Both the position numbers and the translations under genes were made by a program. A DNA stretch of 64,000 nucleotides. Source: Eubacteriales bacterium. Its GTDB lineage: Bacteria; Bacillota; Clostridia; Peptostreptococcales; Anaerovoracaceae. Numbering within the stretch: position 1 is the first letter of the stretch; each line of letters starts with the position of its first letter. This document shows, piece by piece, positions 1 to 64,000 of this stretch. Location of the stretch: positions 6,769-70,768 of the forward strand of contig JAQWFH010000001.1 of the NCBI GenBank assembly GCA_028704515.1, given 5' to 3'. The notes beneath the pieces were generated by a model. The model saw nothing but the letters and a program-made list of their open reading frames with translations, was not told where the DNA came from and did no database searches.

Positions 1-170
1 TTGAGGGCGAAGCGAAAGGAGATTTTCCGAGTAGCGGAGACGTGATGCCAACGTTATGGGCAAGGAGTGTGTTGGCACTCTGCAGAGTGGATGCGTGCGA
101 GCGTGTCAAACGAGGTGGTACCGCAGGTTATAAACCTGTCCTTGTAATTTTCAAGGACGGGTTTTTTTGT
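1..170 (+). promoter_or_regulatory. T-box leader RNA, 3' portion (Stem II-like AGTA element, F-box-like ACGTTA, Stem III, T-box sequence, intrinsic terminator). The specifier loop probably lies upstream of the window.
   Basis: GGTGGTACCGC at 114-124 matches the conserved T-box motif (AGGGUGGUACCGCG). A terminator hairpin at 135-144/152-161 is followed by T7 (162-168). The 5' arm of the terminator could alternatively pair with the T-box region to form an antiterminator. The element sits directly upstream of an ABC importer operon. Confidence 0.7.
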
Positions 171-229
171 TTCTTCCTTGATGCATGCAGAGAATACACA
201 AGTATATTCAAGAAAAAGGAGAAAAGAAA

Positions 230-1207
230 ATGAAAAAGACATTGGCAATTGCACTTGTGCTTATAATTGCACTCGCAACAACTTTATCGGGTTGCACCCA
301 AAATGATGCTAACAGCGATCTACCTAAAATAGGGATTATTCAATATGTAGAGCATCCTTCTCTTGACACGATTAGAGAAAACATCATAGTTCAGCTTGAA
401 GAAGAGGGATATGTTGACGGGGAAACCGCAACTATCGTTTACAAGAACGGCCAGGGAGATACTAACAATCTTAAGACAATAGCACAATCACTTGAATCGG
501 AGAAATGCGACATTATAATTGCCATCGCAACTCCTGCGGCGCAGGCCACAGCGAAAATAAAAGATACCCCGATTATATTTTCCGCAGTAACGGATCCAGT
601 ATCTGCAGGACTCGTAAAGAGCATGGATAATCCGGGCGGAAATATAACAGGCACATCCGATGCGGTTTCGGCCTCCAAAATTATGGAGCTTGCAAAAAGA
701 ATGGTCCCTAATGTAAAGTCAGTAGGCGCGCTTTATTCTTCTGCAGAGGTTAATTCCCTTTCCGTCATAAACGACCTTAAGGACTATGCCGGAGAAAACA
801 ATTTGAAAGTAATCGAGAAGCAAATAATGAACACAAGTGAGCTTCAGCAGGCTGCGCAGTCCTTTGACGGCAAAGTAGATATCGTATTCTCACCTATAGA
901 TAACAACGTTGCTTCGGCAATATCCGCCGCTGTTAAAGTATTCAACGAGACAGACATACCATACTTTGTAAGTGCTGACTCAATGGTAAAGGACGGAGGG
1001 CTTGCGACATACGGAATAAGCTATGTGGAGCTTGGACAAAAGACCGGTAAAATGACTGCGGAAGTTTTAAGAGGCGCGGATCCGGCAACTATGCCGGTAC
1101 AGGTTATGTCGGAAGTTAAGATTTATATTAATAAAAATACAGCCGAAGCCATAGGGCTTGAAATATCTGAAGAAATACTTGCAGAAGCAACAGATTTGGC
1201 AGAATAG
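230..1207 (+). CDS. ABC transporter substrate-binding lipoprotein (BMP/ABC_sub_bind-like, TrpX-like architecture)
   Basis: The start was moved to the ATG at 230, which has an AAGGAGAAAAG RBS. It has a signal peptide with a lipobox (LSGC) and is followed by permease and ATPase genes. Confidence 0.8.
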   Translation: MKKTLAIALVLIIALATTLSGCTQNDANSDLPKIGIIQYVEHPSLDTIRENIIVQLEEEGYVDGETATIVYKNGQGDTNNLKTIAQSLESEKCDIIIAIATPAAQATAKIKDTPIIFSAVTDPVSAGLVKSMDNPGGNITGTSDAVSASKIMELAKRMVPNVKSVGALYSSAEVNSLSVINDLKDYAGENNLKVIEKQIMNTSELQQAAQSFDGKVDIVFSPIDNNVASAISAAVKVFNETDIPYFVSADSMVKDGGLATYGISYVELGQKTGKMTAEVLRGADPATMPVQVMSEVKIYINKNTAEAIGLEISEEILAEATDLAE

Positions 1208-1219
1208 GAGTTTTAACAA

Positions 1220-2128
1220 ATGATGGGCATGACAGCGATTTTCGGAGCCTTAGAATCAGGAATGATATATGCAATTTTAGCTTTAGGAGTGTTCTTGTCT
1301 TTCAGAACACTTAAAACACCGGACCTTACAGTTGACGGTAGCGTCGTAACGGGCGCCGCCGCCTCTGCAATGATATGCACGATGGGGGGGAATCCCATTT
1401 TTGCACTGATCGCATCGTTTATTGTGGGATGTGGGGCAGGAGCAATAACGGCATTGCTCAATATAAAATTAAAAATACAGCCGCTTCTCGCAGGCATCCT
1501 TGTAATGCTGGGGTTGTATTCGATCAATTTAAGAATCATGGCAGGACGCCCGAATATCTCTTTGATGGACAATTCCACGATATATATGGGATTAGAAGGG
1601 CTTTTGCCGGAAAAATATCTGCACCTTATTCTCAATGCAGTGATACTCATCTTTGCAATTATCCTTTTCTATTTCTTCCTTAAAACGCGTATGGGTTTTT
1701 CGCTTCGAGCTACCGGAGATAACGAGGATATGGTAAGGGCTTCGGGGATAAACAGTGATTTGATGAAGCTCATAGGGCTCTCGTTGTCAAATGGCTTTGT
1801 AGGGCTTGCGGGAGGAATGCTTGCGCAGTATCAAGGCTTTTCGGATGTTACGATGGGTACCGGAATGGTAGTAATAGGATTGGCTTCGGTTATTTTAGGT
1901 GAAGCTTTGTTCGGAATAAAATCTCTATCAAGGCGTCTTGTTTCAGTTTCTTTGGGCGCAATTCTATACAGATTTGCAATAGCCTTCGCCTTGTATATCG
2001 GGATGCCGGCAGGAGACTTAAAGCTCGTATCGGCCCTTATCGTTACAGTGGCATTGGCATTCGGACTTCTCAATGAAAGCATGACACTAAATGCAATGGT
2101 TAAGAGAAGGAGGAAGAAAAATGCTTAA
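1220..2128 (+). CDS. ABC transporter permease (branched-chain/BMP-type inner membrane component)
   Basis: 302 aa polytopic hydrophobic protein located between the SBP and ATPase genes. A TAGGAG RBS lies upstream. Confidence 0.8.
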   Translation: MMGMTAIFGALESGMIYAILALGVFLSFRTLKTPDLTVDGSVVTGAAASAMICTMGGNPIFALIASFIVGCGAGAITALLNIKLKIQPLLAGILVMLGLYSINLRIMAGRPNISLMDNSTIYMGLEGLLPEKYLHLILNAVILIFAIILFYFFLKTRMGFSLRATGDNEDMVRASGINSDLMKLIGLSLSNGFVGLAGGMLAQYQGFSDVTMGTGMVVIGLASVILGEALFGIKSLSRRLVSVSLGAILYRFAIAFALYIGMPAGDLKLVSALIVTVALAFGLLNESMTLNAMVKRRRKKNA

Positions 2129-2894
2129 GGTTGAAAATATCAGCAAGACCTTCGGTGCGGGTACAGTTAATGAAAAGGATGCAATCGATCATTTGAGCAT
2201 TCATCTGAAACCGGGGGAATTCGTCACAATAATCGGCAGCAACGGAGCAGGCAAATCAACATTACTCAATTGTATTGCGGGAGTATATAATCCGGATTCC
2301 GGCAAAATCATACTCGACGGCAAGCTTATTACGAAAAAGCCGGAATACAAGCGTTCTAAGGCAATTGGAAGGGTTTTCCAGGACCCGCTGAAAGGCACCG
2401 CTTTCGATATGACGATAGAGGAAAATTTAGCAATCGCAATTTCTAAGAACAGAAGCCACGGACTGCAGAGGGGCATAACGAATGCCGATAGAGATATATT
2501 CAGAGAAAAACTTTCTATGCTGGGAATGGGACTTGAAAACAGGATGAAGGAAAAAGCAAAGCTTTTGTCAGGCGGACAGCGTCAAGCGCTTACGCTTTTC
2601 ATGGCCGTAATCACAGAGCCGAAGCTGCTACTTCTAGATGAACATACGGCAGCGCTCGATCCGGCTGCGGCTGCCAAGGTGCTGGGGCTTACCGATTATT
2701 TTGGCAACTCAGATAAGCTATGCACGATGATGATAACACACAATATGAAAGCGGCTCTTGAACATGGTAACAGAACTATACTCATGCAACAGGGTCGGAT
2801 AGCTATGGATATATCCGGAGAAGAACGCGATAATATGACGGTCGATTCGTTGGTGGAAAAATTTGCGATTCAAAATGACAGAATGCTATTGTGA
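2121..2894 (+). CDS. ABC transporter ATP-binding protein
   Basis: Walker A GSNGAGKST, signature LSGGQRQ and Walker B LLLLDEHTAALD are present. The ATG at 2121 follows an AGGAGG RBS and overlaps the permease stop. Confidence 0.85.
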   Translation: MLKVENISKTFGAGTVNEKDAIDHLSIHLKPGEFVTIIGSNGAGKSTLLNCIAGVYNPDSGKIILDGKLITKKPEYKRSKAIGRVFQDPLKGTAFDMTIEENLAIAISKNRSHGLQRGITNADRDIFREKLSMLGMGLENRMKEKAKLLSGGQRQALTLFMAVITEPKLLLLDEHTAALDPAAAAKVLGLTDYFGNSDKLCTMMITHNMKAALEHGNRTILMQQGRIAMDISGEERDNMTVDSLVEKFAIQNDRMLL

Positions 2895-2926
2895 TTCAAA
2901 ACAATATGTTATAATAATATGAATAA

Positions 2927-2956
2927 GTTGTGGTGGGCAACTACCACAACTTTTTA
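2927..2956 (+). terminator. Rho-independent terminator of the ABC operon
   Basis: GTTGTGGT..ACCACAAC stem followed by TTTTT. Confidence 0.7.
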
Positions 2957-3043
2957 ATTGTATAATGATATTTTATTTTATATATAATAAAAAACATATA
3001 TAATCATGTAATATTATTTTTCTCAGGAGATATTAATTATAAA

Positions 3044-4432
3044 ATGGGCAATTCTAATACAATGACACAGAAAGCTACTCTTGTTGTGTCAGTCACAACA
3101 TCGCTGCTGACTACATTTACGGGCAGTGCTATAATACTGTCGATTCCGAATATAAGCTCAGAATTTTCAGTCAGTGCGGCTGCTGTCGGTTGGATTGTAA
3201 CGATTTACACTCTCGTGGCATCCTCTTTTGCCGTACCCTTTGGGCGTATCGCCGATTTGACGAATAGAAAAAATGTACTTGTTATAGGGCTTGCAGTATT
3301 TGCCCTCGGTTGTGTAATGTCAATTTTTGCGGGAAGCATGGCTCATATACTGATCTCGAGGGGGATACAAGCCTTTGGATCGGCTATGATATTTGCAACA
3401 AATCAAGCTATATTGATATCCGAATTCGATCAAAGTGAAAGAGGACGCGTACTTGGATATTCGACGGCAGCAACCTATATAGGGCTTTCCGCCGGGCCTG
3501 TTTTGGGCGGTATAATCAACGATAACTTTGGTTGGAGAGCGATATTTACAGTATCGATTGCGGTAGCTCTTCTTGCACTAGCTCTTGCCATATTAAAATT
3601 ACCGAGCAAGGCAAGCGTGAAGCCAAAGGAGTCTTTGGATATTGTTGGTCTCATCCTCTACAGCATGACTATTATCTTTGTAGTATACGGGCTAACCGAT
3701 TTTTCAAGCAATCTATACACATTATTATTGTTCCCGATCGGATTAATATTGGGCTATGTGTTTGTGGAAAGGGAACTGGAAACCAGCTCGCCACTTATAG
3801 ACATAAAAATGTTTTTGAATAGCAGAGAATATACAGTTTCAAACATAACGGCATTGCTAAATTATGCCGCAACCTTTGCTATAACTTATCTGGTTTCAAT
3901 ATATTTACAAATGGTGCAGGGATATGCGGCTCAGACGGCAGGATTAATACTGATAGTGCTCCCCGTTGTGCAGGCATTCGTTTCTCCTTACGCCGGAAGT
4001 CTTTCTGACAAAATCAGGCCGTTCAAGCTCGCTACAGCAGGCATGGCGGTATGCGCAGTAGCGCTGTTTATGTTTATATTCCTTACCGTAAATTCTACGA
4101 TTACTTTTGTAATCCTTGCTCTTTTCACAGCAGGAGTAGGCTTTGCATTTTTCAGCTCTCCAAATACAAATGCTGCGATGTCGTGTGTGCATAAATCGCA
4201 ATATAGCGTAGCGTCATCCGTTCTCTCCACAATGAGAAACCTCGGCCAGACAGTCAGCATGGTAATCGTGACGATTGTAATAAGCTTAAATATGGGGCAA
4301 AAGGCTTTGTCTGATGCGGAGCCACAATTATTGACGAGCACTATGACAGAGGCATTCATTGTATTTACGGTATTGTGTGTAATAGGCGTATTGATTTCCA
4401 GGACACGAGGAAAGAAGGTCAAGAATTTGTAA
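3044..4432 (+). CDS. MFS transporter (DHA2/EmrB-like, about 14 TM)
   Basis: 462 aa highly hydrophobic protein with an MFS-like loop motif (GRIADLTNRK) after TM2. Confidence 0.75.
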   Translation: MGNSNTMTQKATLVVSVTTSLLTTFTGSAIILSIPNISSEFSVSAAAVGWIVTIYTLVASSFAVPFGRIADLTNRKNVLVIGLAVFALGCVMSIFAGSMAHILISRGIQAFGSAMIFATNQAILISEFDQSERGRVLGYSTAATYIGLSAGPVLGGIINDNFGWRAIFTVSIAVALLALALAILKLPSKASVKPKESLDIVGLILYSMTIIFVVYGLTDFSSNLYTLLLFPIGLILGYVFVERELETSSPLIDIKMFLNSREYTVSNITALLNYAATFAITYLVSIYLQMVQGYAAQTAGLILIVLPVVQAFVSPYAGSLSDKIRPFKLATAGMAVCAVALFMFIFLTVNSTITFVILALFTAGVGFAFFSSPNTNAAMSCVHKSQYSVASSVLSTMRNLGQTVSMVIVTIVISLNMGQKALSDAEPQLLTSTMTEAFIVFTVLCVIGVLISRTRGKKVKNL

Positions 4433-4510
4433 CAGGTGAACGCAAACCGGCATATATTATTGACGAATTCAAGTGCAGATGTTAAAATTGCAAGGTAAGG
4501 AGGAGGTCAT

Positions 4511-5980
4511 ATGAGCGATCAAATACCTCAATATATTTTAGAACATTACATTGGAGTTATATATGTAATAAACTTTATTATAGCTTTTGGTATCGTCTTT
4601 CTCGAAAGAAAGGAACCGGCGGCGACTCTTGTTTGGATATCCATATTGTTTATCTTGCCCCTCGTAGGCTTGATTTTTTATATACTTTTTTCTCAGAATA
4701 TATCAAAGCAGAAGATTTTTAAGATGTCAACAGACGAAGAAATGCTTTTAGATAAAACATTGGCGTTGCAGGTGGAAGAGATGAAAACGGGCAAATACCC
4801 GCACTTCAAACCCGAAACATATACGTGGCGTGACATGATAAAGCTTTGTCAGACATATGCCAGAGCATACTATACGCACGATAATGATATAAAGACAATT
4901 ACAGACGGCAATGACATGTTTAAGAGCATGATGGATGATATAAAAAATGCAAAAGAGTCAATAAATATTCAATTCTTTATAGTGAAAAAAGATGAAGTGG
5001 GTAAAGAGCTGATAAAAATCCTTACTGAAAAGGCAAAGCAGGGCGTTGAAGTGAGATTTCTTATGGACGCGCTGGGAAGTCGTGAAATATTGGAGCGCAA
5101 CTTAAACGGCTTAAAGGCTGCCGGAGGTAAGTATGCGTTTTTCTTTAACACTAGGATGCGTCTTATCAATATTAAACTGAATTATAGAAATCATAGAAAA
5201 CTTGCAGTAATTGACGGCAGAATCGGATATATCGGTGGCTTCAATGTAGGAAGAGAATATCTGGGAAGAAAGAAAAAGTTTGGTTATTGGAGAGATACAC
5301 ATCTTAGAATAACAGGGGGGTCTGTAAGAGATATAAATACAAGATTTATTTTGGATTGGAGAAGTGCGTCTAAGGAAGATTTACCGTTCCCTAAGGATCA
5401 ATATTATCGCGAGCGCAAAGAAAAGCTGGCATCGACAGGCGTGCAGATAGTCAGCAGCGGTCCGGACACGACAAAGGAGCAGGTAAAGCGCGGGTACATG
5501 AAGATGATAACCTCCGCAATGAAAAACGTTTATATGCAGACACCGTATTTTGTTCCGGATAAGAGCATACTTGAGTCATTAAAAATGGCGGCTCAGTCGG
5601 GCGTTGATGTGAGAGTTATGATTCCGTGCAAGCCTGACCATATGTTTGTATACTGGGCAACATATGCTTATGTTGCGGATTTAATGTATTCCGGCTGTAA
5701 GATATTTATATATAACAATGGATTTCTTCACTCAAAAGCGATGACGGTGGATGAACAAATTGCAACCGTAGGCTCTGCAAACTTTGATATCAGAAGCTTT
5801 AAGCTAAATTTCGAGGCCAATGCTTTTATTTACGATTCGAGGGTTACGCGCGATCTGGAAAAAATATTTGAAGAAGACATGAAGTATTGCCATCAGCTTA
5901 CACCGGAAATATACGAGAAGCGGGGGCTTATCATAAAGTGTAAGGAAAGTGTTTCAAGGCTACTTACTGAGCTGCTGTAA
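4511..5980 (+). CDS. cls: Cardiolipin synthase (PLD superfamily)
   Basis: Two N-terminal TM helices and two HKD motifs (NHRKLAVIDG and LHSKAMTVDE). Strong AAGGAGGAGG RBS. Confidence 0.85.
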   Translation: MSDQIPQYILEHYIGVIYVINFIIAFGIVFLERKEPAATLVWISILFILPLVGLIFYILFSQNISKQKIFKMSTDEEMLLDKTLALQVEEMKTGKYPHFKPETYTWRDMIKLCQTYARAYYTHDNDIKTITDGNDMFKSMMDDIKNAKESINIQFFIVKKDEVGKELIKILTEKAKQGVEVRFLMDALGSREILERNLNGLKAAGGKYAFFFNTRMRLINIKLNYRNHRKLAVIDGRIGYIGGFNVGREYLGRKKKFGYWRDTHLRITGGSVRDINTRFILDWRSASKEDLPFPKDQYYRERKEKLASTGVQIVSSGPDTTKEQVKRGYMKMITSAMKNVYMQTPYFVPDKSILESLKMAAQSGVDVRVMIPCKPDHMFVYWATYAYVADLMYSGCKIFIYNNGFLHSKAMTVDEQIATVGSANFDIRSFKLNFEANAFIYDSRVTRDLEKIFEEDMKYCHQLTPEIYEKRGLIIKCKESVSRLLTELL

Positions 5981-6025
5981 GCCCTGCTCAGTTAAATATT
6001 ATAAAAAAAGAAAGAGAGAGCTGCA

Positions 6026-7267
6026 ATGTATTACAATTACTTAGACAAAGAGGATCCTGAAATTTCTGCAATAATAAAGCTCGAGGCTGCAAGACAAGAG
6101 GAAAAACTTGAATTAATTGCTTCTGAAAACTATACAAGCCAGGCGGTAATGGAAGCTGCAGGGAGTGTACTTACAAATAAATATGCAGAAGGGTATTCGG
6201 GCAAACGATATTACGGCGGATGTGAGCATATCGATCAGGTTGAAACGTTAGCGATAGAGCGTGCCAAGAAGCTTTTCGGAGCGGAATTTGCAAATGTACA
6301 GCCGCATTCGGGTTCAAGTGCAAATATAGCAGTTTACTTTGCGATGCTGAAACCGGGAGATAATGTGCTAGGCATGGATCTTTCCAATGGTGGTCACCTC
6401 ACTCACGGAAGCCCGGTAAATTTTTCGGGGAAATACTTCAACTTTGCTTCATATACGCTTGATCCTGAGACAGAAATGATAAGCTACGAAAATGTGCTTG
6501 AAATAGCAAAAAAACATAGACCCAAGCTGATAGTCGCAGGGGGAAGTGCATATCCTCGTATCATAGATGCAAAAAAATTCAAAGAAATTGCAGATGAGGT
6601 TGGAGCGCTTTTAATGGTTGATATGGCACACTTCGCAGGGCTTGTTGCTGCGGGATACCATCCAAATCCTATGGAATACGCCGACATCGTAACATCTACT
6701 ACGCATAAGACGTTGGCGGGCCCGAGAGGCGGAATGATTCTTGCAAAGGAAGAATACGGCGCAGCGATAAACAAAGCGATATTCCCAGGAATTCAAGGTG
6801 GCCCGCTTGAGCATATCATTTCCGGAAAGGCGGTATGCTTCCACAATGCAATGAAGCCTGAATTCAAACAAGGCATGAGCCAAGTTATAAAAAATGCGAA
6901 TGTGCTTGCACAGGAACTTATAAAGAGAGATTTTAGACTTGTATCGGGCGGGACAGACACCCATCTCATGCTTGTAAATCTTGAAAATAAAAATGTAACG
7001 GGAAAGGATGCTGAAAATCTTCTCGATGAAGCCGGCATAACCTTGAACAAGAATACCGTTCCGGGGGAAAAGCTCAGCCCATTCGTTACATCGGGAATAA
7101 GAATAGGAACACCTGCATTGACTACAAGAGGCTTTAAAGAGGAAGATATGGTAAGGGTAGCGGACGCGATTACACTGGTTCTGGATAATGCTCATGATGA
7201 AGCCTCTGCTGAAAAAGCCAAGGCGATTGTGAAAGAGCTTTGCCAGAAGTATCCTTTATATAAATAA
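6026..7267 (+). CDS. glyA: Serine hydroxymethyltransferase
   Basis: Full-length match to SHMT hallmarks ([21 protein letters not shown], the PLP-Lys motif [14 protein letters not shown]). Confidence 0.95.
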
Positions 7268-7291
7268 AATCGTCCTCGGACGATTCGAATA

Positions 7292-7325
7292 CAAAAAACA
7301 CGCCGCGGAATTATGTGTCCGCGGC
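7292..7325 (-). terminator. Rho-independent terminator for the minus-strand LysM gene (it may also stop glyA read-through)
   Basis: GCCGCGGA..TCCGCGGC stem. On the minus strand it is followed by GTGTTTTTTGT. Confidence 0.6.
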
Positions 7326-7332
7326 TCAGTGT

Positions 7333-7686
7333 TTAATTCGGTATACAGATTTGCATACCCACGCGCATGTCGTATGGGTCAAGATCTGGATTGGCTTGTA
7401 TTATAGAATTTAAGCTGACCCTATGTTTCTTTGCTATCATGTAGAGTGTATCGCCCGACACAACTGTGTAAGTAATTCCCGTGCACTCAGGTTCCGGATT
7501 TTGGTTAAGCTTGGAAGGATCGCCCGGAATACATAGCTTTCTTCCTACACGGAGATTGTAAGGATTACAAATTTTGTTTGCGCGCATAAGAATCGATACA
7601 GATACGCCGTAGTTCTGGGCTATCGTGTAAAGTGTGTCTCCTGCACGTACGGTGTACACGTCTACGCATACAAGATTTTGTGCCAT
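7333..7686 (-). CDS. LysM-domain protein (two LysM repeats)
   Basis: Two copies of the YTVxxGDTLYxIAxxxxVSxxxxxxAN..L.VGxxLCIP pattern. Confidence 0.8.
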   Translation of the reverse strand: MAQNLVCVDVYTVRAGDTLYTIAQNYGVSVSILMRANKICNPYNLRVGRKLCIPGDPSKLNQNPEPECTGITYTVVSGDTLYMIAKKHRVSLNSIIQANPDLDPYDMRVGMQICIPN

Positions 7687-7775
7687 AAAATTATCACCTC
7701 TCCCATCATATTATTTAACTTAGTGTAAAAGTGTGATAAAATAAAATATATTTAAATAAGAAAGGTTTATATCAT

Positions 7776-8501
7776 ATGAAAAGGTTTATGAATCCGTTTA
7801 CAATAATAATAATTGCTTTGTTGTTTACGAACTCCATATCAAGCGGACGATTTGATAATCCTGCGGAATGGCTTATGACTATGGCAATAATGCTTCCGGG
7901 ATTACTTATAGGTCTGTCTGTACATGAATTTGCTCATGCCTATGCGGCATATAAGCTGGGCGACCCTACAAGCAAGAATATGGGAAGGGTAACCTTAAAT
8001 CCTGCAGCTCATATCGATCCCCTGGGATTCTTCTCATTGATGCTGGTAGGCTTCGGGTGGGGTGTTCCCGTACAAATAAACCCGGGGAATTTTAAAAACC
8101 CGAGGAGGGATGAAATTATTGTGTCCCTTGCCGGAGTAACAATGAATTTTATAGTTGCCGTTATATCATGCGGAGTATATATCCTTCTCGTGAAGAGTGG
8201 AGGAAGCCCTTCATTTTCCTCCGGAGCCTTTGATGCGTTGACGTATATATTCCTCTGGATAGTATATATAAATGTAATTCTAATGGTGTTCAATTTACTG
8301 CCGATACCGCCGCTTGACGGCTTCAGTATTGTTACAGAGATATTCAATCTGAGGAGGTACGATTGGTATTACACCGTTTACAACAACGGATTGATAATAT
8401 TGCTGGCATTGATATTGTTTGGTGTAGTGGGCATGTTCCTGTCCGGCGGAATAAATATAATAATGAATGTTATAGAAAGCTTTTGGAAGCTCATACTTTA
8501 A
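7776..8501 (+). CDS. Site-2 protease family (peptidase M50) membrane metalloprotease
   Basis: HEFAH zinc motif within a TM segment, a polytopic profile and an LPIPPLDG motif. Confidence 0.75.
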   Translation: MKRFMNPFTIIIIALLFTNSISSGRFDNPAEWLMTMAIMLPGLLIGLSVHEFAHAYAAYKLGDPTSKNMGRVTLNPAAHIDPLGFFSLMLVGFGWGVPVQINPGNFKNPRRDEIIVSLAGVTMNFIVAVISCGVYILLVKSGGSPSFSSGAFDALTYIFLWIVYINVILMVFNLLPIPPLDGFSIVTEIFNLRRYDWYYTVYNNGLIILLALILFGVVGMFLSGGINIIMNVIESFWKLIL

Positions 8502-8520
8502 TAGGTATGAGCTTTTCTTT
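8487..8520 (+). terminator. Rho-independent terminator
   Basis: 10-bp stem AAGCTCATAC/GTATGAGCTT overlapping the CDS end, followed by TTCTTT. Confidence 0.65.
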
Positions 8521-8529
8521 ATAAAATTA

Positions 8530-8556
8530 TTGGCAATCTATCGAGGTGAGTGCTAA
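8530..8556. promoter_or_regulatory. CIRCE-like inverted repeat (candidate HrcA operator)
   Basis: TTGGCAATC-N9-GAGTGCTAA compared with the consensus TTAGCACTC-N9-GAGTGCTAA. The right arm is perfect, the left arm matches 7/9 and the spacing is exactly 9. Confidence 0.5.
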
Positions 8557-8563
8557 AAAACTG

Positions 8564-8592
8564 TTTACATTTACAGGAAAAAGGTGTATCAT
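8564..8592 (+). promoter_or_regulatory. SigA-type promoter for clpB
   Basis: TTTACA - 17 nt - TATCAT. Confidence 0.5.
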
Positions 8593-8646
8593 ATTGCTAT
8601 AAGTTAAACAAAGTTCATAAATACAGATTAAAGGGGTGATTATTGT

Positions 8647-11235
8647 ATGAACATAGAAAAATATACTCAAAATGCACAATCAGCGATATTAGAGTGCCAG
8701 AATATAGCCATATCGGAGGGCCATCAGCAGCTTGACGGAGAGCATCTCCATATGTCATTGCTCATGCAAAATGATGGTCTTATTCCTAAGCTGCTAAAAT
8801 CTATGGGTAAAAATGTAGCTGAAATAATAGGGGAGCTTCAAGAAGAATTGGAGAAGCTTCCAAAGGTCGGAGGAGATGCCGGGAACCTTTATTCGACGAG
8901 AAGGCTCAATCAAATTTTGCTTAATGCCGAAAAAAATGCAGAGCAATTTAAGGATGAGTATGTATCTGTAGAGCATATGTACTTGGCTCTGCTCGATGAG
9001 AAAGGGACACCATCTGCGAGAATATTTGATAGGAAATCAATAACGAAGGATAAGTTTCTCGAAGCACTGAGTAAGGTTAGAGGGAATCAGAGAGTGACCT
9101 CTCAAAATCCTGAAGAAAATTATGATGCGCTTAACAAATACGGCATAGACCTTGTCGAAATGGCAAGACAAGGAAAGCTGGACCCTGTTATAGGAAGGGA
9201 TGCCGAGATAAGGCATACCGTACAAATACTTTCGAGGAGAACAAAAAATAATCCTGTGCTGATCGGTGAGCCGGGGGTTGGTAAGACGGCAGTCGTGGAA
9301 GGTCTGGCTCAGAGAATTCTGAACAACGATGTCCCGGAAGGCCTCAAGGATAAGACGATATTTGCGCTGGATATGGGAGCGCTTATTGCAGGTGCAAAAT
9401 TCAGAGGAGAATTTGAGGAAAGACTCAAATCAGTACTCAATGAAATAGAAAAATCCGACGGAAGGATAATTTTATTTATAGATGAGATTCATAACATTGT
9501 AGGTGCCGGAAGGACAGAGGGATCCATGGATGCCGGAAACCTACTCAAACCAAAGCTTGCGAGAGGAGAGCTCCACTGTATAGGTGCAACGACGCTCGAT
9601 GAGTACAGAAAGTATATAGAAAAGGACGCAGCGCTTGAAAGACGTTTTCAAAAGGTGCTTGTAGATCAACCTACCGTGCAGGACACGGTTTCCATATTGA
9701 GAGGCCTGAAGGAAAGATTTGAAATTCATCACGGAGTGCGCATTACCGATAACGCCATCATAGCTTGTGCAGTTCTTTCGGACAGGTATATAAGCGATAG
9801 GTTTTTACCAGACAAGGCTATAGACCTCATGGATGAGGCGGCATCAATGATAAGAACCGAAATTGATTCCCTGCCTGCTGAGTTGGATGAAATTTCAAGG
9901 AAGATTATGCAGCTTGAGATTGAGCAAAAGGCGCTTTCAAAAGAAACGGACGCCGCTTCCAAGCAGAGACAGGAAAACATATCAAAAGAGCTGTCGGAAT
10001 TAAAATCGCGAAGTGACAGCATGAGAGCCCAATGGGAGTATGAAAAAAAGTCTATTGTGGATGTCAAGGCTATCAAGCAGCAGATTGAAGAGGTTAAACT
10101 TCAAATCGAAGAGGCAGAGAGAGAATATGACCTCGAAAAGCTTGCACAGCTGAGATACGGAAGCTTGCCGGAGCTGGAAAAAAGACTGGAAGAAGTTAAA
10201 GCAACGGCTGACGAGGCTGAGGAAAACAGGCTGCTCAAGGAAGAGGTCGGAGAGGAAGAAATCGCACAGGTTGTTTCTAAGTGGACGGGAATCCCCGTCA
10301 GTAAACTTGTAGAATCCGAGAGGGAAAAGCTTTTACAGCTACCGCAAATATTACACAATCGAGTAGTAGGGCAGGATGAAGCGGTAATATCGGTATCGGA
10401 AGCAGTACTTCGCGCAAGAGCGGGACTGAAGGATGAAAGAAGGCCTATAGGTTCATTTATATTCCTAGGTCCAACGGGTGTGGGCAAGACGGAATTAGCT
10501 AAAGCTCTGTCCGAATCGCTGTTTGATTCCGAGAGAAGCATGATCAGAATAGATATGTCGGAATATATGGAGAAACATTCGGTATCGAGGCTTGTGGGAG
10601 CTCCTCCGGGATATGTGGGATACGATGAAGGGGGGCAGCTTACAGAAGCTGTAAGACGTAAGCCGTACAGTGTAATTTTGTTCGATGAAATAGAAAAGGC
10701 ACATCCGGATGTATTCAACATATTACTTCAGCTGCTCGATGATGGTAGACTTACTGACAATCAAGGAAGAACGGTTGACTTCAAAAACACGATTGTTATA
10801 ATGACATCCAATTTGGGAAGCTCATATTTGATAGAGAGCATCAAGGATGACGGAAGTATTGATCCGAAAGCAAAAGAGAAAGTCACGGAAGAGATGAAAA
10901 GAGCGTTTAAGCCGGAATTCCTAAACAGAATAGATGATATTGTGGTCTTCTCGCCTCTCACATACAACCAGATTAAAAAGATTATCGATATTTCCATAAA
11001 GGGCCTTTTGACAAGACTTGAGGAGCGTAATATCAGATTGACGCTGACAGATAAAGCCAAGGGCTTTATAGCTAAGGAAAGCTATACTCCGGCATATGGA
11101 GCTAGACCTGTCAATCGTTATTTGCAAAAGCACATTGAGACTGAACTCGCTTCAAAGATCATAAAGGGCGAGATATTGGAAGGAGATAATATAACGATTG
11201 ATGAAACAGACGGTAAATTGCTATTTACTAAATAA
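8647..11235 (+). CDS. clpB: ATP-dependent chaperone/disaggregase ClpB
   Basis: 862 aa with two AAA+ modules (GEPGVGKTA and GPTGVGKTE Walker A) and a long coiled-coil middle domain. Confidence 0.95.
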
Positions 11236-11251
11236 ATATCTTGTATCAATT

Positions 11252-11280
11252 AAAAACGGACGGTTTGACCGTCCGTTTTG
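11252..11280. terminator. Bidirectional terminator (clpB / gntR operon)
   Basis: ACGGACGG-TTTGA-CCGTCCGT flanked by A5 and T4. Confidence 0.75.
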
Positions 11281-11293
11281 CAATTATTGAACT

Positions 11294-11947
11294 TTATATA
11301 CCAGCGCGCGATTTTACATTGTTCATATGTAGCGACATGGCTGCTACGCCTGATGGCAGATCACGTTCTCGCAGCGCTTCATAGATTAGTCTATGATCCT
11401 CTAAAAGATCCAAAAGGTATTCTTCAGAATTCACGGGCTTATGTCTGTATTTAATATACAGCTGGTATGAGGAAAGAAAGTGTATCAGCATTTTGTTATG
11501 AGATGCAGCATAAATTAGGCTGTGAAATTTGCTATTAATATTCTGCATCTTTGCAAAATCTCTTTTGTTGGTATAAAACTCCATGAACTCAAAAGTTTCT
11601 TCAATTTCATCGAACTCATCATGAGTCATCCGTTCTACAGCCCATTTAATGGCTTGTATTTCATATGCCTTCCTGAGTTCATACATATCGGCCATATCTT
11701 TCTCAGTAAATCCCACAACAAAAGCTCCTCTATTTGGGATGGTCTCAATGAGACCATCAATTTCAAGCTTTTGAAAGGCTTCCCTAACAGGTGTACGGCT
11801 CACTGAATAATCACTGCATATCCGTTGCTCCGTTAGCTTTTCACCGATTTTTAGCTTTTCTTGCAGTATATCGGTTCTCAGTTGTCTGAATAAGCTCTCA
11901 GATAAAGAGAGAGTTCCATCTTTATCCGGGTTGCCTTGCAAAATCAT
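11294..11947 (-). CDS. GntR family transcriptional regulator (FadR/FCD-type C-terminal domain)
   Basis: N-terminal winged-helix pattern (GEKLTEQRICSDYSVSRTPVREAF..LE..GLI) and a helical C-terminal domain. GGAGGT RBS. Confidence 0.85.
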   Translation of the reverse strand: MILQGNPDKDGTLSLSESLFRQLRTDILQEKLKIGEKLTEQRICSDYSVSRTPVREAFQKLEIDGLIETIPNRGAFVVGFTEKDMADMYELRKAYEIQAIKWAVERMTHDEFDEIEETFEFMEFYTNKRDFAKMQNINSKFHSLIYAASHNKMLIHFLSSYQLYIKYRHKPVNSEEYLLDLLEDHRLIYEALRERDLPSGVAAMSLHMNNVKSRAGI

Positions 11948-11958
11948 AAGGGTACCTC

Positions 11959-13104
11959 CTACATATTCTTCGTTGTTGCGAGAATATAATCCGAAAACTC
12001 AGAGTTAGTTGCTCCGTCAGGCTTTCCTGTCAGAACTATTTTCCTTTCTGTAATCGTGCATATATCAAGAGCCTTGGCAAGCTTGTCGGCTTGAGTTTGA
12101 TATCCTATATGGGAAAGCAACATAACTCCGGCACGCATAACGCTGCATGGATCGGCATATATTTCTCTTCCTTCTTCAACCATTCTCGGCGCAGAGCCAT
12201 GGATGGCTTCAAACATCGCATATTTATTCCCTATATTTGCGCTTCCCGCAGTTCCTACGCCTCCCTGGAATTCTGCAGCCTCATCTGTAAGGATATCCCC
12301 GTACAGGTTTGGCAGTACCAGGACTTGGAATTGAGTTCTTCTGTTAGGGTCGATAAGCTTTGCTGTCATTATATCTATATACCAGTCATCAACCTCTATA
12401 CCGGGATAATCCTTAGCAACTTCCTTACATACCTCAAGGAATTTACCGTCGGTTTTCTTCACAATATTTGCTTTTGTTACTATTGAAACCTTTGTTTTGT
12501 CGTTGTTTTTTGCATATTCAAAGGCCTGCTTTGCAATTCTTCTTGTGCCTGGGGTAGTAATGACACGAAAATCTATAGCAAGATCATCGTTAATATCGAC
12601 ACCTTGACCGCCCATTGCATAAAGACATTCCGTGTTCTCACGGAAGAAAGTCCAATCTATACCTTCATCAGGAACCTTAACAGGTCTAACATTTGCAAAT
12701 AGATCGAGTTGCTTTCTCATTTCTACATTTGCACTGTCAATGTTTCCCCATATGTCGCCCTTTCTTGGAGTCGTTGTAGGGCCTTTCAACAGAACGTGGC
12801 ACATTTTTATTTCTTCGAGAACAGAGTCAGGTATTGCCTTCTGAGCTTTTGCACGGTTTTCGATAGTCAGCCCGGTTATTGTGCGAAATTCAACCTTGCC
12901 TTCTGCAACTTCATCAGATAAAAGCTCTTCGAGAACTCTGTGGGCTTGAGCTGTAATGGCAGGACCTATACCGTCTCCACCTATAATCCCGATTATTATT
13001 TTATCAAGTTTCTTGTAATCTATGGCTACATTGTCTTGCTTGAGTTTTTCAAGGCGAACAAGCTGCTGTGATACAATGTCCGCAAATGCCTTTTGATAGT
13101 CCAT
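11959..13104 (-). CDS. icd: Isocitrate/isopropylmalate dehydrogenase family protein, probably isocitrate dehydrogenase
   Basis: Motifs SANVEMRKQLDLFANVRPV and NLYGDILTDEAA..GGVG..SANIG, FEAIHGSAP. Lies directly downstream of aconitase. Confidence 0.75.
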   Translation of the reverse strand: MDYQKAFADIVSQQLVRLEKLKQDNVAIDYKKLDKIIIGIIGGDGIGPAITAQAHRVLEELLSDEVAEGKVEFRTITGLTIENRAKAQKAIPDSVLEEIKMCHVLLKGPTTTPRKGDIWGNIDSANVEMRKQLDLFANVRPVKVPDEGIDWTFFRENTECLYAMGGQGVDINDDLAIDFRVITTPGTRRIAKQAFEYAKNNDKTKVSIVTKANIVKKTDGKFLEVCKEVAKDYPGIEVDDWYIDIMTAKLIDPNRRTQFQVLVLPNLYGDILTDEAAEFQGGVGTAGSANIGNKYAMFEAIHGSAPRMVEEGREIYADPCSVMRAGVMLLSHIGYQTQADKLAKALDICTITERKIVLTGKPDGATNSEFSDYILATTKNM

Positions 13105-13106
13105 AT

Positions 13107-15038
13107 CTATACCTCCGTCTGTGATTTTATATAATTAATTTTGCCGCCTTTTTCTATCATAGAGGTTTCAAACTCGGAGAAGCTTGTGACAGCGTTGTAT
13201 GTCTTCCCTGTTGTTTCGTTCTTCACTTTAATAATAGGATTTTTTATCTGCTCAACGGCATTTTCTATTACGAGTGTATTCCCTAATTCGATATCGTTGT
13301 AATCGTCCGCATTTTCAAATACAAGAGGCATTATTCCGCTGTTGATGAGATTAGAACGGTGTATTCTTGCGAAGGATTTTGCAATTACGAATTTTATCCC
13401 TAGGTGAAGAGGGGCAAGTGCAGCATGTTCACGGCTTGAACCCTGTCCGTAGTTGTCGCCGCCTATTATTGCACAGGCTCCGGCTTTATTGCACCTTGCC
13501 GGAAATTCGTTATCTATCTTTTCAAAGCAATAGTTTGAAAGGTGAGGTACGTTGGAACGGTAAGGCAAAAGTCTCGAATCCGAAGGCATGATGTCGTCTG
13601 TTGTTATGTTGTCTCCTGTCTTGAGGGTGACCTCTACGGTTACTTTATCAGGAAGAGCAGTATTCTTCGGGAAAGGCTTTATATTAGGCCCCATTTCTAC
13701 AGGAATGGAGGACTTTGTAGCACCTGAAGGCATGATGATAAAGCTGTCAACGGGCGGAGCTTTCACAATTTCGATGTGAGGTAGCTCGATATCTGTCGTA
13801 TTCCCATCGGTAAGAACACCGTAGATTGCAGATACTGCTGCTGTTTCCGGGCTGACAAGAAATACAGATGCATCGTTTGTGCCACTTCTGCCTTTAAAGT
13901 TTCTATTAAATGTACGAAGAGAAACAGCGCCTGATTTTGGAGACTGCCCCATACCTATGCAAGGACCGCAGGAGTTCTCAATAACTCTTGCTCCAGCTTT
14001 AATCAAGTCTGCCATAGCACCATTTTCAGCCATTTGAGCCATTATACTGCTAGAGCCCGGGCTTATTACTAGGGAAACTTCCGGATGAACCTTTCTGCCT
14101 TTAAGTATCGCAGCAACCTTCATCAAATCTGTATATGATGAATTTGTACAGCTTCCTATAGCTACCTGATCTATTTTGATATTACCTATATTTGCGACAG
14201 AATCAACATTGTCAGGACTGTGAGGCATTGCCGCAAGAGGATTAATTTCGGATAAGTCGATTTCAATCAGCTTGTCATAAATGGCATCCGCATCTGCAGA
14301 AAGTGCGACAAAGTCATCCTCTCTTCCGCGGAGCTTCAAATATTGCCTTGTGTTTTCATCGCTTGGGAAAACTGAGGTTGTAGCTCCAAGCTCTGCACCC
14401 ATATTTGTTATCGTAGCTCTGTCTGTAACGGAAAGAGTTTTTACACCTTCCCCGAAATATTCAACTATATTTCCCACACCGCCTTTAACCGTAAGAAGCT
14501 TAAGCACATGTAGTATAACGTCCTTTGCAGAGGACCAAGCGGGAAGCTTACCCGTAAGCTTGATTCCTATAACATCGGGAACGCCTAGGCTGTATGTTCC
14601 CTTTGCCATTGCAACGGCTACATCAAGCCCGCCGGCACCGATAGCGATCATCCCAAGTCCGCCTCCTGTAGGAGTATGACTGTCTGAACCGAGTAATGTC
14701 TTACCGGGGATACCGTAGTTTTCAAGATGAAGTTGATGGCATATTCCGTTTCCGGGTTTACTGAAAAGTATGCCATGACGATTTGCCACGCTTTTGATAA
14801 AGGCATGATCATCTGCATTTTCAAAGCCAGTCTGAAGAGTATTGTGGTCAATGTATGCTACAGAAATCTCGGTTTTTATTTTTTCAACATCAAGTTCTTC
14901 CAATTGAAGATAAACCATAGTACCAGTCGAATCCTGGGTAAGAGTTTGGTCTATTTTTATCGTAATTTCATTTCCTTTAGATAATTCACCCGATACCAGG
15001 TGATTTTCAAGAATTTTATATGCTAGTGTTTTCCCCAT
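13107..15038 (-). CDS. acn: Aconitate hydratase (643-aa monomeric aconitase)
   Basis: Fe-S ligand motifs GSCTNSS and CGPCIGMG, a swivel-domain signature (GxNYGQGSSREHAA) and DSHT. Confidence 0.85.
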   Translation of the reverse strand: MGKTLAYKILENHLVSGELSKGNEITIKIDQTLTQDSTGTMVYLQLEELDVEKIKTEISVAYIDHNTLQTGFENADDHAFIKSVANRHGILFSKPGNGICHQLHLENYGIPGKTLLGSDSHTPTGGGLGMIAIGAGGLDVAVAMAKGTYSLGVPDVIGIKLTGKLPAWSSAKDVILHVLKLLTVKGGVGNIVEYFGEGVKTLSVTDRATITNMGAELGATTSVFPSDENTRQYLKLRGREDDFVALSADADAIYDKLIEIDLSEINPLAAMPHSPDNVDSVANIGNIKIDQVAIGSCTNSSYTDLMKVAAILKGRKVHPEVSLVISPGSSSIMAQMAENGAMADLIKAGARVIENSCGPCIGMGQSPKSGAVSLRTFNRNFKGRSGTNDASVFLVSPETAAVSAIYGVLTDGNTTDIELPHIEIVKAPPVDSFIIMPSGATKSSIPVEMGPNIKPFPKNTALPDKVTVEVTLKTGDNITTDDIMPSDSRLLPYRSNVPHLSNYCFEKIDNEFPARCNKAGACAIIGGDNYGQGSSREHAALAPLHLGIKFVIAKSFARIHRSNLINSGIMPLVFENADDYNDIELGNTLVIENAVEQIKNPIIKVKNETTGKTYNAVTSFSEFETSMIEKGGKINYIKSQTEV

Positions 15039-15063
15039 ATCTATCTCCTTTAAATTGTGTAAC

Positions 15064-15079
15064 TGTATACAAGTATACT
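15064..15079. promoter_or_regulatory. Tandem GT-N-AC palindromes, candidate GntR/FadR-type operator
   Basis: TGTATACA immediately followed by AGTATACT, about 25-40 nt upstream of the aconitase start on the minus strand. Confidence 0.4.
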
Positions 15080-15183
15080 TCTAATAAAACAGAAAGGCAA
15101 GTGCCAAAGGCAAAAAAATAATCAATAAAATCACAGGCAGAAATAAAACCGGAGGTTTACACCCACGGCTTTATTTTCTTTAT

Positions 15184-15804
15184 TTACCTGTTCGCGATTC
15201 CGTTGAATATAAAATCCAGCAGCGAATCCAAATTGTTTTCCTCAAGATTGACATCATTTGCTCCATTAGGCGTACAAGAGCAGGGATGCAGGTTGTATTT
15301 TAATAAGAAAAAGGAGGCAATGGACGAAATTATAAAGTTTGCCAAAAGGGCAACATCTATATTGCGGATCTCCCCCGATGCTATGCCTTCTCTTATTATA
15401 TCTGATATAATTTCGTATTCTGCAACTAGCACTGCTGATAAAGCATTTCGCATTTTGTCCGACATATGCGGGTGCGATTCAATGAGATGCGTTTTTAAGT
15501 CCGAGGCATCGGCGCCGTACTTTGAAAAAATCGACATCTCAAAATCAAGGAAAAATCTCAGCTTATCCAATGTGGAAGCGTGCTCCGTTACTTTCTGCGA
15601 AGTAACGGAGTAATCCTCTATGATCGTCTCAACTATAGAGCTTATAAAAATATCTTCCTTGCTTTCATAGTACTCATATACGGTTCCTTTTCCGATTCCC
15701 GCTTTTGCGGCAATATCCGCAATTTTAGTATTTTTATATCCATTTCCGGAAAAAAGCTCAAAAGCAGCTTCCAGTATAAGGGTGTTTTTTTTCTTTTTAT
15801 TCAT
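15184..15804 (-). CDS. TetR/AcrR family transcriptional regulator
   Basis: N-terminal HTH pattern (FELFSGNGYKNTKIADIAAKAGIGKGTVYEYYESKEDIF). Its start overlaps the RND stop by 8 nt. Confidence 0.85.
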   Translation of the reverse strand: MNKKKKNTLILEAAFELFSGNGYKNTKIADIAAKAGIGKGTVYEYYESKEDIFISSIVETIIEDYSVTSQKVTEHASTLDKLRFFLDFEMSIFSKYGADASDLKTHLIESHPHMSDKMRNALSAVLVAEYEIISDIIREGIASGEIRNIDVALLANFIISSIASFFLLKYNLHPCSCTPNGANDVNLEENNLDSLLDFIFNGIANR

Positions 15805-18800
15805 TGCTTCCCACCGGCTCCTTAAGATTTATAGGAATTTGTTCCGATTCTCTATCCTCTTCCGCCCACTCTTCTTCAAGTAATCTCACAGCTTCATCCT
15901 TAAGACGTTTCTTTTCTTTTCTCTTAGCACTGTAATCTTCCATTATACCGTAAAGAACAGGTACGAATATAAGTGTAACTATTGTCGATGCAATCAGGCC
16001 TCCTATTATAGTTATACCCATCGGAGCAAGCATTTCCGTTCCTTCACCAAGACCGAGTGAGAGCGGTATCATACCTGCACATGTAGCCGCTGTTGTCATC
16101 AGGATAGGCCTAAGCCTCAATTGCCCTGCCTTGATCAGGGCCTCCTCAAGAGGCATTGAGTCCTTGTTCTGCCTGATAAACTCAACAAGAAGTATCGAAT
16201 TGTTTACAACAATACCTACAAGCATGATGAGGCCCAAGAATGAAGTCATAGAAAGCTTCGTTCCTGTGAGGAACAGGGCGAAGAAGGCTCCGGACATCGC
16301 AAACGGTACTGCTGTCATAACGATAAACGGTCTTATAATGGATTCGAACTGTGCTGCCAAAAGCAGGAATACTAGTGCGAACGATGCGAACAGTGCTTTT
16401 CCGAGGCTCGAAAACGCGTCGACCATCTGCTCTTGCTGACCCCCCGTCTCATAATAGTAGCCGTCCGGGAAGTTGTATTTGTCGGCGATATTAAGAACCT
16501 TGCCGGATATGCTCCCTAAGTCGCGAGTTCCGTCCAGATACACATTTACTGATATATATCGGGATTGATTCTCACGGTTTATTATGTTCGGCGAATTATC
16601 ATATTCGAGCGTAGCGATTTGTCCAACAGGGACTTGTATTCCCGTAGAGCCTGTAATCATGATTTGCTGCATATTTTCTATTGATTCATTATATGTGTCA
16701 GGAAGAGAGAGATTTATGTCTATCTCGTTGCCTTCGACTTTAAGGCGTGTAGCCGTTTGGCCGGACAAGGCACTCGAAAGTCCATTTGCGAGCTGATAAG
16801 CATTTACTCCGTAATATGTGGCTGCTGTCCTGTCAAGAGAAACCTTAACCTCAGGATCCCCTTCAGTTATATCAAGCTCAGCGGAAGAGATGCCTTCAAT
16901 TTTTGCTATTTGAGCGGCAAGATCGTTTCCGACACTTTTGAGCTCATCTAATTCCTTGCCCTTGATGACAAGTGTCATAGCAGCTCCGCCCATCAAAGTT
17001 CCCATCGATGATGATTCCTCGACAGTAATGTCTGCACCGGCAAGCTCATTCATTTTTTGTTTTACATCTGCTACGATATCCGACGTACTTCTTCTCCTGT
17101 CGTTCATATCCACAAGTGTAACGCTTAACGAAGAGCTGTTTGCTGATGAAAGAAGCATTTCAGTGCTTGAGCCGATATTTGCCGTACAAAATGATACTTC
17201 CGGTATGGATAGAATATATTCTTCAATATCAGCTGTGTATTTTGCCTGGCTTTCAAGTGAAGTGCCGTAAGGCATGTCGATGGTTATTGTGAAAGTGCCC
17301 TCATCGGAAGCAGGAATAAGTTCTGCTCCGACAACCGCTATCAGTGAAATAGACACTAAGAAGATTGATATACAAGTGATTACAACCTTTTTTCTCTTCT
17401 TTAAAGTGCGCTTCATGAAATTCCCGTACCATTCGGTCAACAGATCGATAGCTGCGGTAAAGCGTGACAAATAACGGAATTTATATCTTCTTCTACCTAA
17501 TCGTATGTAATCTGTAGAGTGCCCCTTTGAGAGGAGCTTAGAGCAAAGCATTGGAACAATGGTAAGTGCAACTACAAGAGATGCAAGGAGTGCTACTATA
17601 ATAGTAGTACAGAAATCTTTGAACATCAGGCCTGCCATACCACTGGACGTAGCAATAGGGAGAAATACCATGACCTTTGTGAGCGTCGCAGCAACTACAG
17701 CCAATGAAATCTCCTTTGTTCCCTCACGAGAAGCTTCCTCCGGATCCTCAATGCCTTGCCGCACTCTGAATACATTTTCGAGCACAATGACGGCATCGTC
17801 AACCAGCATACCGATAGATAGTGTCAATGCCGACAATGTTATGACGTTCAATGTCATACCGTTAAAGTTCATGATTGCAAACGTTGCCAGCAGGGATGTA
17901 GGTATCGACAGTGCTACGATAAGGGTACTGCGCATGTTTTTTAGGAAAAGGAAAACAACCAGGATAGCCAGAACCGCGCCCTCAATAGCTGTTCTGGATA
18001 CGGAATTTATAGAGCTTCGTATATAATCAGCCTGGTCGTAACCGACTGTAAACGTCAATTCGGGAAATTGAGCCTCAAGACCATCGATTGTTTTGTGAAG
18101 AGCATCAGAAACCTCTACTGTATTAGCGTCGGATTGCTTTGAAATTGCAAGACCGATAGAGGTTTCCCCATTTACTCGGCTGATAGACGTCTGAGATTTC
18201 GTGCCGGCCTCGATAGATGCTATATCCTGAAGCCTCAAGACACTCCTATCGGAGAGAGTTATCGGGATGTTCTTTATATCGTCTACGGAGTCGAATTCTC
18301 CCATTGTACGAACAATGACTTTGGAATCGCCTTTGCTTATTTCACCTGAAGGCATATTTATATTTTCTGCAGCAAGTATTTGTGAAAGGGTAGCCAAAGA
18401 TAGCCCGTATCCTGTAAGGGTTTCCTGATTTACTACCATAGATATTTCGTCTTCCAGTCCTCCTGTAACGCCTACAGAGGCAACGCCCGATGTACGTTCA
18501 AAATATGAAAGTATATTATCGTTGACAGTTGTTGTAAGTGTATCGAGAGGCATATCTGCTGATACAAATATCTGAACCGATGACATAGCATTTACGTCCA
18601 TCTTAAGGACCATTGGACTGCTTGCTCCATCGGGGAGATAATCCTCTATGAGAGCAACTTTTTCCCTCATATTTAAGGTGGCAAAGTTCATGTCCGTATC
18701 CATTTGGAATTCAAGTAAAATTATAGACTGGCCGGGCATCGACATAGAGGTCAATGTGTCGAGGTCAGATACGGAAGCAAGCGCCTGCTCAAGTGGCTTT

Positions 18801-18991
18801 GTAACGAGTGTCTCCACTTCTTCAGGAGACGCGTTTGTGTAGGAAGCCATTACAACTGCAATAGGATATTCTATATCAGGGAGCAAGTCCTGAGGTATGG
18901 AAAATATGGATAATACTCCTATAACTACGACCATAAGCATAATCATTATCGTCGCTACAGGCCGTTTGATACTCAAGTTTGAAAAATTCAT
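15797..18991 (-). CDS. RND (AcrB/HAE1-like) efflux transporter permease
   Basis: 1064 aa with 12-TM architecture and two large extracytoplasmic loops. The N-terminus MNFSNLSIKRPVATIM is typical of AcrB-family proteins. Confidence 0.9.
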   Translation of the reverse strand: MNFSNLSIKRPVATIMIMLMVVVIGVLSIFSIPQDLLPDIEYPIAVVMASYTNASPEEVETLVTKPLEQALASVSDLDTLTSMSMPGQSIILLEFQMDTDMNFATLNMREKVALIEDYLPDGASSPMVLKMDVNAMSSVQIFVSADMPLDTLTTTVNDNILSYFERTSGVASVGVTGGLEDEISMVVNQETLTGYGLSLATLSQILAAENINMPSGEISKGDSKVIVRTMGEFDSVDDIKNIPITLSDRSVLRLQDIASIEAGTKSQTSISRVNGETSIGLAISKQSDANTVEVSDALHKTIDGLEAQFPELTFTVGYDQADYIRSSINSVSRTAIEGAVLAILVVFLFLKNMRSTLIVALSIPTSLLATFAIMNFNGMTLNVITLSALTLSIGMLVDDAVIVLENVFRVRQGIEDPEEASREGTKEISLAVVAATLTKVMVFLPIATSSGMAGLMFKDFCTTIIVALLASLVVALTIVPMLCSKLLSKGHSTDYIRLGRRRYKFRYLSRFTAAIDLLTEWYGNFMKRTLKKRKKVVITCISIFLVSISLIAVVGAELIPASDEGTFTITIDMPYGTSLESQAKYTADIEEYILSIPEVSFCTANIGSSTEMLLSSANSSSLSVTLVDMNDRRRSTSDIVADVKQKMNELAGADITVEESSSMGTLMGGAAMTLVIKGKELDELKSVGNDLAAQIAKIEGISSAELDITEGDPEVKVSLDRTAATYYGVNAYQLANGLSSALSGQTATRLKVEGNEIDINLSLPDTYNESIENMQQIMITGSTGIQVPVGQIATLEYDNSPNIINRENQSRYISVNVYLDGTRDLGSISGKVLNIADKYNFPDGYYYETGGQQEQMVDAFSSLGKALFASFALVFLLLAAQFESIIRPFIVMTAVPFAMSGAFFALFLTGTKLSMTSFLGLIMLVGIVVNNSILLVEFIRQNKDSMPLEEALIKAGQLRLRPILMTTAATCAGMIPLSLGLGEGTEMLAPMGITIIGGLIASTIVTLIFVPVLYGIMEDYSAKRKEKKRLKDEAVRLLEEEWAEEDRESEQIPINLKEPVGSNE

Positions 18992-19003
18992 TCTATGCGC
19001 TCC

Positions 19004-20119
19004 TTATTCTTTATCAAGACCTTTATTATCATAAGTTTTTGCATTGTCTTTCGTTAATCCGGAGTCACCGCCCGATATTTTAACAGCTTCGCCTTCCTTT
19101 ATATATTGCTGGCCTGTAACAACTATTAAATCACCTTGCTTAAGCCCGGAAACTATTTCGACAATTTCCCCGTTATCTATGCCTGTAGTAACCTTTTTAT
19201 ACTTTGGTATATTATCCTTATCCAAAAGGACGACAATATTTTCGCCGGACTTTGTAATGACTGCATCGGATGGCACGCAAAGTGCACTTTTCGCTTCGTT
19301 GTCTTTCACCATTATTTCGGCAAACATTCCTGCCTTTATATCTCCCGAATCATCAATTACATCGATGGTAGCCGGGTAGGTAAGGGTTCCGTAGGCAGGA
19401 GCCGGGGAAATCTCGGATAAGATGCCCGTGTATGATTTATCTTTAAGAGAAGAGATTTTAATTTCAACCTGCTCGCCCTTTTCAATTTTTGTTGCAAGAT
19501 ATTCGGAAACAGTAATATCGATTATCAAGCTGTCTGTATTAGCAACAGAGGCAGCCATAGTTTGACCGGCCATGCTCCCAACAGTGACATTTAGTGAGGT
19601 GACATAGCCTGAAATCGGAGAGGTGACACTGTAATTTGCGTACATTTCTGAAGCGGAATTAAAGGATTCTCTTGCCGAAACAAAGCTGACATAAGATTGG
19701 TCCAGTGAAGATTTGCTTACAGCACCTGCCTCATAAAGAGTAGCCATGTTTGAATATGTAGTATTTGCAAGATCAAAGGCAGCCTTTGCCTGATTATAGC
19801 TTGAGACAACCTGGCTATTGTCTATTTGGAAAAGGACAGTTCCGGCACCCACATAGTCGCCGACTTTAACATAAACCCCGGTAACCTTGCCGGATGCCAA
19901 GGGGATTATCGCAACCTCATCCTTGGGAAGAATTCTGCCTGTAAGAGGAGTAGTCGAAGAAATATCTCGAAGCTCCGCGACACCGGTTTCTACAGTAACA
20001 GGTTCTTCCTTTTCTATATTAGGTGAAATGTTACTATATATAGCACTTCCTATACGAAACACTGTCGCCAGTAATAGTAAAATGACCACAACGCTGAGTA
20101 TTTTATGGTCTTTTGCCAT
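19004..20119 (-). CDS. Efflux RND periplasmic adaptor (membrane fusion protein, HlyD/AcrA-like)
   Basis: The start was moved to the ATG at 20119 (AAGAGGGAA RBS). It has a single N-terminal TM and lipoyl/beta-barrel-like segments (VKVGDYVGAGTVLFQID). Confidence 0.8.
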   Translation of the reverse strand: MAKDHKILSVVVILLLLATVFRIGSAIYSNISPNIEKEEPVTVETGVAELRDISSTTPLTGRILPKDEVAIIPLASGKVTGVYVKVGDYVGAGTVLFQIDNSQVVSSYNQAKAAFDLANTTYSNMATLYEAGAVSKSSLDQSYVSFVSARESFNSASEMYANYSVTSPISGYVTSLNVTVGSMAGQTMAASVANTDSLIIDITVSEYLATKIEKGEQVEIKISSLKDKSYTGILSEISPAPAYGTLTYPATIDVIDDSGDIKAGMFAEIMVKDNEAKSALCVPSDAVITKSGENIVVLLDKDNIPKYKKVTTGIDNGEIVEIVSGLKQGDLIVVTGQQYIKEGEAVKISGGDSGLTKDNAKTYDNKGLDKE

Positions 20120-20200
20120 TTTGATCCAGCGTTCCCTCTTATTCTCTTTTTCCAAAACAATACCTCCAAAACATAAAAAAATATAAGTCAATTATTATTT

Positions 20201-20255
20201 CCGACCAATTGGTCGGGTACTTATATATGATATTCGACCGAAGGGTCGGTGTCAA
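20201..20255 (-). promoter_or_regulatory. Promoter of the MFP-RND-TetR operon with two palindromic operators
   Basis: On the minus strand: TTGACA (20255-20250) - 17 nt - TATCAT (20232-20227). Operator 2, TCGACCGAAGGGTCGG (20234-20249), fills the spacer. Operator 1 is the perfect palindrome CCGACCAATTGGTCGG (20201-20216), just downstream of the -10. Confidence 0.6.
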
Positions 20256-20418
20256 GTTTTTAAATAGCATAATATGAGAATTACCTGTAAAATTTTATGA
20301 ATAAAATGTGGGATATGGTTATATTTGCATAAGTAAATACTGTGGGCGTATTATTGCGCACAATTTAAAAATACAATATAATATATATGTAAAATACATA
20401 AATATACGGAGAAAGATT

Positions 20419-21105
20419 ATGAAAAAACACTCTGCACTACTTACAAAAAAACAGGCCTTAGAAGTAATTGATATATTAGACAAGACGTACCCGGAAGCTG
20501 AGTGTGAATTGGATTTTGAGAATTTATTCCAATTATTGATTGCGGTAGTTCTGTCGGCTCAAACTACGGATAAAAGTGTCAATAAAGTCACACCGGAGCT
20601 TTTCAAAAGATATCCGGATGCATGTTCGATGTCTGAAGCAGGCCAGGGCAATGAAGCTGACGCAATAGAAGAGATTTCACAAATAATAAAAAGAATAGGC
20701 ATGTATAAGACCAAGGCTAAAAACATATTGGGTCTCAGCAAAATACTCTGCAATGAATATGGCGGTAAGGTTCCTGATAGGTATGATGAACTTATATTGC
20801 TGCCGGGTGTAGGACGAAAGACTGCAAATGTAGTTCTGTCCGTAGGCTTTGGCCAGCAGCGCATTGCGGTTGATACGCATGTATTTCGTGTATCAAACAG
20901 GATTGGCTTGGCGAACGAAAAAGACGTCCTCAAGACTGAAATGGCATTGATGGAGATTATTCCCGAGGAAAGATGGAGCGCAACACACCATAACCTTATA
21001 TTTCATGGTCGATATTGCTGTGATGCACGCAAACCAAAATGCTTTGAATGCTCAATATATGAGTTGTGTAAATGGGAACAGAAGGCTGAATATGGAGAAA
21101 ATTGA
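20419..21105 (+). CDS. nth: Endonuclease III (DNA glycosylase/AP lyase)
   Basis: The start was moved to 20419 (GGAGAAAG RBS). HhH-GPD motif (LPGVGRKTANVVL) and a C-terminal 4Fe-4S cluster loop C-x6-C-x2-C-x5-C. Confidence 0.9.
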   Translation: MKKHSALLTKKQALEVIDILDKTYPEAECELDFENLFQLLIAVVLSAQTTDKSVNKVTPELFKRYPDACSMSEAGQGNEADAIEEISQIIKRIGMYKTKAKNILGLSKILCNEYGGKVPDRYDELILLPGVGRKTANVVLSVGFGQQRIAVDTHVFRVSNRIGLANEKDVLKTEMALMEIIPEERWSATHHNLIFHGRYCCDARKPKCFECSIYELCKWEQKAEYGEN

Positions 21106-21119
21106 ACAGAAAAAAGAAG

Positions 21120-21165
21120 GAGGCAACCGGCGCTTTTAAAATCATCCGTTGCCTCTTTTGTTTTA
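21120..21165. terminator. Bidirectional terminator (nth / thiED)
   Basis: GAGGCAAC(C)GG ... CCGTTGCCTC stem, T-rich on the plus side and T6 on the minus side. Confidence 0.6.
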
Positions 21166-21210
21166 AACTATAGCACTAAATATAAAGAAGGGAAAATTAT
21201 TGCTCTTTTA

Positions 21211-22644
21211 TTACAATTTAATATTGTACGTATGCTCAAGAGGTCCGCTACCTTTTCCCAGATTTAGCTCGGCCTTAAGAGCGCCTGTAATATATGTCTT
21301 TGCTCTGCTTACACTATCGTAAAGGCTTCTTTCCTCGGCAAGCTCACATGCGATTGCCGAGGAAAGAGTGCAACCTGTTCCATGCGTATTTTCGTTTTCT
21401 ATTCGCTCACCCATGAGCCATTGAATTTTATTGTCAAAGTAAAGAAGGTCACAGGCGTCGTTTACAAGATGCCCTCCTTTTATGAGAACGGCACCCGGTA
21501 TTAACTTGGATATTACAGCCGCAGCTCTTTCCATATCGCTTGCATTTTTGATTTCAAAGCCACAGAGAACCTCGGCCTCCGGTATATTAGGTGTTATTAC
21601 AGTTCCGATAGGGAGAAGAGATTTTTTGAGCGTTTCTATCGCGTCGTCACAAAGAAGCTTGCTTCCACTCGTAGAAATCATTACCGGATCCACAACTATA
21701 TTTTTTGCGTTGTATTCCCTGAGCTTGCTTGATATAACCTCTATAATTTCGGCATTTGAAACCATACCTATTTTGACGGCGTCCGGACGAATATCTTTGA
21801 ATATACAATCGAGCTGCAGTGAAACAAACTCGGGTGAAGCATCCATAACGCCGTATACACCGGTGGTATTTTGAGCTGTAAGAGCTGTAATTGCACTCAT
21901 GGCATACATTTTGTGCGCGGTAATCGTCTTTATGTCTGCTTGTATCCCGGCGCCCCCGCTGCAATCAGAGCCTGCAATCGTAAGGATTTTTTTTATGAAA
22001 AGCATATCCTCAGTCTTGCTTCTTAGCTCACGGGTAGCCTGCTCAATATCCGGCGCAAAAAAGATGGCCGATATTACGGAAATTCCTGAAATTCCGGTGT
22101 TCGCAAGAAGGTTGAGGTTTTGCTCATTAATACCGCCGATTGCAACGACGGGGATATCGACTGCCCTACAAATACTGCGGAGAGTTTCATGTGAAAGCAC
22201 ATCTGCATCGTCCTTTGATGAAGTCGAAAACACAGCGCCTACTCCCAAATAATCTGCACCGCATTCTTGTGCAGCAACTGCCTGCTCTACGGTTTGGACA
22301 GAAACTCCGAGAATTTTATCTTTGCCGATTTTATTTCGGACAAGGCCTGCGGCCATATCGCTTTGACCGACATGTACTCCGTCCGCATCGCATGCGATTG
22401 CAATATCGATGTTATCGTTTATTACGAAGGGAACGTTGTAGGTTTTACACAATTCTTTTAATTCAAGAGCTTCAGCAAGGAAGGCCTCGTGGCCCAATTC
22501 CTTTTCTCGCAGCTGCAAAAATGTGGCGCCTCCTTTTAAGGCTTCCTCGGATTGCATTACAAGGGTCTTATCTACGGGGCGGCCTCTGTCGGTAACGGCA
22601 TACAGTAGCATAGAGTCTTTTATTTGTTTCTTACTTAATTTCAT
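21211..22644 (-). CDS. thiED: Bifunctional thiamine-phosphate synthase (ThiE, N-terminal) / hydroxymethylpyrimidine-phosphomethylpyrimidine kinase (ThiD, C-terminal)
   Basis: The N-terminal half has a ThiE pattern (LYAVTDR, LQLREK, GVHVGQ, GVGAVF). The C-terminal half has a ThiD pattern (ILTIAGSDCSGGAGIQADIKT, HGTGCTLSSAIA). Confidence 0.85.
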   Translation of the reverse strand: MKLSKKQIKDSMLLYAVTDRGRPVDKTLVMQSEEALKGGATFLQLREKELGHEAFLAEALELKELCKTYNVPFVINDNIDIAIACDADGVHVGQSDMAAGLVRNKIGKDKILGVSVQTVEQAVAAQECGADYLGVGAVFSTSSKDDADVLSHETLRSICRAVDIPVVAIGGINEQNLNLLANTGISGISVISAIFFAPDIEQATRELRSKTEDMLFIKKILTIAGSDCSGGAGIQADIKTITAHKMYAMSAITALTAQNTTGVYGVMDASPEFVSLQLDCIFKDIRPDAVKIGMVSNAEIIEVISSKLREYNAKNIVVDPVMISTSGSKLLCDDAIETLKKSLLPIGTVITPNIPEAEVLCGFEIKNASDMERAAAVISKLIPGAVLIKGGHLVNDACDLLYFDNKIQWLMGERIENENTHGTGCTLSSAIACELAEERSLYDSVSRAKTYITGALKAELNLGKGSGPLEHTYNIKL

Positions 22645-22662
22645 GACGGCACCTCCAAAATT

Positions 22663-23667
22663 CTATTTGTTCGAGTCAAGCAGATCTAAAACATATTTAG
22701 AAGCGTCGACTTTTTTCTTAACAATGCCATTGTCATACAGCCAATCAGCATTGTTCTGCCATACCGATAAATCCTGAGAGAGGAAAGGGGAATTCGAGGT
22801 TTCCATGAACGGTATTATTATTTCCGCACTCTTCATTTCAACTGTCTTCGAAAGAGGGAAATTTGCCTGGTCCTGGTTTGCAAGCAGGATATCAACGGTT
22901 TCCTCTGGATTTTCCTTCATATAGTTAAAGCCCTTTTGAACGCCTCTGAGGAACTTTTGGATTTTTGCCGGATTTTCCTCTGCATCTTTTGCATTTGCAA
23001 GGAAGATCAACTCATATGTCGCAGGGACGCCGAAGTCTGTAGGGTAGAAGTAATTAACGTCAAAGCCCTCCTCTTCAAGCTGCACGACTTCATGGTTAAC
23101 CATGCATCCTATGGTGGCGTCGACTTGGCCTGTAGTCATGGCCGGCATCAGATCCCAGCCGACATCGATCAGCGTAATATCATCCATTGTAAGACCTGCT
23201 GTTTCCAAGCAAGTTTTAATTTGTGCTTCCGCAAGCGGGTTGCTGGAATAGCCGACAGTCTTGCCTTTGAGGTCAGCGGGACCTTTTATCCCATCATCGC
23301 CTAAAGAAATAACTACATTCAACGATTTCTGTATAATGCTACCGACTGAAACGACGGGGATATCCTCATTTATCATCGCCTCAAGGCTGTCTGAAAGATA
23401 GTATATACCTATGTCAGTCTTGCCGGCAGCAGGCATGGAAATCCCGTCACTTGTTCCGGCAGGGAAGTTCACCTTTACATTGAGACCTTCTTCTTCAAAA
23501 TACCCCTTTTCAATAGCGGTGTAAATATATCCGTGTGCGGCATTCGGATACCATTCGAGCACAACCTCAAAATCCTCTAAATCCGAGTTGCCTGAATTAC
23601 TGCCGCAAGAACTGAGTCCCAAAAGCATAACAAATGTTAAAATTAAAGCTAAAATTTTCTTATTCAT
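22663..23667 (-). CDS. NMT1/THI5-like ABC substrate-binding lipoprotein (ThiY-like, HMP/pyrimidine precursor)
   Basis: The start was moved to the ATG at 23667 (GGAGAAAGGAAA RBS). The longer ORF would overlap the permease. Lipobox LSSCGS. Confidence 0.75.
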   Translation of the reverse strand: MNKKILALILTFVMLLGLSSCGSNSGNSDLEDFEVVLEWYPNAAHGYIYTAIEKGYFEEEGLNVKVNFPAGTSDGISMPAAGKTDIGIYYLSDSLEAMINEDIPVVSVGSIIQKSLNVVISLGDDGIKGPADLKGKTVGYSSNPLAEAQIKTCLETAGLTMDDITLIDVGWDLMPAMTTGQVDATIGCMVNHEVVQLEEEGFDVNYFYPTDFGVPATYELIFLANAKDAEENPAKIQKFLRGVQKGFNYMKENPEETVDILLANQDQANFPLSKTVEMKSAEIIIPFMETSNSPFLSQDLSVWQNNADWLYDNGIVKKKVDASKYVLDLLDSNK

Positions 23668-23669
23668 GT

Positions 23670-24413
23670 TTAAATTTCCTTTCTCCACTTTATGGCTTTG
23701 TTTTCTATGATACTTACTAAAGCTACTGCGAGCATTGCAGCTATTGAGAGAATCACAATAGGAGCAAAGACTCCAGGGCCGTTTAGCTGTGTCATCATTC
23801 TTTTGCTGAAATATCCCAGACCACTTTGTGCACCGAGCCACTCTGCTATTGCAGCCCCGATTACACTCAACGGAATTGCCATCTTTATTGACGAAAAAAA
23901 GCTGGGCAACGCTGTCGGTATCTTAAGCTTTATAAATATATCTTTCTTAGAAGCCCCGTAAGTCATGAGGAGCTCTTCCATTTCGCGCTTTGAGGATTTA
24001 AAACCGTCAAACACGGAAATAGTTATGGGAAAGAATGTCATAAGAACTGTTACGAGGATTTTGCTCCACGCCGTATATCCAAACCATAGCACGAAAAGAG
24101 GCGCAATGGCTGTTGTAGGTATGGTCTGTGATGCAATTACAATCGGGTAGACTGTTCTATGCACGGATGGAAATACATCCATAAGCACCGCAAGGGTCAA
24201 GCCCAGCACTACCGAAATTGAAAGACCCACAAAAGTCACATACATAGTTGACGGCAGATGTACCGTAAATAAGGCGGTACGCAGCTCTATGATTTCATAA
24301 ACTATCTCTATAGGCGAGGGAAGGATGTAAGGGGCATCTATTAGCATTGCTATCAGCTGCCACAGTAGCAATAGCCCCATTCCGAGAAATATAGGAGGAA
24401 TATATTTTTTCAT
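23670..24413 (-). CDS. ABC transporter permease (ThiX-like)
   Basis: 247 aa, 6-TM BPD_transp_1-like with an EAA-type loop. Lies between the ATPase and SBP genes. Confidence 0.8.
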   Translation of the reverse strand: MKKYIPPIFLGMGLLLLWQLIAMLIDAPYILPSPIEIVYEIIELRTALFTVHLPSTMYVTFVGLSISVVLGLTLAVLMDVFPSVHRTVYPIVIASQTIPTTAIAPLFVLWFGYTAWSKILVTVLMTFFPITISVFDGFKSSKREMEELLMTYGASKKDIFIKLKIPTALPSFFSSIKMAIPLSVIGAAIAEWLGAQSGLGYFSKRMMTQLNGPGVFAPIVILSIAAMLAVALVSIIENKAIKWRKEI

Positions 24414-25162
24414 TTCACCCTCTCCTTTCTGAGGCTTTCAAAAAGTTTTTCGCGAAGCTCGATGATAGGCTGGGTTGCAAGGTCTTCCCTACGTCTGGGA
24501 TAGGGGAGAGGAACAGAAATCTCGTCCATCGAACGGAACGGAACGGATCGTATTACAAATATAGTCTTTGATAAAAATATTGCTTCCTCCACATCGTGTG
24601 TAATAAACAAAATGCTTTTGTTGTAGTGCTCCCATTGCTGGAGGAGCCATTCCTGCATATTTATTTTTGTTAGATAGTCCAAAGCACTGAACGGTTCGTC
24701 GAGGAGGAGCATATCGGCTCCGGCAAGCAGAGTTCGGGCAAATGATACACGCTGGCGCATACCTCCAGACAACTCGTGGGGCATCTTATCTGCATAATCC
24801 GTAAGCCCTGCATTTTTAAGCACATCCAAACAACGAGATTTACGTTCCGATTTCGGGATTCGCGCAAGCTCCATAGGCAGGCATACATTCTTCCTTACAC
24901 TGTGCCACGGGAAAAGAAGATCCTTTTGAGGCATAAATGAGCTGTAGTTATGAAGCTTTTCTATAGGTGTATCATCAATCGTGATACTGCCTTTCTCCGG
25001 CTTTTCCAGACCGTTAATCAGACGAAAAATTGTGCTTTTCCCGCAGCCACTGGCTCCTATTATAGAAATAAAATCGCCCTGAGCTACCGAAAAGCTTAAA
25101 TTCTCCATTATAGGCCCGATATCTCCGGGATACGTAAATGAAACATTATTAAATGAAAGCAT
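24410..25162 (-). CDS. ABC transporter ATP-binding protein (ThiZ-like)
   Basis: Walker A GASGCGKST, signature LSGGMRQR and Walker B LLLDEPFSALD. The start at 25162 (MLSFNNVSF) sits just after the tenA stop. Confidence 0.85.
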   Translation of the reverse strand: MLSFNNVSFTYPGDIGPIMENLSFSVAQGDFISIIGASGCGKSTIFRLINGLEKPEKGSITIDDTPIEKLHNYSSFMPQKDLLFPWHSVRKNVCLPMELARIPKSERKSRCLDVLKNAGLTDYADKMPHELSGGMRQRVSFARTLLAGADMLLLDEPFSALDYLTKINMQEWLLQQWEHYNKSILFITHDVEEAIFLSKTIFVIRSVPFRSMDEISVPLPYPRRREDLATQPIIELREKLFESLRKERVK

Positions 25163-25164
25163 AT

Positions 25165-25827
25165 TCACATCTCCATTGATAAAGACATATCCCAAAAGCC
25201 ATACTCGAAGCGGCAGCAGTTTAAGAATAGCTCGGAAAGCTCCTGCGCTCTTTCAGCGGATATGTTTTTCCCATAGTTGTTTGTGAGATTAATGAGGTCG
25301 TTTGCCGATGATACAAATGCTTCGGAGGAATAGTCTCTTACCCATTGCCCATAGAAAGGATGATCCACTGATGTCGAATTCCTTCTGACTATTTCCGCTG
25401 CAATCGCCGCATAGCTCCATGCACATGCCAATATAGCGGTAAGGGCATAAAGAGCATCTCCTGCGGAGGCCTTGTCTATCATGTATGATGTATAAGCTTG
25501 GTTATGGATAGATCTTTTGGTTTTTTTTATTTCGTCCTCCGTAATACCGAGGGAAGCCATGTAAGATTTATGTGTATCCATCTCAATGTCCAGCGTAACA
25601 TGTATACTCATTGCAAACTTTCTTTGAAGAAATTCATCCTTCGACTTGACGAGGCCTATAGCAAACACCTTAGAGTATTCGAGGAGATACAAATAGTCCT
25701 GAATCATATAGAAACGAAATTTTTCCTTATCCAGAGTGCCGTCGCCCAAGGCCTTTACAAAAGGATGGTCGTGAAAGCTTTCCCATACTTCCTTTGAGTC
25801 TTGGTAGAATCTTTCAGTAAGTAACAT
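25165..25827 (-). CDS. tenA: Thiaminase II / aminopyrimidine aminohydrolase TenA
   Basis: 220 aa with a TenA/heme-oxygenase-like pattern (HPF..ALGDGTL..EKFRFYMIQDYLYL). It is the first gene after the TPP riboswitch. Confidence 0.85.
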   Translation of the reverse strand: MLLTERFYQDSKEVWESFHDHPFVKALGDGTLDKEKFRFYMIQDYLYLLEYSKVFAIGLVKSKDEFLQRKFAMSIHVTLDIEMDTHKSYMASLGITEDEIKKTKRSIHNQAYTSYMIDKASAGDALYALTAILACAWSYAAIAAEIVRRNSTSVDHPFYGQWVRDYSSEAFVSSANDLINLTNNYGKNISAERAQELSELFLNCCRFEYGFWDMSLSMEM

Positions 25828-25861
25828 TTTTTTAAACCTCCGATTATTTAGTCTATGACAA

Positions 25862-26008
25862 TATAAAAAGGGAACCGTGAAAGGCTCCCTTAAGTTATTT
25901 TATTTTGAAAATGATATTTGAGTCTTCCTACGGTGGCATTATCCACATCAGGTGTAAGGGTCGAAAATTATTCCTCTCAGCCTACAACTTGCAAGCTCCC
26001 CCGTCCCT
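25862..26008 (-). promoter_or_regulatory. TPP (THI-box) riboswitch with expression-platform terminator
   Basis: The minus strand reads GGGGGAGC..GGCTGAGAGG..ACCCTTACACCTGATGTGGATAATGCCACCGTAGGAAG, which matches the THI element core (CUGAGA, ACCUGAU, GGAUAAUGCC, CGUAGGGAA). It is followed by the hairpin GGGAGCC-TTTCAC-GGTTCCC plus T5 (25889-25865). Confidence 0.85.
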
Positions 26009-26050
26009 ATTAAATTGTCAAATAAATTATATTACACAAAACGAAATGTG

Positions 26051-26620
26051 TCAACAGGGATAAACGGTTTTCATTACAGTACCTCTTTTTATCCTGTCAT
26101 TGCTATCAAAGACTACCAGGTCATATATGAGGCGATCTCGCATGAGATGTGTCCATACAGTGTATGTGGCTTTGATAAAATCCGGCTCTAAAGGATACCT
26201 ATCGGGCTCTTCGGTAAGAGGGCAGCTGTAAGGTAGACTCTCATCATTCAATATAAGCACAAGGCGACCATCCTCGGTCATATGAGGCGCCAAAGGAAAA
26301 AAACGACATTGCAGAGGCCGCATTTCTCTCGGACAAGTTGGAGGGGTCTTACAGCGTACGAAAAACAAATCACCGAACCATGAATCGGGAAAGTCATAAA
26401 AAAGAGCTTCCTCGCACGTCCAACGCAGCCATTCCTCATCGCCGTTAAAAACCTTTTCCTCACCGGGAAGGAGATATATACCAAAATCATCGTCCTCGAT
26501 GTCACCGTAAGTGCAGCATCTGGATTTACACAGAGTGCCGCAGTCAAAATTGACGGGGGAAACTCTGTCAAGAAGACGATAAATTGCTTTATAGGTTGAT
26601 TTTTTAATCGAACTTTTCAT
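26051..26620 (-). CDS. Cys-rich YkgJ/UPF0153-like putative Fe-S or zinc-binding protein
   Basis: N-terminal DCGTLCKSRCC cluster and a later RPLQCRFFP motif. Both resemble the CxxCxxCC family, recalled from memory. Confidence 0.5.
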   Translation of the reverse strand: MKSSIKKSTYKAIYRLLDRVSPVNFDCGTLCKSRCCTYGDIEDDDFGIYLLPGEEKVFNGDEEWLRWTCEEALFYDFPDSWFGDLFFVRCKTPPTCPREMRPLQCRFFPLAPHMTEDGRLVLILNDESLPYSCPLTEEPDRYPLEPDFIKATYTVWTHLMRDRLIYDLVVFDSNDRIKRGTVMKTVYPC

Positions 26621-26629
26621 ATAATGATA

Positions 26630-27127
26630 TCAGTTTGCGCCGCAGCATTTTTTATATTTTTTACCGGAACCGCATGGGCAAGGATCGTTTCTGCCCGGAA
26701 GCTTTTCCTTGACAACAGTCCTTGAACGTCTCCAATCATCGGCAATTTCTTGCTGCTTTTCTTCCGATAAAATACTGTCCCATTCTTCAATACAGAAGAG
26801 ATAGTCGGCCTCTGCATCTATCATGTTGTAGAACAGGGCTTCCCAAATAATATCCATTTCCAGTTTACTATCGTTGGTAATTGTATCCAAATCCATAGAA
26901 TTTTCAATGCTAGTTTGAATGCCGTCAAGCCAACCCATAAAAATAAGGGGGTCTACGTCGTATTTTTTTACAAGATCATCAAAGGTTCCCTCGACATGAG
27001 GATTCTGTTTGGAAATTATATCGCGATATATCTTGGTCTCGGTGGAGCTATATATGTCCCAAAACTTTTCAAATGTATCATCCGTTTGGTTTTCTGCAAG
27101 CTTTAACCAGTTTTTATATAATGACAT
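26630..27127 (-). CDS. SEC-C motif domain protein
   Basis: C-terminal [17 protein letters not shown] metal-binding SEC-C motif. Confidence 0.7.
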
Positions 27128-27154
27128 ACTTTATTTACCTTTCATTCAAGTGTA

Positions 27155-28123
27155 TTATTTGATTTTTTTAGCTATCTGCATTATATCGCCTACAACAGCA
27201 CTTCCCGTAGGAACAGATCCCGCGCCCTTACCATAGAACATGAGCTCACCGGCTGCATTTCCTGTAAGGAAAATAGCGTTAAATTCGTTACTTACTCCTG
27301 CAAGAGGATGCGTAACAGGAATGAATTCGGGTTTTACACTATATTTTAGCTTGCCGTTTTTCTTCTCGGCGCGAGCGATCAGTTTGATTTTGCAGTCCTG
27401 CTTCGTAGCCAATTCTAAGTCGTCCTTTTCGATCTTAGTAATTCCCACGGTAGGAATGTCGCTAGGCTTTACATATTCATCGAATGCGAGTGCCATAAGT
27501 ATGGAAAGCTTATTTGCAACATCATGACCTTCCACATCGGCGGTCGGATCAGCTTCTGCGAAGCCCTTTGCCTGAGCATCCTTAAGAACGTCGGCGTATT
27601 CCAGTCCCAAATCACCCATTTGAGTCAATATATAGTTTGTTGTACCGTTTAAAATGCCAAGAATTTCAAGGAATTCATTGCCCTGAAGAACTGTAGAAAT
27701 TGAATTGAGCACAGGGATTGCTCCGCCTACTGCTGCTTCGAAGAAAAACTCAACGTTGTTTTTCTTTGCAGTTTCCATAAGTTCTTCGTAACCAGCCGCA
27801 ACGGCTGCTTTGTTCGGTGTAACTACATGCTTTCCGTTATTCATTGCATCAAGCATAAATGTTGTTGCCGGTTCTATTCCCCCGATAGCTTCTACAACTA
27901 TGTCAATATCGGGATTGCGCAGTACCTCATCGGGATATTGCGTTAAATAGTCGTCAGTCAGACCCATCTGATAAGCTCTGTCAAAATTCTGATCGAGGAC
28001 CTTTGTAATTTTGATATTTACGCCTGCTGATTTTGAAATGCGCTCAGCATTCATCTCCAGTATCTTGTAGGTTCCGCATCCCACAGTGCCCATACCCAAA
28101 AGGCCAACATTTACAGTTTTCAT
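27155..28123 (-). CDS. hom: Homoserine dehydrogenase (short form, no C-terminal ACT domain)
   Basis: The start was moved to 28123 (GGAGGT RBS). NAD-binding GLLGMGTVG and a catalytic-domain pattern (GILNGTTNYILT, EADPT.DVEG.D.A.KL.IL). Confidence 0.85.
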   Translation of the reverse strand: MKTVNVGLLGMGTVGCGTYKILEMNAERISKSAGVNIKITKVLDQNFDRAYQMGLTDDYLTQYPDEVLRNPDIDIVVEAIGGIEPATTFMLDAMNNGKHVVTPNKAAVAAGYEELMETAKKNNVEFFFEAAVGGAIPVLNSISTVLQGNEFLEILGILNGTTNYILTQMGDLGLEYADVLKDAQAKGFAEADPTADVEGHDVANKLSILMALAFDEYVKPSDIPTVGITKIEKDDLELATKQDCKIKLIARAEKKNGKLKYSVKPEFIPVTHPLAGVSNEFNAIFLTGNAAGELMFYGKGAGSVPTGSAVVGDIMQIAKKIK

Positions 28124-28268
28124 TTGTACCTCCATATTTTTAAGCATTGTCAAGCTTAATTACTTTATCGGACTAGTATATAACAAATTGGCTGGTTTGT
28201 CTTTAAAAATAAGAAAAAATCAATTATAATAACAAATACAGAATAAAAAAAATATGAAAGGTGAAAAA

Positions 28269-28751
28269 ATGTCAATACATATCGTTTTGGTTGAGCCCGA
28301 AATACCCCCGAATACGGGAAACATCGCAAGAAGTTGCGCAGCAACGGGCAGTGTCCTGCATTTGGTAAAGCCTTTGGGATTTTCTATTGATGACAAAAGC
28401 TTAAAAAGAGCCGGGCTTGATTATTGGCCCTTTGTAAAGCTGGAGGTACATGAAAGTTTAGAAGAGTTTTTTGAAATATACGGAGAAGCTGTGACAAATA
28501 AATCCATGTATTTTGCGACAACAAAAGGCGGCAGACTCTACACGGACGTTGAATTTAAAGATGGTGACATGATTTTATTCGGACGCGAGACGGCGGGTCT
28601 ACCTAAAGAATTGATAGAAAAAAACAAAGATCACACCTTAAGAATACCGATGATTGGAGATGTTCGGTTGAGATCTTTAAATCTTTCCAACTCGGTAAAT
28701 ATCATTTTATTTGAAGCACTCAGGCAAATTGGTTTTCCAAAATTAGAATAA
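28269..28751 (+). CDS. trmL: tRNA (cytidine/uridine-34 2'-O)-methyltransferase, SpoU/TrmL family
   Basis: IVLVEPEIPPNTGNIARSCAATG and a C-terminal SLNLSNSV knot motif. Start at 28269 with AAAGGTGA RBS. Confidence 0.85.
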   Translation: MSIHIVLVEPEIPPNTGNIARSCAATGSVLHLVKPLGFSIDDKSLKRAGLDYWPFVKLEVHESLEEFFEIYGEAVTNKSMYFATTKGGRLYTDVEFKDGDMILFGRETAGLPKELIEKNKDHTLRIPMIGDVRLRSLNLSNSVNIILFEALRQIGFPKLE

Positions 28752-28882
28752 AAAAGCCTAATATATAATTTTTGGCACAAAAATGGTGAATGATATGGAA
28801 AAGCATTACCAGATTTGATATAATGAAATGATGAATAAGGAAATTTTTATATCATATGAACTTTGTTCAAGGAGGATAAAAA

Positions 28883-29908
28883 ATGGCTATTAAAATTGGC
28901 ATCAGTGGGTTCGGACGTATAGGCAGAGTGGTAATTCGTGCGGCGGTTAATGATCCTAATATTGAAATTGCGGGAATAAATATCCGTAATGCTGACAACG
29001 ATTATCTTGTTTACATGTTAAAGTACGACTCTACATTCGGAAGGTTTCCAAAGAGCCTTGATACTTATGAGGGTGGAATTGTAATCGACGGTAAAAAAGT
29101 ACCTGTTTATAGCGAGACGGAAGCTATTAACATACCTTGGAAGGAATGTGGTGCAGAGTATATAGTAGAAGGAACCGGAGCTTATGCAACCACTGAAAAG
29201 GCCAGAGATCATATCAAGGCGGGGGCAAAGAAGGTAATCATTACCGCACCTGCAAAGGATGGAACAACTCCTACATTTGTAATGGGTGTTAATCACGAGG
29301 AATACAAGTCTGAGTATCAGGTAGTTTCAAATGCATCCTGCACTACCAACTGTCTTGCTCCGATCGCAAAGGTGCTGGAAGACAATTGGGGCATTGAGAG
29401 CGGTCTTATGTCAACAATCCATGCCGCTACGTCAAAGCAAAAGGTTGTCGATTCGCGTTCAATGAAGGACTGGAGAACAGGAAGATCGTCTTTTGGAAAC
29501 ATCATACCGTCAACAACAGGCGCAGCGAAAGCCGTTGGAATTGTAATTCCTTCACTTAAGGGTAAGCTGACGGGCATTTCATTTAGAGTACCGGTTGCAA
29601 ACGTTTCCGTAGTCGATTTGAATGTACAGCTAAACAATCCAACTACGTATGAAAAAATATGTGAGAAGATAAAAGAAGCATCGGAAACACATTTAAAGGG
29701 TATAATTGAATATATCGATGATGAGGTCGTATCTAGTGATTTTATAGGCGATCATCATACGTCGATTTTTGATTCAAAGCAGGGAATAATGCTCAATGAC
29801 AAATGCTTTAAGGTAATAGCTTATTATGATAATGAATACGGATATTCTTACGCTACACTTTCCATGATAAAGCATATGTACAATGTTGATAACAACCTCA
29901 ACAAATAA
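28883..29908 (+). CDS. gap: Glyceraldehyde-3-phosphate dehydrogenase, paralog 1 (E. coli GapA/eukaryote-like clade; lacks the NAD-discriminating Asp)
   Basis: GFGRIGR, active site SNASCTTNCLAP, KDWRTGR, WYDNEYGYS. The dinucleotide-fold segment reads GINIRNADND instead of AINDL. Confidence 0.9.
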   Translation: MAIKIGISGFGRIGRVVIRAAVNDPNIEIAGINIRNADNDYLVYMLKYDSTFGRFPKSLDTYEGGIVIDGKKVPVYSETEAINIPWKECGAEYIVEGTGAYATTEKARDHIKAGAKKVIITAPAKDGTTPTFVMGVNHEEYKSEYQVVSNASCTTNCLAPIAKVLEDNWGIESGLMSTIHAATSKQKVVDSRSMKDWRTGRSSFGNIIPSTTGAAKAVGIVIPSLKGKLTGISFRVPVANVSVVDLNVQLNNPTTYEKICEKIKEASETHLKGIIEYIDDEVVSSDFIGDHHTSIFDSKQGIMLNDKCFKVIAYYDNEYGYSYATLSMIKHMYNVDNNLNK

Positions 29909-29950
29909 AAAAATTAACAACTAAAACACCGAAAACAAGGGGGAGAATAT

Positions 29951-30961
29951 ATGCGGACGAAAGTCGGAATTAATGGGTTTGGAAGAATAGGCAGAAATAT
30001 GCTTAAAATTGCGCTTGATAAGAATGTAGATTTTGAAATTGTTGCAATAAACGATCTTACCGATGCGAGGACATTGGCTCATCTTCTAAAGTATGATAGC
30101 TGCTTCGGTAAATTTAACGGAACCGTTACTCATACCGACGACGCAATAATTGTAAACGGCAAAGAGATAAAAGTTTTTGCGGAGAAAGATCCCGCCGAAA
30201 TCCCATGGGGAAAATACGGGGTACAGATTGTTCTTGAATCTACGGGGGCCTTTAAGAAAAGAAAGGACGTTTCCAAACACTTTGGTGAGACAGTAAAAAA
30301 GGTAGTAATATCGGCACCTGCAGAGGATGAAGATATTACTGTTGTTATGGGTGTAAACGATGAGAAATACGAGGCTGATAAGCATCATATTATTTCAAAT
30401 GCATCCTGCACGACCAACTGTCTTGCACCTCTTGCCAAGATTGTCGATAATGAATACGGTATAGTGCAAGGGCTCATGACTACAATCCATTCATATACGA
30501 ATGACCAAAGAATACTTGACTTGCCTCATCGTGATTTAAGAAGATCCAGAGCCGCGTGCTTATCGATGATTCCCACAACGACGGGAGCGGCGAAGGCAGT
30601 GGAGCTTGTGTTGCCGCAGCTCAAAGGAAAGCTCAATGGCATTTCTATGAGGGTTCCCACTCCCTCTGTATCGGTAGTTGACGTTGTTATCGAGCTTGAT
30701 AAGGTTGTCACAAAAGAAACAATCAATCAAACGATAAAAAGAGCATCCGAAACCTACATGAAGGGTATTATGGGATATTGCGAAGAATCCTTGGTATCCA
30801 TAGATTTCAAGGGTGAGGAGTTTTCGGCGATATTAGATAGCAGAGCCACGATGGTTTTGAAGGGCAATATGGTGAAGCTTCTGGCGTGGTATGACAACGA
30901 ATGGGGTTATGCATGCAGAGTAGTAGATCTCATAGGCCACATAATCAAAGGTGGTTTATAA
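29951..30961 (+). CDS. gap: Glyceraldehyde-3-phosphate dehydrogenase, paralog 2 (typical Firmicutes GapA-like, NAD signature AINDL)
   Basis: GFGRIGR, AINDLTD, SNASCTTNCLAP, DLPHRDLRRSRAA, WYDNEWGY. Confidence 0.9.
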   Translation: MRTKVGINGFGRIGRNMLKIALDKNVDFEIVAINDLTDARTLAHLLKYDSCFGKFNGTVTHTDDAIIVNGKEIKVFAEKDPAEIPWGKYGVQIVLESTGAFKKRKDVSKHFGETVKKVVISAPAEDEDITVVMGVNDEKYEADKHHIISNASCTTNCLAPLAKIVDNEYGIVQGLMTTIHSYTNDQRILDLPHRDLRRSRAACLSMIPTTTGAAKAVELVLPQLKGKLNGISMRVPTPSVSVVDVVIELDKVVTKETINQTIKRASETYMKGIMGYCEESLVSIDFKGEEFSAILDSRATMVLKGNMVKLLAWYDNEWGYACRVVDLIGHIIKGGL

Positions 30962-30987
30962 AAAATTAAATTTTTGGAGAAGGAATC

Positions 30988-32172
30988 ATGAAGAAGACCG
31001 TAAAGGACATAGATGTTAAAGGCAAGCATGTTATTGTAAGGTGCGATTTTAATGTTCCCCTGGAAGACGGAATGATTACCGATGACATCAGGATATTATC
31101 GGCACTGCCTACTATAAAATATTTAATAGATGCCGGTGCAAAGATTATTCTTCTGTCTCATTTAGGGCGCCCTAAGGGAGAAGCCAAGAAAGAGTTTTCA
31201 TTGCAGCCGGTAGCGGATAGACTTTCTGAATTGCTTGAAGGAAATATAACATTCGCACAATCTCCCGAAGTTATAGATGACAATGTAAAAGCTTCCGTAG
31301 CCGGGATGAAAGAAGGGGAGGTTATACTCCTCGAAAACATTAGATTTAGAAAAGAAGAAACGGATAATGATCCTGAGTTTTCAAAGCAGCTTGCAGAACT
31401 TGGAGAAATATTTGTAAACGATGCATTTGGAACTGCCCACAGAGCTCACAGCTCAACGGCAGGAATAGCCGATTACTTACCGGCGGTATCCGGATTCTTA
31501 ATCGAGAAGGAAATAAAGTTTCTTGGAAATACAGTTGCGGATCCGGCAAGACCTTTTGTTGCAATTATGGGTGGCAGTAAGGTTGCGGATAAAATCCCGG
31601 TGGTCAAAAGCCTTCTTACAAAGGTTGATATCTTAATAATCGGCGGAGGAATGGCTTACACCTTCTTAAAAGCTAAGGGCTATGAGATAGGAGCTTCCAT
31701 TTTGGACGATAAAAGTATTGAGCTTGCTGCCTCGCTGATGAAGGAAGCCGATTCCTTGGGAGTTAAAATGCTTTTGCCGGTAGATGTTGTATGTGCATCC
31801 GAATTTTCAAACGAAGCTGCCGTAGGAGTATATGATGCGGATAAAATTCCAAAAGAGCTCATGGCACTTGACATAGGCCCTGCAACGAGCGCTTTATATG
31901 CTGATGAAATTGCTAAAGCCGAAACCGTTGTATGGAACGGACCTGTGGGCGTGTTTGAAATGGAAAATTACAAGCAAGGCACCTTGGCAGTAGCAAAGGC
32001 TTTGGCAGAGGCAAAAGCAGTTACAGTAATAGGCGGGGGTGACTCCGCAGCAGCAGTTGCTCAGTTTGGGCTTGCTGAGAAGATGACTCACATTTCGACG
32101 GGTGGGGGAGCTTCTTTGGAATATCTTGAAGGGAAACAACTTCCGGGGATAGCATGCCTCATGGATATATAA
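30988..32172 (+). CDS. pgk: Phosphoglycerate kinase
   Basis: Full-length PGK pattern (RCDFNVP, SHLGRPKG, FGTAHRAHSS, GGGDS..A). Confidence 0.95.
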   Translation: MKKTVKDIDVKGKHVIVRCDFNVPLEDGMITDDIRILSALPTIKYLIDAGAKIILLSHLGRPKGEAKKEFSLQPVADRLSELLEGNITFAQSPEVIDDNVKASVAGMKEGEVILLENIRFRKEETDNDPEFSKQLAELGEIFVNDAFGTAHRAHSSTAGIADYLPAVSGFLIEKEIKFLGNTVADPARPFVAIMGGSKVADKIPVVKSLLTKVDILIIGGGMAYTFLKAKGYEIGASILDDKSIELAASLMKEADSLGVKMLLPVDVVCASEFSNEAAVGVYDADKIPKELMALDIGPATSALYADEIAKAETVVWNGPVGVFEMENYKQGTLAVAKALAEAKAVTVIGGGDSAAAVAQFGLAEKMTHISTGGGASLEYLEGKQLPGIACLMDI

Positions 32173-32183
32173 AGGAGACTAAA

Positions 32184-34251
<2,068 letters not shown>

Positions 34252-34254
34252 TCC

Positions 34255-34283
34255 TTGAAATCCGCAAGTGCTTATGGTATACT
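34255..34283 (+). promoter_or_regulatory. SigA-type promoter for secG
   Basis: TTGAAA - 17 nt - TATACT, with a TG extended -10. Confidence 0.5.
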
Positions 34284-34377
34284 ATCATAGTTAATTATAG
34301 TTTTTTCTGTAGAGACAGATGATTCGATTTAATTTCGAATTTAAAGATAAACGCTTACGGTGGGAGGAAAATTAAAA

Positions 34378-34608
34378 ATGAAAACAGCTCTTATGGTATT
34401 ACTCGCGATTGCCAGCGTCGTACTTATTGCAAGCATTTTGCTTCAATCAAGTAACAGTGCCGGTTTGTCGGGAGCTATAGGCGGCGGTGCCGAACAACTT
34501 TTCGGTAAAAAGAAGAGCAAGGGCTATGAAGCAATTTTATCAAAGATTTCTTCGGTTGCAGCGGTATTGTTCATTCTTTTATCACTTGCTATTGTTACGC
34601 TTGAGTAA
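34378..34608 (+). CDS. secG: Preprotein translocase subunit SecG
   Basis: 76 aa with two TM helices and a central Gly-rich loop (GLSGAIGGGAEQLFG). GGGAGGAAAA RBS. Canonical position after eno. Confidence 0.8.
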   Translation: MKTALMVLLAIASVVLIASILLQSSNSAGLSGAIGGGAEQLFGKKKSKGYEAILSKISSVAAVLFILLSLAIVTLE

Positions 34609-34636
34609 TAATAAACTATAAAATTATAATAGTATT

Positions 34637-34668
34637 CAAGAGGTATCGCTGATACCTCTTGTGTTTTA
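34637..34668 (+). terminator. Rho-independent terminator after secG
   Basis: CAAGAGGTATC-GCT-GATACCTCTTG stem followed by TGTTTTATT. Confidence 0.7.
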
Positions 34669-34689
34669 TTACAGCGGAGGTACAAAAAA

Positions 34690-36747
34690 ATGACAGTTTT
34701 GAAAATTGCGGCTATTGTTTGCGCTTTTGTCGGACTTTTTGTTGCATACAGTCTTTTAAGATGGGTTGGAAGCCTCGAAATCGAGAATGAAGATATGAGG
34801 GCTATATCCAAAAAGATTAAGGAAGCCTCAAAGGCATTTCTTTTGCGCGAATATAAAGGTATACTCACGCTCATAATCATATTATTTATTTTTATAACGA
34901 TTGCTCTGGGTTTTAAAATATCAATCTCGTATTTAGCCGGTGTTCTAATTTCGATGATATCAGGGTATCTTGGGGTAAGTGCAGCAGTAAAGGGTAATGC
35001 AAGAACTGCGAGCATTGCTACTACTCAGGGGCTTAAATCCGCGACGAAGGTAGCCTTCAGATCAGGGGCGGTTATGGGACTGAGTGCTGCGGGTCTGGGA
35101 CTTGCCGGAGTAAGTATTGTATATTTCATCTTCGGTACGAATTGTACATATTATATTGTGGCATTTGCTCTTGGAGCCTCGACTGTCTCGCTGATGTCTC
35201 GCATTGGCGGCGGAATATACGTAAAAGCGGCTGATGTCGGCTCAGAAGTTGTTGGAAGAATAGAAGAAGATTTGCAAGAGGATGATCCGAGAAATCCTGC
35301 TATGCTGGCCGATAAAGTAGGTAAAAGCGTAGGTGGCGTAACGGGGATAGGGCTTGATATGCTCGAATCATATATGAGCGCTATTATTGCAGCTATAGTA
35401 ATTGCCATAATAATGCCATCGGTGGATCCGGAACTGGGGGCGGCGTTTGAAATTTCGGCCGTAGGCGGGAGCTTGTTCCCAATTGCAATGGCATCTATCG
35501 GAATATTATCATCAATTATAGGTATTTTTGTGGTGAGAGGAAGTGAAACTTCAAATCCCGCAATTGCTTTGACAAGATGTTTTTTGGTCAGCGAGTCTAT
35601 TGTGATAGTATCAGCATTAATATTGAGTGGTATACTTTTTGGCAATGTTTACTGCGGTCTTTCCGTAATCGTCGGCATACTTGCCGGAATTGGTGTCGGG
35701 AAGTCTATAACTGTATTTACATCGGAAGGACATAAAAATTTCAGTCACCTTATGAGCTCCTCGAGTCTGGGCTCCGGGACGCTAACGGTGTTTGGGATAG
35801 CACTTGGGATGATGTCGACAGTCTTTCCTATTTTATGCATAACGGCAACCATAGTTATAGCAAATTATTTTGCGGGTATCTACGGAGTTGCACTTGCAGC
35901 TGTAGGTATGACGGCAAATATGGCTATATCCGTTGCAATAAACGCATGCGGTCCTATCGCGTACAATGCAAGGGGAATTGCGGAAACTACAGGTGTTCCG
36001 AACAAGCTACAGGCAATAGTTGGAAAACTAAAGCTGATAGGAGCCGAGACGATAAAAATTGAGCGCGGTGTTGCTATAGCTTCGACTGCAGTGACTGCAT
36101 TTGCGCTATTCATAATATATATACAAGTTATAAATATGACCGGCGGGGAGCAATATGCCGGATTCTCATTAAACCTCATGAATCCTATTGCATTGGCAGG
36201 CCTACTTATTGGAGGAATAATTCCTTTTGTTGTTTCGGCGCTTACAATGAACGCGGTCGGTAAGGCTGCCAGAAATATGATATATGAAGTCAGAAGACAG
36301 TTTAAGAAAACGAAAGAGATGCCGGGCAGCGAAATAATTCCGGATTACGCAAAATGTGTAGACGTATCTACAAAAGCTGCTATAAATCAGATGCTTCTTC
36401 CAGGAGTTATGGTTATGGCAACGCCTATATTGGTTGGGATTCTGCTAGGCTGTGAGGCTCTCGGAGGCATGATTGCAGGAGCGATTTGTACGGGTGTCAT
36501 TCTTTCCACAATGATGCTGAATTCAGGAGAAGCGTGGAATAATGTTAAGCACAAGCTGGATTATACCAACAGAGGTAAAAGCGTTGACGAAACATATAAA
36601 GCTGCTGTTGCGGGGGACCTCTTGGGCGATACATTTAGGGATATCACGGGACCTGCTATAAACATCGTTATTAAGCTCGTTACAATCATATCCATAGTAT
36701 TTTCGGCATTGTTTATAAAAGTTGGCGGATTAATAAATTTTTTGTAA
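34690..36747 (+). CDS. Membrane-integral pyrophosphatase (H+/Na+-PPase, HppA) family homolog with substituted catalytic motifs
   Basis: 685 aa, about 15-16 TM. Family motifs are present (AFLLREYK, GGGIYVKAADVG, EDDPRNPA, GDLLGDTFRDITGPAINIVIKL), but several canonical acidic positions are replaced (see findings). Confidence 0.8.
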   Translation: MTVLKIAAIVCAFVGLFVAYSLLRWVGSLEIENEDMRAISKKIKEASKAFLLREYKGILTLIIILFIFITIALGFKISISYLAGVLISMISGYLGVSAAVKGNARTASIATTQGLKSATKVAFRSGAVMGLSAAGLGLAGVSIVYFIFGTNCTYYIVAFALGASTVSLMSRIGGGIYVKAADVGSEVVGRIEEDLQEDDPRNPAMLADKVGKSVGGVTGIGLDMLESYMSAIIAAIVIAIIMPSVDPELGAAFEISAVGGSLFPIAMASIGILSSIIGIFVVRGSETSNPAIALTRCFLVSESIVIVSALILSGILFGNVYCGLSVIVGILAGIGVGKSITVFTSEGHKNFSHLMSSSSLGSGTLTVFGIALGMMSTVFPILCITATIVIANYFAGIYGVALAAVGMTANMAISVAINACGPIAYNARGIAETTGVPNKLQAIVGKLKLIGAETIKIERGVAIASTAVTAFALFIIYIQVINMTGGEQYAGFSLNLMNPIALAGLLIGGIIPFVVSALTMNAVGKAARNMIYEVRRQFKKTKEMPGSEIIPDYAKCVDVSTKAAINQMLLPGVMVMATPILVGILLGCEALGGMIAGAICTGVILSTMMLNSGEAWNNVKHKLDYTNRGKSVDETYKAAVAGDLLGDTFRDITGPAINIVIKLVTIISIVFSALFIKVGGLINFL

Positions 36748-36813
36748 AAATTCCCACTATTAAATCGTGAAAATTGTAGATAATAAAGGGTGAAAGAAAG
36801 AGAGGAGATTGCG

Positions 36814-37059
36814 ATGAAATCAAGAATAATTCTTTGCCTTTTATTAATCATGACAGTGCTTACTTTCGGTGCATGTGGTGATACCACGCCGGAAAATGTT
36901 GTTGACGACAACGATAACGTTGTGCAGAAGGATATGGATGAAGCCGTAGATGATGCACAGGAAGAAGTCAACGATATGGATGGTAAGGATACAACACAGC
37001 GCGGACCTGTTGAAAACAATCCGGATGTAGATAATAATAACAATTCTACTAATGAGTAA
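36814..37059 (+). CDS. Small acidic D/N-rich lipoprotein, function unknown
   Basis: ATG at 36814 with AGAGGAG RBS. Signal peptide plus lipobox LTFGAC. The mature part is low-complexity and acidic. Confidence 0.5.
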   Translation: MKSRIILCLLLIMTVLTFGACGDTTPENVVDDNDNVVQKDMDEAVDDAQEEVNDMDGKDTTQRGPVENNPDVDNNNNSTNE

Positions 37060-37082
37060 TTTGATTAATAAAAGAAAAGGAT

Positions 37083-37105
37083 AAAGGGTGGCGCGGCCAC
37101 CCTTT
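37083..37105 (+). terminator. GC-rich hairpin (possible terminator/attenuator) immediately before rnr
   Basis: AAAGGGTGGC-GCG-GCCACCCTTT. There is no long T tract beyond the TTT in the stem. Confidence 0.35.
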
Positions 37106-39157
37106 ATGCGTTACAATGGAGATATGAAAAATAAAAAATTTAAAAATTTGAAGTCGTTTGGTAAAAACACTTCACCGAAAAAACAAAAGAATAACAAGAA
37201 ACAATATTCTTCCGAACAAAATACGGTAACAGGCAGATTGTCGAAAAACAGAAGAGGATTTGGCTTTATTTGCTTGCCCCATGAACTAGCCGAGGCGGGA
37301 GAAGATATATTTGTGAACGCATCGGATATAGGAGGAGCTATGGAAGGAGATACAGTAGAGGCTGTTTTTCTTCCTAGATATCAATGGCGTGGAACTAGGC
37401 CGGAAGCAAGAATTATCGCCATTTCTGAGCGTGCAACTGAGGAAATTGTCGGTGTTTTTATAAAGAAGAAAAAGCACGGATACGTAATGCCTTCCGATAA
37501 GAAATTGACAGAAGATATTTTGATCTTTGATAAGAACAATTCGGGGGCAAGCTCGGGAGACACGGTTGTAGCAAAGATAATTCGTTACCCCGGTGCGAAT
37601 TTTGGGGCAGAAGGAAAGGTTACCGAGATAATTGCAAGAAGAGGAGAGCCGGGTGCCGATATAAAGGCGCTTGCTAGAAGTGCTGGATTCAGAAGCACAT
37701 TTCCTTCTCGCGCAGCTGCACAGGCAAAGGCGATAGGAGGTGAGGGTGTCGTATGGACAGAAGGGACAAGTCGTAGAGACAGTCGTGATAAGACAGTGTT
37801 TACAATAGATGGAGCCGACGCAAAAGACTTTGATGATGCCGTATCCATTGAGAAGACACCTGAAGGAAACTATGTTTTGGGTGTGCATATAGCAGATGTG
37901 AGCGAATATGTTACAGAAGGCAGTGCACTTGATAGGGAATCTCTCAAAAGGGGCACAAGCGTATATATAATGAACTATGTTATACCTATGCTTCCTTTTC
38001 AGCTGTCAAACAACATATGCAGTCTCAAACCCGGTGAGGATAGATTAACTCTATCTGTAGATATTGAAATAAATCCGTCTGGGGAAATTGTTGCTCATGA
38101 AATATATGAAAGCATAATCCGCTCAAATGAGAGGCTGATATATGATGATATATCGGATATAATAGAGACCGGTGATGAAACCCTAAAACAAAAATACTCA
38201 AAAATTTATGAAGATATCATGATGATGGCAGAGCTTGCAAATATACTTTGGTTCAAAAGAGAGGCCAGGGGTAATCTGGATTTTGATTTTGATGAAGCGC
38301 GAATAACGCTGAATGATGAGGGGATTCCTTCAAGTGTTGATATATCGGAAAGACGAACCGCCAACAGAATGATAGAGGAGTTTATGCTTTCCGCAAATGA
38401 GACAGTGGCAAAGCACTTTAACTTAATAAACATTCCTTTCGTATATAGAGTTCACGAAAGCCCGGATGAAGAAAAGCTTGAAGAGCTGAGAACATTCTTA
38501 CAAAGCTTTTCTATTAATCTGGCACAGCAGGGTAATAAAATACATCCAAGGCTATTGGCCGATATACTGAAGTCTATCAAAGGATTGCCTTACGAGAATG
38601 TTATTTCCGCTGTCATGCTGAGATCGATGAAAAAAGCATCTTATGAGGTTGAATGCAGCGGCCATTTTGGATTGGCTCTTAAATATTATTGCCACTTCAC
38701 TTCGCCGATTAGGAGATATCCGGACTTGATTATACATCGAATCATAAAAGAGAATTTGAGATCCGGAAAGTTCGGTAATAAAAGGATAAGTGAGCTAAAG
38801 AAAATAACGGAGGAGGCGGCAGAGCTTTCCTCTATCAATGAAAGACGTGCATTGGAGCTGGAAAGAGATGCAGAGAAGATGAAAAAGGCGGAATATATGT
38901 CTTATCATATCGGGGAAGTGTACGAGGGAGTGATATCCGGAGTCACAAATTATGGGATTTATGTCCAGCTCCCCAACACGATTGAAGGAATGGTGCGCCT
39001 TGACAGTATTTCGGATGATTATTACGATTATGAACAGAACAAATATCGAATTATAGGCAGGCGTACAAACAACATATATTCGTTGGGACAACCTGTCTCG
39101 ATCAAGGTGATGAGAGCCTCCGCCATAGAAAGGGAAATAGATTTCGAATTAATTTAA
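37106..39157 (+). CDS. rnr: Ribonuclease R
   Basis: RNB catalytic domain (IDGADAKDFDDAVS, HFGL...YCHFTSPIRRYPDL), N-terminal cold-shock-like domains and a C-terminal S1 domain. The start is uncertain: the GTG at 37088 lies inside the hairpin, ATG 37106 or 37124 are possible, and none has a convincing RBS. Confidence 0.85.
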   Translation: MRYNGDMKNKKFKNLKSFGKNTSPKKQKNNKKQYSSEQNTVTGRLSKNRRGFGFICLPHELAEAGEDIFVNASDIGGAMEGDTVEAVFLPRYQWRGTRPEARIIAISERATEEIVGVFIKKKKHGYVMPSDKKLTEDILIFDKNNSGASSGDTVVAKIIRYPGANFGAEGKVTEIIARRGEPGADIKALARSAGFRSTFPSRAAAQAKAIGGEGVVWTEGTSRRDSRDKTVFTIDGADAKDFDDAVSIEKTPEGNYVLGVHIADVSEYVTEGSALDRESLKRGTSVYIMNYVIPMLPFQLSNNICSLKPGEDRLTLSVDIEINPSGEIVAHEIYESIIRSNERLIYDDISDIIETGDETLKQKYSKIYEDIMMMAELANILWFKREARGNLDFDFDEARITLNDEGIPSSVDISERRTANRMIEEFMLSANETVAKHFNLINIPFVYRVHESPDEEKLEELRTFLQSFSINLAQQGNKIHPRLLADILKSIKGLPYENVISAVMLRSMKKASYEVECSGHFGLALKYYCHFTSPIRRYPDLIIHRIIKENLRSGKFGNKRISELKKITEEAAELSSINERRALELERDAEKMKKAEYMSYHIGEVYEGVISGVTNYGIYVQLPNTIEGMVRLDSISDDYYDYEQNKYRIIGRRTNNIYSLGQPVSIKVMRASAIEREIDFELI

Positions 39158-39574
39158 TTGTGAGGATAGTGCGGACAAGACGTCTCCGGCTTCATCCACG
39201 AAAACCCTTTTTTTCGCAATATCGCTAAGAGAAATAACACCTACAAGCTTTCCGCCGGACACGACGGGAAGCCTTCTTATTTTATGCGTGGAAAGCAGAA
39301 GGGCGGCATCGTGAACATTGGTTTCCGGTGATACTGTAACAATATTTGTCGACATTATATCTCCTGCAGAATGTTTATACGATTGAGATGCCACAGAGCG
39401 TATCACGATGTCCCTATCGGTGATAATTCCCAATATCTCGCCGCTGTCGCTACATACCGGGATTGAGCCGACATCGGCACGCTGCATTTGTACAGCTGCT
39501 TCGCGGATGGCAGCATCCTGCTTAATTCCGCATATACCTGTAGTCATTAAGTCTTTTACTTGCATATAAAACAC
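39149..39574 (-). CDS. CBS-pair domain protein
   Basis: 141 aa with two CBS repeats (VKDLMT..., IPV..., IITDRDIV, RRLPVV..GKLVGVISLSDI). Its 3' end overlaps rnr convergently by 9 nt. Confidence 0.8.
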   Translation of the reverse strand: MFYMQVKDLMTTGICGIKQDAAIREAAVQMQRADVGSIPVCSDSGEILGIITDRDIVIRSVASQSYKHSAGDIMSTNIVTVSPETNVHDAALLLSTHKIRRLPVVSGGKLVGVISLSDIAKKRVFVDEAGDVLSALSSQLN

Positions 39575-39628
39575 GCTCCTTTCGATGTATAGCGTATCCG
39601 TAAGGCGTGTTTTATATGCAATTGATTT

Positions 39629-41110
39629 TTATAGAGACTTTGCTCTGTCGGGATTCCAAAATGATGGGATAAAGAGCAAAAGTATTGTAAATATCTCGAG
39701 TCTCCCAAATATCATTAGAGCCGAAAGCACCATTTGCAGGGGCGGGCTATACATACCGAAATATCCAGTGTAACCGGCTTCACTGAGTGCTATGCCTGTA
39801 TTTGAAAGCATGGAAAGCGCAGTTGAAAATGTCATTTCCATATCCAGACCTTGCAATGAAAGCAGTAGTGTGCCCCCCGCCAAGGTAGCAAAGAAAGCAA
39901 AGACAAACGATGCCGTTTGAGATATGAGCTCCTCTTGCAGAGGGGTCTCGCCAATCTTTACAGATATAAAGGCGCGGGGGTGAATTCTTTTGTAAATATT
40001 GCGCTGTATCATCTTAAACATTATTATTATTCGGATAACCTTAATAGAGCCGGATGTAGACGCGGCACATCCGCCGATAATCATTAGTATGAACATAGTT
40101 ATTTTACTAAACAGAGGCCATACGGAATAATTTGTTATGGCATATCCTGAGGTTGTTGAAAACGAGGCTACTTGGAAGCAGCCGTACCTCAACGATTGCC
40201 CAATTGTGTCGTAAGTATCAGTCAAGTAAAGATTTAAACATATAAGTATGGAAGCAAAAATTACTATTCCCAAAAAAACACGAAGCTCTACATTTTTAAA
40301 GAATCTACTGAAACCACCCTGAATTAAAAGTGGATAAAGAGTAAAGTTCACAGAAGAAAGCAGTGTAAATATTGATAGCACAAGTTCAATATAAACGCTG
40401 TCATAATATGCAAGCCCTTGAGGATGGCTGAAAACACCTCCTGTGCTTATGCTGCCTAATGTATTTATTATTGCGTCAAAAATTGGCATATCGCTTCCAA
40501 GAATGAGCAAAAGAAATTCGAGTAAAGTAAAGGATATATAAATGAGGTAAAGCATTTTTGCGGAATCTGAAATTCTGCTTGAGATTTTGTCCACCTTTAT
40601 GCCGGGCGATTCGGCCTTAAATATCTTTTGACCGCTTATTCCAAGTGCAGGCAGAAGTGTAACCAGAAATACGAGAATTCCCATGCCTCCCAGCCAGTTG
40701 CAGATTGCTTTCCAAAACATAAGACCACTAGGCATAGAGGTTATATCGAATACGGTAGCACCTGTAGTAGTGAAGCCTGCGGCAGATTCAAAAAAAGCAG
40801 AAAAAAATGAATCGGAATAACCGCTGAAAATATAGGGCGTGGAACCGATAAGTGAAGCAATTATCCAGCTCAAGGATACTATAAGAAATCCATCTCTTGC
40901 TCTAATATTAAAGGTGTTTGAACGAGAAAATGCCCTTGCAAAGGCGCCGCCGGCTAAAAAAAGCAAAGACGAAATCGCAAAGGCAAAGGCAGTTTGATAT
41001 TCTTTAAAATAAAGGGAGGCTACCATAGCAGGCAGCATAGCTATCGAAACGATGCAGACTACTGTCCCCAATATTTTACTTGTAAGTCTCAGATTGAGCG
41101 CAATATTCAT
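39629..41110 (-). CDS. trkH: TrkH/KtrB family potassium transporter membrane subunit
   Basis: 493 aa polytopic protein with repeated pore-loop-like GFTTTGATV / STGGVFS / STTSGY / SNTGIAL segments. Lies downstream of trkA. Confidence 0.85.
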   Translation of the reverse strand: MNIALNLRLTSKILGTVVCIVSIAMLPAMVASLYFKEYQTAFAFAISSLLFLAGGAFARAFSRSNTFNIRARDGFLIVSLSWIIASLIGSTPYIFSGYSDSFFSAFFESAAGFTTTGATVFDITSMPSGLMFWKAICNWLGGMGILVFLVTLLPALGISGQKIFKAESPGIKVDKISSRISDSAKMLYLIYISFTLLEFLLLILGSDMPIFDAIINTLGSISTGGVFSHPQGLAYYDSVYIELVLSIFTLLSSVNFTLYPLLIQGGFSRFFKNVELRVFLGIVIFASILICLNLYLTDTYDTIGQSLRYGCFQVASFSTTSGYAITNYSVWPLFSKITMFILMIIGGCAASTSGSIKVIRIIIMFKMIQRNIYKRIHPRAFISVKIGETPLQEELISQTASFVFAFFATLAGGTLLLSLQGLDMEMTFSTALSMLSNTGIALSEAGYTGYFGMYSPPLQMVLSALMIFGRLEIFTILLLFIPSFWNPDRAKSL

Positions 41111-41140
41111 TTCGTAAGAATAAGTCCTTTCTTTCGGAAA

Positions 41141-42508
41141 TCAACTTGTCGGGAACAAAGTTTTTTTAGTTCTCAGAAGCTTTTCCAGAGCCGGTATTTC
41201 TGTGAGAAGAGAAAGGATTATAACCCTGTCGTCTTCCCTTATTACAGTATTCCCGTCAGGGATGATAGCGGTTATGCCTCTGTGTATGGCCGCTATTATA
41301 ATTCCGTGGGGCAGCTTTAGATTTTTAAGAGGCTTATTCATAAGCGCCATATTATTTGAAGCAATAATTTCCATTATTTCAGCTTGCCCTTGTATTAGAT
41401 GTGAAGAAATAATTCTTTTGGAGCCCTGTATGAACCGAAGAATATTGCTTGCAACTATGTCGAGAGGATTTAGAGCCATATCCACATCGATCAGCTCGAT
41501 AAGATCGGAATAACTCATGCGGCTGATTTTTGCTATAACATCCTCGACACCGTGCTGCTTTGCAATTAAAGCCAGAAGAAGGTTTTCCTCATCAAAGCCC
41601 GTAGCGGTTATAAATGCGTCCATTTCCTCAAGGTTTTCTTCCAAAAGGAGACTCAAATCCGTAGCATCTCCATGTAGAACCATAACATCGTTAAGATGTG
41701 AGGACAGATAATGGCATCTTTCCTCGTCTTTTTCAACAACCTTTACCGCTGTACCAAATTCCGAAAGCTTATCGGCTAAGTAAAAGCCCGTCTTACCGCC
41801 GCCTATTATCATCACCTTTTGAAGGTGTACAAGCTTATCTTTCCTATGAACCTTTTTGCTGAGCTCGAGGATTGGGAATTTTTCTCCTATAACATAAATA
41901 CTATCACCGCGATGTATTATAGTTTCACCATGAGGCACGATTATTTTACCGTTTCGAGAAATCGCAACCGCAAGCATATCAGGCAATATTTTACGGAACT
42001 CCGTGAGAGGCGTATCTATAAGTGTGGGTAGTCGTGACACTTGGAATTCGAGCAACGACACCTTTCCGCTTGTAAATATCCCGGTATTTAATGTAGATTT
42101 TTCAACAAGGTATTTATATATCTCGATAGTGATGGAAAGGTCAGGGTTGACTATATAATCTATGTTCATTGTATCCTTTATAAAGTCAATCTGATTCATG
42201 TGCTCAGGATCACGAACTCTAGCTATAACCTTTGAACAACCGAGTTTTTTTGCAAATGAAGAAATAACAATATTTTTTTCATCTCGGTCAGTACAAGCGA
42301 GAAGGAAATCATATGTGTCTATATCCAGTCTGTAGAGTACCTTTATCTCCTTACCGTTTGCATTTACGGTCATGACGTCAAACTGAGATGAAAGCTTATC
42401 CAGCAGAGCTTCATTTTTGTCTATAACAAGCACCGAATGTCCGCCTTCAATTAATGCTTCGATTACCTTCGTGCCCAGTTTGCCAGCGCCGACAACAGCT
42501 ACCTTCAT
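41141..42508 (-). CDS. trkA: Trk system potassium uptake protein TrkA (tandem RCK/NAD-binding domains)
   Basis: The start was moved to 42508 (MKVAVVGAGKLG). A second Rossmann motif is MIIGGGKTG. Confidence 0.85.
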   Translation of the reverse strand: MKVAVVGAGKLGTKVIEALIEGGHSVLVIDKNEALLDKLSSQFDVMTVNANGKEIKVLYRLDIDTYDFLLACTDRDEKNIVISSFAKKLGCSKVIARVRDPEHMNQIDFIKDTMNIDYIVNPDLSITIEIYKYLVEKSTLNTGIFTSGKVSLLEFQVSRLPTLIDTPLTEFRKILPDMLAVAISRNGKIIVPHGETIIHRGDSIYVIGEKFPILELSKKVHRKDKLVHLQKVMIIGGGKTGFYLADKLSEFGTAVKVVEKDEERCHYLSSHLNDVMVLHGDATDLSLLLEENLEEMDAFITATGFDEENLLLALIAKQHGVEDVIAKISRMSYSDLIELIDVDMALNPLDIVASNILRFIQGSKRIISSHLIQGQAEIMEIIASNNMALMNKPLKNLKLPHGIIIAAIHRGITAIIPDGNTVIREDDRVIILSLLTEIPALEKLLRTKKTLFPTS

Positions 42509-42541
42509 GTTTGTAATCCTTTCAGGTGGTATAATAAACAT

Positions 42542-42569
42542 ATTATACTCTATTTTGTTCTTAAGTCAA
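42542..42569 (-). promoter_or_regulatory. SigA-type promoter for trkA-trkH
   Basis: Minus strand TTGACT - 16 nt - TATAAT. This places the longer ORF start (42541) at the transcription start, which supports the 42508 start. Confidence 0.5.
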
Positions 42570-42692
42570 TACAACTTGCCGTTGCAATATTTATTTGCTA
42601 TAAGTACATAAATGATTTAAAATATAAAGCAGTGTTATTTTTTAAAAATTCGCACGGATATGTTATTTAATCGAGAAGGAGTGCTTACATTT

Positions 42693-44102
42693 ATGAAAAT
42701 TAAACGTATTGTTGGGGGAAATCTTGAAAGCAACACGTATGTTATATACCAAAAGGGAGGAGCGAATTGCTTCGTAATAGATCCGGGATATAATGCGGAG
42801 GCAATTGCTGGCATTATAATAGAGGAGGGGTTATTTACACTCGGCATTATTTTAACCCATTGCCATGCAGACCATACGGGCGCGGCAAAAAAACTAAAGG
42901 ATAGGTTCGGATGTAAGGTATACATACACAGGGAGGATATGGACAGGGTTTGTGATATTGCCGATGTCTCCCTTGAGGATGGACACGTGTTTGACCTTGA
43001 CGGAGAAGAAATTCGGGTAATCCATACTCCGGGGCATACGCACGGGGGAATATGCTTGTATTCAGAAAGAAGCAAGCTGGCGTTTACAGGAGACACTCTG
43101 TTTAATGTAGATTTAGGAAGAACAGATCTTGAAGGCGGAGATGAAGAGCGCCTTACAAATACATGTGTGCAAATAATAGATAAATGGCCAAACGATATAA
43201 CAGTATATCCAGGCCACGGTGATTCCTGCAATATGAAGTTTGTGCGCAGAAATAACGAAGAATTCAAGGCAGCAATCAAGCCCGATATAAAGATGATCGC
43301 CCTTGATTTAGATGGCACAACGCTTACGACTAACAAAGAAATTACTGACAGAACGGCCGATGCTTTGTCATCCGCAATGAAGAAGGGCATTCAAATAGTA
43401 ATCGCTACAGGCAGGACATATTCGTCAATACCGGACAAGGTGTTGAATATAAGGGGAATGGAGTACATAATCACCGGCAATGGGGCCGCGGTGACCAGAT
43501 TGAAAGACGGTAAAATAATATACAGCAATTTCATCGATGCATATGCAATGGAAAATATGACCCAAATATTCAAAAGGGAAAGGTCAATGCTTGAATTATT
43601 TACAGGAGGAAGAGCATATATCGAAAGAAGCCTGCTTGAAAGCCTAGAACAAAAGAACTTCAGAAAAACCCACATAGAATACATCAGGGAAACGAGAATT
43701 GCCAAAGAAAATATAATTGAATTCATGATTGAAAACAAATCAAGGATTGAAAATATCAATCTTTTGTTCGAAAATCAGGAGGACAGAGCAAGGATGAGAG
43801 GTGTCATGGAAGCGGTTAATGACGTTACTGTAACAACATCGTTTGATCACAACATAGAGATCGGAGGAAAGACGACCAGCAAGGGTGATGCAGTAAGATT
43901 CCTTTCCGGCAGATTGGGAATGAAAAGGGAGAATGTGATGGTGTTCGGAGACGGCCATAATGATATGAAAATGTTTGAATTTGCCGGCTTCCCGGTTGCA
44001 GTTGAAAATGCAAAGCCGGAGCTTAAAGAAGTGGCAAAGTTTGTAACGGCCAGTAACATTGAGGATGGTGTAGCGAAAGCTATAGAGCGTTTTGTTCTTT
44101 AA
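42693..44102 (+). CDS. Fusion protein: N-terminal MBL-fold metallo-hydrolase + C-terminal Cof-type HAD-IIB phosphatase
   Basis: N-terminal THCHADHTG (HxHxDH) and HTPGHT. C-terminal IALDLDGTTL (DxDGT) and GDGHNDMKMFEFAG (GDxxND). One uninterrupted frame. Confidence 0.8.
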   Translation: MKIKRIVGGNLESNTYVIYQKGGANCFVIDPGYNAEAIAGIIIEEGLFTLGIILTHCHADHTGAAKKLKDRFGCKVYIHREDMDRVCDIADVSLEDGHVFDLDGEEIRVIHTPGHTHGGICLYSERSKLAFTGDTLFNVDLGRTDLEGGDEERLTNTCVQIIDKWPNDITVYPGHGDSCNMKFVRRNNEEFKAAIKPDIKMIALDLDGTTLTTNKEITDRTADALSSAMKKGIQIVIATGRTYSSIPDKVLNIRGMEYIITGNGAAVTRLKDGKIIYSNFIDAYAMENMTQIFKRERSMLELFTGGRAYIERSLLESLEQKNFRKTHIEYIRETRIAKENIIEFMIENKSRIENINLLFENQEDRARMRGVMEAVNDVTVTTSFDHNIEIGGKTTSKGDAVRFLSGRLGMKRENVMVFGDGHNDMKMFEFAGFPVAVENAKPELKEVAKFVTASNIEDGVAKAIERFVL

Positions 44103-44275
44103 AATAGAGTATACAAAGGCTGTTCTGTGGATGCGGATTTAACCGTGCGCTGATGAAGCGAAAGGAGAACGGCTCTTTTTATAGCACGAGATGTAAAAAT
44201 ATGGTTGACAAGCAAATAATTAGGTGAGATAATAATGTAAAATACTGGAATAAAGATGAGGAATTTAAAACAAAA

Positions 44276-44647
44276 ATGAAAAGCAACAGTGCCACAGGTA
44301 AAGCCGGAGAAGATGCGGCATGCAGATATTTGCAAGAGCAAGGCTATAATATATTGAGCAGGAATTTTAAATGCAGGCACGGGGAGATAGATATCATTGC
44401 ATTTATGGATGGTTGCGTGCATTTTGTTGAAGTCAAGGCCAGAAAAAACCTTTCTTACGGCATGCCGTCCGAAGCTGTAAATTTTCGTAAAAAGAGACAT
44501 ATTATAAAATCTGCTCAGCAATATATATACCTACATAAGAAATATATGCACTGCAATGTGCAGATTGATGTAATAGAAATAATTTACTCAGACGAGGGGG
44601 AAAATATTAATCACTTGAAAAATGCAGTTTGGCAGGAGGGTTTTTAA
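44276..44647 (+). CDS. yraN: YraN family (UPF0102) endonuclease-like protein
   Basis: GEDAACRYLQEQGYNILSRNFKCRHGEIDIIA....HFVEVKAR pattern. Confidence 0.8.
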   Translation: MKSNSATGKAGEDAACRYLQEQGYNILSRNFKCRHGEIDIIAFMDGCVHFVEVKARKNLSYGMPSEAVNFRKKRHIIKSAQQYIYLHKKYMHCNVQIDVIEIIYSDEGENINHLKNAVWQEGF

Positions 44648-46174
44648 ATGCTGTCCGGAGTTTTTACAGCTTCGATTACAGGTATAGATGCGGAGCTTGT
44701 AACGGTGGAGACTGATATTTGCAGAGGGCTGCCCGCAATGAATACAGTAGGTTTACCTTCTACTATAATAAAGGAAGCAAAAGAGAGAATACGTTCAGCA
44801 TTAATTCACTCGGGATTTGAATTTCCTATGCGTCGTGTAGTGATAAATCTTTCACCTGCTTCAGAGCGTAAGGAAGGTAGCCATTTCGATCTGCCAATGG
44901 CCGTTGGAATATTAATATCGTGTGGAATCGTCAGTGCAGATGACGCCGTCGGGACGGGATTTATAGGGGAGCTTTCGCTTGCCGGAACACTTGTGCCTGT
45001 GAATGGAGTTCTGCCCCTCGTAATAGGCTTGAAGGAGGCGGGCATCCTTAGAGTAGTTGTGCCCTGTGAAAATGCAGCTGAAGCGGCTCTTGTAAAGGAT
45101 GTGGTCATATGCCCTATCAAAAATATTGCGGAGCTCGTAGCATGTATGAATGGCGAAAAGAAATATACGATTTACAATGATGAGCCGAGCATCAAGAAAA
45201 TCGCCGAGTCAGAACCCGATTTTTCGGAGGTTCGCGGTCAGGAGACCGCGCTGAGGAGCGTTATGCTTAGCGGAGCAGCCGGACATGGCTTATACATGAT
45301 GGGTGTCCCCGGCGCAGGGAAAAGCATGATTGCAAAGAGGATACCAAGCGTATTGCCCGCATTAACATATGAAGAGGTGCTGGAGGTTACTAAGATATAC
45401 AGCGTAGCCGGATACCTTTCAAAAGAAAAAGGCTTGGTGACGAAAAGACCCTTCAGAGCGCCTCATCATTCCATAACGCCCGCGGCACTTTTGGGAGGAG
45501 GGAGGCATCCAAAACCGGGGGAAATATCACTCGCTCACAGAGGCGTTTTATTTCTAGATGAGCTTCCCGAATTTAAAAGGAATGTTATAGACTTGATGCG
45601 CCAGCCCCTTGAAACCGGTCAAATTACGGTAGAACGTAGCGGAATAGGTGTTGAGTTCCCTTGTAGATTTATACTTGTCGCTGCAGGAAATCCTTGCAAA
45701 TGCGGATATTGCGGAGATGAGCATGTTGCGTGCAGATGTACGCCGGGGGAAGTTGCTATGTACAAAAATAGGATATCCGGACCGTTTCTCGACAGGATAG
45801 ATCTACAGATAAAGATAGACAGGGTTCACGGAGAAAAATTAAGAAAGTCGCCCAAAACAAGCTCCGCGCAAATGGCTCAAAGGATACTGGCTGCTCGCGA
45901 AATACAAAGACATAGATATAAAAATGAAGACATCAACCTGAATTCCGAGCTGGAGGGAAGAATGACAGGAAAGTATTGCCGTATGACGGCAGGCGCCGGT
46001 AAATTGCTTGCCGAAGCATATAACCAAAATTTCATGTCTGTCAGAATACACGAGAAGGTAATAAAAATTGCAAGAACTATAGCCGACATGGAAGAAAGCG
46101 ATATAATACGAGAAATGCATATTGCCGAAGCTATGAGCTTCAGAGCAGTAGATGATTTTTTAAATGATAAATGA
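44648..46174 (+). CDS. comM: YifB/ComM family Mg-chelatase-like AAA+ ATPase
   Basis: N-terminal Lon-protease-like domain, Walker A GVPGAGKSM, GVLFLDELPEF, and a Cys cluster NPCKCGYCGD..CRC. Confidence 0.9.
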   Translation: MLSGVFTASITGIDAELVTVETDICRGLPAMNTVGLPSTIIKEAKERIRSALIHSGFEFPMRRVVINLSPASERKEGSHFDLPMAVGILISCGIVSADDAVGTGFIGELSLAGTLVPVNGVLPLVIGLKEAGILRVVVPCENAAEAALVKDVVICPIKNIAELVACMNGEKKYTIYNDEPSIKKIAESEPDFSEVRGQETALRSVMLSGAAGHGLYMMGVPGAGKSMIAKRIPSVLPALTYEEVLEVTKIYSVAGYLSKEKGLVTKRPFRAPHHSITPAALLGGGRHPKPGEISLAHRGVLFLDELPEFKRNVIDLMRQPLETGQITVERSGIGVEFPCRFILVAAGNPCKCGYCGDEHVACRCTPGEVAMYKNRISGPFLDRIDLQIKIDRVHGEKLRKSPKTSSAQMAQRILAAREIQRHRYKNEDINLNSELEGRMTGKYCRMTAGAGKLLAEAYNQNFMSVRIHEKVIKIARTIADMEESDIIREMHIAEAMSFRAVDDFLNDK

Positions 46175-46217
46175 TAAAAAAATGATAAATAATACAAAAA
46201 TGATAAATAATACAACC
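46164..46217 (+). repeat. Three tandem 18-bp repeats, each starting with an in-frame ATG, at the comM stop / dprA start
   Basis: atgataaatgataaaaaa / atgataaataatacaaaa / atgataaataatacaacc. These encode MINDKK-MINNTK-MINNTT. Confidence 0.85.
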
Positions 46218-47084
46218 TCACATATACATCATATATATATTGTAAAATACCAGGATAAGGAATATCCTGCGTTATTAAAGACAATAAAAGATCCGCCCAA
46301 GGAGCTCTATTGCATAGGCAATAAGGCGCTTTTGGGCTCCGCATCTTTCGCGGTAGTAGGAGGTCGAAAGCCGACTGAATACGGGAAATGGGTTTCGCAT
46401 AAAATAGGGCAGAGGCTTGCAGAAAATAGAATTACAACTGTTAGCGGAATGGCTGCCGGAATTGATACATTCGCACATAAAGGAGCCATTGAGGCGGGAG
46501 GAAATACTATTGCCGTATTAGGGTGTGGCATAGATATATGCTTCCCTGCATCAAACAGAAGGCTGCTCCAACAAATAAAAACAGAAGGGCTTGTTATTTC
46601 GGAATATGCGCCGGGGCATCCGCCTACAAGGTATACTTTTCCAAGGAGAAACAGAATAATAAGTGGCCTTTGTATGGGAACAATAGTCGTTGAGGCCGGA
46701 GCAAACAGTGGGTCTCTAATAACAGCCGAGTTGGCCGGCGAGCAAGGTCGAAGTGTGTATGCCGTCCCCGGTAATATAACTGCTCCGATGAGCTTAGGAA
46801 CAAATCGATTGATATGTGACGGGGCAATGCCAATTTCAAACGTGGACGACTTAATTGAAGATATTTGTGGAAAAGATTACATTCCGGATAAAGTTTTTTT
46901 TAATAATCTCGGATTTGAAGAAAAAGAGGTCATAGACGCCCTCTCAAAAGGCGGCGAAATGAATGTTGACGAGCTTTCTAGGCTGCTATCGAAACCCGTA
47001 GGAAATGTACGCGGAATCGTCACTGTTTTGGAGCTGAAAGGCATGGTAAAGAACAGTATGGGTAAAGTTTTTATTGCAAAATAA
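46164..47084 (+). CDS. dprA: DNA-processing protein DprA (Smf)
   Basis: GMAAGIDTFAHKGAIEAGG.TIAVLGCGID..FP..N..L, FPRRNRIISGL, and a C-terminal winged-helix-like tail. The start is ambiguous among ATGs at 46164, 46182 and 46200. Confidence 0.85.
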   Translation: MINDKKMINNTKMINNTTSHIHHIYIVKYQDKEYPALLKTIKDPPKELYCIGNKALLGSASFAVVGGRKPTEYGKWVSHKIGQRLAENRITTVSGMAAGIDTFAHKGAIEAGGNTIAVLGCGIDICFPASNRRLLQQIKTEGLVISEYAPGHPPTRYTFPRRNRIISGLCMGTIVVEAGANSGSLITAELAGEQGRSVYAVPGNITAPMSLGTNRLICDGAMPISNVDDLIEDICGKDYIPDKVFFNNLGFEEKEVIDALSKGGEMNVDELSRLLSKPVGNVRGIVTVLELKGMVKNSMGKVFIAK

Positions 47085-47137
47085 TTTTAATGGCAATATA
47101 ATCTTCTCTAAGTGAAAGTTTTTATTTGGAGGAATAT

Positions 47138-49204
47138 ATGAGTAATACCCAAAAAAATGTTGTGATTGTGGAATCGCCATCAAAGGCTAAAACAATCGGT
47201 AAGTTTTTAGGTTCGAATTATAAAGTAATAGCTTCGGTAGGACATGTTAGAGACCTTCCCAAGAGCAAACTGGGGATTGATATAGATAATGATTTTGAAC
47301 CGCAATATATCACCATAAGAGGAAAAGGGGATATAATAAAGGCGCTTAGAAGTGCAACCAAGGGCGCCAAAAAAATATATCTGGCAACTGACCCGGATCG
47401 TGAGGGAGAAGCTATTTCATGGCATCTTGCACATATTCTGGGCATAGATGCCAATGAAAAGTGTAGGATAGCTTTCAATGAAATTACTAAAAAAGCTGTC
47501 CGAGAATCTATAAAAAACCCAAAACCCATAGATTTAGGACTTGTTGATGCTCAGCAGGCACGCCGAATCCTTGACAGGCTTGTGGGATATCAAATAAGCC
47601 CTTTACTGTGGAGAAAAGTGAGGCGCGGTCTGTCTGCCGGAAGAGTGCAGTCCGCGGCTCTTAAAATTATTTGTGACAGAGAAAATCAAATAAAGCAATT
47701 TATTCCGAAGGAGTATTGGAATATTAGCGCTGAGCTTCTAAAAAAAGTTGCAAGCAAAAAAGCTTTTATCGCGAAATTGGCAGAATATAATAATAAAAAA
47801 ATTGTGATAGATAATAAGGAACAGGCTGATAAAGTCATATCCGAGCTTGATAATGAATACAAAGTAGGCAAGATAGAAGAAAAGCAAAGAAGCAAAAAAC
47901 CTTATGCACCTTTTACGACATCCTCTCTTCAGCAGGAGGCTTCTACGAAACTTGGATTTTATACAAAGCGTACGATGTCTGTAGCACAGCAGCTATATGA
48001 AGGAATTGCAATAAAAGGTCACGGAACTATCGGTCTTGTTTCATATATAAGAACAGATTCTGTACGAATTTCAGAGCAAGCCCGTAAAGAAGCCGAGGAT
48101 TTTATAAAAACAAATTACGGGGAAGAATATTGGTCAAATAATTTTTATAAAAACAAGAAAAAAGATGTCCAGGATGCGCATGAGGCAATAAGGCCTTCGG
48201 ATACTTCTATGACGCCCGAAAGCATCAAGGATTCGCTTACAAGGGATCAATACAACCTATATAAGCTGATATGGTCGCGATTTATTGCAAGCCAGATGGC
48301 CCCTTCTGTATTTTTCTCAGTATCGGCGGAAATTCATAACGGAGATTATAAATTCAAAGCAACAGGCTCTAAGCTTTTGTTTGACGGTTACAGAAAAGTG
48401 TATAAACAATCAGATGATGATGAGGATGCTAAGATGCTTCCCGAACTCAAAGAGGGTGAAAGCTTAAATTGTAAAGAGCTTAACAGCGAGCAGAACTTCA
48501 CGCAACCTCCTGCAAGATTTACCGAAGCCGGTCTTATTAAGGACTTAGAAGAAAAGAATATAGGTCGACCTTCCACATATTCTCCAATAATTGCAACTTT
48601 ATTGGACAGAGGCTATATTTCAAGAGAGAAAAGAGCTTTTGTTCCGACGGATCTCGGCTTTATCGTAAACAATATGATGGAAGTATACTTTAAAGATATT
48701 GTGGATGCCGGATTTACGGCTGAGATGGAAGATAAGCTTGATAGCGTTGAGGTAGATAACGCCGATTGGAAAAAAATAATAAGGGATTTCTATGGTGTAT
48801 TCAAAGACGAGCTTGAATATGCTGATAATAATATAGAGAAGATAAAAATAGAGGATGAATTAACGGGAGATATATGTGAGTTGTGCGGCAAGCCTATGGC
48901 TAAAAAAGCCGGACGGTTCGGAGAATTCCTGGCATGCACGGGATATCCGGAATGCAAGAACACAAAACCTATAATCAAGTCGGTAAATGTCGCATGCCCT
49001 TCATGTGGCAAGGATATAATACAAAAAAAGAGTAAAAAGGGAAAAATATTTTATGGGTGTAGCGGATATCCGGAATGTAATTCGGTATTTTGGAATAAAC
49101 CTGTGGATAAGAAGTGCCCGGAATGTGGATCGGTACTTGTTGAGAAAAATCTCAAGGCGAGCAAATATTCGTGCTCAAAACAAGGGTGTAACTACAAGGA
49201 ATAG
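47138..49204 (+). CDS. topA: DNA topoisomerase I
   Basis: The start was moved to 47138 (GGAGGAA RBS). TOPRIM (VIVESPSKAKTI), active-site region (SYIRTDS) and three C-terminal C4 zinc ribbons. Confidence 0.95.
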   Translation: MSNTQKNVVIVESPSKAKTIGKFLGSNYKVIASVGHVRDLPKSKLGIDIDNDFEPQYITIRGKGDIIKALRSATKGAKKIYLATDPDREGEAISWHLAHILGIDANEKCRIAFNEITKKAVRESIKNPKPIDLGLVDAQQARRILDRLVGYQISPLLWRKVRRGLSAGRVQSAALKIICDRENQIKQFIPKEYWNISAELLKKVASKKAFIAKLAEYNNKKIVIDNKEQADKVISELDNEYKVGKIEEKQRSKKPYAPFTTSSLQQEASTKLGFYTKRTMSVAQQLYEGIAIKGHGTIGLVSYIRTDSVRISEQARKEAEDFIKTNYGEEYWSNNFYKNKKKDVQDAHEAIRPSDTSMTPESIKDSLTRDQYNLYKLIWSRFIASQMAPSVFFSVSAEIHNGDYKFKATGSKLLFDGYRKVYKQSDDDEDAKMLPELKEGESLNCKELNSEQNFTQPPARFTEAGLIKDLEEKNIGRPSTYSPIIATLLDRGYISREKRAFVPTDLGFIVNNMMEVYFKDIVDAGFTAEMEDKLDSVEVDNADWKKIIRDFYGVFKDELEYADNNIEKIKIEDELTGDICELCGKPMAKKAGRFGEFLACTGYPECKNTKPIIKSVNVACPSCGKDIIQKKSKKGKIFYGCSGYPECNSVFWNKPVDKKCPECGSVLVEKNLKASKYSCSKQGCNYKE

Positions 49205-49222
49205 TAAAAAGAGAGGATTAAT

Positions 49223-49771
49223 ATGGGACAATTTCATGCAACTACAATAGTGGCTGTCAGAAGGAATTCGGCAGATGTGTGCATAGGAGGAGACGGTCAA
49301 GTTACGATGGGACAGACTACCGTAATGAAACACGGAGCCAAGAAAGTAAGAAAAATTTATAAGAATACTGTTTTGACTGGCTTTGCCGGCTCGGTGGCAG
49401 ACGCTTTTTCACTTACTGAGAAATTTGAAAAAAAACTCGAGGAACACTCGGGCAATCTAAAAAGAGCAGCCGTAGCACTTGCTCAGCTTTGGCGTTCAGA
49501 TAAGGCGATGCGCAACCTTGAAGCACTTATGATTGCGGCAGACAAGGAATTGATGCTGGTGATATCGGGTAACGGCGAAGTTATCGAACCCGATCAAGAT
49601 TTTATTGCGATAGGCTCGGGCGGAAACTATGCATACGCAGCGACGGCAGCATTGTTTAACCATACAGATATGACTGCGGAAGAAATAGTCAGAGAATCTT
49701 TAAAAATAACATCGAAAATATGTGTTTTTACAAACGAGCATATTTCCGTAGAGAAGCTTAAGGAGGACTAA
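49223..49771 (+). CDS. hslV: ATP-dependent protease subunit HslV (ClpQ)
   Basis: N-terminal [12 protein letters not shown] with the catalytic Thr region. Followed by hslU. Confidence 0.95.
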
Positions 49772-49772
49772 G

Positions 49773-51200
49773 ATGCAAAATACGTTTTACAGCATGACAC
49801 CGCGCGAAATTGTGGAACAGCTTGACAAATATATCATCGGACAGGATAACGCAAAAAAATCCGTTGCGATTGCGCTTAGAAATCGATACAGGAGAAGTCT
49901 GCTTCCTGAGGAAATGAAGGAAGAGGTAACGCCTAAGAACATTCTTATGATGGGACCTACCGGCGTAGGAAAAACAGAAATAGCAAGAAGACTCGCAAAG
50001 CTTATGGATGCTCCGTTTGTAAAGGTGGAGGCAACAAAGTTTACTGAAGTAGGTTATGTGGGGAGAGATGTAGACTCTATGATAAGGGACCTTGTAGAGG
50101 CTGCAATGCGCATAACGAAAGAAAAGATGCTGGCACAAAAGTACTCTATTGCAGATGAAATAGTAGAGGAAAAAATTCTCCAAGCCATAATCCCGGGGAA
50201 AAAGAAGATGTCCGGGGGCTCAAACGTAAGAGGCCCTTTTGATTTTATTATGGGCGGAATTTCGGGCAACAGCCAGAAGCAAGAATTTGAAAAAATGCAG
50301 TCCGAAGGAAGAGAAGAAGCCGATGTGGAATATGCAAGGGAGCAGGTTCGCCAACAACTGAGAGACGGATTGCTTGAAGACCAATATATAGAAATTGAAG
50401 TCGTAGCTCAGACAAAGGGAAACAGTCTGGATATGAGCAATGAAGGTATGGGAATTGCCATAGGAAATATTTTTGGCGATATGATGCCTCCAAAGAAAAA
50501 AAAGAAAAACGTAAGGGTAAAGGATGCCAGGCGAATTCTTCGTGAGCAAGAAGCCCAAGATCTGCTTGATATGGATCAGGTAACCGATGAGGCCCTCATG
50601 AATGCAGAGCAAAACGGCATAATATTCATAGATGAAATAGACAAGATTGCATCCGGGAGCGGGTATAGATCGGGCGCAGATGTGTCAAGAGAAGGTGTAC
50701 AGAGAGACATTCTGCCTATAGTTGAGGGTAGCGTGGTGAATACAAAGTATGGACCGGTAAAGACCGATCACATACTTTTCATAGGTGCCGGAGCCTTTCA
50801 TACAGCAAAGCCTACAGACCTTATTCCTGAGCTTCAGGGAAGATTTCCTATAAGAGTAGAGCTCGAAAACTTGACAAAGGAATCGTTTGTGAGGATACTG
50901 ACTGTACCGGAAAATGCCCTTTTAAAACAGCATAAGGCTTTGATTGAAACAGAGGGCGTAAATATAGAATTTACGGATGATGCCGTGGAAGAGATAGCAA
51001 ACATGGCATTCTTGATGAATGAACAAACAGAAAACATAGGGGCAAGAAGGCTTCACACAATAATGGAGAAGCTACTTGAGGATATTTCCTTTAATATCCC
51101 TGATCGGGATGACAAGGAGATTACCATAACAAGCGAATATGTAAAGGAAAAATTCATAGAAAAAATACACGAAGAGGATTTAGATAAATTTATTCTGTAA
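49773..51200 (+). CDS. hslU: ATP-dependent protease ATPase subunit HslU (ClpY)
   Basis: TPREIV..LD.YIIGQ..AK, Walker [26 protein letters not shown]. Confidence 0.95.
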   Translation: MQNTFYSMTPREIVEQLDKYIIGQDNAKKSVAIALRNRYRRSLLPEEMKEEVTPKNILMMGPTGVGKTEIARRLAKLMDAPFVKVEATKFTEVGYVGRDVDSMIRDLVEAAMRITKEKMLAQKYSIADEIVEEKILQAIIPGKKKMSGGSNVRGPFDFIMGGISGNSQKQEFEKMQSEGREEADVEYAREQVRQQLRDGLLEDQYIEIEVVAQTKGNSLDMSNEGMGIAIGNIFGDMMPPKKKKKNVRVKDARRILREQEAQDLLDMDQVTDEALMNAEQNGIIFIDEIDKIASGSGYRSGADVSREGVQRDILPIVEGSVVNTKYGPVKTDHILFIGAGAFHTAKPTDLIPELQGRFPIRVELENLTKESFVRILTVPENALLKQHKALIETEGVNIEFTDDAVEEIANMAFLMNEQTENIGARRLHTIMEKLLEDISFNIPDRDDKEITITSEYVKEKFIEKIHEEDLDKFIL

Positions 51201-51238
51201 AAACAATCTGAATACCCTAACAAAGCTTACCTAGTGCC

Positions 51239-51253
51239 AATTTTTTGAATATT
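51239..51253. promoter_or_regulatory. CodY-box-like motif upstream of codY
   Basis: AATTTTTTGAATATT compared with the consensus AATTTTCWGAAAATT (2 mismatches). A weaker copy, AATTTTGTAATAATT, lies at 51314-51328 (3 mismatches). Confidence 0.4.
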
Positions 51254-51266
51254 AAAAAAATAATCA

Positions 51267-51295
51267 TTGATTTGCGATGCGTTAAATAGTATAAT
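51267..51295 (+). promoter_or_regulatory. SigA-type promoter for codY
   Basis: TTGATT - 17 nt - TATAAT. Confidence 0.55.
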
Positions 51296-51364
51296 TGCAA
51301 TAATGCGTTGTAAAATTTTGTAATAATTTGTATAAAGGTGAGCTGATAAAGGAGATATTATAAA

Positions 51365-52147
51365 ATGAGTAGTAAAGAATTACTTTCGAAAGTTAGAAGA
51401 CTAAATTGGCTTTTCCAAGAAAGCGGGACAGGCAAAACTTCATTTAATGATTTATGTGCTGTCTTGAGCGATTTGTTGGATTCCAATGTATATATAACAA
51501 CAAGAAAAGGAAAGATCCTCGGCGTTTACTATACGATAAAAGAGGACACATCTGTTGTTGAAAACCCTGTAACAGGGGAGCAAGAAGTGGAACACGAATT
51601 TAATAAAGTGTTAATGGAACTCGACAATACAGCGGTAAATCTGTCGAGCGAAGATGTAATTAAGATGTATGACTCCGAGTATATTCAGAAGGGTAAATAC
51701 CATACATTTATTCCGATTATCGGTGGAGGAGAAAGAAGGGGAACTCTTTTCCTAGCTCGATATTCCCCGGAATATACACACGAAGATATAGTTCTTGCGG
51801 AATACGGAGCAGCTGTAGCCGGGCTTGAAATACAAAACGCAAAAGTGCACGAATACGAAGACGAGTTAAGGGAAATAAGTGCCGTAAAGATGGCAATGGC
51901 AACACTTTCATACTCTGAGGTGGAAGCTGTGAATCAAATTTTTTCGGAATTGAAGGGCTACGAAGGTCTTCTTGTAGCAAGCAAGATAGCAGACAAATCC
52001 GGCATTACAAGGTCAGTAATCGTAAATGCGCTTAGAAAGCTTGAGTCCGCCGGAATAATAGAGTCAAGATCTCTCGGCATGAAGGGAACTCACATAAAGA
52101 TAATTAACAAAAATCTAAAGGATCATCTTGAAAAGTCCGATTTTTAA
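51365..52147 (+). CDS. codY: GTP-sensing pleiotropic transcriptional repressor CodY
   Basis: 260 aa with a GAF-like N-terminal domain and a C-terminal wHTH (ASKIADKSGITRSVIVNALRKLESAGIIESRSLGMKGT). Canonical position after hslU. Confidence 0.95.
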   Translation: MSSKELLSKVRRLNWLFQESGTGKTSFNDLCAVLSDLLDSNVYITTRKGKILGVYYTIKEDTSVVENPVTGEQEVEHEFNKVLMELDNTAVNLSSEDVIKMYDSEYIQKGKYHTFIPIIGGGERRGTLFLARYSPEYTHEDIVLAEYGAAVAGLEIQNAKVHEYEDELREISAVKMAMATLSYSEVEAVNQIFSELKGYEGLLVASKIADKSGITRSVIVNALRKLESAGIIESRSLGMKGTHIKIINKNLKDHLEKSDF

Positions 52148-52162
52148 TATCTTGTAACATGG

Positions 52163-52199
52163 CACCTCTATCAATCATATGATGAATAGAGGTGTTTTT
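52163..52199 (+). terminator. Rho-independent terminator after codY; its 3' arm contains the yunB RBS
   Basis: CACCTCTAT - 14-nt loop - ATAGAGGTG followed by TTTTT. The ATG of yunB follows at 52200. Confidence 0.65.
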
Positions 52200-52877
52200 A
52201 TGAGCAAAAGGCGGTTTGGAAAGAAAAAGAGAAACATGTATAAGGCAATACCTGTGCTTATATGTGCAATGTTGCTTTATGCTTTGTTTTTATGGAATTT
52301 TACTATTTCTGCGAATATAGATGAAATCAGCTCAATAAAGACTAAAAGTATTATTCTGCAGACTACAAACAGTGTTGTAAGGAGCAAATTCTCCACCTAT
52401 GCCAGCACAGAGGATCTTCTTGTTATAAGAACGAACACGGCTGGGGAAATAGAGATGGTTCAAGCTAATACTTCCGCGATAAATTCAGTGCTGGGGCATC
52501 TCTCGCGAGACCTTCGACAAGAATACAGCACCATAGAGCCCATTAAAATGAGCATTAAGATAGGCTCTATTTTGGGCAATAAAATTCTTTCTCAAACGGG
52601 ACCGTCTATTAACCTTAAGGTACAACATCTTTCCGTTTCCTCTATAGATTTTAGAACGGAATTTGAATCACAAGGAATTAATCAGACAAAATATAAGGTA
52701 TATGCTATTTTTAACACTGAGGCTATTGTACTATCTCCTTTTTCTTCAAACAAAGTAGCTGTAAGCAATACGATACTTGTCGCTGAAACAGTAATTCTGG
52801 GCAGAGTACCGGAGAGCTATGTAAATGTACCATCGCAGGAGATATTGGACGGAATGGATAGCGGTATTGTTGATTAA
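52200..52877 (+). CDS. yunB: Sporulation protein YunB
   Basis: N-terminal basic segment plus a TM helix. The central/C-terminal pattern (IGSILGNKILSQTGPSINLKV...TEFESQGINQTKYKVY...LVAETVILGRVPESYVNVP) resembles YunB family proteins, recalled from memory. Confidence 0.7.
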   Translation: MSKRRFGKKKRNMYKAIPVLICAMLLYALFLWNFTISANIDEISSIKTKSIILQTTNSVVRSKFSTYASTEDLLVIRTNTAGEIEMVQANTSAINSVLGHLSRDLRQEYSTIEPIKMSIKIGSILGNKILSQTGPSINLKVQHLSVSSIDFRTEFESQGINQTKYKVYAIFNTEAIVLSPFSSNKVAVSNTILVAETVILGRVPESYVNVPSQEILDGMDSGIVD

Positions 52878-52923
52878 GCACAAATATGATATAATTAACG
52901 AAAGATTTTGAAAGTGGTGGCGT

Positions 52924-54207
52924 ATGATAAAATTTGGCGATAACAATGAAATAATAAGTGAGGAGAGCTACAGGACAATTCTTGTGGGCTTGCAACGCGG
53001 TAGCAACATAACCGATTCCATGGATGAACTTGAGGGTCTGGCTGAGGCTGTAAATGCGGAGGTCTTAGGCAGGATGGTTCAAAATCTTGAAAGACCTAAT
53101 TCCGCTACATTTATAGGAAAGGGAAAGGTCGAGGAATTGGCGGAAATGTGCGAGAATATGGAGGCAGACACAGCCATATTCAATGATGAGCTCTCGGGGA
53201 TGCAGATAAGAAACCTTGAAGATTCCTTGGGAGTACGTGTAATAGACAGAACGATATTGATCTTGGACATATTTGCTTCTCGTGCGACTTCAAGGGAAGG
53301 TAAGCTTCAGGTTGAACTTGCACAGCTGAAGTATAGAATGCCGAGACTTCTGGGATTTGGAAAAGCGCTTTCAAGGCTTGGAGGAGGCATAGGGACACGT
53401 GGGCCGGGAGAAAAGAAGCTCGAAACGGATAGGCGTCATATTGAACGGCGAATTGATGATATAAGGGCGGAACTTATTCAAATACAGGGAACGAGAAGAA
53501 CGCAAAGATCCAAGCGCGAGAAGGCGGAAATTCCTTTGATTGCAATTGTCGGATACACAAACTCGGGCAAATCCGCATTGATGAATAGGTTCCTTGAAAT
53601 TAACGAAAAGCAGGACAAGTCCGTATTTGAGAAGGACATGTTGTTCGCCACCCTTGATACGGCACAAAGAAGGATAAAGCTTGATTCAAACCATGAATTC
53701 ATTTTGATAGATACCGTAGGTTTTATCAGCAAGCTACCTCATGCGCTTGTGAACGCATTTAAGGCAACCCTTGATGAGGTCACATTTGCGGATTTGATTT
53801 TCCATGTCGCCGATGTCAGCAGTGAGGCTTGCGATTTCCACATAACGGTTACAAACAGAGTCCTCGATGAAATCGGTGCAGGCAAAGCACCTCAAGTACT
53901 CGTATACAATAAGATAGACAAACTTGCTGAAATTCCTATTACAGCAGGAGGAAAGGATAGCGTTTTCATTTCTGCAAAGTACGGTCATAATATTGACGAG
54001 CTAATAGAAATAATTAAGGAAAAGCTTTTTTTCGGTATGATAACAACCACATTACTTATACCTTATGAAAAAGGCAACATCTCATCATATTTACGCGAAA
54101 ATACAAAGGTTTTATCGGCCGAATACTTGGAGGAGGGAACTAAAATTATTGCGGAGCTTTCGGCGCCTGACTATAAACGGTTCTCCGAATATGAAATAGG
54201 GAAATAA
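52924..54207 (+). CDS. hflX: GTPase HflX
   Basis: HflX N-domain (DELSGMQIRNLE..LGVRVIDRT.LILDIFA.RA.S.EGKLQVELAQL.Y) and G motifs (GYTNSGKSAL, DTVGF, NKID). Confidence 0.9.
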   Translation: MIKFGDNNEIISEESYRTILVGLQRGSNITDSMDELEGLAEAVNAEVLGRMVQNLERPNSATFIGKGKVEELAEMCENMEADTAIFNDELSGMQIRNLEDSLGVRVIDRTILILDIFASRATSREGKLQVELAQLKYRMPRLLGFGKALSRLGGGIGTRGPGEKKLETDRRHIERRIDDIRAELIQIQGTRRTQRSKREKAEIPLIAIVGYTNSGKSALMNRFLEINEKQDKSVFEKDMLFATLDTAQRRIKLDSNHEFILIDTVGFISKLPHALVNAFKATLDEVTFADLIFHVADVSSEACDFHITVTNRVLDEIGAGKAPQVLVYNKIDKLAEIPITAGGKDSVFISAKYGHNIDELIEIIKEKLFFGMITTTLLIPYEKGNISSYLRENTKVLSAEYLEEGTKIIAELSAPDYKRFSEYEIGK

Positions 54208-54212
54208 TCAAT

Positions 54213-54848
54213 ATGATAAGATATAAAACTGTGATGAATGAGGCATGCGTAGAAAATATAATAGAAAGATCCAGATTCATATCACATGTAAAACCCATAG
54301 AGAAAAAGGAAGACGCAGACGATTTTATTGCGGAGATAAAGAGTAGATACAAGGATGCAACCCATAATGTTCCGGCGATTGTAATCGGCGAGAAGATGCA
54401 GATACAATGGGCGTCGGATGACGGTGAACCGCAGGGAACGGCAGGAGCTCCTATAGTGCAGATGATGGTAAAAGAGAACCTAACGAATATAGCAGTAGTG
54501 GTTACTCGCTATTTCGGAGGCATTAAGCTGGGAACGGGCGGCCTTGTGAGAGCGTACACGGGGAGTGCAAAGCTGGGAATTGAAGCCGCAGGTATATGCG
54601 AAGCACTGGACATGAATGTGCTCCGTGTTAACATGGATTATTCTTATCTTGCAAAGCTGCAGAGCCTTGCTTCAGCAAAGGATAGCAAATTTACCATACA
54701 AAATTTAGAGTACTCGGACAAAATAACAGCGGATGTTGTGGTGCAGCCTGAGGACAGGGCATATTTAATGGAAATGCTGCAAAACTTGACATCGGGGAGC
54801 TTGCAAATAATATCTGAAACAAATGAAATTGTAAAAATAGGAATATAA
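54213..54848 (+). CDS. yigZ: YigZ family (IMPACT/UPF0029) protein
   Basis: KSRFI.HV.P......FI..IK....DA.HNV.A...G.......SDDGEP.GTAG.PI pattern. Confidence 0.8.
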   Translation: MIRYKTVMNEACVENIIERSRFISHVKPIEKKEDADDFIAEIKSRYKDATHNVPAIVIGEKMQIQWASDDGEPQGTAGAPIVQMMVKENLTNIAVVVTRYFGGIKLGTGGLVRAYTGSAKLGIEAAGICEALDMNVLRVNMDYSYLAKLQSLASAKDSKFTIQNLEYSDKITADVVVQPEDRAYLMEMLQNLTSGSLQIISETNEIVKIGI

Positions 54849-54940
54849 TATATGAGAAATCAACCATATTCCGGAAATATTGACTTGATTTATTTAATGT
54901 GATAATCTTAATTAACTATTATCGATAGAAGGAAGAATTG

Positions 54941-56671
54941 ATGGAGAAAAATAAATTTAGAGAGAAGCCAAAGTTTGATAATATAAAGGATATTCTGTAC
55001 AATTCCGTAAAGCTGTATCCTGACCACACAGCATTTACTATAAAGGAAAAAATAGGCAAACAGGTAAGCTATAACAACATTACTTATTCAGGTCTGTTGA
55101 ATGATATAAATTGTCTGGGCGCGGCTCTTCATAACATCGGGCTGGGAGCTAAAAGGATAGCAATAATCGGCAAGAACAGGTACGAATGGGCCATATCTCA
55201 TTTGAGCTGTATGCTTGGCGGAATGGTTTCGGTGCCGCTCGATAAGGATTTACATATCGAAGAACTTGAAGAATCACTAATTCGAAGCAAGGCGGATGCA
55301 ATAATATTCGACGAGAAGCATAAGGAAGTTATTTTACAAATAAAGGAAAAAGGGAAAACGGCTCTTAAAGAGTTTTTTTGTATGGGAAAAGCGGAAGGCT
55401 TTACAGGAGTATCGGAGCTGGTAGAGAGGGGAGATGAGCTTCTCAAGCAGGGAGAACGTAGTTTTATCGATACAAAGCTGGATCCCAATGCGATGAGTAT
55501 ATTGTTGTTTACATCAGGAACCACATCAAAATCAAAGGCTGTAATGCTTTCGCAAAATGCAATCGCAATCAATGTGTATGATATGCTTATTGTCGAGACC
55601 TTTTTGGATACCGATGTAAATATAGCATTCCTGCCTTACCACCATATATTCGGATCTACGGCGATAATCGTAATGCTATCCGCCGGTGTGAAGACTGTTT
55701 TTCCGGATGGGCTTAAATATATAAAACAAAATCTGGTTGAATACAAGGTATCGGTATTTGTCGGGGTGCCGCTCTTGGTTGATAAGATATACTCCACAAT
55801 ACAGAAAGAAATAGAGAAGCAAGGAAAGACAAAGCTAATGGAGAGGGCTTTGAAAATCAGTAATTTCTTGATGAAATTCAATATTGATTTGAGAAAAAAA
55901 TTCTTTTCAAAAGTATGGGAGCAGCTTGGCGGTGAACTTAGAATGGTTGTTGCCGGTGGAGCCCCTTTAAGCAAGGAAACGGCAAGAGGCTTTAATGAGA
56001 TGGGAGTCCATCTTGTGCAGGGATATGGATTGACAGAGACAGCCCCTGTAATTGCGGCTGAAAATGACCGTTATGTTAGATACGGATCGGTTGGAATCCC
56101 TATGAGACATACAGAAGCCCAAATAAGCGGGCCGGATGAAAACGGCATAGGAGAGTTGAAGGTAAGGGGTCCGAATGTAATGCTCGGATATTATGAAAAT
56201 GAAGAAGCTACGAATGAAGTCATAAAGGACGGCTGGTTTTATACCGGTGACCTAGCATATTTCGATAAAGATGGGTATTTGTTTATAACAGGCAGGAAGA
56301 AAGACATGATTGTCATGAAAAATGGCAAGAAAGTATTCCCCGAGGAGCTTGAGGCACTTATTCTGAGGCACGATGAAATCGAGGATGCTTTTGTGTTCGG
56401 CGTACCGAGCAGAAAAGATGACGTCAGACTGGCGGTAAAGGTATTATTAAATGATGTTGAAATGAAGGAAAGATACGGTGAGATTTCAGACGAAGAAATT
56501 TATAAAATCATATGGGATAAGATAGAGTTGATAAACGAAACCCTTCCTCCGTATAAGAATATAAAGCGTTTGAATATTACAAAAGAACCGTTTATAAAAA
56601 CCACGACAATGAAGGTTAAAAGGCAAGAGGAACTCAGCAGGACTCTTAATCAGCTTAAAGCCAAAAGTTAA
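54941..56671 (+). CDS. AMP-dependent synthetase/ligase (long-chain-fatty-acid--CoA ligase-like)
   Basis: AMP-binding motif LLFTSGTTSKSKAVMLS, GYGLTET, YTGD, GRKKDMIV..NGKKVFPEE. Confidence 0.8.
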   Translation: MEKNKFREKPKFDNIKDILYNSVKLYPDHTAFTIKEKIGKQVSYNNITYSGLLNDINCLGAALHNIGLGAKRIAIIGKNRYEWAISHLSCMLGGMVSVPLDKDLHIEELEESLIRSKADAIIFDEKHKEVILQIKEKGKTALKEFFCMGKAEGFTGVSELVERGDELLKQGERSFIDTKLDPNAMSILLFTSGTTSKSKAVMLSQNAIAINVYDMLIVETFLDTDVNIAFLPYHHIFGSTAIIVMLSAGVKTVFPDGLKYIKQNLVEYKVSVFVGVPLLVDKIYSTIQKEIEKQGKTKLMERALKISNFLMKFNIDLRKKFFSKVWEQLGGELRMVVAGGAPLSKETARGFNEMGVHLVQGYGLTETAPVIAAENDRYVRYGSVGIPMRHTEAQISGPDENGIGELKVRGPNVMLGYYENEEATNEVIKDGWFYTGDLAYFDKDGYLFITGRKKDMIVMKNGKKVFPEELEALILRHDEIEDAFVFGVPSRKDDVRLAVKVLLNDVEMKERYGEISDEEIYKIIWDKIELINETLPPYKNIKRLNITKEPFIKTTTMKVKRQEELSRTLNQLKAKS

Positions 56672-56821
56672 AAGAATAATTAACCCCAAAGAATAAAAGG
56701 ATACTTAAAAAATACTTGCATTCTGATGGGATATTTAATAAAAATTGAATTATTGTTGAAAAATAAAGTGTTTAATATGTTTATTTTTTTGAAAAATTAA
56801 GACAATAAAGAAATAAATGAA

Positions 56822-56850
56822 TTGACTTTAAAACTTACGAATGCTACAAT
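56822..56850 (+). promoter_or_regulatory. Strong SigA-type promoter for the cold-shock gene
   Basis: TTGACT - 17 nt - TACAAT with a TGn extended -10 and an AT-rich UP-like region upstream. Confidence 0.65.
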
Positions 56851-56851
56851 G

Positions 56852-56940
56852 AAAATGTATTCTGACTGACTGATTTCGACTCATACATTTTTGTAAGTCA
56901 TTGGTTCGTATAATGGTTTACAAAAGTGTATGAGTTTTTT
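56852..56940 (+). promoter_or_regulatory. Structured csp 5' leader: terminator-like hairpin with a competing upstream helix
   Basis: 17-bp stem 56880-56896/56918-56934 (one G-U) followed by T6 (56935-56940). AAAATGTAT (56852-56860) is perfectly complementary to ATACATTTT (56883-56891) in the 5' arm. Confidence 0.55.
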
Positions 56941-56984
56941 AGGTAGTTGGTACAAATATTTAATATTTATGTGGAGGCACAACA

Positions 56985-57197
56985 ATGAACAACGGAACAG
57001 TAAAATGGTTTAACTCAGAGAAGGGCTATGGATTTATTTCTGACGATAACGGCGGAGACGATGTATTTGTACATTTCTCAGCAATCTCTTCAGACGGATT
57101 CAGAACTCTTACAGAAGGACAGAAGGTTACGTTTGAAACTGAGCAGGATCCTAAGAACAGCGCAAAAATGAGAGCTGTTAATGTAAATCCGCTATAG
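56985..57197 (+). CDS. csp: Cold-shock protein (CspA family)
   Basis: [15 protein letters not shown] (RNP1) and DVFVHFSAI (RNP2). Confidence 0.95.
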
Positions 57198-57274
57198 TAT
57201 AAAACCCTTTATGTAATCCCGGAGCAGTTAATCTGCTCCGGAAAGCATTTCTTTTAAGAACTAACAAAAAGAGG

Positions 57275-57303
57275 TTGACAATATCTTGGCAAGATGGTAA
57301 TAT
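57275..57303 (+). promoter_or_regulatory. SigA-type promoter for the tRNA cluster
   Basis: TTGACA - 17 nt - TAATAT with a TGn extended -10. Confidence 0.65.
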
Positions 57304-57335
57304 ATTTCTTGCGGTAAGAAATAGCTTTTTAATGT

Positions 57336-57412
57336 GGCGGTGTAGCTTAGTTGGCTAGAGCGTCCGGTTCATACCCGGAAGGTCGGTGGTTCGACTCCAC
57401 TCGCCGCTACCA
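57336..57412 (+). tRNA. tRNA-Met (CAU), elongator type
   Basis: Cloverleaf folded by eye. Anticodon loop TTCATAC, close to my recollection of Bacillus elongator tRNA-Met, CCA encoded. It lacks the initiator (3 G-C) and Ile2 signatures. Confidence 0.85.
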
Positions 57413-57420
57413 CATTATTT

Positions 57421-57496
57421 GGGCGTATAGCTCAGCTGGGAGAGCACCTGCCTTACAAGCAGGGGGTCATAGGTTCGAGCCCTATTACGCCCACCA
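57421..57496 (+). tRNA. tRNA-Val (UAC)
   Basis: Acceptor GGGCGTA/TACGCCC, anticodon stem CCTGC/GCAGG, loop CTTACAA, CCA encoded. Confidence 0.9.
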
Positions 57497-57502
57497 AATT
57501 GC

Positions 57503-57579
57503 GGTCCGGTAGTTCAGTTGGTTAGAATGCCAGCCTGTCACGCTGGAGGTCGACGGTTCGAGCCCGTTCCGGATCGCCA
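57503..57579 (+). tRNA. tRNA-Asp (GUC)
   Basis: GGTCCGGTAGTTCAGTTGGTTAGAATG..., anticodon loop CTGTCAC, CCA encoded. Confidence 0.9.
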
Positions 57580-57663
57580 TTTTTTAAATTCACACCAAAG
57601 CGATATGTAAGAATAAGTGAGTTTGGTCAAGTCTTGACCCGGCAAATATAATTAGACGAACAT

Positions 57664-57740
57664 GGTGGGTGTAGTCAAGTGGTTAAGACACAGGGTTGTG
57701 GCTCCTGCATGCGTGGGTTCGAATCCCATCACCCACCCCA
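57664..57740 (+). tRNA. tRNA-His (GUG) with encoded G-1
   Basis: The extra 5' G pairs with discriminator C. Anticodon loop TTGTGGC, CCA encoded. Confidence 0.9.
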
Positions 57741-57752
57741 TAAATATTATGT

Positions 57753-57827
57753 TGGGGTATAGCCAAGCGGTAAGGCAACGGATTCTGATTCCGTCATGCG
57801 AAGGTTCGAATCCTTCTACCCTAGCCA
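57753..57827 (+). tRNA. tRNA-Gln (CUG)
   Basis: TGGGGTATAGCCAAGCGGTAAGGCA..., anticodon stem ACGGA/TCCGT, loop TTCTGAT, CCA encoded. Confidence 0.85.
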
Positions 57828-57841
57828 ATTTTAATTAATAA

Positions 57842-57915
<74 letters not shown>

Positions 57916-57942
57916 TAACATCAATTAAATATTGATATAATG

Positions 57943-57977
57943 TAAAGTCACTGATTACAGTGACTTTAGCTGTTTTT
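57943..57977 (+). terminator. Rho-independent terminator of the tRNA cluster
   Basis: TAAAGTCACTG-ATTA-CAGTGACTTTA followed by GCTGTTTTT. Confidence 0.75.
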
Positions 57978-58171
57978 AAGAGTGAATTGATAAGGAAAAC
58001 CAAGTTAGGATTATTAGATGTTATAAAATAAGATTAACGTGTATAATAAAGTAAATTCCATGTTTTCGCAGGTTTGTGCTTAAAAGAGCCCATTGAATAG
58101 TTATTACTTAAACTTAGTTTTGAGATGTTTAAACAGTAGGAAACTTATTTTAGCAGGGGGGATGACGCGCC

Positions 58172-58999
58172 ATGAAGTTTGATATTGAATTAGTAGGAAA
58201 GATAGGATCAATGGCTTTAATTCGTGAAGCCGAACATGATATTGATTATAATGTTTTTAGTCGTATTGGTAGCGAACTACATCCCGGAACAATCTGGGTA
58301 AGCTCAGGAGCAGTGGAAATAGGGCGTTTAGATTATTTTAAACGAACAGGCTGCGAGTTAAAAGGTCCTAACAATGACATCATGACTGACTATTCAGCTC
58401 AGGGACAAGCAATACTGATGGAGGAATATAGGCGGTATATTCCATCAAAATATTCTGTTCGGCAGCTATTGGTGGAACATATGCATTTTAATGATCACGA
58501 AAAAAGAGAGCATATATATCAGTTCTTGATGCGTTGCGTAAAGCAGAATGCTATACCGATTATAAACTACAATGATACAGTTAGTTTCGAAGAAAACCGA
58601 CGTTGGGAATTAGAACAACTTCGCAGCAATGGTCAAAAGGGAATTGTGGAATGCATTGACAATGATGAGACGGCTTCGGTTATCTCTACGCTAGTCCATC
58701 CCAAATACTTACTTGTCCTTACCTCGGTGGATGGAATTTATATGGATCCAAAAGATTCATCCACATTGGTTAATCACGTAGAGGGTAAGAACGCAGACGA
58801 AGTTATTGCGCACATCGATGAATTACAAAGTCGTTGTTTTGGGGCGAGCCGATCCGGTGCCGGCGGCGCTAAAACTAAATTAGAATTTATCAAAGAACCA
58901 ATCCGGCAAGGGACGACTGTTATAATTGCAAATTCACGATATCGGATTTCAGATATTCTTTCTGACAACTGCCCACGGACTGTTTTTAGAACCAGGTGA
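58172..58999 (+). CDS. Amino-acid kinase family protein, glutamate-5-kinase (ProB)-like, no PUA domain
   Basis: Alignable by eye to ProB: VGKIGS..L, VSSGAVEIGR, IPIINYNDTVS, DNDETASVIS, LLVLTSVDGIY, GGAKTKL. It has an insertion of about 12 residues before the DND motif and no proA neighbour. Confidence 0.6.
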   Translation: MKFDIELVGKIGSMALIREAEHDIDYNVFSRIGSELHPGTIWVSSGAVEIGRLDYFKRTGCELKGPNNDIMTDYSAQGQAILMEEYRRYIPSKYSVRQLLVEHMHFNDHEKREHIYQFLMRCVKQNAIPIINYNDTVSFEENRRWELEQLRSNGQKGIVECIDNDETASVISTLVHPKYLLVLTSVDGIYMDPKDSSTLVNHVEGKNADEVIAHIDELQSRCFGASRSGAGGAKTKLEFIKEPIRQGTTVIIANSRYRISDILSDNCPRTVFRTR

Positions 59000-59051
59000 T
59001 AAGAGGTAATTCATATAATTTATGAGGGCCAATTCGAGTGGTTAGACATAC

Positions 59052-59082
59052 AAAAGGATACGCAAAGACGTATCCTTTTTTT
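59052..59082. terminator. Bidirectional terminator
   Basis: AAAGGATACG-CAAAGA-CGTATCCTTT flanked by an A-run and T7. Confidence 0.75.
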
Positions 59083-59086
59083 CGTT

Positions 59087-59760
59087 CTATTGTACATGCT
59101 CCACGCTCACATAGTCAATGCTTTTATCAAAGCTTTCTCTGTCATCGATAAAAAATCGAAACCTTGCCTTGCAGTTGGGCGATTCGTGAATAAATCGATT
59201 CATATTGCCTTTGTCCGGAGCAAACAGCTCATGTCCCGCTTCAGGCGAAACCGTTATTTGCAGTCGGAATCTCCCTTGCTCAATTTCGATGCATTCAAGG
59301 GAGTTCTTTAATATCCGAACCCCCTTATAAGTCGCAAGACGATATTCCTTGCCTTGCCAATATACGATACAAATACATCCGGTAAAATGTCTGCGCATAA
59401 ATGGTACTTTTGCGATTGCTAACATTACCGAGCACGGATCATCATCATGCTTAAAGCTGTTACATTGTATCCAAGTGTAATTCTCGGGGAAGGAGTGACC
59501 TCGATCTCCTTCGGCATATCCCTTTCCGCCGGTCAGGTTAACGACTTGCCCGTTAATCTTAAATTCGCCCTCGACATCATGGTCGAGACTTATTATGCTA
59601 TGTCTGCATTCCATCGGGAAATATCGGAAAAACCCCATAATAACGTATGAAATGGGGGGGTCATGTTAAGATAGCGAGCAGAGCCCTCAATAGATAATTG
59701 CTTTGTATTTATATTTAGTTGGACACCGTATTTTCCAAAGGTATTGTCGCAAGCATAATA
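59087..59760 (-). pseudogene. Tocopherol-cyclase-like family gene remnant: 5'-truncated and frameshifted at a C7 tract
   Basis: The ORF 59087-59638 starts at MGFFRYFPMECRHSIISLDH...GGKGYAEGDRGHSFPENYTWIQCN, which I recall as the mid-region of bacterial tocopherol-cyclase-like proteins. Upstream, a different frame reads YYACDNTFGKYGVQLNINTKQLSIEGSARYLNMTPP without any start codon. The two frames meet at GGGGGGG (59654-59660). Confidence 0.45.
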
Positions 59761-59799
59761 TCATCCTTTTGGCGTTTGTAATAGCACCCTTCAAAATAC

Positions 59800-61116
59800 T
59801 TACTCAACAGAAATACTCCTCTTTGCAGGATTGTTGATGATAGCACCATGATTATCAAATCGAGATCCGTGACATGGGCAATCCCAGGATTGCTCGGCTT
59901 TGTTCCATTTGAGAGCGCAACCCATATGCGAGCAACGCTTGCCCGGCTTTATCAGATTAATCACCGCGTTTACGCCGTTGACGGCAAGTTGTGGGCGTAA
60001 AATTGAGCGTTGAGGAGAAAACAGGTCCTCATAATCGCTTTTTTTATGATTAATCAAATCAAAGAGAATGTCGGCCGCAACCATAGAACTTGTCATTCCC
60101 CATTTCTTGAAGCCGGTGGCCACATAGATATTTGGTCTTGATTTTGTTAAGACACCGATATATGGGATATCATCGAGTGTCATACAATCCTGTGCTGACC
60201 ACGCATATTTTTCGGTGCAATGCGGGTACGCTTTTCTTGCAAGCTTTCGAAGCTCATCGTACTGCCCGCCGGTCTTTCCTGTTTTGTGATCGCCGCCTCC
60301 GATAAACAAAAGGTTTTTATAATTTCTGAAGGAATGACCGTCTTCTCTTTCGTCGACATACATACCGTCGAGTTGAGGACCGTTATCTAGAGCTATTACG
60401 TAAGAACGATTTTGATACATTTTAAGAAAATAAAGTCCGGGGATATTGATAAAAGGAAAATGAGTGGCAAGGATTATATGCTTTGCGGTTACAGATCCTT
60501 TTTCAACATATGCAGTGTTTCCTTCTATTTTACTTACAAAAGCGTTTTCATAGATATTTAAGCCCGAAGATATGCCGTAGAGAAATTTAAGCGGATTGAA
60601 TTGCGCCTGATCCTTCATGCCGATAGCTCCCACAATCTTAAGCGGTAGCGGCGCGCTTTCGGAAAAAAGAGGCATTATAGATAATTTGTCGTATGCCTTT
60701 GCTTCAGCCTCAAGCTTTTGGCGGTTAGCAGTGCTGTAGGTATATGCCGTCTTTTTTTCAAAATCAAATTCGAAGAGATCTGACAACCTCTCGTATTCTT
60801 TGTATGCCTTCATGTTTGCGTCATAATATTTTCGGGCTTTTTCAATACCAAAGCTTTTGATGAGCTTATCGTAAATTAAGCCATGCTGTGCAGTTATTTT
60901 CGCAGTAGTCACTCCCGTAACCCCTGAGCCGATATGTTTTGCCTCCGCCAATATATAATCTATGCCAGCCTCCTGCAGCTTATATGCGCACAATATGCCG
61001 ACCAATCCACCACCTATAATGAGCACATCGGTTTTCCTCTCTCCCGTAAGGGGAGCAAGGTTGGTCAGCTTTGGACTTCCGGATTCCTCATGCCAAACAG
61101 ATGAAATGGGAAACAC
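59800..61116 (-). CDS. FAD-dependent oxidoreductase (DAO family) fused to a C-terminal Rieske [2Fe-2S] domain (YhfW-like)
   Basis: N-terminal dinucleotide fold DVLIIGGGLVGILCAYKL. C-terminal Rieske ligands CSHMGC ... CPCHGSRF. Confidence 0.8.
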   Translation of the reverse strand: MFPISSVWHEESGSPKLTNLAPLTGERKTDVLIIGGGLVGILCAYKLQEAGIDYILAEAKHIGSGVTGVTTAKITAQHGLIYDKLIKSFGIEKARKYYDANMKAYKEYERLSDLFEFDFEKKTAYTYSTANRQKLEAEAKAYDKLSIMPLFSESAPLPLKIVGAIGMKDQAQFNPLKFLYGISSGLNIYENAFVSKIEGNTAYVEKGSVTAKHIILATHFPFINIPGLYFLKMYQNRSYVIALDNGPQLDGMYVDEREDGHSFRNYKNLLFIGGGDHKTGKTGGQYDELRKLARKAYPHCTEKYAWSAQDCMTLDDIPYIGVLTKSRPNIYVATGFKKWGMTSSMVAADILFDLINHKKSDYEDLFSPQRSILRPQLAVNGVNAVINLIKPGKRCSHMGCALKWNKAEQSWDCPCHGSRFDNHGAIINNPAKRSISVE

Positions 61117-61290
61117 CTCCTTCGTTGATAGGGTATATACATTTTATTACTATGAAATGCTGCATTTTTTATGAAATTATTGTCCACATTACATGCCGCA
61201 TTATTTATTAATTAAATTCCCCGAATTAGTTCACCTTATGCGCTTATAAAGAAAGTTTCATTTGTTGGTGCAACGTAAAAAGTTGTGTTT

Positions 61291-61319
61291 TTTACATGCA
61301 CATGCTAATATGTTATAAA
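61291..61319 (+). promoter_or_regulatory. Candidate SigA-type promoter for the aminotransferase-ortAB operon
   Basis: TTTACA - 17 nt - TATAAA, about 115 nt upstream of the ATG. Confidence 0.4.
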
Positions 61320-61433
61320 GCGATAAAGTCAAAAAGATTTTAAATAAAAATTCATTATCTATTTATTCTCGTGTAAAAGCAAATTGAGTAAAAGTGTTTA
61401 AAGTTAGAAGTCAAGTCACAAAGGAGGGGTTGA

Positions 61434-62786
61434 ATGAATATCATTACAGACAAAACAAGGACAATTATTGAAGAAGAAGAAAAATATACTTCGTTTACAA
61501 CAAGAGTGCCTTATTACCCTTTAGTTGTAAGCAAAGCAAAAGGAGTTAAGGTTATCGACATTGAAGGCAATGAGTTCATCGATTTTCTGTCAAGTGCGGC
61601 TGTTATTAATACAGGGCATAATCATCCGGCAATCGTAGAAGCGATAAAAAAACAGCTGGATTCATTTATTCACTACACACCGGCTTACATGTATCACAAG
61701 CCACACACCGAATTAACGAAGAAATTGATCGAAATCACACCGGGTGACTTTGAAAAAAGAGTGGCATTTAGCTTATCGGGGGGCGGATCCGTCGACGGAG
61801 CGATTAAAGCTGCAAGAAAGTATACAAAGAGGCATCGGATAATTTCATTCTTCAAGGCATACCACGGTGCAAGTATAGGAGCATTGAGCGTCTCGGGGTA
61901 CAGCACAGCTATGAGAGAAGGAATGGGGCCGCTCCTTGAAGATGTTACATTCATACCATATCCGGACAGCTATCGCCCTCAATTCAACGAAGAATTAATT
62001 AAAAACAGCGACGCATGTTTGGATTATCTACAAAATTTATTTGATACAGTATTACCTGCAAATGAAGTGGCGGCAGTTATTTTGGAACCGATGCAAGGAG
62101 ATGCCGGCATCTTGTTACCGCCTCAAGAATTCTACGATAGATTGCTTAAAATGTGCAGGGAACATAATATATTAATAATTGCCGATGAAGTTCAAACCGG
62201 CTTTGGTAGAACAGGAAAAATGTTTGCATGTGAGCATTACAATTTGGAGCCGGACCTGATTGTATTGGGTAAAGCAATAGCGTCAGGTATGCCGCTAAGT
62301 GCAATCGTGGGTCGAAAAGAGATACTTGAGGCATGGAGCGCACCTGCGCATTTTATTAATACTGCCGGGAATCCGATATCCTGTGTAGCGGCATTGGAAA
62401 CTATAAAGGTAATTGAAGAAGAAAAACTAGCGGAAAATGCGGAGAAGCAAGGTGAATTAATTAAAGACTTTTTTAATAAAATAAAAAGGAAATATGATTG
62501 TATCGGAGATGTAAGAGGAACCGGGCTATTAATAGGCGTGGACATAATTAAAGATCCTATCAGCAAGGAGAGAGACCAAGTAAAAACTGCAAAAATTTGT
62601 TGGAGATGCTGGGAAAACGGCTTAATATTGGCGTTCTTTGCATCAAATGTATTGAGAATAGCTCCTCCTCTAGTAATAAATGAAGAGGATGTGATGAAAG
62701 CTCTGCATATTATAGAAAATGCTATATCGGATGTTCAGAACGGATTGATTCCGGACAGCGTTTTGGAAGAAATTAAAGGATGGTAG
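61434..62786 (+). CDS. Class-III (omega) pyridoxal-phosphate-dependent aminotransferase
   Basis: 450 aa. GHNHP, SGGGSVDGAIK, ADEVQTGFGRTGKMFA, and a PLP-Lys region LGKAIASGMPLSA. Confidence 0.85.
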   Translation: MNIITDKTRTIIEEEEKYTSFTTRVPYYPLVVSKAKGVKVIDIEGNEFIDFLSSAAVINTGHNHPAIVEAIKKQLDSFIHYTPAYMYHKPHTELTKKLIEITPGDFEKRVAFSLSGGGSVDGAIKAARKYTKRHRIISFFKAYHGASIGALSVSGYSTAMREGMGPLLEDVTFIPYPDSYRPQFNEELIKNSDACLDYLQNLFDTVLPANEVAAVILEPMQGDAGILLPPQEFYDRLLKMCREHNILIIADEVQTGFGRTGKMFACEHYNLEPDLIVLGKAIASGMPLSAIVGRKEILEAWSAPAHFINTAGNPISCVAALETIKVIEEEKLAENAEKQGELIKDFFNKIKRKYDCIGDVRGTGLLIGVDIIKDPISKERDQVKTAKICWRCWENGLILAFFASNVLRIAPPLVINEEDVMKALHIIENAISDVQNGLIPDSVLEEIKGW

Positions 62787-62815
62787 GTTAACAGCCTCGG
62801 AAAGGAAGGATTAAA

Positions 62816-63103
62816 ATGGTCAGTAAAGGAACATTTGTAAGGATTGAAAAGACGATCCTCGAACCGCAAGAGAGAACATCAAAAATCCCTGATGACACTA
62901 AAAAGGTTCCGTTCAAAATGTGGACAAAGGGGGTGCTGCAGCATGACTGCGAGTTGAACGCAGAAGCCACAATTGTAACTGTTGCAAATCGCCGGGACAC
63001 TGGCAAATTAGTTGAAGTAAATCCATTTTATGAATTGAATTACGGAGAGTTTTTACCTGAAATTACGGAGATTGATAGGGTGATTAAAAATGAAAGAAAA
63101 TAA
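62816..63103 (+). CDS. ortA: 2-amino-4-ketopentanoate thiolase alpha subunit (OrtA)-like
   Basis: 95 aa. The pattern V.I....L.P.ER....P.DTKKVP..MW.KG......E.G........R...G.LVE.NP matches my recollection of OrtA. It overlaps the next gene by 14 nt. Confidence 0.65.
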   Translation: MVSKGTFVRIEKTILEPQERTSKIPDDTKKVPFKMWTKGVLQHDCELNAEATIVTVANRRDTGKLVEVNPFYELNYGEFLPEITEIDRVIKNERK

Positions 63104-64000
63104 AAATTTATATGAACAAGTAATGTCACGTAGAGAGGAAATCCTCAATAAGGCGTTGGGTGTTGATTTCGACAAATATGAGATTGAAGGTATTGCCTTT
63201 GATTATGAAAAATATATGGAGGAGACCGCATACTCATTGGAGGAGGTTGCCAAAATCCAAAAGGAAAACGGAGTGGGCAATACACCTCTTATAGAACTTA
63301 AGAATATAACCGCGCTTGCTCGTAAATATGCTCCCGAAGGCAAGGGCGCTCGGATTTTCATAAAGGATGAGGCCTGCAATATTTCCGGCTCATTCAAGGA
63401 AAGACGCGCGTCTATAAGTGCTTATCATGCAAAGAAGAAGGGATACAAGGGGGTTATTGCAGCAACGTCGGGGAATTATGGGGCTGCCGTAGCCGCACAA
63501 GCTGCAAAACAAGGCTTGGATTGTATTGTTATCCAGGAGTGCTATGATTCAAATCAAGTAGGTCAGCCCGAAATTATTGAAAAGGCCAGAAAATGTGAGG
63601 CTTTAGGTGCTGAGGTAATTCAGACAAGCGTAGGTCCGGAATTATTTTTCGAAGCACTGCAGATTTTGGATGAAACGGGCTTCTTTAACGCATCGTTGTA
63701 TTCATCATTTGGAATTGCTGGAGTTGAAACTCTTGGGCAGGAAATAGCGGTCGAATGTATGGACAAATTTAATAAATATCCCGAAGCCGTCGTGTGCACC
63801 AATGCCGGTGGAGGAAACCTGACAGGTACTGCTCGCGGATTAATAAAGAGCGGTGCATCAGAAACAAGAGTCATAGCCGCATCTGTAAACCTTAAGGGGC
63901 TTCATATGGCGAGTGATAATGATTTTAACAGAAAGTCATTCACTACCGGTCATACGGGCTTCGGTATTCCGTACGCAACATACCCGGATCGAAGTGATGT
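63090..64000 (+). CDS. ortB: 2-amino-4-ketopentanoate thiolase beta subunit (OrtB)-like, PLP-dependent Trp-synthase-beta fold; 3'-partial (runs off the window)
   Basis: An open frame from the ATG at 63090 to the window end with no stops. It is absent from the ORF track because it is open-ended. GNTPLIELKN, the PLP-Lys motif SGSFKERRA, and ATSGNYGAAVA. Confidence 0.75.
   Translation, partial: MKENKNLYEQVMSRREEILNKALGVDFDKYEIEGIAFDYEKYMEETAYSLEEVAKIQKENGVGNTPLIELKNITALARKYAPEGKGARIFIKDEACNISGSFKERRASISAYHAKKKGYKGVIAATSGNYGAAVAAQAAKQGLDCIVIQECYDSNQVGQPEIIEKARKCEALGAEVIQTSVGPELFFEALQILDETGFFNASLYSSFGIAGVETLGQEIAVECMDKFNKYPEAVVCTNAGGGNLTGTARGLIKSGASETRVIAASVNLKGLHMASDNDFNRKSFTTGHTGFGIPYATYPDRSD

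Follow-up and report, generated by a model that had tools for sequence, protein, structure and literature searches.

The gene at positions 34690..36747 (+ strand) of the window, the whole 64,000-nucleotide stretch of DNA analysed here, encodes a protein with the fold of the membrane pyrophosphatases (M-PPases) and a degenerate hydrolytic centre. Judged from its sequence, it is probably an in-place ortholog of the K+-dependent, Na+-translocating hppA of Anaerovoracaceae-like Clostridia that has turned pseudoenzyme, and it probably still binds or conducts cations without hydrolysing pyrophosphate (PPi). Canonical hydrolysis of Mg2PPi by this protein is unlikely, because the general base D6.43 and five Mg/K ligands have been lost.

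The open reading frame is intact, running for 685 amino acids from an ATG at 34690 to a stop codon at 36745–36747 on the + strand, with a Shine–Dalgarno sequence read directly from the DNA (GGAGG, 34676..34680, +; ATG 9 nt downstream). In the spacer between secG and the gene lies a hairpin, CAAGAGGTATC-GCT-GATACCTCTTG followed by a T-rich tail (34637..34671, +), whose AAGAGGT/ACCTCTT stem is conserved 5′ of canonical and degenerate orthologs alike; an Rfam search gave no match for it, and it may be a secG terminator or a leader element. The protein matches the PF03030 (H_PPase) profile over its full length (598.7 bits, where the cut-off is 29.7; positions 2–645 of the 645 in the profile). GenBank labels it 'sodium-translocating pyrophosphatase' (MDD4389207.1) because its score against the equivalog model NF001960 (Na+-translocating pyrophosphatase, EC 7.2.3.1) exceeds the cut-off (644 versus 546 bits), a score that is silent on catalysis; it falls below the cut-off of each of 12 sister NCBIfam models. 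The AlphaFold2 model (pLDDT 85.5, pTM 0.89) has 16 transmembrane (TM) helices and, in Foldseek, a TM-score of 0.91 to the K+-dependent, Na+-translocating TmPPase (PDB 4AV3, 5LZQ; EC 7.2.3.1, TC 3.A.10), with which it is collinear over its full length; scores range from 0.86 to 0.91 against IDP- or inhibitor-bound chains of TmPPase, VrPPase and PaPPase and drop to 0.79 for the 4 Å entry 4av6, and the model leans to the canonical fold because its input alignment held canonical relatives. An assembly artefact is ruled out by the presence of the gene in two NCBI MAGs, the window's own and GCA_028680935.1, and, at 81% identity, in the Logan assembly of SRR30309623.

Alignment with HMMER to PF03030 and to the structures of TmPPase (4av3, E = 7e-105) and VrPPase (4a01) recovered every motif quoted in an earlier, sequence-only reading, which had held the catalytic substitutions to be real and the fold and frame to be intact; both points stand. 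DKVGKSVGG (residues 208–216) aligns with DNVGDNVGD, VGSEVVGR (183–190) with VGADLVGK, NACGPIAYNARGIAET (418–433) with DAYGPISDNAGGIAEM and AWNNVKHK (615–622) with AWDNAKKY; AFLLREYK, GGGIYVKAADVG, EDDPRNPA and GDLLGDTFRDITGPAINIVIKL are retained. The helix-12 motif is likewise substituted, and had been quoted two residues short: its true counterpart is KLIGAETIKIERGVAIASTAV (448–468), the first Asp of the canonical DxxGNTTAAxGKGFAIGSAAL being replaced by Lys448 and not by Ile, which leaves the conclusion unaffected. A by-eye registration error is ruled out, because the HMMER alignments to both solved structures agree with the fold model and with three family alignments made with MAFFT. Our Vr-based residue numbering map recovers the published functional residues.

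Of 23 catalytic and gate positions conserved among diverse M-PPases, 11 are substituted in the window protein. The changes are given here by segment. The cytoplasmic end of TM5, loop 5–6 and the start of TM6 (residues 171–223; 35200..35358, +) keep R5.50, K5.58, D5.61, EDDPRNPA, D6.35 and D6.50 and carry D5.65E (E186), K5.69R (R190), N209K, D6.39K (K212) and D6.43G (G216), the last removing the general base. The end of TM11 and start of TM12 (residues 411–462; 35920..36075, +) carry D11.50N (N418), D11.57Y (Y425), G428R, D12.39K (K448), N12.43A (A452), T453E, A12.46I (I455), A456K, G12.49E (E458) and K12.50R (R459), shifting the net charge of the segment from about −4 to +3. At the end of TM15 and start of TM16 (residues 606–655; 36505..36654, +), G614E, D15.61N (N617), K15.65H (H621) and K16.38R (R650) stand beside retained K15.64, D16.31, D16.35 and D16.39.

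The canonical Mg2+ cage holds up to five Mg2+. Five Mg/K ligands are replaced here (D6.39, D11.57, D12.39, N12.43 and D15.61) and, with D5.65E, K5.69R, K12.50R, K15.65H and K16.38R, the Asp/Asn cage and the Lys contacts to PPi are left incomplete; K5.58, D5.61, E268/D269, D6.35, K15.64, D16.31 and D16.35 are kept. The partner of the general base, D16.39 (D651), is also present; the two residues jointly activate the nucleophile, and the enzyme is inactive with D16.39 alone (Li et al. 2016, PMC5150537). The cationic centre, with I455 at 12.46, Lys at 12.47 and E458 at 12.49, lies outside the K+/Lys signature of A or K at 12.46 and G, A or T at 12.49 (PMC9408878, PMC10897367). Compared with TmPPase, the protein shares the Na+-type gate (Glu 6.53, D6.50, S6.54, K16.50), the EDDPRNPA loop, K5.58, D5.61, D6.35, K15.64 and the TM16 GDxxGDxxxD motif, whereas it lacks D6.39, D6.43, D11.50, D11.57, D12.39, N12.43, A12.46, G12.49 and D15.61, has Arg at 5.69, 12.50 and 16.38 and His at 15.65 in place of Lys, and has a funnel net charge of −2 against about −12. 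Across the family, the acidic metal pocket has a net charge of −11.7 in canonical proteins (range −16 to −8, n = 112) and of −5 to +2 in all 13 degenerate ones.

Such changes do not follow from distance. Of 153 diverse representatives, which share only 30–42% identity with the window protein, 107 show no deviation at the 23 scored positions, where the window protein shows 11; 45 M-PPases of unrelated bacteria and archaea (GTDB) show 0–1. Over 96 columns conserved at ≥90% family-wide, canonical proteins keep 84–96 (median 93) and the window protein 68. These three comparisons rule out general divergence as the cause of the substitutions. D6.39, D6.43, D11.57, D12.39, N12.43, K12.50, D15.61 and K16.38 are each 100% conserved in 123 canonical representatives, and the active-site Asp, Asn and Lys of M-PPases have been called 'completely conserved' (Strauss et al. 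2024, PMC10897367).

The sequence-only reading had proposed a diverged clade of the family; the locus tells otherwise. The gene order gap-gap-pgk-tpi-eno-secG-X-(small ORF)-rnr is common to the window (where gap-pgk-tpi-eno-secG-rnr were identified by tblastn), two degenerate loci (L001, L017) and a canonical one (L002); L006 has the same order with a single gap, and L007 matches as far as the PPase. In sister genomes of Anaerovoracaceae-like bacteria, the gene in this slot is a canonical Na+-PPase. The nearest sequence relatives of the window protein, at 46–47% identity, are these canonical hppA orthologs (P0003 at L002, P0012 at L006 of GCA_036659315.1 and P0022 at L007), which share with it the slot after gap-pgk-tpi-eno-secG and the spacer hairpin but, unlike it, keep all 23 scored residues. 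They are 83–87% identical to one another where their eno products are 83–86% identical; at equal eno divergence the window protein has diverged about 3.5-fold beyond expectation from the neighbouring genes. Because of the shared slot and the neighbour-gene divergence, we regard the gene as a positional ortholog of canonical hppA, and an old paralogous subfamily is ruled out. There is no deep clade: the burst of change lies on one short stem leading to three sequences of two species-level lineages.

Those three sequences are all that a word-index search of 5.8 billion proteins returned. An HMMER scan of 1.84 billion representatives added none, a GTDB genome scan found none (the lineage is absent from the representative set) and a JGI metagenome scan gave only distant canonical matches. 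The window lineage is represented by two species-level sequences only.

Degenerate M-PPases also occur in related bacteria: clade B (P0121, P0271, P0283, P0284, P0286, P0289, P0291 and P0295, and a copy in the closed Anaerovoracaceae chromosome OY782829.1), P0129, P0185 and P0218. P0121, P0271, the OY782829.1 copy, P0129 and P0185 occupy the secG-adjacent slot; the P0218 contig is too short to tell. Their genomes form a group separate from the window's in the glycolytic-gene tree, and degeneration at this locus has occurred independently at least once more in related bacteria. All degenerate lineages have lost D6.39, D6.43 and D11.57. These proteins share with the window protein a neutralised pocket and retained D6.50, E6.53 and S6.54, and differ from it in that other residues have come in, K15.64 has become Glu and there is a deletion around D16.31; they are only 36–40% identical to it and under weaker constraint. 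The full-text literature that we searched contained no description of degenerate or pseudo M-PPases, and an earlier mention in subscription journals is possible.

The Na+-type gate is complete in the window protein. Its TM6 half, D223(6.50)-M-L-E226(6.53)-S227(6.54) (35356..35370, +), has all three gate residues unchanged, as does its TM16 half for N658 (N/D16.46) and K662 (K16.50) (36661..36675, +). In all degenerate lineages D6.50, E6.53 and S6.54 are invariant; N16.46 is lost only in P0218 and K16.50 in one subclade. Conserved columns are unevenly kept in the window lineage: the fraction is 0.76 for the outer ring, but 0.65 for the gate/exit half and 0.53 for the hydrolytic half. Change is smallest in helices TM4, TM10 and TM13. 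Conservation in the inner ring's membrane/exit half thus does not exceed that of the outer ring, so the argument that ions are conducted depends on a few gate residues.

We propose that about 400 extra amino-acid replacements accumulated on the short stem, concentrated in the cytoplasmic half of each inner-ring helix (TM5, 6, 11, 12, 15 and 16). They removed the general base D6.43 together with the Mg2+/K+ ligands D6.39, D11.57, D12.39, N12.43 and D15.61, substituted Lys, Arg or uncharged residues for them and brought the metal-cage funnel from about −12 to a nearly neutral −2, so that side chains would in effect substitute for the charge of the Mg cage. Assembly of the Mg–PPi complex and activation of the water nucleophile would thereby be lost, and the PPi-driven pump cycle would not run. 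The 16-helix fold, the dimer-side helices, loop 5–6, TM16 and all polar residues of the gate (S5.43, D6.50, E6.53, S6.54, N16.46 and K16.50) have been spared. What remains would most likely be a membrane dimer in which Na+ (or H+) is still bound, or conducted along the old ion path, without any hydrolysis of PPi. It could act as a sensor, a facilitator or a cation channel, and a metal-free anion bound in the pocket, now remodelled and basic, might gate it. Some binding of phosphate or PPi, or slow hydrolysis with Lys standing in for Mg2+, is conceivable because K5.58, D5.61, D6.35, K15.64, D16.31, D16.35, D16.39 and the whole of loop 5–6 are kept.

That retained half of the pocket, in which K16.38R is moreover conservative, also fits a different account, in which the protein is a working cation pump driven by PPi (or another phosphoanhydride) through a rebuilt active site: K209, K212, R428, K448 and K456 would replace some of the Mg2+, and D16.39, alone or with another base, would activate water. 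The remodelled positions are conserved between both species, and the family offers a precedent in A12.46K, where a Lys side chain replaces K+ (PMC9408878, PMC10897367). We nevertheless think a rebuilt pump improbable. Eight of the lost residues are those invariant in every canonical representative, unrelated GTDB M-PPases hardly deviate at the scored sites, and the canonical enzyme fails with only D16.39 on the nucleophile (PMC5150537). The independent degenerate lineages, furthermore, have put quite different residues at the key sites (G, N, E or A at 6.43; K, V, G, E or A at 6.39), which looks like loss and not convergence on a new catalytic design.

Equally improbable is a non-catalytic partner or regulator, forming a heterodimer with, or modulating, a canonical M-PPase encoded elsewhere through inter-subunit coupling. 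The dimer-side TM10 and TM13 (with TM4) are indeed the least altered, and in M-PPases half-of-the-sites reactivity occurs and the subunits communicate (PMC10897367). The window gene, however, fills the slot of the canonical ortholog instead of adjoining a canonical copy. No second M-PPase or soluble PPase was found in the 64-kb window (41 of its 54 long ORFs were scanned against Pfam, and the glycolytic, secG and rnr genes were identified by tblastn), and no second PF03030 gene in the flanking sequence retrieved for the degenerate loci. Nor did the neighbourhood offer a clue to a new function: the flanks are housekeeping genes common to canonical loci, and the TrkH/TrkA and CBS genes downstream of the window gene also adjoin the canonical gene at L006.

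A non-hydrolysing protein that is still in use, the reading we prefer, agrees with the selection acting on the gene, which the earlier reading had rightly taken not to be decaying. Against its 81%-identical relative, ω is about 0.066 (dN/dS about 0.07; pN 0.104, pS 0.67, pN/pS 0.155), an approximate value because dS has reached saturation (1.7) at this distance between the species; the pN resembles that of pgk (0.118) and tpi (0.106). The 685-residue alignment is gapless and free of stops: no nonsense hit is seen where about 120 would be expected under neutrality, and about 20 for the stem burst alone. At 23 of 28 replaced family-invariant positions both species carry the identical new residue. 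Where a pseudogene would have a broken frame or an ω near 1, the gene is intact in three assemblies of two species; it has the marks of a pseudoenzyme: orthology by position to canonical hppA, replacement of residues essential to catalysis, and purifying selection afterwards. Elsewhere constraint is looser: in the other degenerate group dN is 4–8 times that of neighbouring genes, with ω of 0.19 in a close pair, which could mean that the role is loose and makes few demands, and is not a new mechanism that has to be precise. This rate, a post-burst rate of the window gene relative to eno about 2.4 times that of canonical orthologs and the finding that, of the three SNPs separating two near-identical MAGs, two lie in the window gene and are nonsynonymous, are what might be expected of a gene being lost, its frame intact by chance or by weak residual constraint (for example, avoidance of a toxic misfolded membrane protein) once selection for the PPase had ended; that explanation is very hard to reconcile with the low ω over so long a path, the unbroken 685 codons, replaced positions as conserved as the remaining protein, the good Shine–Dalgarno sequence and intact copies in each of at least five degenerate lineages, including a clade with 59–92% internal identity.

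Pseudoenzymes are catalytically dead paralogs or orthologs retained for binding, scaffolding or regulation, and CFTR among the ABC transporters is an example of the conversion of a pump to a channel. By analogy, the window protein would resemble pseudoenzymes generally in having lost catalytic residues while its fold is under purifying selection; unlike them, the dead copy replaces the ortholog without a duplicate, and no partner or new activity is known. More speculatively, and with considerable doubt, Na+-PPases may have been converted in place repeatedly into PPi-independent cation channels, facilitators or sensors, 'dead pumps' in which gate and scaffold are kept and Lys or Arg permanently replaces the Mg cage.

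To our knowledge, M-PPase homologs are without exception annotated as active pumps of H+ or Na+. The window ortholog is a natural counter-example to complete active-site conservation, its residues lost and its gene still selected, and a clear example of the passage from enzyme to pseudoenzyme through ortholog replacement and not duplication. The degenerate orthologs are probably misnamed as 'sodium-translocating pyrophosphatase' or 'K+-stimulated pyrophosphate-energized sodium pump', and metabolic models that credit the host anaerobes with PPi-driven Na+ export are probably wrong too. Because the ion path is here naturally separated from the hydrolytic centre, such proteins are useful for models of coupling (binding-change versus direct coupling) and for PPi-free conduction through the gate. 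That the gene has been kept intact by selection, with its Na+-binding gate unchanged, despite the loss of most PPi-splitting residues suggests that the pump scaffold has a second, PPi-independent job; if the conversion to dead pumps has indeed been repeated, the M-PPase fold would have a second, hitherto unrecognised function in Anaerovoracaceae-like anaerobes.

The M-PPase homolog is encoded on the + strand by an uninterrupted 685-codon ORF (34690–36747; GGAGG 9 nt 5′ of its start) and aligns with the whole length of Pfam PF03030 (598.7 bits). A phmmer search of PDB sequences matched TmPPase (Thermotoga maritima; 4av3, E 7e-105) and VrPPase (V. radiata; 4a01), and an AlphaFold2 model that used 38 relatives shows 16 long helices (pLDDT 85.5, pTM 0.89) and a Foldseek TM-score of 0.91 to TmPPase. 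Fold and frame are thus intact, as the sequence-only reading had proposed. The identical GenBank protein, MDD4389207.1, is named ‘sodium-translocating pyrophosphatase’ after NCBIfam NF001960, whose ‘equivalog’ cut-off (546 bits; the window protein scores 644) lies far under those of its 12 sister models (652–1321). Because this low-cut-off model is the only one of the 13 that the degenerate protein passes, PGAP names it as an active Na+ pump.

Mapping HMMER alignments to Vr numbering (helix.position), which reproduces the published functional residues, shows the catalytic-motif substitutions reported by eye to be real and correctly registered; the sole slip concerned helix 12, where the substitution stands and the quoted stretch was two residues short (the Asp becomes Lys448). 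Replacements comprise D5.65E, K5.69R, N209K, D6.39K and D6.43G in TM5/TM6; D11.50N, D11.57Y, D12.39K, N12.43A, A12.46I, G12.49E and K12.50R in TM11/TM12; and D15.61N, K15.65H and K16.38R in TM15/TM16. Retained are R5.50, K5.58, D5.61, D6.35, D6.50, E6.53, S6.54, loop 5-6 E268-D269-D270-P-R-N, K15.64, D16.31, D16.35, D16.39, N16.46 and K16.50, and changes within the gate/exit half conservatively exchange one hydrophobic residue for another. The protein has therefore lost its general base (D6.43) and most metal ligands, and its pocket is neutralised: net charge over the cytoplasmic half of each inner-ring helix, taken together, is −2, against −11.7 in canonical proteins (range −16 to −8, n=112). 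Fold, gate and dimer-side helices are retained. Active-site Asp/Asn/Lys residues of M-PPases are described as ‘completely conserved’ (Strauss et al. 2024, PMC10897367); D6.43 and D16.39 jointly activate the water nucleophile, and D16.39 alone gives an inactive enzyme (Li et al. 2016, PMC5150537). A rebuilt site that is still active, with D16.39 in place and D6.43 gone, is improbable.

Ordinary divergence as the cause was ruled out by three comparisons. The window protein deviates at 11 of 23 strict positions, whereas in a diverse set of 153 representatives 107 deviate at none; 45 M-PPases of unrelated bacteria and archaea (GTDB genomes) deviate at 0–1 each; and where 123 canonical representatives define 96 columns with conservation of 90% or more, the window protein keeps 68 (canonical proteins 84–96, median 93), its 28 losses lying in TM5, 6, 11, 12, 15 and 16. 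A different, milder variant occurs in two MAGs, Gemmatimonadetes JAHWJJ010000009.1 and Longimicrobium DASTLD010000019.1, with five deviations confined to TM12 and TM15 (D12.39H, N12.43K, K12.50T/N, K15.64R, K15.65Q/A) and the remaining centre intact.

In the collections searched, the window lineage comprises three sequences from two species, two near-identical NCBI MAG proteins and P0002 (Logan; 81% identity to the window protein); the GTDB representative set includes no member of it. The next-best relatives share 47% identity and go under the names Anaerovoracaceae or Family XIII; they are fully canonical Na+-PPases. The order gap-gap-pgk-tpi-eno-secG-X-(small ORF)-rnr is common to the window, the degenerate loci L001 and L017 and the canonical sister L002; canonical L006 has the same order with a single gap, and canonical L007 the same order up to the PPase. 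Canonical genomes share 83–87% PPase identity among themselves (eno 83–86%, gap 80–86%, pgk 65–72%, tpi 57–68%); the window lineage is equally diverged from them in its glycolytic genes, but only 46–47% identical in PPase, and a four-glycolytic-protein tree nests it within the canonical-bearing genomes. Synteny, neighbour-gene divergence and this tree rule out a paralog or an old clade. The window gene is an ortholog of the canonical Na+-PPase that changed in a burst, and of the earlier proposal of a diverged clade the divergence holds, and a deep clade of the family does not. The tandem glyceraldehyde-3-phosphate dehydrogenase genes preceding pgk-tpi-eno (28883–29908 and 29951–30961) are shared with L001, L017 and L002, and not with L006, L007 or the degenerate L009. 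Pfam scans covering 41 of the 54 long ORFs found no other PPase within the 64-kb window; with the canonical ortholog replaced in place, the protein is unlikely to be a non-catalytic partner of a canonical copy located elsewhere in the genome.

Comparison with the L001 homolog (80.9% amino-acid identity over 685 gapless residues) shows that the gene is under purifying selection between these two species. pN is 0.104 and pS 0.67 (pN/pS 0.155; dN/dS ~0.066, dS being saturated), with neighbour pN of 0.118 for pgk, 0.106 for tpi, 0.07–0.08 for gap and 0.045 for eno. Neutral drift along the window–L001 path would bring ~120 nonsense changes, and the stem burst alone (~406 excess replacements) ~20; none was observed. 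Both species carry the same new residue at 23 of 28 replaced family-invariant positions, and their best-conserved segments are TM16 (0.95) and loop 5-6 (0.92). With eno as the yardstick, the window-lineage protein now evolves ~2.4 times faster than its canonical counterparts; it is under relaxed, yet clear, constraint. Slow decay is very improbable given the low dN/dS, the gapless alignment and the missing nonsense changes, in line with the earlier view that the gene is not decaying. L017 (GCA_028680935.1, JAQUJN010000001.1) is a second MAG of the window strain, differing at 3 of 13,435 bases: one at 25049, and two that are nonsynonymous within the homolog (35048, K120T; 36328, S547G). By length this gives roughly P ~0.06, on a count too small for statistics.

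Scoring all fetched homologs revealed further degenerate proteins: clade B (at least eight 90%-identity clusters, mutual identity 59–92%; L008, L018, L019, L020), P0129 (L009/L010), P0185 (L012) and P0218 (L011, too short to reveal neighbour genes). P0129, P0185 and the clade B members P0121 and P0271 lie directly 3′ of secG in the glycolytic cluster, as does a clade B copy in OY782829.1, a closed Anaerovoracaceae chromosome (~1.745 Mb). Genomes with these proteins form a group separate from the window lineage in the glycolytic tree, and there were therefore at least two independent degenerations. D6.39, D6.43 and D11.57 are gone in all degenerate lineages, with differing replacements, and D6.50, E6.53 and S6.54 are present in all; N16.46 is missing in P0218 only and K16.50 in one subclade only. 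Pocket charge in degenerate proteins is −5 to +2, and conserved columns have gone mainly from the inner ring's hydrolytic half (0.36–0.55 kept), with smaller losses from its gate/exit half (0.65–0.87) and from the outer ring (0.54–0.78). Constraint varies by lineage: a close clade B pair gives omega 0.19, and the closely related genomes L009 (P0129) and L018 (clade B) share only 48.5% PPase identity although eno is 92% and tpi 85% identical. At dN 0.40, against 0.05–0.10 for neighbour genes, their PPase ortholog is an unusually fast-evolving intact membrane protein. One degenerate ortholog bears the JGI name ‘K(+)-stimulated pyrophosphate-energized sodium pump’; open-access full-text literature yielded no description of degenerate M-PPases.

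The secG–PPase spacer holds a hairpin (34637–34671; stem AAGAGGT...ACCTCTT), which matches no Rfam family and may be a secG terminator or a leader/attenuator of the PPase gene. It lies 20–40 nt 5′ of the PPase start codon for most loci, canonical and degenerate (~90 nt in L018), with a 3′ T-run in some only; its stem, an SD-like and anti-SD-like pair, recurs in the spacers of the window, L001, L002, L006, L007, L009, L012 and L018. Between the homolog and rnr, a small + strand ORF (36814–37059) encodes a probable lipoprotein that matches no Pfam family and has a signal peptide ending LTFGAC and a very acidic tail rich in Asp and Asn; unannotated small ORFs also lie just 5′ of rnr in L001, L017, L006, L009 and L018. 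Further 3′, a 480-aa + strand ORF (42660–44102) joins a metallo-beta-lactamase domain (residues 21–161) to a Cof-type HAD phosphatase domain (213–475).

Replacement of a canonical ortholog in place has thus recurred in a second lineage, and the window protein is, on balance, probably a pseudoenzyme. Its Mg-PPi cage would no longer be able to form, in which case the PPi-driven cycle would be gone; the remodelled basic pocket might serve as a self-neutralised plug or a metal-free anion site. A PPi-independent cation channel or sensor is a tentative idea with a rather small chance of being right. More broadly, because the Na+ gate is recurrently preserved, the sequences suggest that the role still served has to do with binding cations or letting them pass.

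Follow-up and report, generated by a model that had tools for sequence, protein, structure and literature searches.

The window, a stretch of 64,000 nt from the genome of an Eubacteriales bacterium, closes with a tightly packed three-gene unit in which a gene for a PLP enzyme of the class-III aminotransferase fold is followed by ortA and ortB, which encode the two subunits of 2-amino-4-oxopentanoate (AKP) thiolase. Judged from its sequence, the class-III-fold gene is predicted to encode an amino-acid racemase or epimerase of the group that includes isoleucine 2-epimerase (ILEP), BAR and the alanine/serine racemase (ASR). The chances are about even that this enzyme and OrtAB together form a self-contained catabolic operon serving a route that is independent of ornithine.

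Operon layout and selection

The features of the operon are collected in Table 1. The class-III-fold gene terminates with a TAG codon at 62784-62786, and the spacer that follows contains the ortA ribosome-binding site, GGAAAGGAAGG, located 8 nt 5' of the ortA ATG. No terminator-like site was found in this spacer (62787..62815). ortB starts with an ATG at 63090, within ortA, and the ortA stop codon is at 63101-63103, so that the two genes overlap by 14 nt. The open reading frames agree exactly with the positions, common orientation, 29-nt gap and ortA/ortB overlap given in the first-pass annotation. The same annotation held that the cluster continues beyond the window, and this did not stand. 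The window contains the first 303 of the 471 codons of ortB, its end lies 505 nt outside the window (full gene at L001:3090-4505), and ortB is the last gene of the unit, as a convergent crp/fnr gene ends 3 nt past its end and is followed by hcp and housekeeping genes. A canonical ord-oraSE-orr set, which the annotation had suggested looking for downstream, is not found there.

Table 1. Features of the ortAB operon and its upstream region, in window coordinates
Feature	Position	Strand	Details
Upstream intergenic region	61117..61433		317 nt, AT-rich; separates the operon from the divergent DAO-Rieske gene
Class-III-fold (fold-type I) PLP enzyme gene	61434..62786	+	450 aa; ORF and PF00202
Spacer with ortA ribosome-binding site	62787..62815	+	29 nt
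ortA, small subunit of 2-amino-4-oxopentanoate thiolase	62816..63103	+	95 aa; PF22010, NF040739
ortB, PLP-dependent large subunit of AKP thiolase	63090..64000	+	open at window end; NF040741

The promoter of the operon presumably lies within 61117..61433. A consensus scan of this region returned only weak sigma-70-like sites, a sigma-54 -24/-12 element was not seen by eye, and a riboswitch was discarded as a candidate regulator as no Rfam family matched the region. The class-III-fold gene is a genuine operon partner of ortAB. In a relative with 88% identity, the stop codon of this gene overlaps the start of ortA, and ortAB is adjacent in 18 of the 20 loci that encode a homologue of 53-88% identity, with both gene orders occurring. 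When compared with the 88%-identical relative, each of the three genes shows strong purifying selection, with pN of 0.06-0.09 and pS of 0.74-0.82, at which synonymous sites are saturated. Recent horizontal transfer of the operon was also considered and set aside, as base composition carries no signal of it (GC of 0.38-0.42, like the flanks).

OrtA and OrtB are genuine, with OrtB on a long branch

Both thiolase subunits are genuine, as first annotated, with profile matches above the respective cut-offs. OrtA matches PF22010 (E = 1.6e-34, 118 bits against a cut-off of 27) and NF040739 (111.5 bits, cut-off 70), and full-length OrtB, at 471 aa, matches the equivalog model NF040741 with 794 bits (cut-off 550). 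OrtB has the SFKER motif of the PLP lysine and keeps 153 of 158 near-invariant columns; the other five carry changes at positions that are otherwise nearly invariant. In trees, OrtB of the window lineage sits on an unusually long stem, 0.95-1.23 compared with a median of 0.12-0.17. In one such tree, the stem common to the window and its 88% relative measures 0.95, that of a pair of loci with the minimal arrangement (L008/L185) 0.53, and the median branch 0.17. Because of this long stem, the substrate of the window OrtB may not be AKP itself. Substitutions shared convergently by the racemase-linked copies of OrtB were sought as well; the patterns were partial and conservative (e.g., I147V in 9 of 11) and unconvincing.

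The ornithine pathway is missing from the genome

In Acetoanaerobium (Clostridium) sticklandii and Clostridioides difficile, the oxidative L-ornithine cluster is described as comprising orr, oraS, oraE, ord, ortA, and ortB, in an account that cites Fonknechten et al. 2009 for it (PMC8803604). The window ortA and ortB belong to the same equivalog families and presumably share the same chemistry, the thiolysis of AKP to acetyl-CoA and alanine. The window genome differs in that it lacks ord, oraS, oraE, and a glmL-like gene, and in that its operon is led by the racemase-like gene. In this assembly, which is 98% complete, Ord was found neither by family search nor by tblastn with Ord seeds from the same family, and tblastn with same-family seeds likewise gave no match for OraS, OraE, or a GlmL-like protein. 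A search of the genome with PF16552 also returned no OraS, with a control that was uninformative. An Orr-like gene occurs on another contig, away from ortAB and beside two acyl-CoA ligases, and scores 377 bits, under the cut-off of 480.

This is unusual for the family. Ord is present in all 24 OrtB-carrying genomes sampled from it, and 17 of 20 retrieved loci have the canonical ornithine arrangement. Another four genomes of minimal arrangement likewise lack Ord. Of the 44 canonical ord-ortA-ortB-oraS-oraE-orr clusters examined, not one contains the class-III-fold gene, in agreement with the first-pass annotation that no aminotransferase leads them, and the gene is also missing from 10 of 10 ortAB loci with sensor-kinase and NhaC genes.

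The class-III-fold enzyme resembles racemases

The enzyme is a clear member of the class-III fold (PF00202 Aminotran_3, E = 1e-117), and its nearest NCBIfam model is PRK08360, at 594 bits under a cut-off of 608. Among solved structures, racemases score highest, with 406 bits for BAR (9wrf), 405 for isoleucine 2-epimerase, and 375 for the Ala/Ser racemase (9wqz); ornithine aminotransferase (7vno) at 320 and GabT at 271 both fall below them. The key residues of the window protein are Lys280, Asp223, and Arg408. The Schiff-base lysine is present, as Lys280 aligns with K268 of GabT, and in an alignment with ILEP, BAR, and ASR the catalytic lysine and aspartate, in the motifs VLGKAIASG and EPMQGDAG, match K280 and D222 of ILEP. 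Both of these ILEP residues are catalytic, and the corresponding ASR mutants, K291A and D234A, are inactive (PMC6047364).

The site of Glu211 in E. coli GabT separates the two kinds of enzyme. Aspartate replaces this glutamate in the window protein and in every one of the 14 homologues that are 53% or more identical to it, and also in the amino-acid amide racemase and the ACL racemase; all five characterized racemases of the fold have it. Glutamate is found in GabT and in 73 of 77 distant, transaminase-like homologues, the same 73 of which keep the arginine of GabT position 141. At this second position the window protein has alanine and its clade alanine, threonine, or asparagine, and the Glu211 and Arg141 pair for dicarboxylate handling is missing from the window protein. 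On the transaminase side this comparison covers GabT and the distant homologues, and the aspartate may therefore not exclude transamination; the one characterized transaminase of the archaeal subgroup is the P. horikoshii ornithine aminotransferase 7vno. In a quick tree, in which the reference sequences sit on long branches, the OrtAB-linked clade (SH-aLRT 90) falls inside a clade with a support of 97 that includes ASR, BAR, and ILEP, with GabT apart.

The window protein is thus similar to the class-III-fold racemases of L. buchneri (isoleucine 2-epimerase) and P. horikoshii (BAR and Ala/Ser racemase) in its fold, its score of about 405 bits to solved structures, its Lys/Asp catalytic pair, and its residue pattern at GabT positions 50, 141, and 211. 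It differs from them in that no link to OrtAB is known for any of these racemases and in that the window clade forms a separate bacterial branch. A literature search found no paper linking OrtAB to a class-III enzyme.

Neighboring genes in relatives and possible feeders

Many loci of the clade also encode an uncharacterized glycyl radical enzyme that is not HplG and a transporter of the Na:alanine family, and the clusters of some relatives additionally contain genes for an HpcH aldolase, an FAH protein resembling acylpyruvate hydrolase, and a separate class-I/II aminotransferase. In Alkaliphilus metalliredigens QYMF, the cluster reads FAH, aminotransferase, HpcH, glycyl radical enzyme, activase, ortA, ortB, racemase. 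The window operon has neither the glycyl radical enzyme nor the Na:alanine-family carrier. Feeding of OrtAB from a source other than ornithine is possible in principle, as HplG, a trans-4-hydroxy-D-proline C-N lyase (PDB 7VUA), supplies it with AKP (PMC13450708). The relatives of the window operon resemble the HplG pathway in that OrtAB is accompanied by a glycyl radical enzyme together with an activase; they differ in that their enzyme scores 368 bits to 7vua and finds its best match in glycerol dehydratase at 585 bits. In the window genome itself, no HplG is linked to ortAB, and the genome's non-PFL glycyl radical enzyme, on another contig (C1), scores 726 bits to CutC compared with 387 to 7vua. 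This CutC-like enzyme was considered as an AKP feeder and dropped. It has orthologues of 66-77% identity in members of the family, including a genome (G101) that has a canonical ornithine cluster and is without a close orthologue of the racemase-like gene, and no specific link to the operon is apparent.

The divergent DAO-Rieske gene (59800-61116) was likewise rejected as a pathway partner, despite conserved synteny in the 88% relative. Five further family genomes encode homologues of 44-58% identity with neither the class-III-fold gene nor ortAB nearby, one family homologue keeps its own tocopherol-cyclase-like neighbor, and the gene is unrelated to the DAO gene of Bacillaceae clusters. Its adjacency to the operon is probably lineage-specific.

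Proposed route and alternatives

In the self-contained operon proposed here, OrtAB would use CoA to split AKP, or a closely similar 2-amino-4-oxo acid, into acetyl-CoA (or another acyl-CoA) and alanine, and ATP could be gained by way of acetyl phosphate. In the known pathway AKP has the (2R) configuration (PMC11164908). Because OrtAB uses this D-isomer in known pathways, the racemase most likely would convert an L-configured 2-amino-4-oxo acid into its D-form and so would take the place that Orr has in ornithine degradation, where it inverts chirality. Relatives may make the L-form with the adjacent glycyl radical enzyme or import it through the Na:alanine-family carrier.

It is also conceivable, if unlikely, that the enzyme works on the product side, as an alanine racemase that turns the D-alanine released by OrtAB into L-alanine for deamination to pyruvate. 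The fold does include a characterized Ala/Ser racemase, and a gene of the Na:alanine symporter family is a frequent neighbor in relatives, but the window protein matches BAR and ILEP at least as well as it matches the Ala/Ser racemase. A housekeeping Alr homologue is already encoded elsewhere in the genome, and the 44 canonical clusters and 10 ortAB loci with a transporter only operate without a dedicated racemase; indirectly, both observations favor a role on the substrate side. Less probable again is genuine aminotransferase activity that supplies or drains the substrate of OrtAB, for example by converting 2,4-diaminopentanoate to AKP or by interconverting AKP and 2,4-dioxopentanoate (acetylpyruvate). 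The class-III aminotransferase fold itself, the ornithine aminotransferase within the archaeal subgroup, and the FAH and HpcH genes, which suggest handling of 2-oxo acids in those relatives, are all consistent with such an activity. The residues at GabT positions 211 and 141 argue against it, and in the FAH/HpcH clusters the separate class-I/II aminotransferase could carry out the transamination. The first-pass annotation had raised the form of this idea in which transamination of 2,4-diaminopentanoate by the enzyme stands in for Ord, and that form is not supported, as the genome has no OraS or OraE for making this compound and the protein has racemase-type residues and nests with racemases.

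Alternatively, the operon may act on a different 2-amino-4-oxo acid, the specificity of OrtAB in this lineage having shifted after loss of the feeder genes and the racemase epimerizing that compound. A different amino-keto acid as the OrtAB substrate was also raised in the first-pass annotation. The long OrtB stems of the window lineage and of the L008/L185 pair and the five changes at near-invariant positions would fit a shift of this kind, as would the purifying selection that persists on the genes. Nevertheless, OrtB scores far over its equivalog cut-off and keeps nearly all of its near-invariant columns, and the neighborhood yields no candidate for the alternative compound; we regard this explanation as improbable, to the same degree as the aminotransferase.

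Returning to a racemase that acts on the substrate of OrtAB, a fuller scheme is possible, though it is put forward tentatively. The racemase-like enzyme and OrtAB might be central to a third way, so far undescribed, of reaching acetyl-CoA and alanine through AKP. An L-configured 2-amino-4-oxo acid would come either from a new glycyl radical enzyme that many anaerobes have, A. metalliredigens QYMF among them, or from uptake, and would be inverted by a dedicated AKP 2-epimerase before OrtAB cleaves it. The window operon would then be a stripped-down version for scavenging the free amino-keto acid, and the divergence of its OrtAB would reflect this use.

Significance

The presence of OrtAB is routinely read as a sign of oxidative ornithine fermentation, as in studies of C. 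difficile colonization. Here, an intact and selected OrtAB is tied to a racemase-like PLP enzyme in a genome without the means of making its substrate from ornithine, which suggests that OrtAB has an undescribed source of substrate in this organism. If this is true, it would be unsafe to infer ornithine fermentation from ortAB alone, and many proteins now labeled "4-aminobutyrate aminotransferase" or "aspartate aminotransferase family protein" would be racemases or epimerases. The recurrent cluster of glycyl radical enzyme, activase, ortAB, racemase, and Na:alanine carrier would, in turn, mark an uncharacterized glycyl radical enzyme.

Operon structure

The operon at the end of the window is made up of a racemase-like gene of the class-III fold followed by ortA and ortB, which encode the small and the PLP subunit of OrtAB, the two-subunit 2-amino-4-oxopentanoate (AKP) thiolase. 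A spacer of 29 nt, containing a strong ribosome-binding site, separates the racemase-like stop codon from ortA, and ortB begins inside ortA with an overlap of 14 nt. The three ORF positions, the spacing and the overlap are exactly as the first-pass annotation described them, and its naming of ortA and ortB is upheld by profile searches; OrtA and OrtB belong to their families. Its expectation that the cluster continues past the window is contradicted by the remainder of the 94-kb contig (locus L001; window coordinate = L001 coordinate + 60000). The operon ends at ortB, as a convergent crp/fnr-type regulator gene stops 3 bases after it, and beyond this lie only hcp (hybrid-cluster protein), spoVG, purR, murC, a GlmU-like acetyltransferase gene, prs and pth, with no ord or oraS/oraE among these neighbours. 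Upstream, a divergent DAO-Rieske flavoprotein gene is found across a 317-nt AT-rich spacer. Bounded by these two genes, the unit therefore consists of three genes. It encodes neither a transporter nor a feeder enzyme, and searches of the region upstream of it gave no Rfam element and no sigma-54 promoter.

The DAO-Rieske fusion is paired with a short tocopherol-cyclase-like ORF that matches only the C-terminal half of its family. These two genes are neighbours in a further family genome (L191) as well and seem unconnected with the ortAB operon. Following murC, the GlmU-like ORF covers just the C-terminal acetyltransferase half of the GlmU model (positions 237-447), with no uridyltransferase domain seen in that frame.

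Positions of the operon genes and of other loci discussed in the text
Feature	Position	Strand	Details
Racemase-like gene	window 61434-62786	+	450 aa; Aminotran_3, E = 1e-117
ortA	window 62816-63103	+	95 aa; PF22010 and NF040739, 111.5 bits (cut-off 70)
ortB	window 63090 to window end	+	full-length 471 aa; NF040741 equivalog, 794 bits (cut-off 550)
DAO-Rieske and tocopherol-cyclase-like pair	window 59087-61116	-	438 aa and 183 aa
GlmU-like ORF	L001:10756-11460		window-equivalent 70756-71460
Racemase-like paralogue	L083:7081-8418	-	window's genome, contig C67
Orr-like gene region	L178:7983-12645	-	window's genome, contig C29
CutC-like GRE with activase	L082:6459-9771	-	window's genome, contig C1
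Type-a clusters	L002:2587-5767; L182:4072-7243; L146, G201:C1 about 524.7-528 kb		L146: Alkaliphilus metalliredigens QYMF
Three GRE paralogues with ortA-ortB	L122, 3687-13030		G131:C21, same family
Type-c locus	L012:10447-17217		Neobacillus niacini; similar in L011
Repeated ortA-ortB-sigma-54-activator segment	L003:802-4475 and 10908-14581		one MAG contig
Sensor-kinase/NhaC ortAB loci	L141:5261-12111		also L137, L139, L143, L145, L149, L151, L153, L155, L159

Identity of the racemase-like enzyme

Among solved structures, the window protein best matches class-III-fold racemases, namely a broad-specificity amino-acid racemase (9wrf, 406 bits), isoleucine 2-epimerase (ILEP, 405 bits) and Ala/Ser racemase (375 bits), followed by P. 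horikoshii ornithine aminotransferase (7vno, 320 bits), amino-acid amide racemase (294 bits), ACL racemase (272 bits) and GabT (271 bits). In ILEP, the Schiff base is formed by K280 and D222 lies nearest the C-alpha of D-allo-Ile; the ILEP mutants D222A/N and the Ala/Ser racemase mutants K291A/D234A are inactive (PMC6047364). The window motifs EPMQGDAG and VLGKAIASG align with the D222 and K280 motifs, giving Asp223 and Lys280. In a survey of 99 sequences (95 homologues and four references), Asp occupies the D222 site in the window protein, in all three reference racemases and in each of the 14 homologues with 53% identity or more, and Glu occupies it in E. coli GabT and 73 of the 77 homologues of at most 41% identity; amino-acid amide and ACL racemases have Asp as well. 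GabT Arg141, the anchor of the distal carboxylate according to structural work on GabT, is conserved in 73 of the 77 transaminase-like sequences. Its position is occupied by Ser, Met or Gln in the racemases and by Ala, Thr or Asn in the window's clade, and the position of GabT Ile50 is Ala in both.

A quick maximum-likelihood tree places the window's clade with all three characterised racemases (SH-aLRT 97), although the references are long-branched and the branching order inside this clade is uncertain; GabT and an Acidobacteriota transaminase-like group are separate. Judged from residues and phylogeny, the gene most likely encodes a racemase or epimerase. The earlier assignment to the class-III aminotransferases thus stands for the fold and most likely fails for the activity, given Asp223, the missing Arg141 and the grouping with racemases.

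The window's genome carries a paralogue of the gene (44% identical, motif IAGDA, Asp conserved), which heads a same-strand run of two proteins without a family match and a HisC-like aminotransferase, and which has an orthologue in one family member (G213).

The ornithine pathway in the genome and its relatives

The Ord family has no match in the 98.2%-complete assembly. OraS is likewise without a match by family search, the control for which was uninformative. When the genome was searched by tblastn with Ord, OraS, OraE, GlmL-like and Orr from a canonical cluster of the same family (checked against NCBIfam), the first four gave zero matches and the sole match was an Orr-like gene on another contig (41% identity; 377 bits, below the cut-off of 480). 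This fold-type-III racemase gene directly follows two tandem AMP-forming acyl-CoA ligase genes on the same strand, and no other ornithine-pathway gene surrounds it.

For an OrtB-bearing genome of this lineage, such absence is exceptional. OrtB is present in 167 of 251 genomes of the order, and Ord scored above cut-off in all 24 OrtB-carrying genomes sampled from the family. The arrangement sigma-54 regulator - ord - ortA - ortB - oraS - oraE - glmL-like - orr was found in 17 of 20 loci fetched from OrtB genomes of the family, and other families of the order provided 27 further canonical clusters. Not one of the 44 carries a class-III gene within 9 kb, in agreement with the first-pass statement that no aminotransferase leads such operons.

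Linkage of the racemase-like gene to ortAB

Racemase-like homologues of 53-88% identity are encoded at 20 loci, which come from MAGs of Sedimentibacter, Tissierellaceae, Peptoniphilaceae and Clostridiaceae, from Alkaliphilus metalliredigens QYMF, from Oceanobacillus, Bacillus and Neobacillus, and from several metagenome contigs. The gene is directly adjoined, on either side, by ortA-ortB in 18 of them, for which the racemase tree needs only a single origin of the association; in one of the other two, the sequence stops 0.6 kb after the racemase gene. Three arrangements are seen repeatedly. Type a, in anaerobes, contains a glycyl radical enzyme (GRE), its activase, ortA, ortB, the racemase gene and a Na:alanine-symporter-family carrier; the gene order varies, and a sigma-54 activator is usually included. 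Additional genes for a FAH-family hydrolase, a class-I/II aminotransferase and an HpcH aldolase are found in A. metalliredigens and at one Sedimentibacter locus. The minimal type b is Na:alanine carrier - GntR - racemase - ortA - ortB, and type c, in three Bacillaceae, is ortA - ortB - racemase - GntR - ABC importer - HcnABC/opine-oxidase-like flavoprotein genes. The window and the 88%-identical L181, where the racemase gene and ortA overlap by 7 nt, have the three genes only. Ord is also missing from the genomes of the minimal and Bacillaceae forms, and type-a genomes carry a canonical cluster at another site.

In L012 and L011 the importer is of PotD type and is followed by a four-gene set resembling HcnABC, opine oxidase and D-hydroxyproline dehydrogenase (Fer2_4, Pyr_redox_2, BFD, DAO), which hints at an oxidative, oxygen-tolerant feeder for OrtAB in aerobic Bacillaceae. 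The L003 contig carries a ~3.7-kb segment twice, 10 kb apart, through either a true duplication or an error of assembly; its two OrtB copies agree with each other in length, in N-terminus and in their degree of identity to the OrtB of the window.

Glycyl radical enzymes

The hydroxyproline C-N lyase HplG is a known second source of AKP (PMC13450708). The type-a GRE scores only 368 bits to HplG (7vua), compared with 585 to glycerol dehydratase and 499-544 to several other eliminases, and falls under every NCBIfam equivalog cut-off; these scores therefore mark it, going by a June 2026 review, as a predicted GRE that is uncharacterised and distinct from HplG. Unlike the HplG route, in which HplG is the GRE that feeds OrtAB, the type-a relatives pair OrtAB with a different GRE, which may be a new AKP-forming enzyme.

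No orthologue of the type-a GRE occurs in the window's genome. Its only non-PFL GRE, on another contig, is CutC-like (754 bits; cut-off 1050), 33% identical to the type-a GRE, adjoined by an NhaC-type carrier and probably an uncharacterised eliminase. Three family genomes have orthologues of it with 66-77% identity. It was rejected as a partner of the operon, since one of these genomes (G101) carries it alongside a canonical ornithine cluster and without a close racemase-like orthologue, so that no link to the operon is seen. In another family member (G131), three GRE paralogues of ~30% identity to the type-a GRE flank ortA-ortB, and Ord lies on a different contig.

History and selection

In the racemase tree, the window's gene branches from within the type-a genes, and the three-gene form has thus probably arisen from a GRE-type cluster whose feeder genes were lost or not transferred. 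OrtB trees, a check that the first-pass annotation had proposed, scatter the racemase-linked OrtBs over at least three positions, which means that swaps of OrtAB partners have taken place. Rather than falling within the OrtB clade of its family, the window's copy shares with L181 a long stem of 0.95 substitutions per site (1.23 without L181), where the median branch measures 0.12-0.17; the stem of the other minimal pair, L008 and L185, is 0.53. The protein is intact, with 153 of 158 near-invariant columns kept. In the comparison of the window with L181, all three genes have a pN of 0.06-0.09 at synonymous saturation (pS 0.74-0.82); purifying selection maintains the operon. Nothing in the base composition points to a recent transfer.

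Proposed role of the racemase-like enzyme

With CoA, OrtAB would cleave AKP or a near analogue to acetyl-CoA and alanine, and the racemase would act in the same pathway, either on the substrate or on the product side. On the substrate side, its reaction would turn an L-2-amino-4-oxo acid into the D-form. In the known pathways it is the (2R) isomer that is delivered (PMC11164908). Each known route has one chirality-inverting step, which is Orr in the ornithine route. The HplG route is said to use an epimerase. The racemase-like gene is confined to ortAB clusters without such a step. On the product side, it would be a dedicated alanine racemase, which seems unnecessary because at ten ortAB loci the thiolase genes are accompanied by nothing more than a sensor kinase, an NtrC-type regulator and an NhaC-type carrier, and the window's genome has its own Alr homologue. 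Both arguments, though indirect, favour the substrate-side role. That the enzyme is specifically an AKP epimerase is a tentative assignment, somewhat more apt to be wrong than right; coupling of a racemase-type enzyme to OrtAB outside ornithine fermentation we consider likely.

The ten sensor-kinase loci are second ortAB copies of constant arrangement in genomes with a canonical ornithine cluster; the kinase has an SBP_bac_3 domain and the regulator is of the sigma-54 class. Nine of their OrtBs and some racemase-linked OrtBs form a clade separate from the canonical copies.

The operon belongs neither to the canonical ornithine cluster nor to the HplG route, because the defining genes of each were searched for and not found. 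Within the library of papers searched, none connects OrtAB with a class-III-fold enzyme. The new element is the specific, conserved triad of OrtAB with a racemase-like enzyme.
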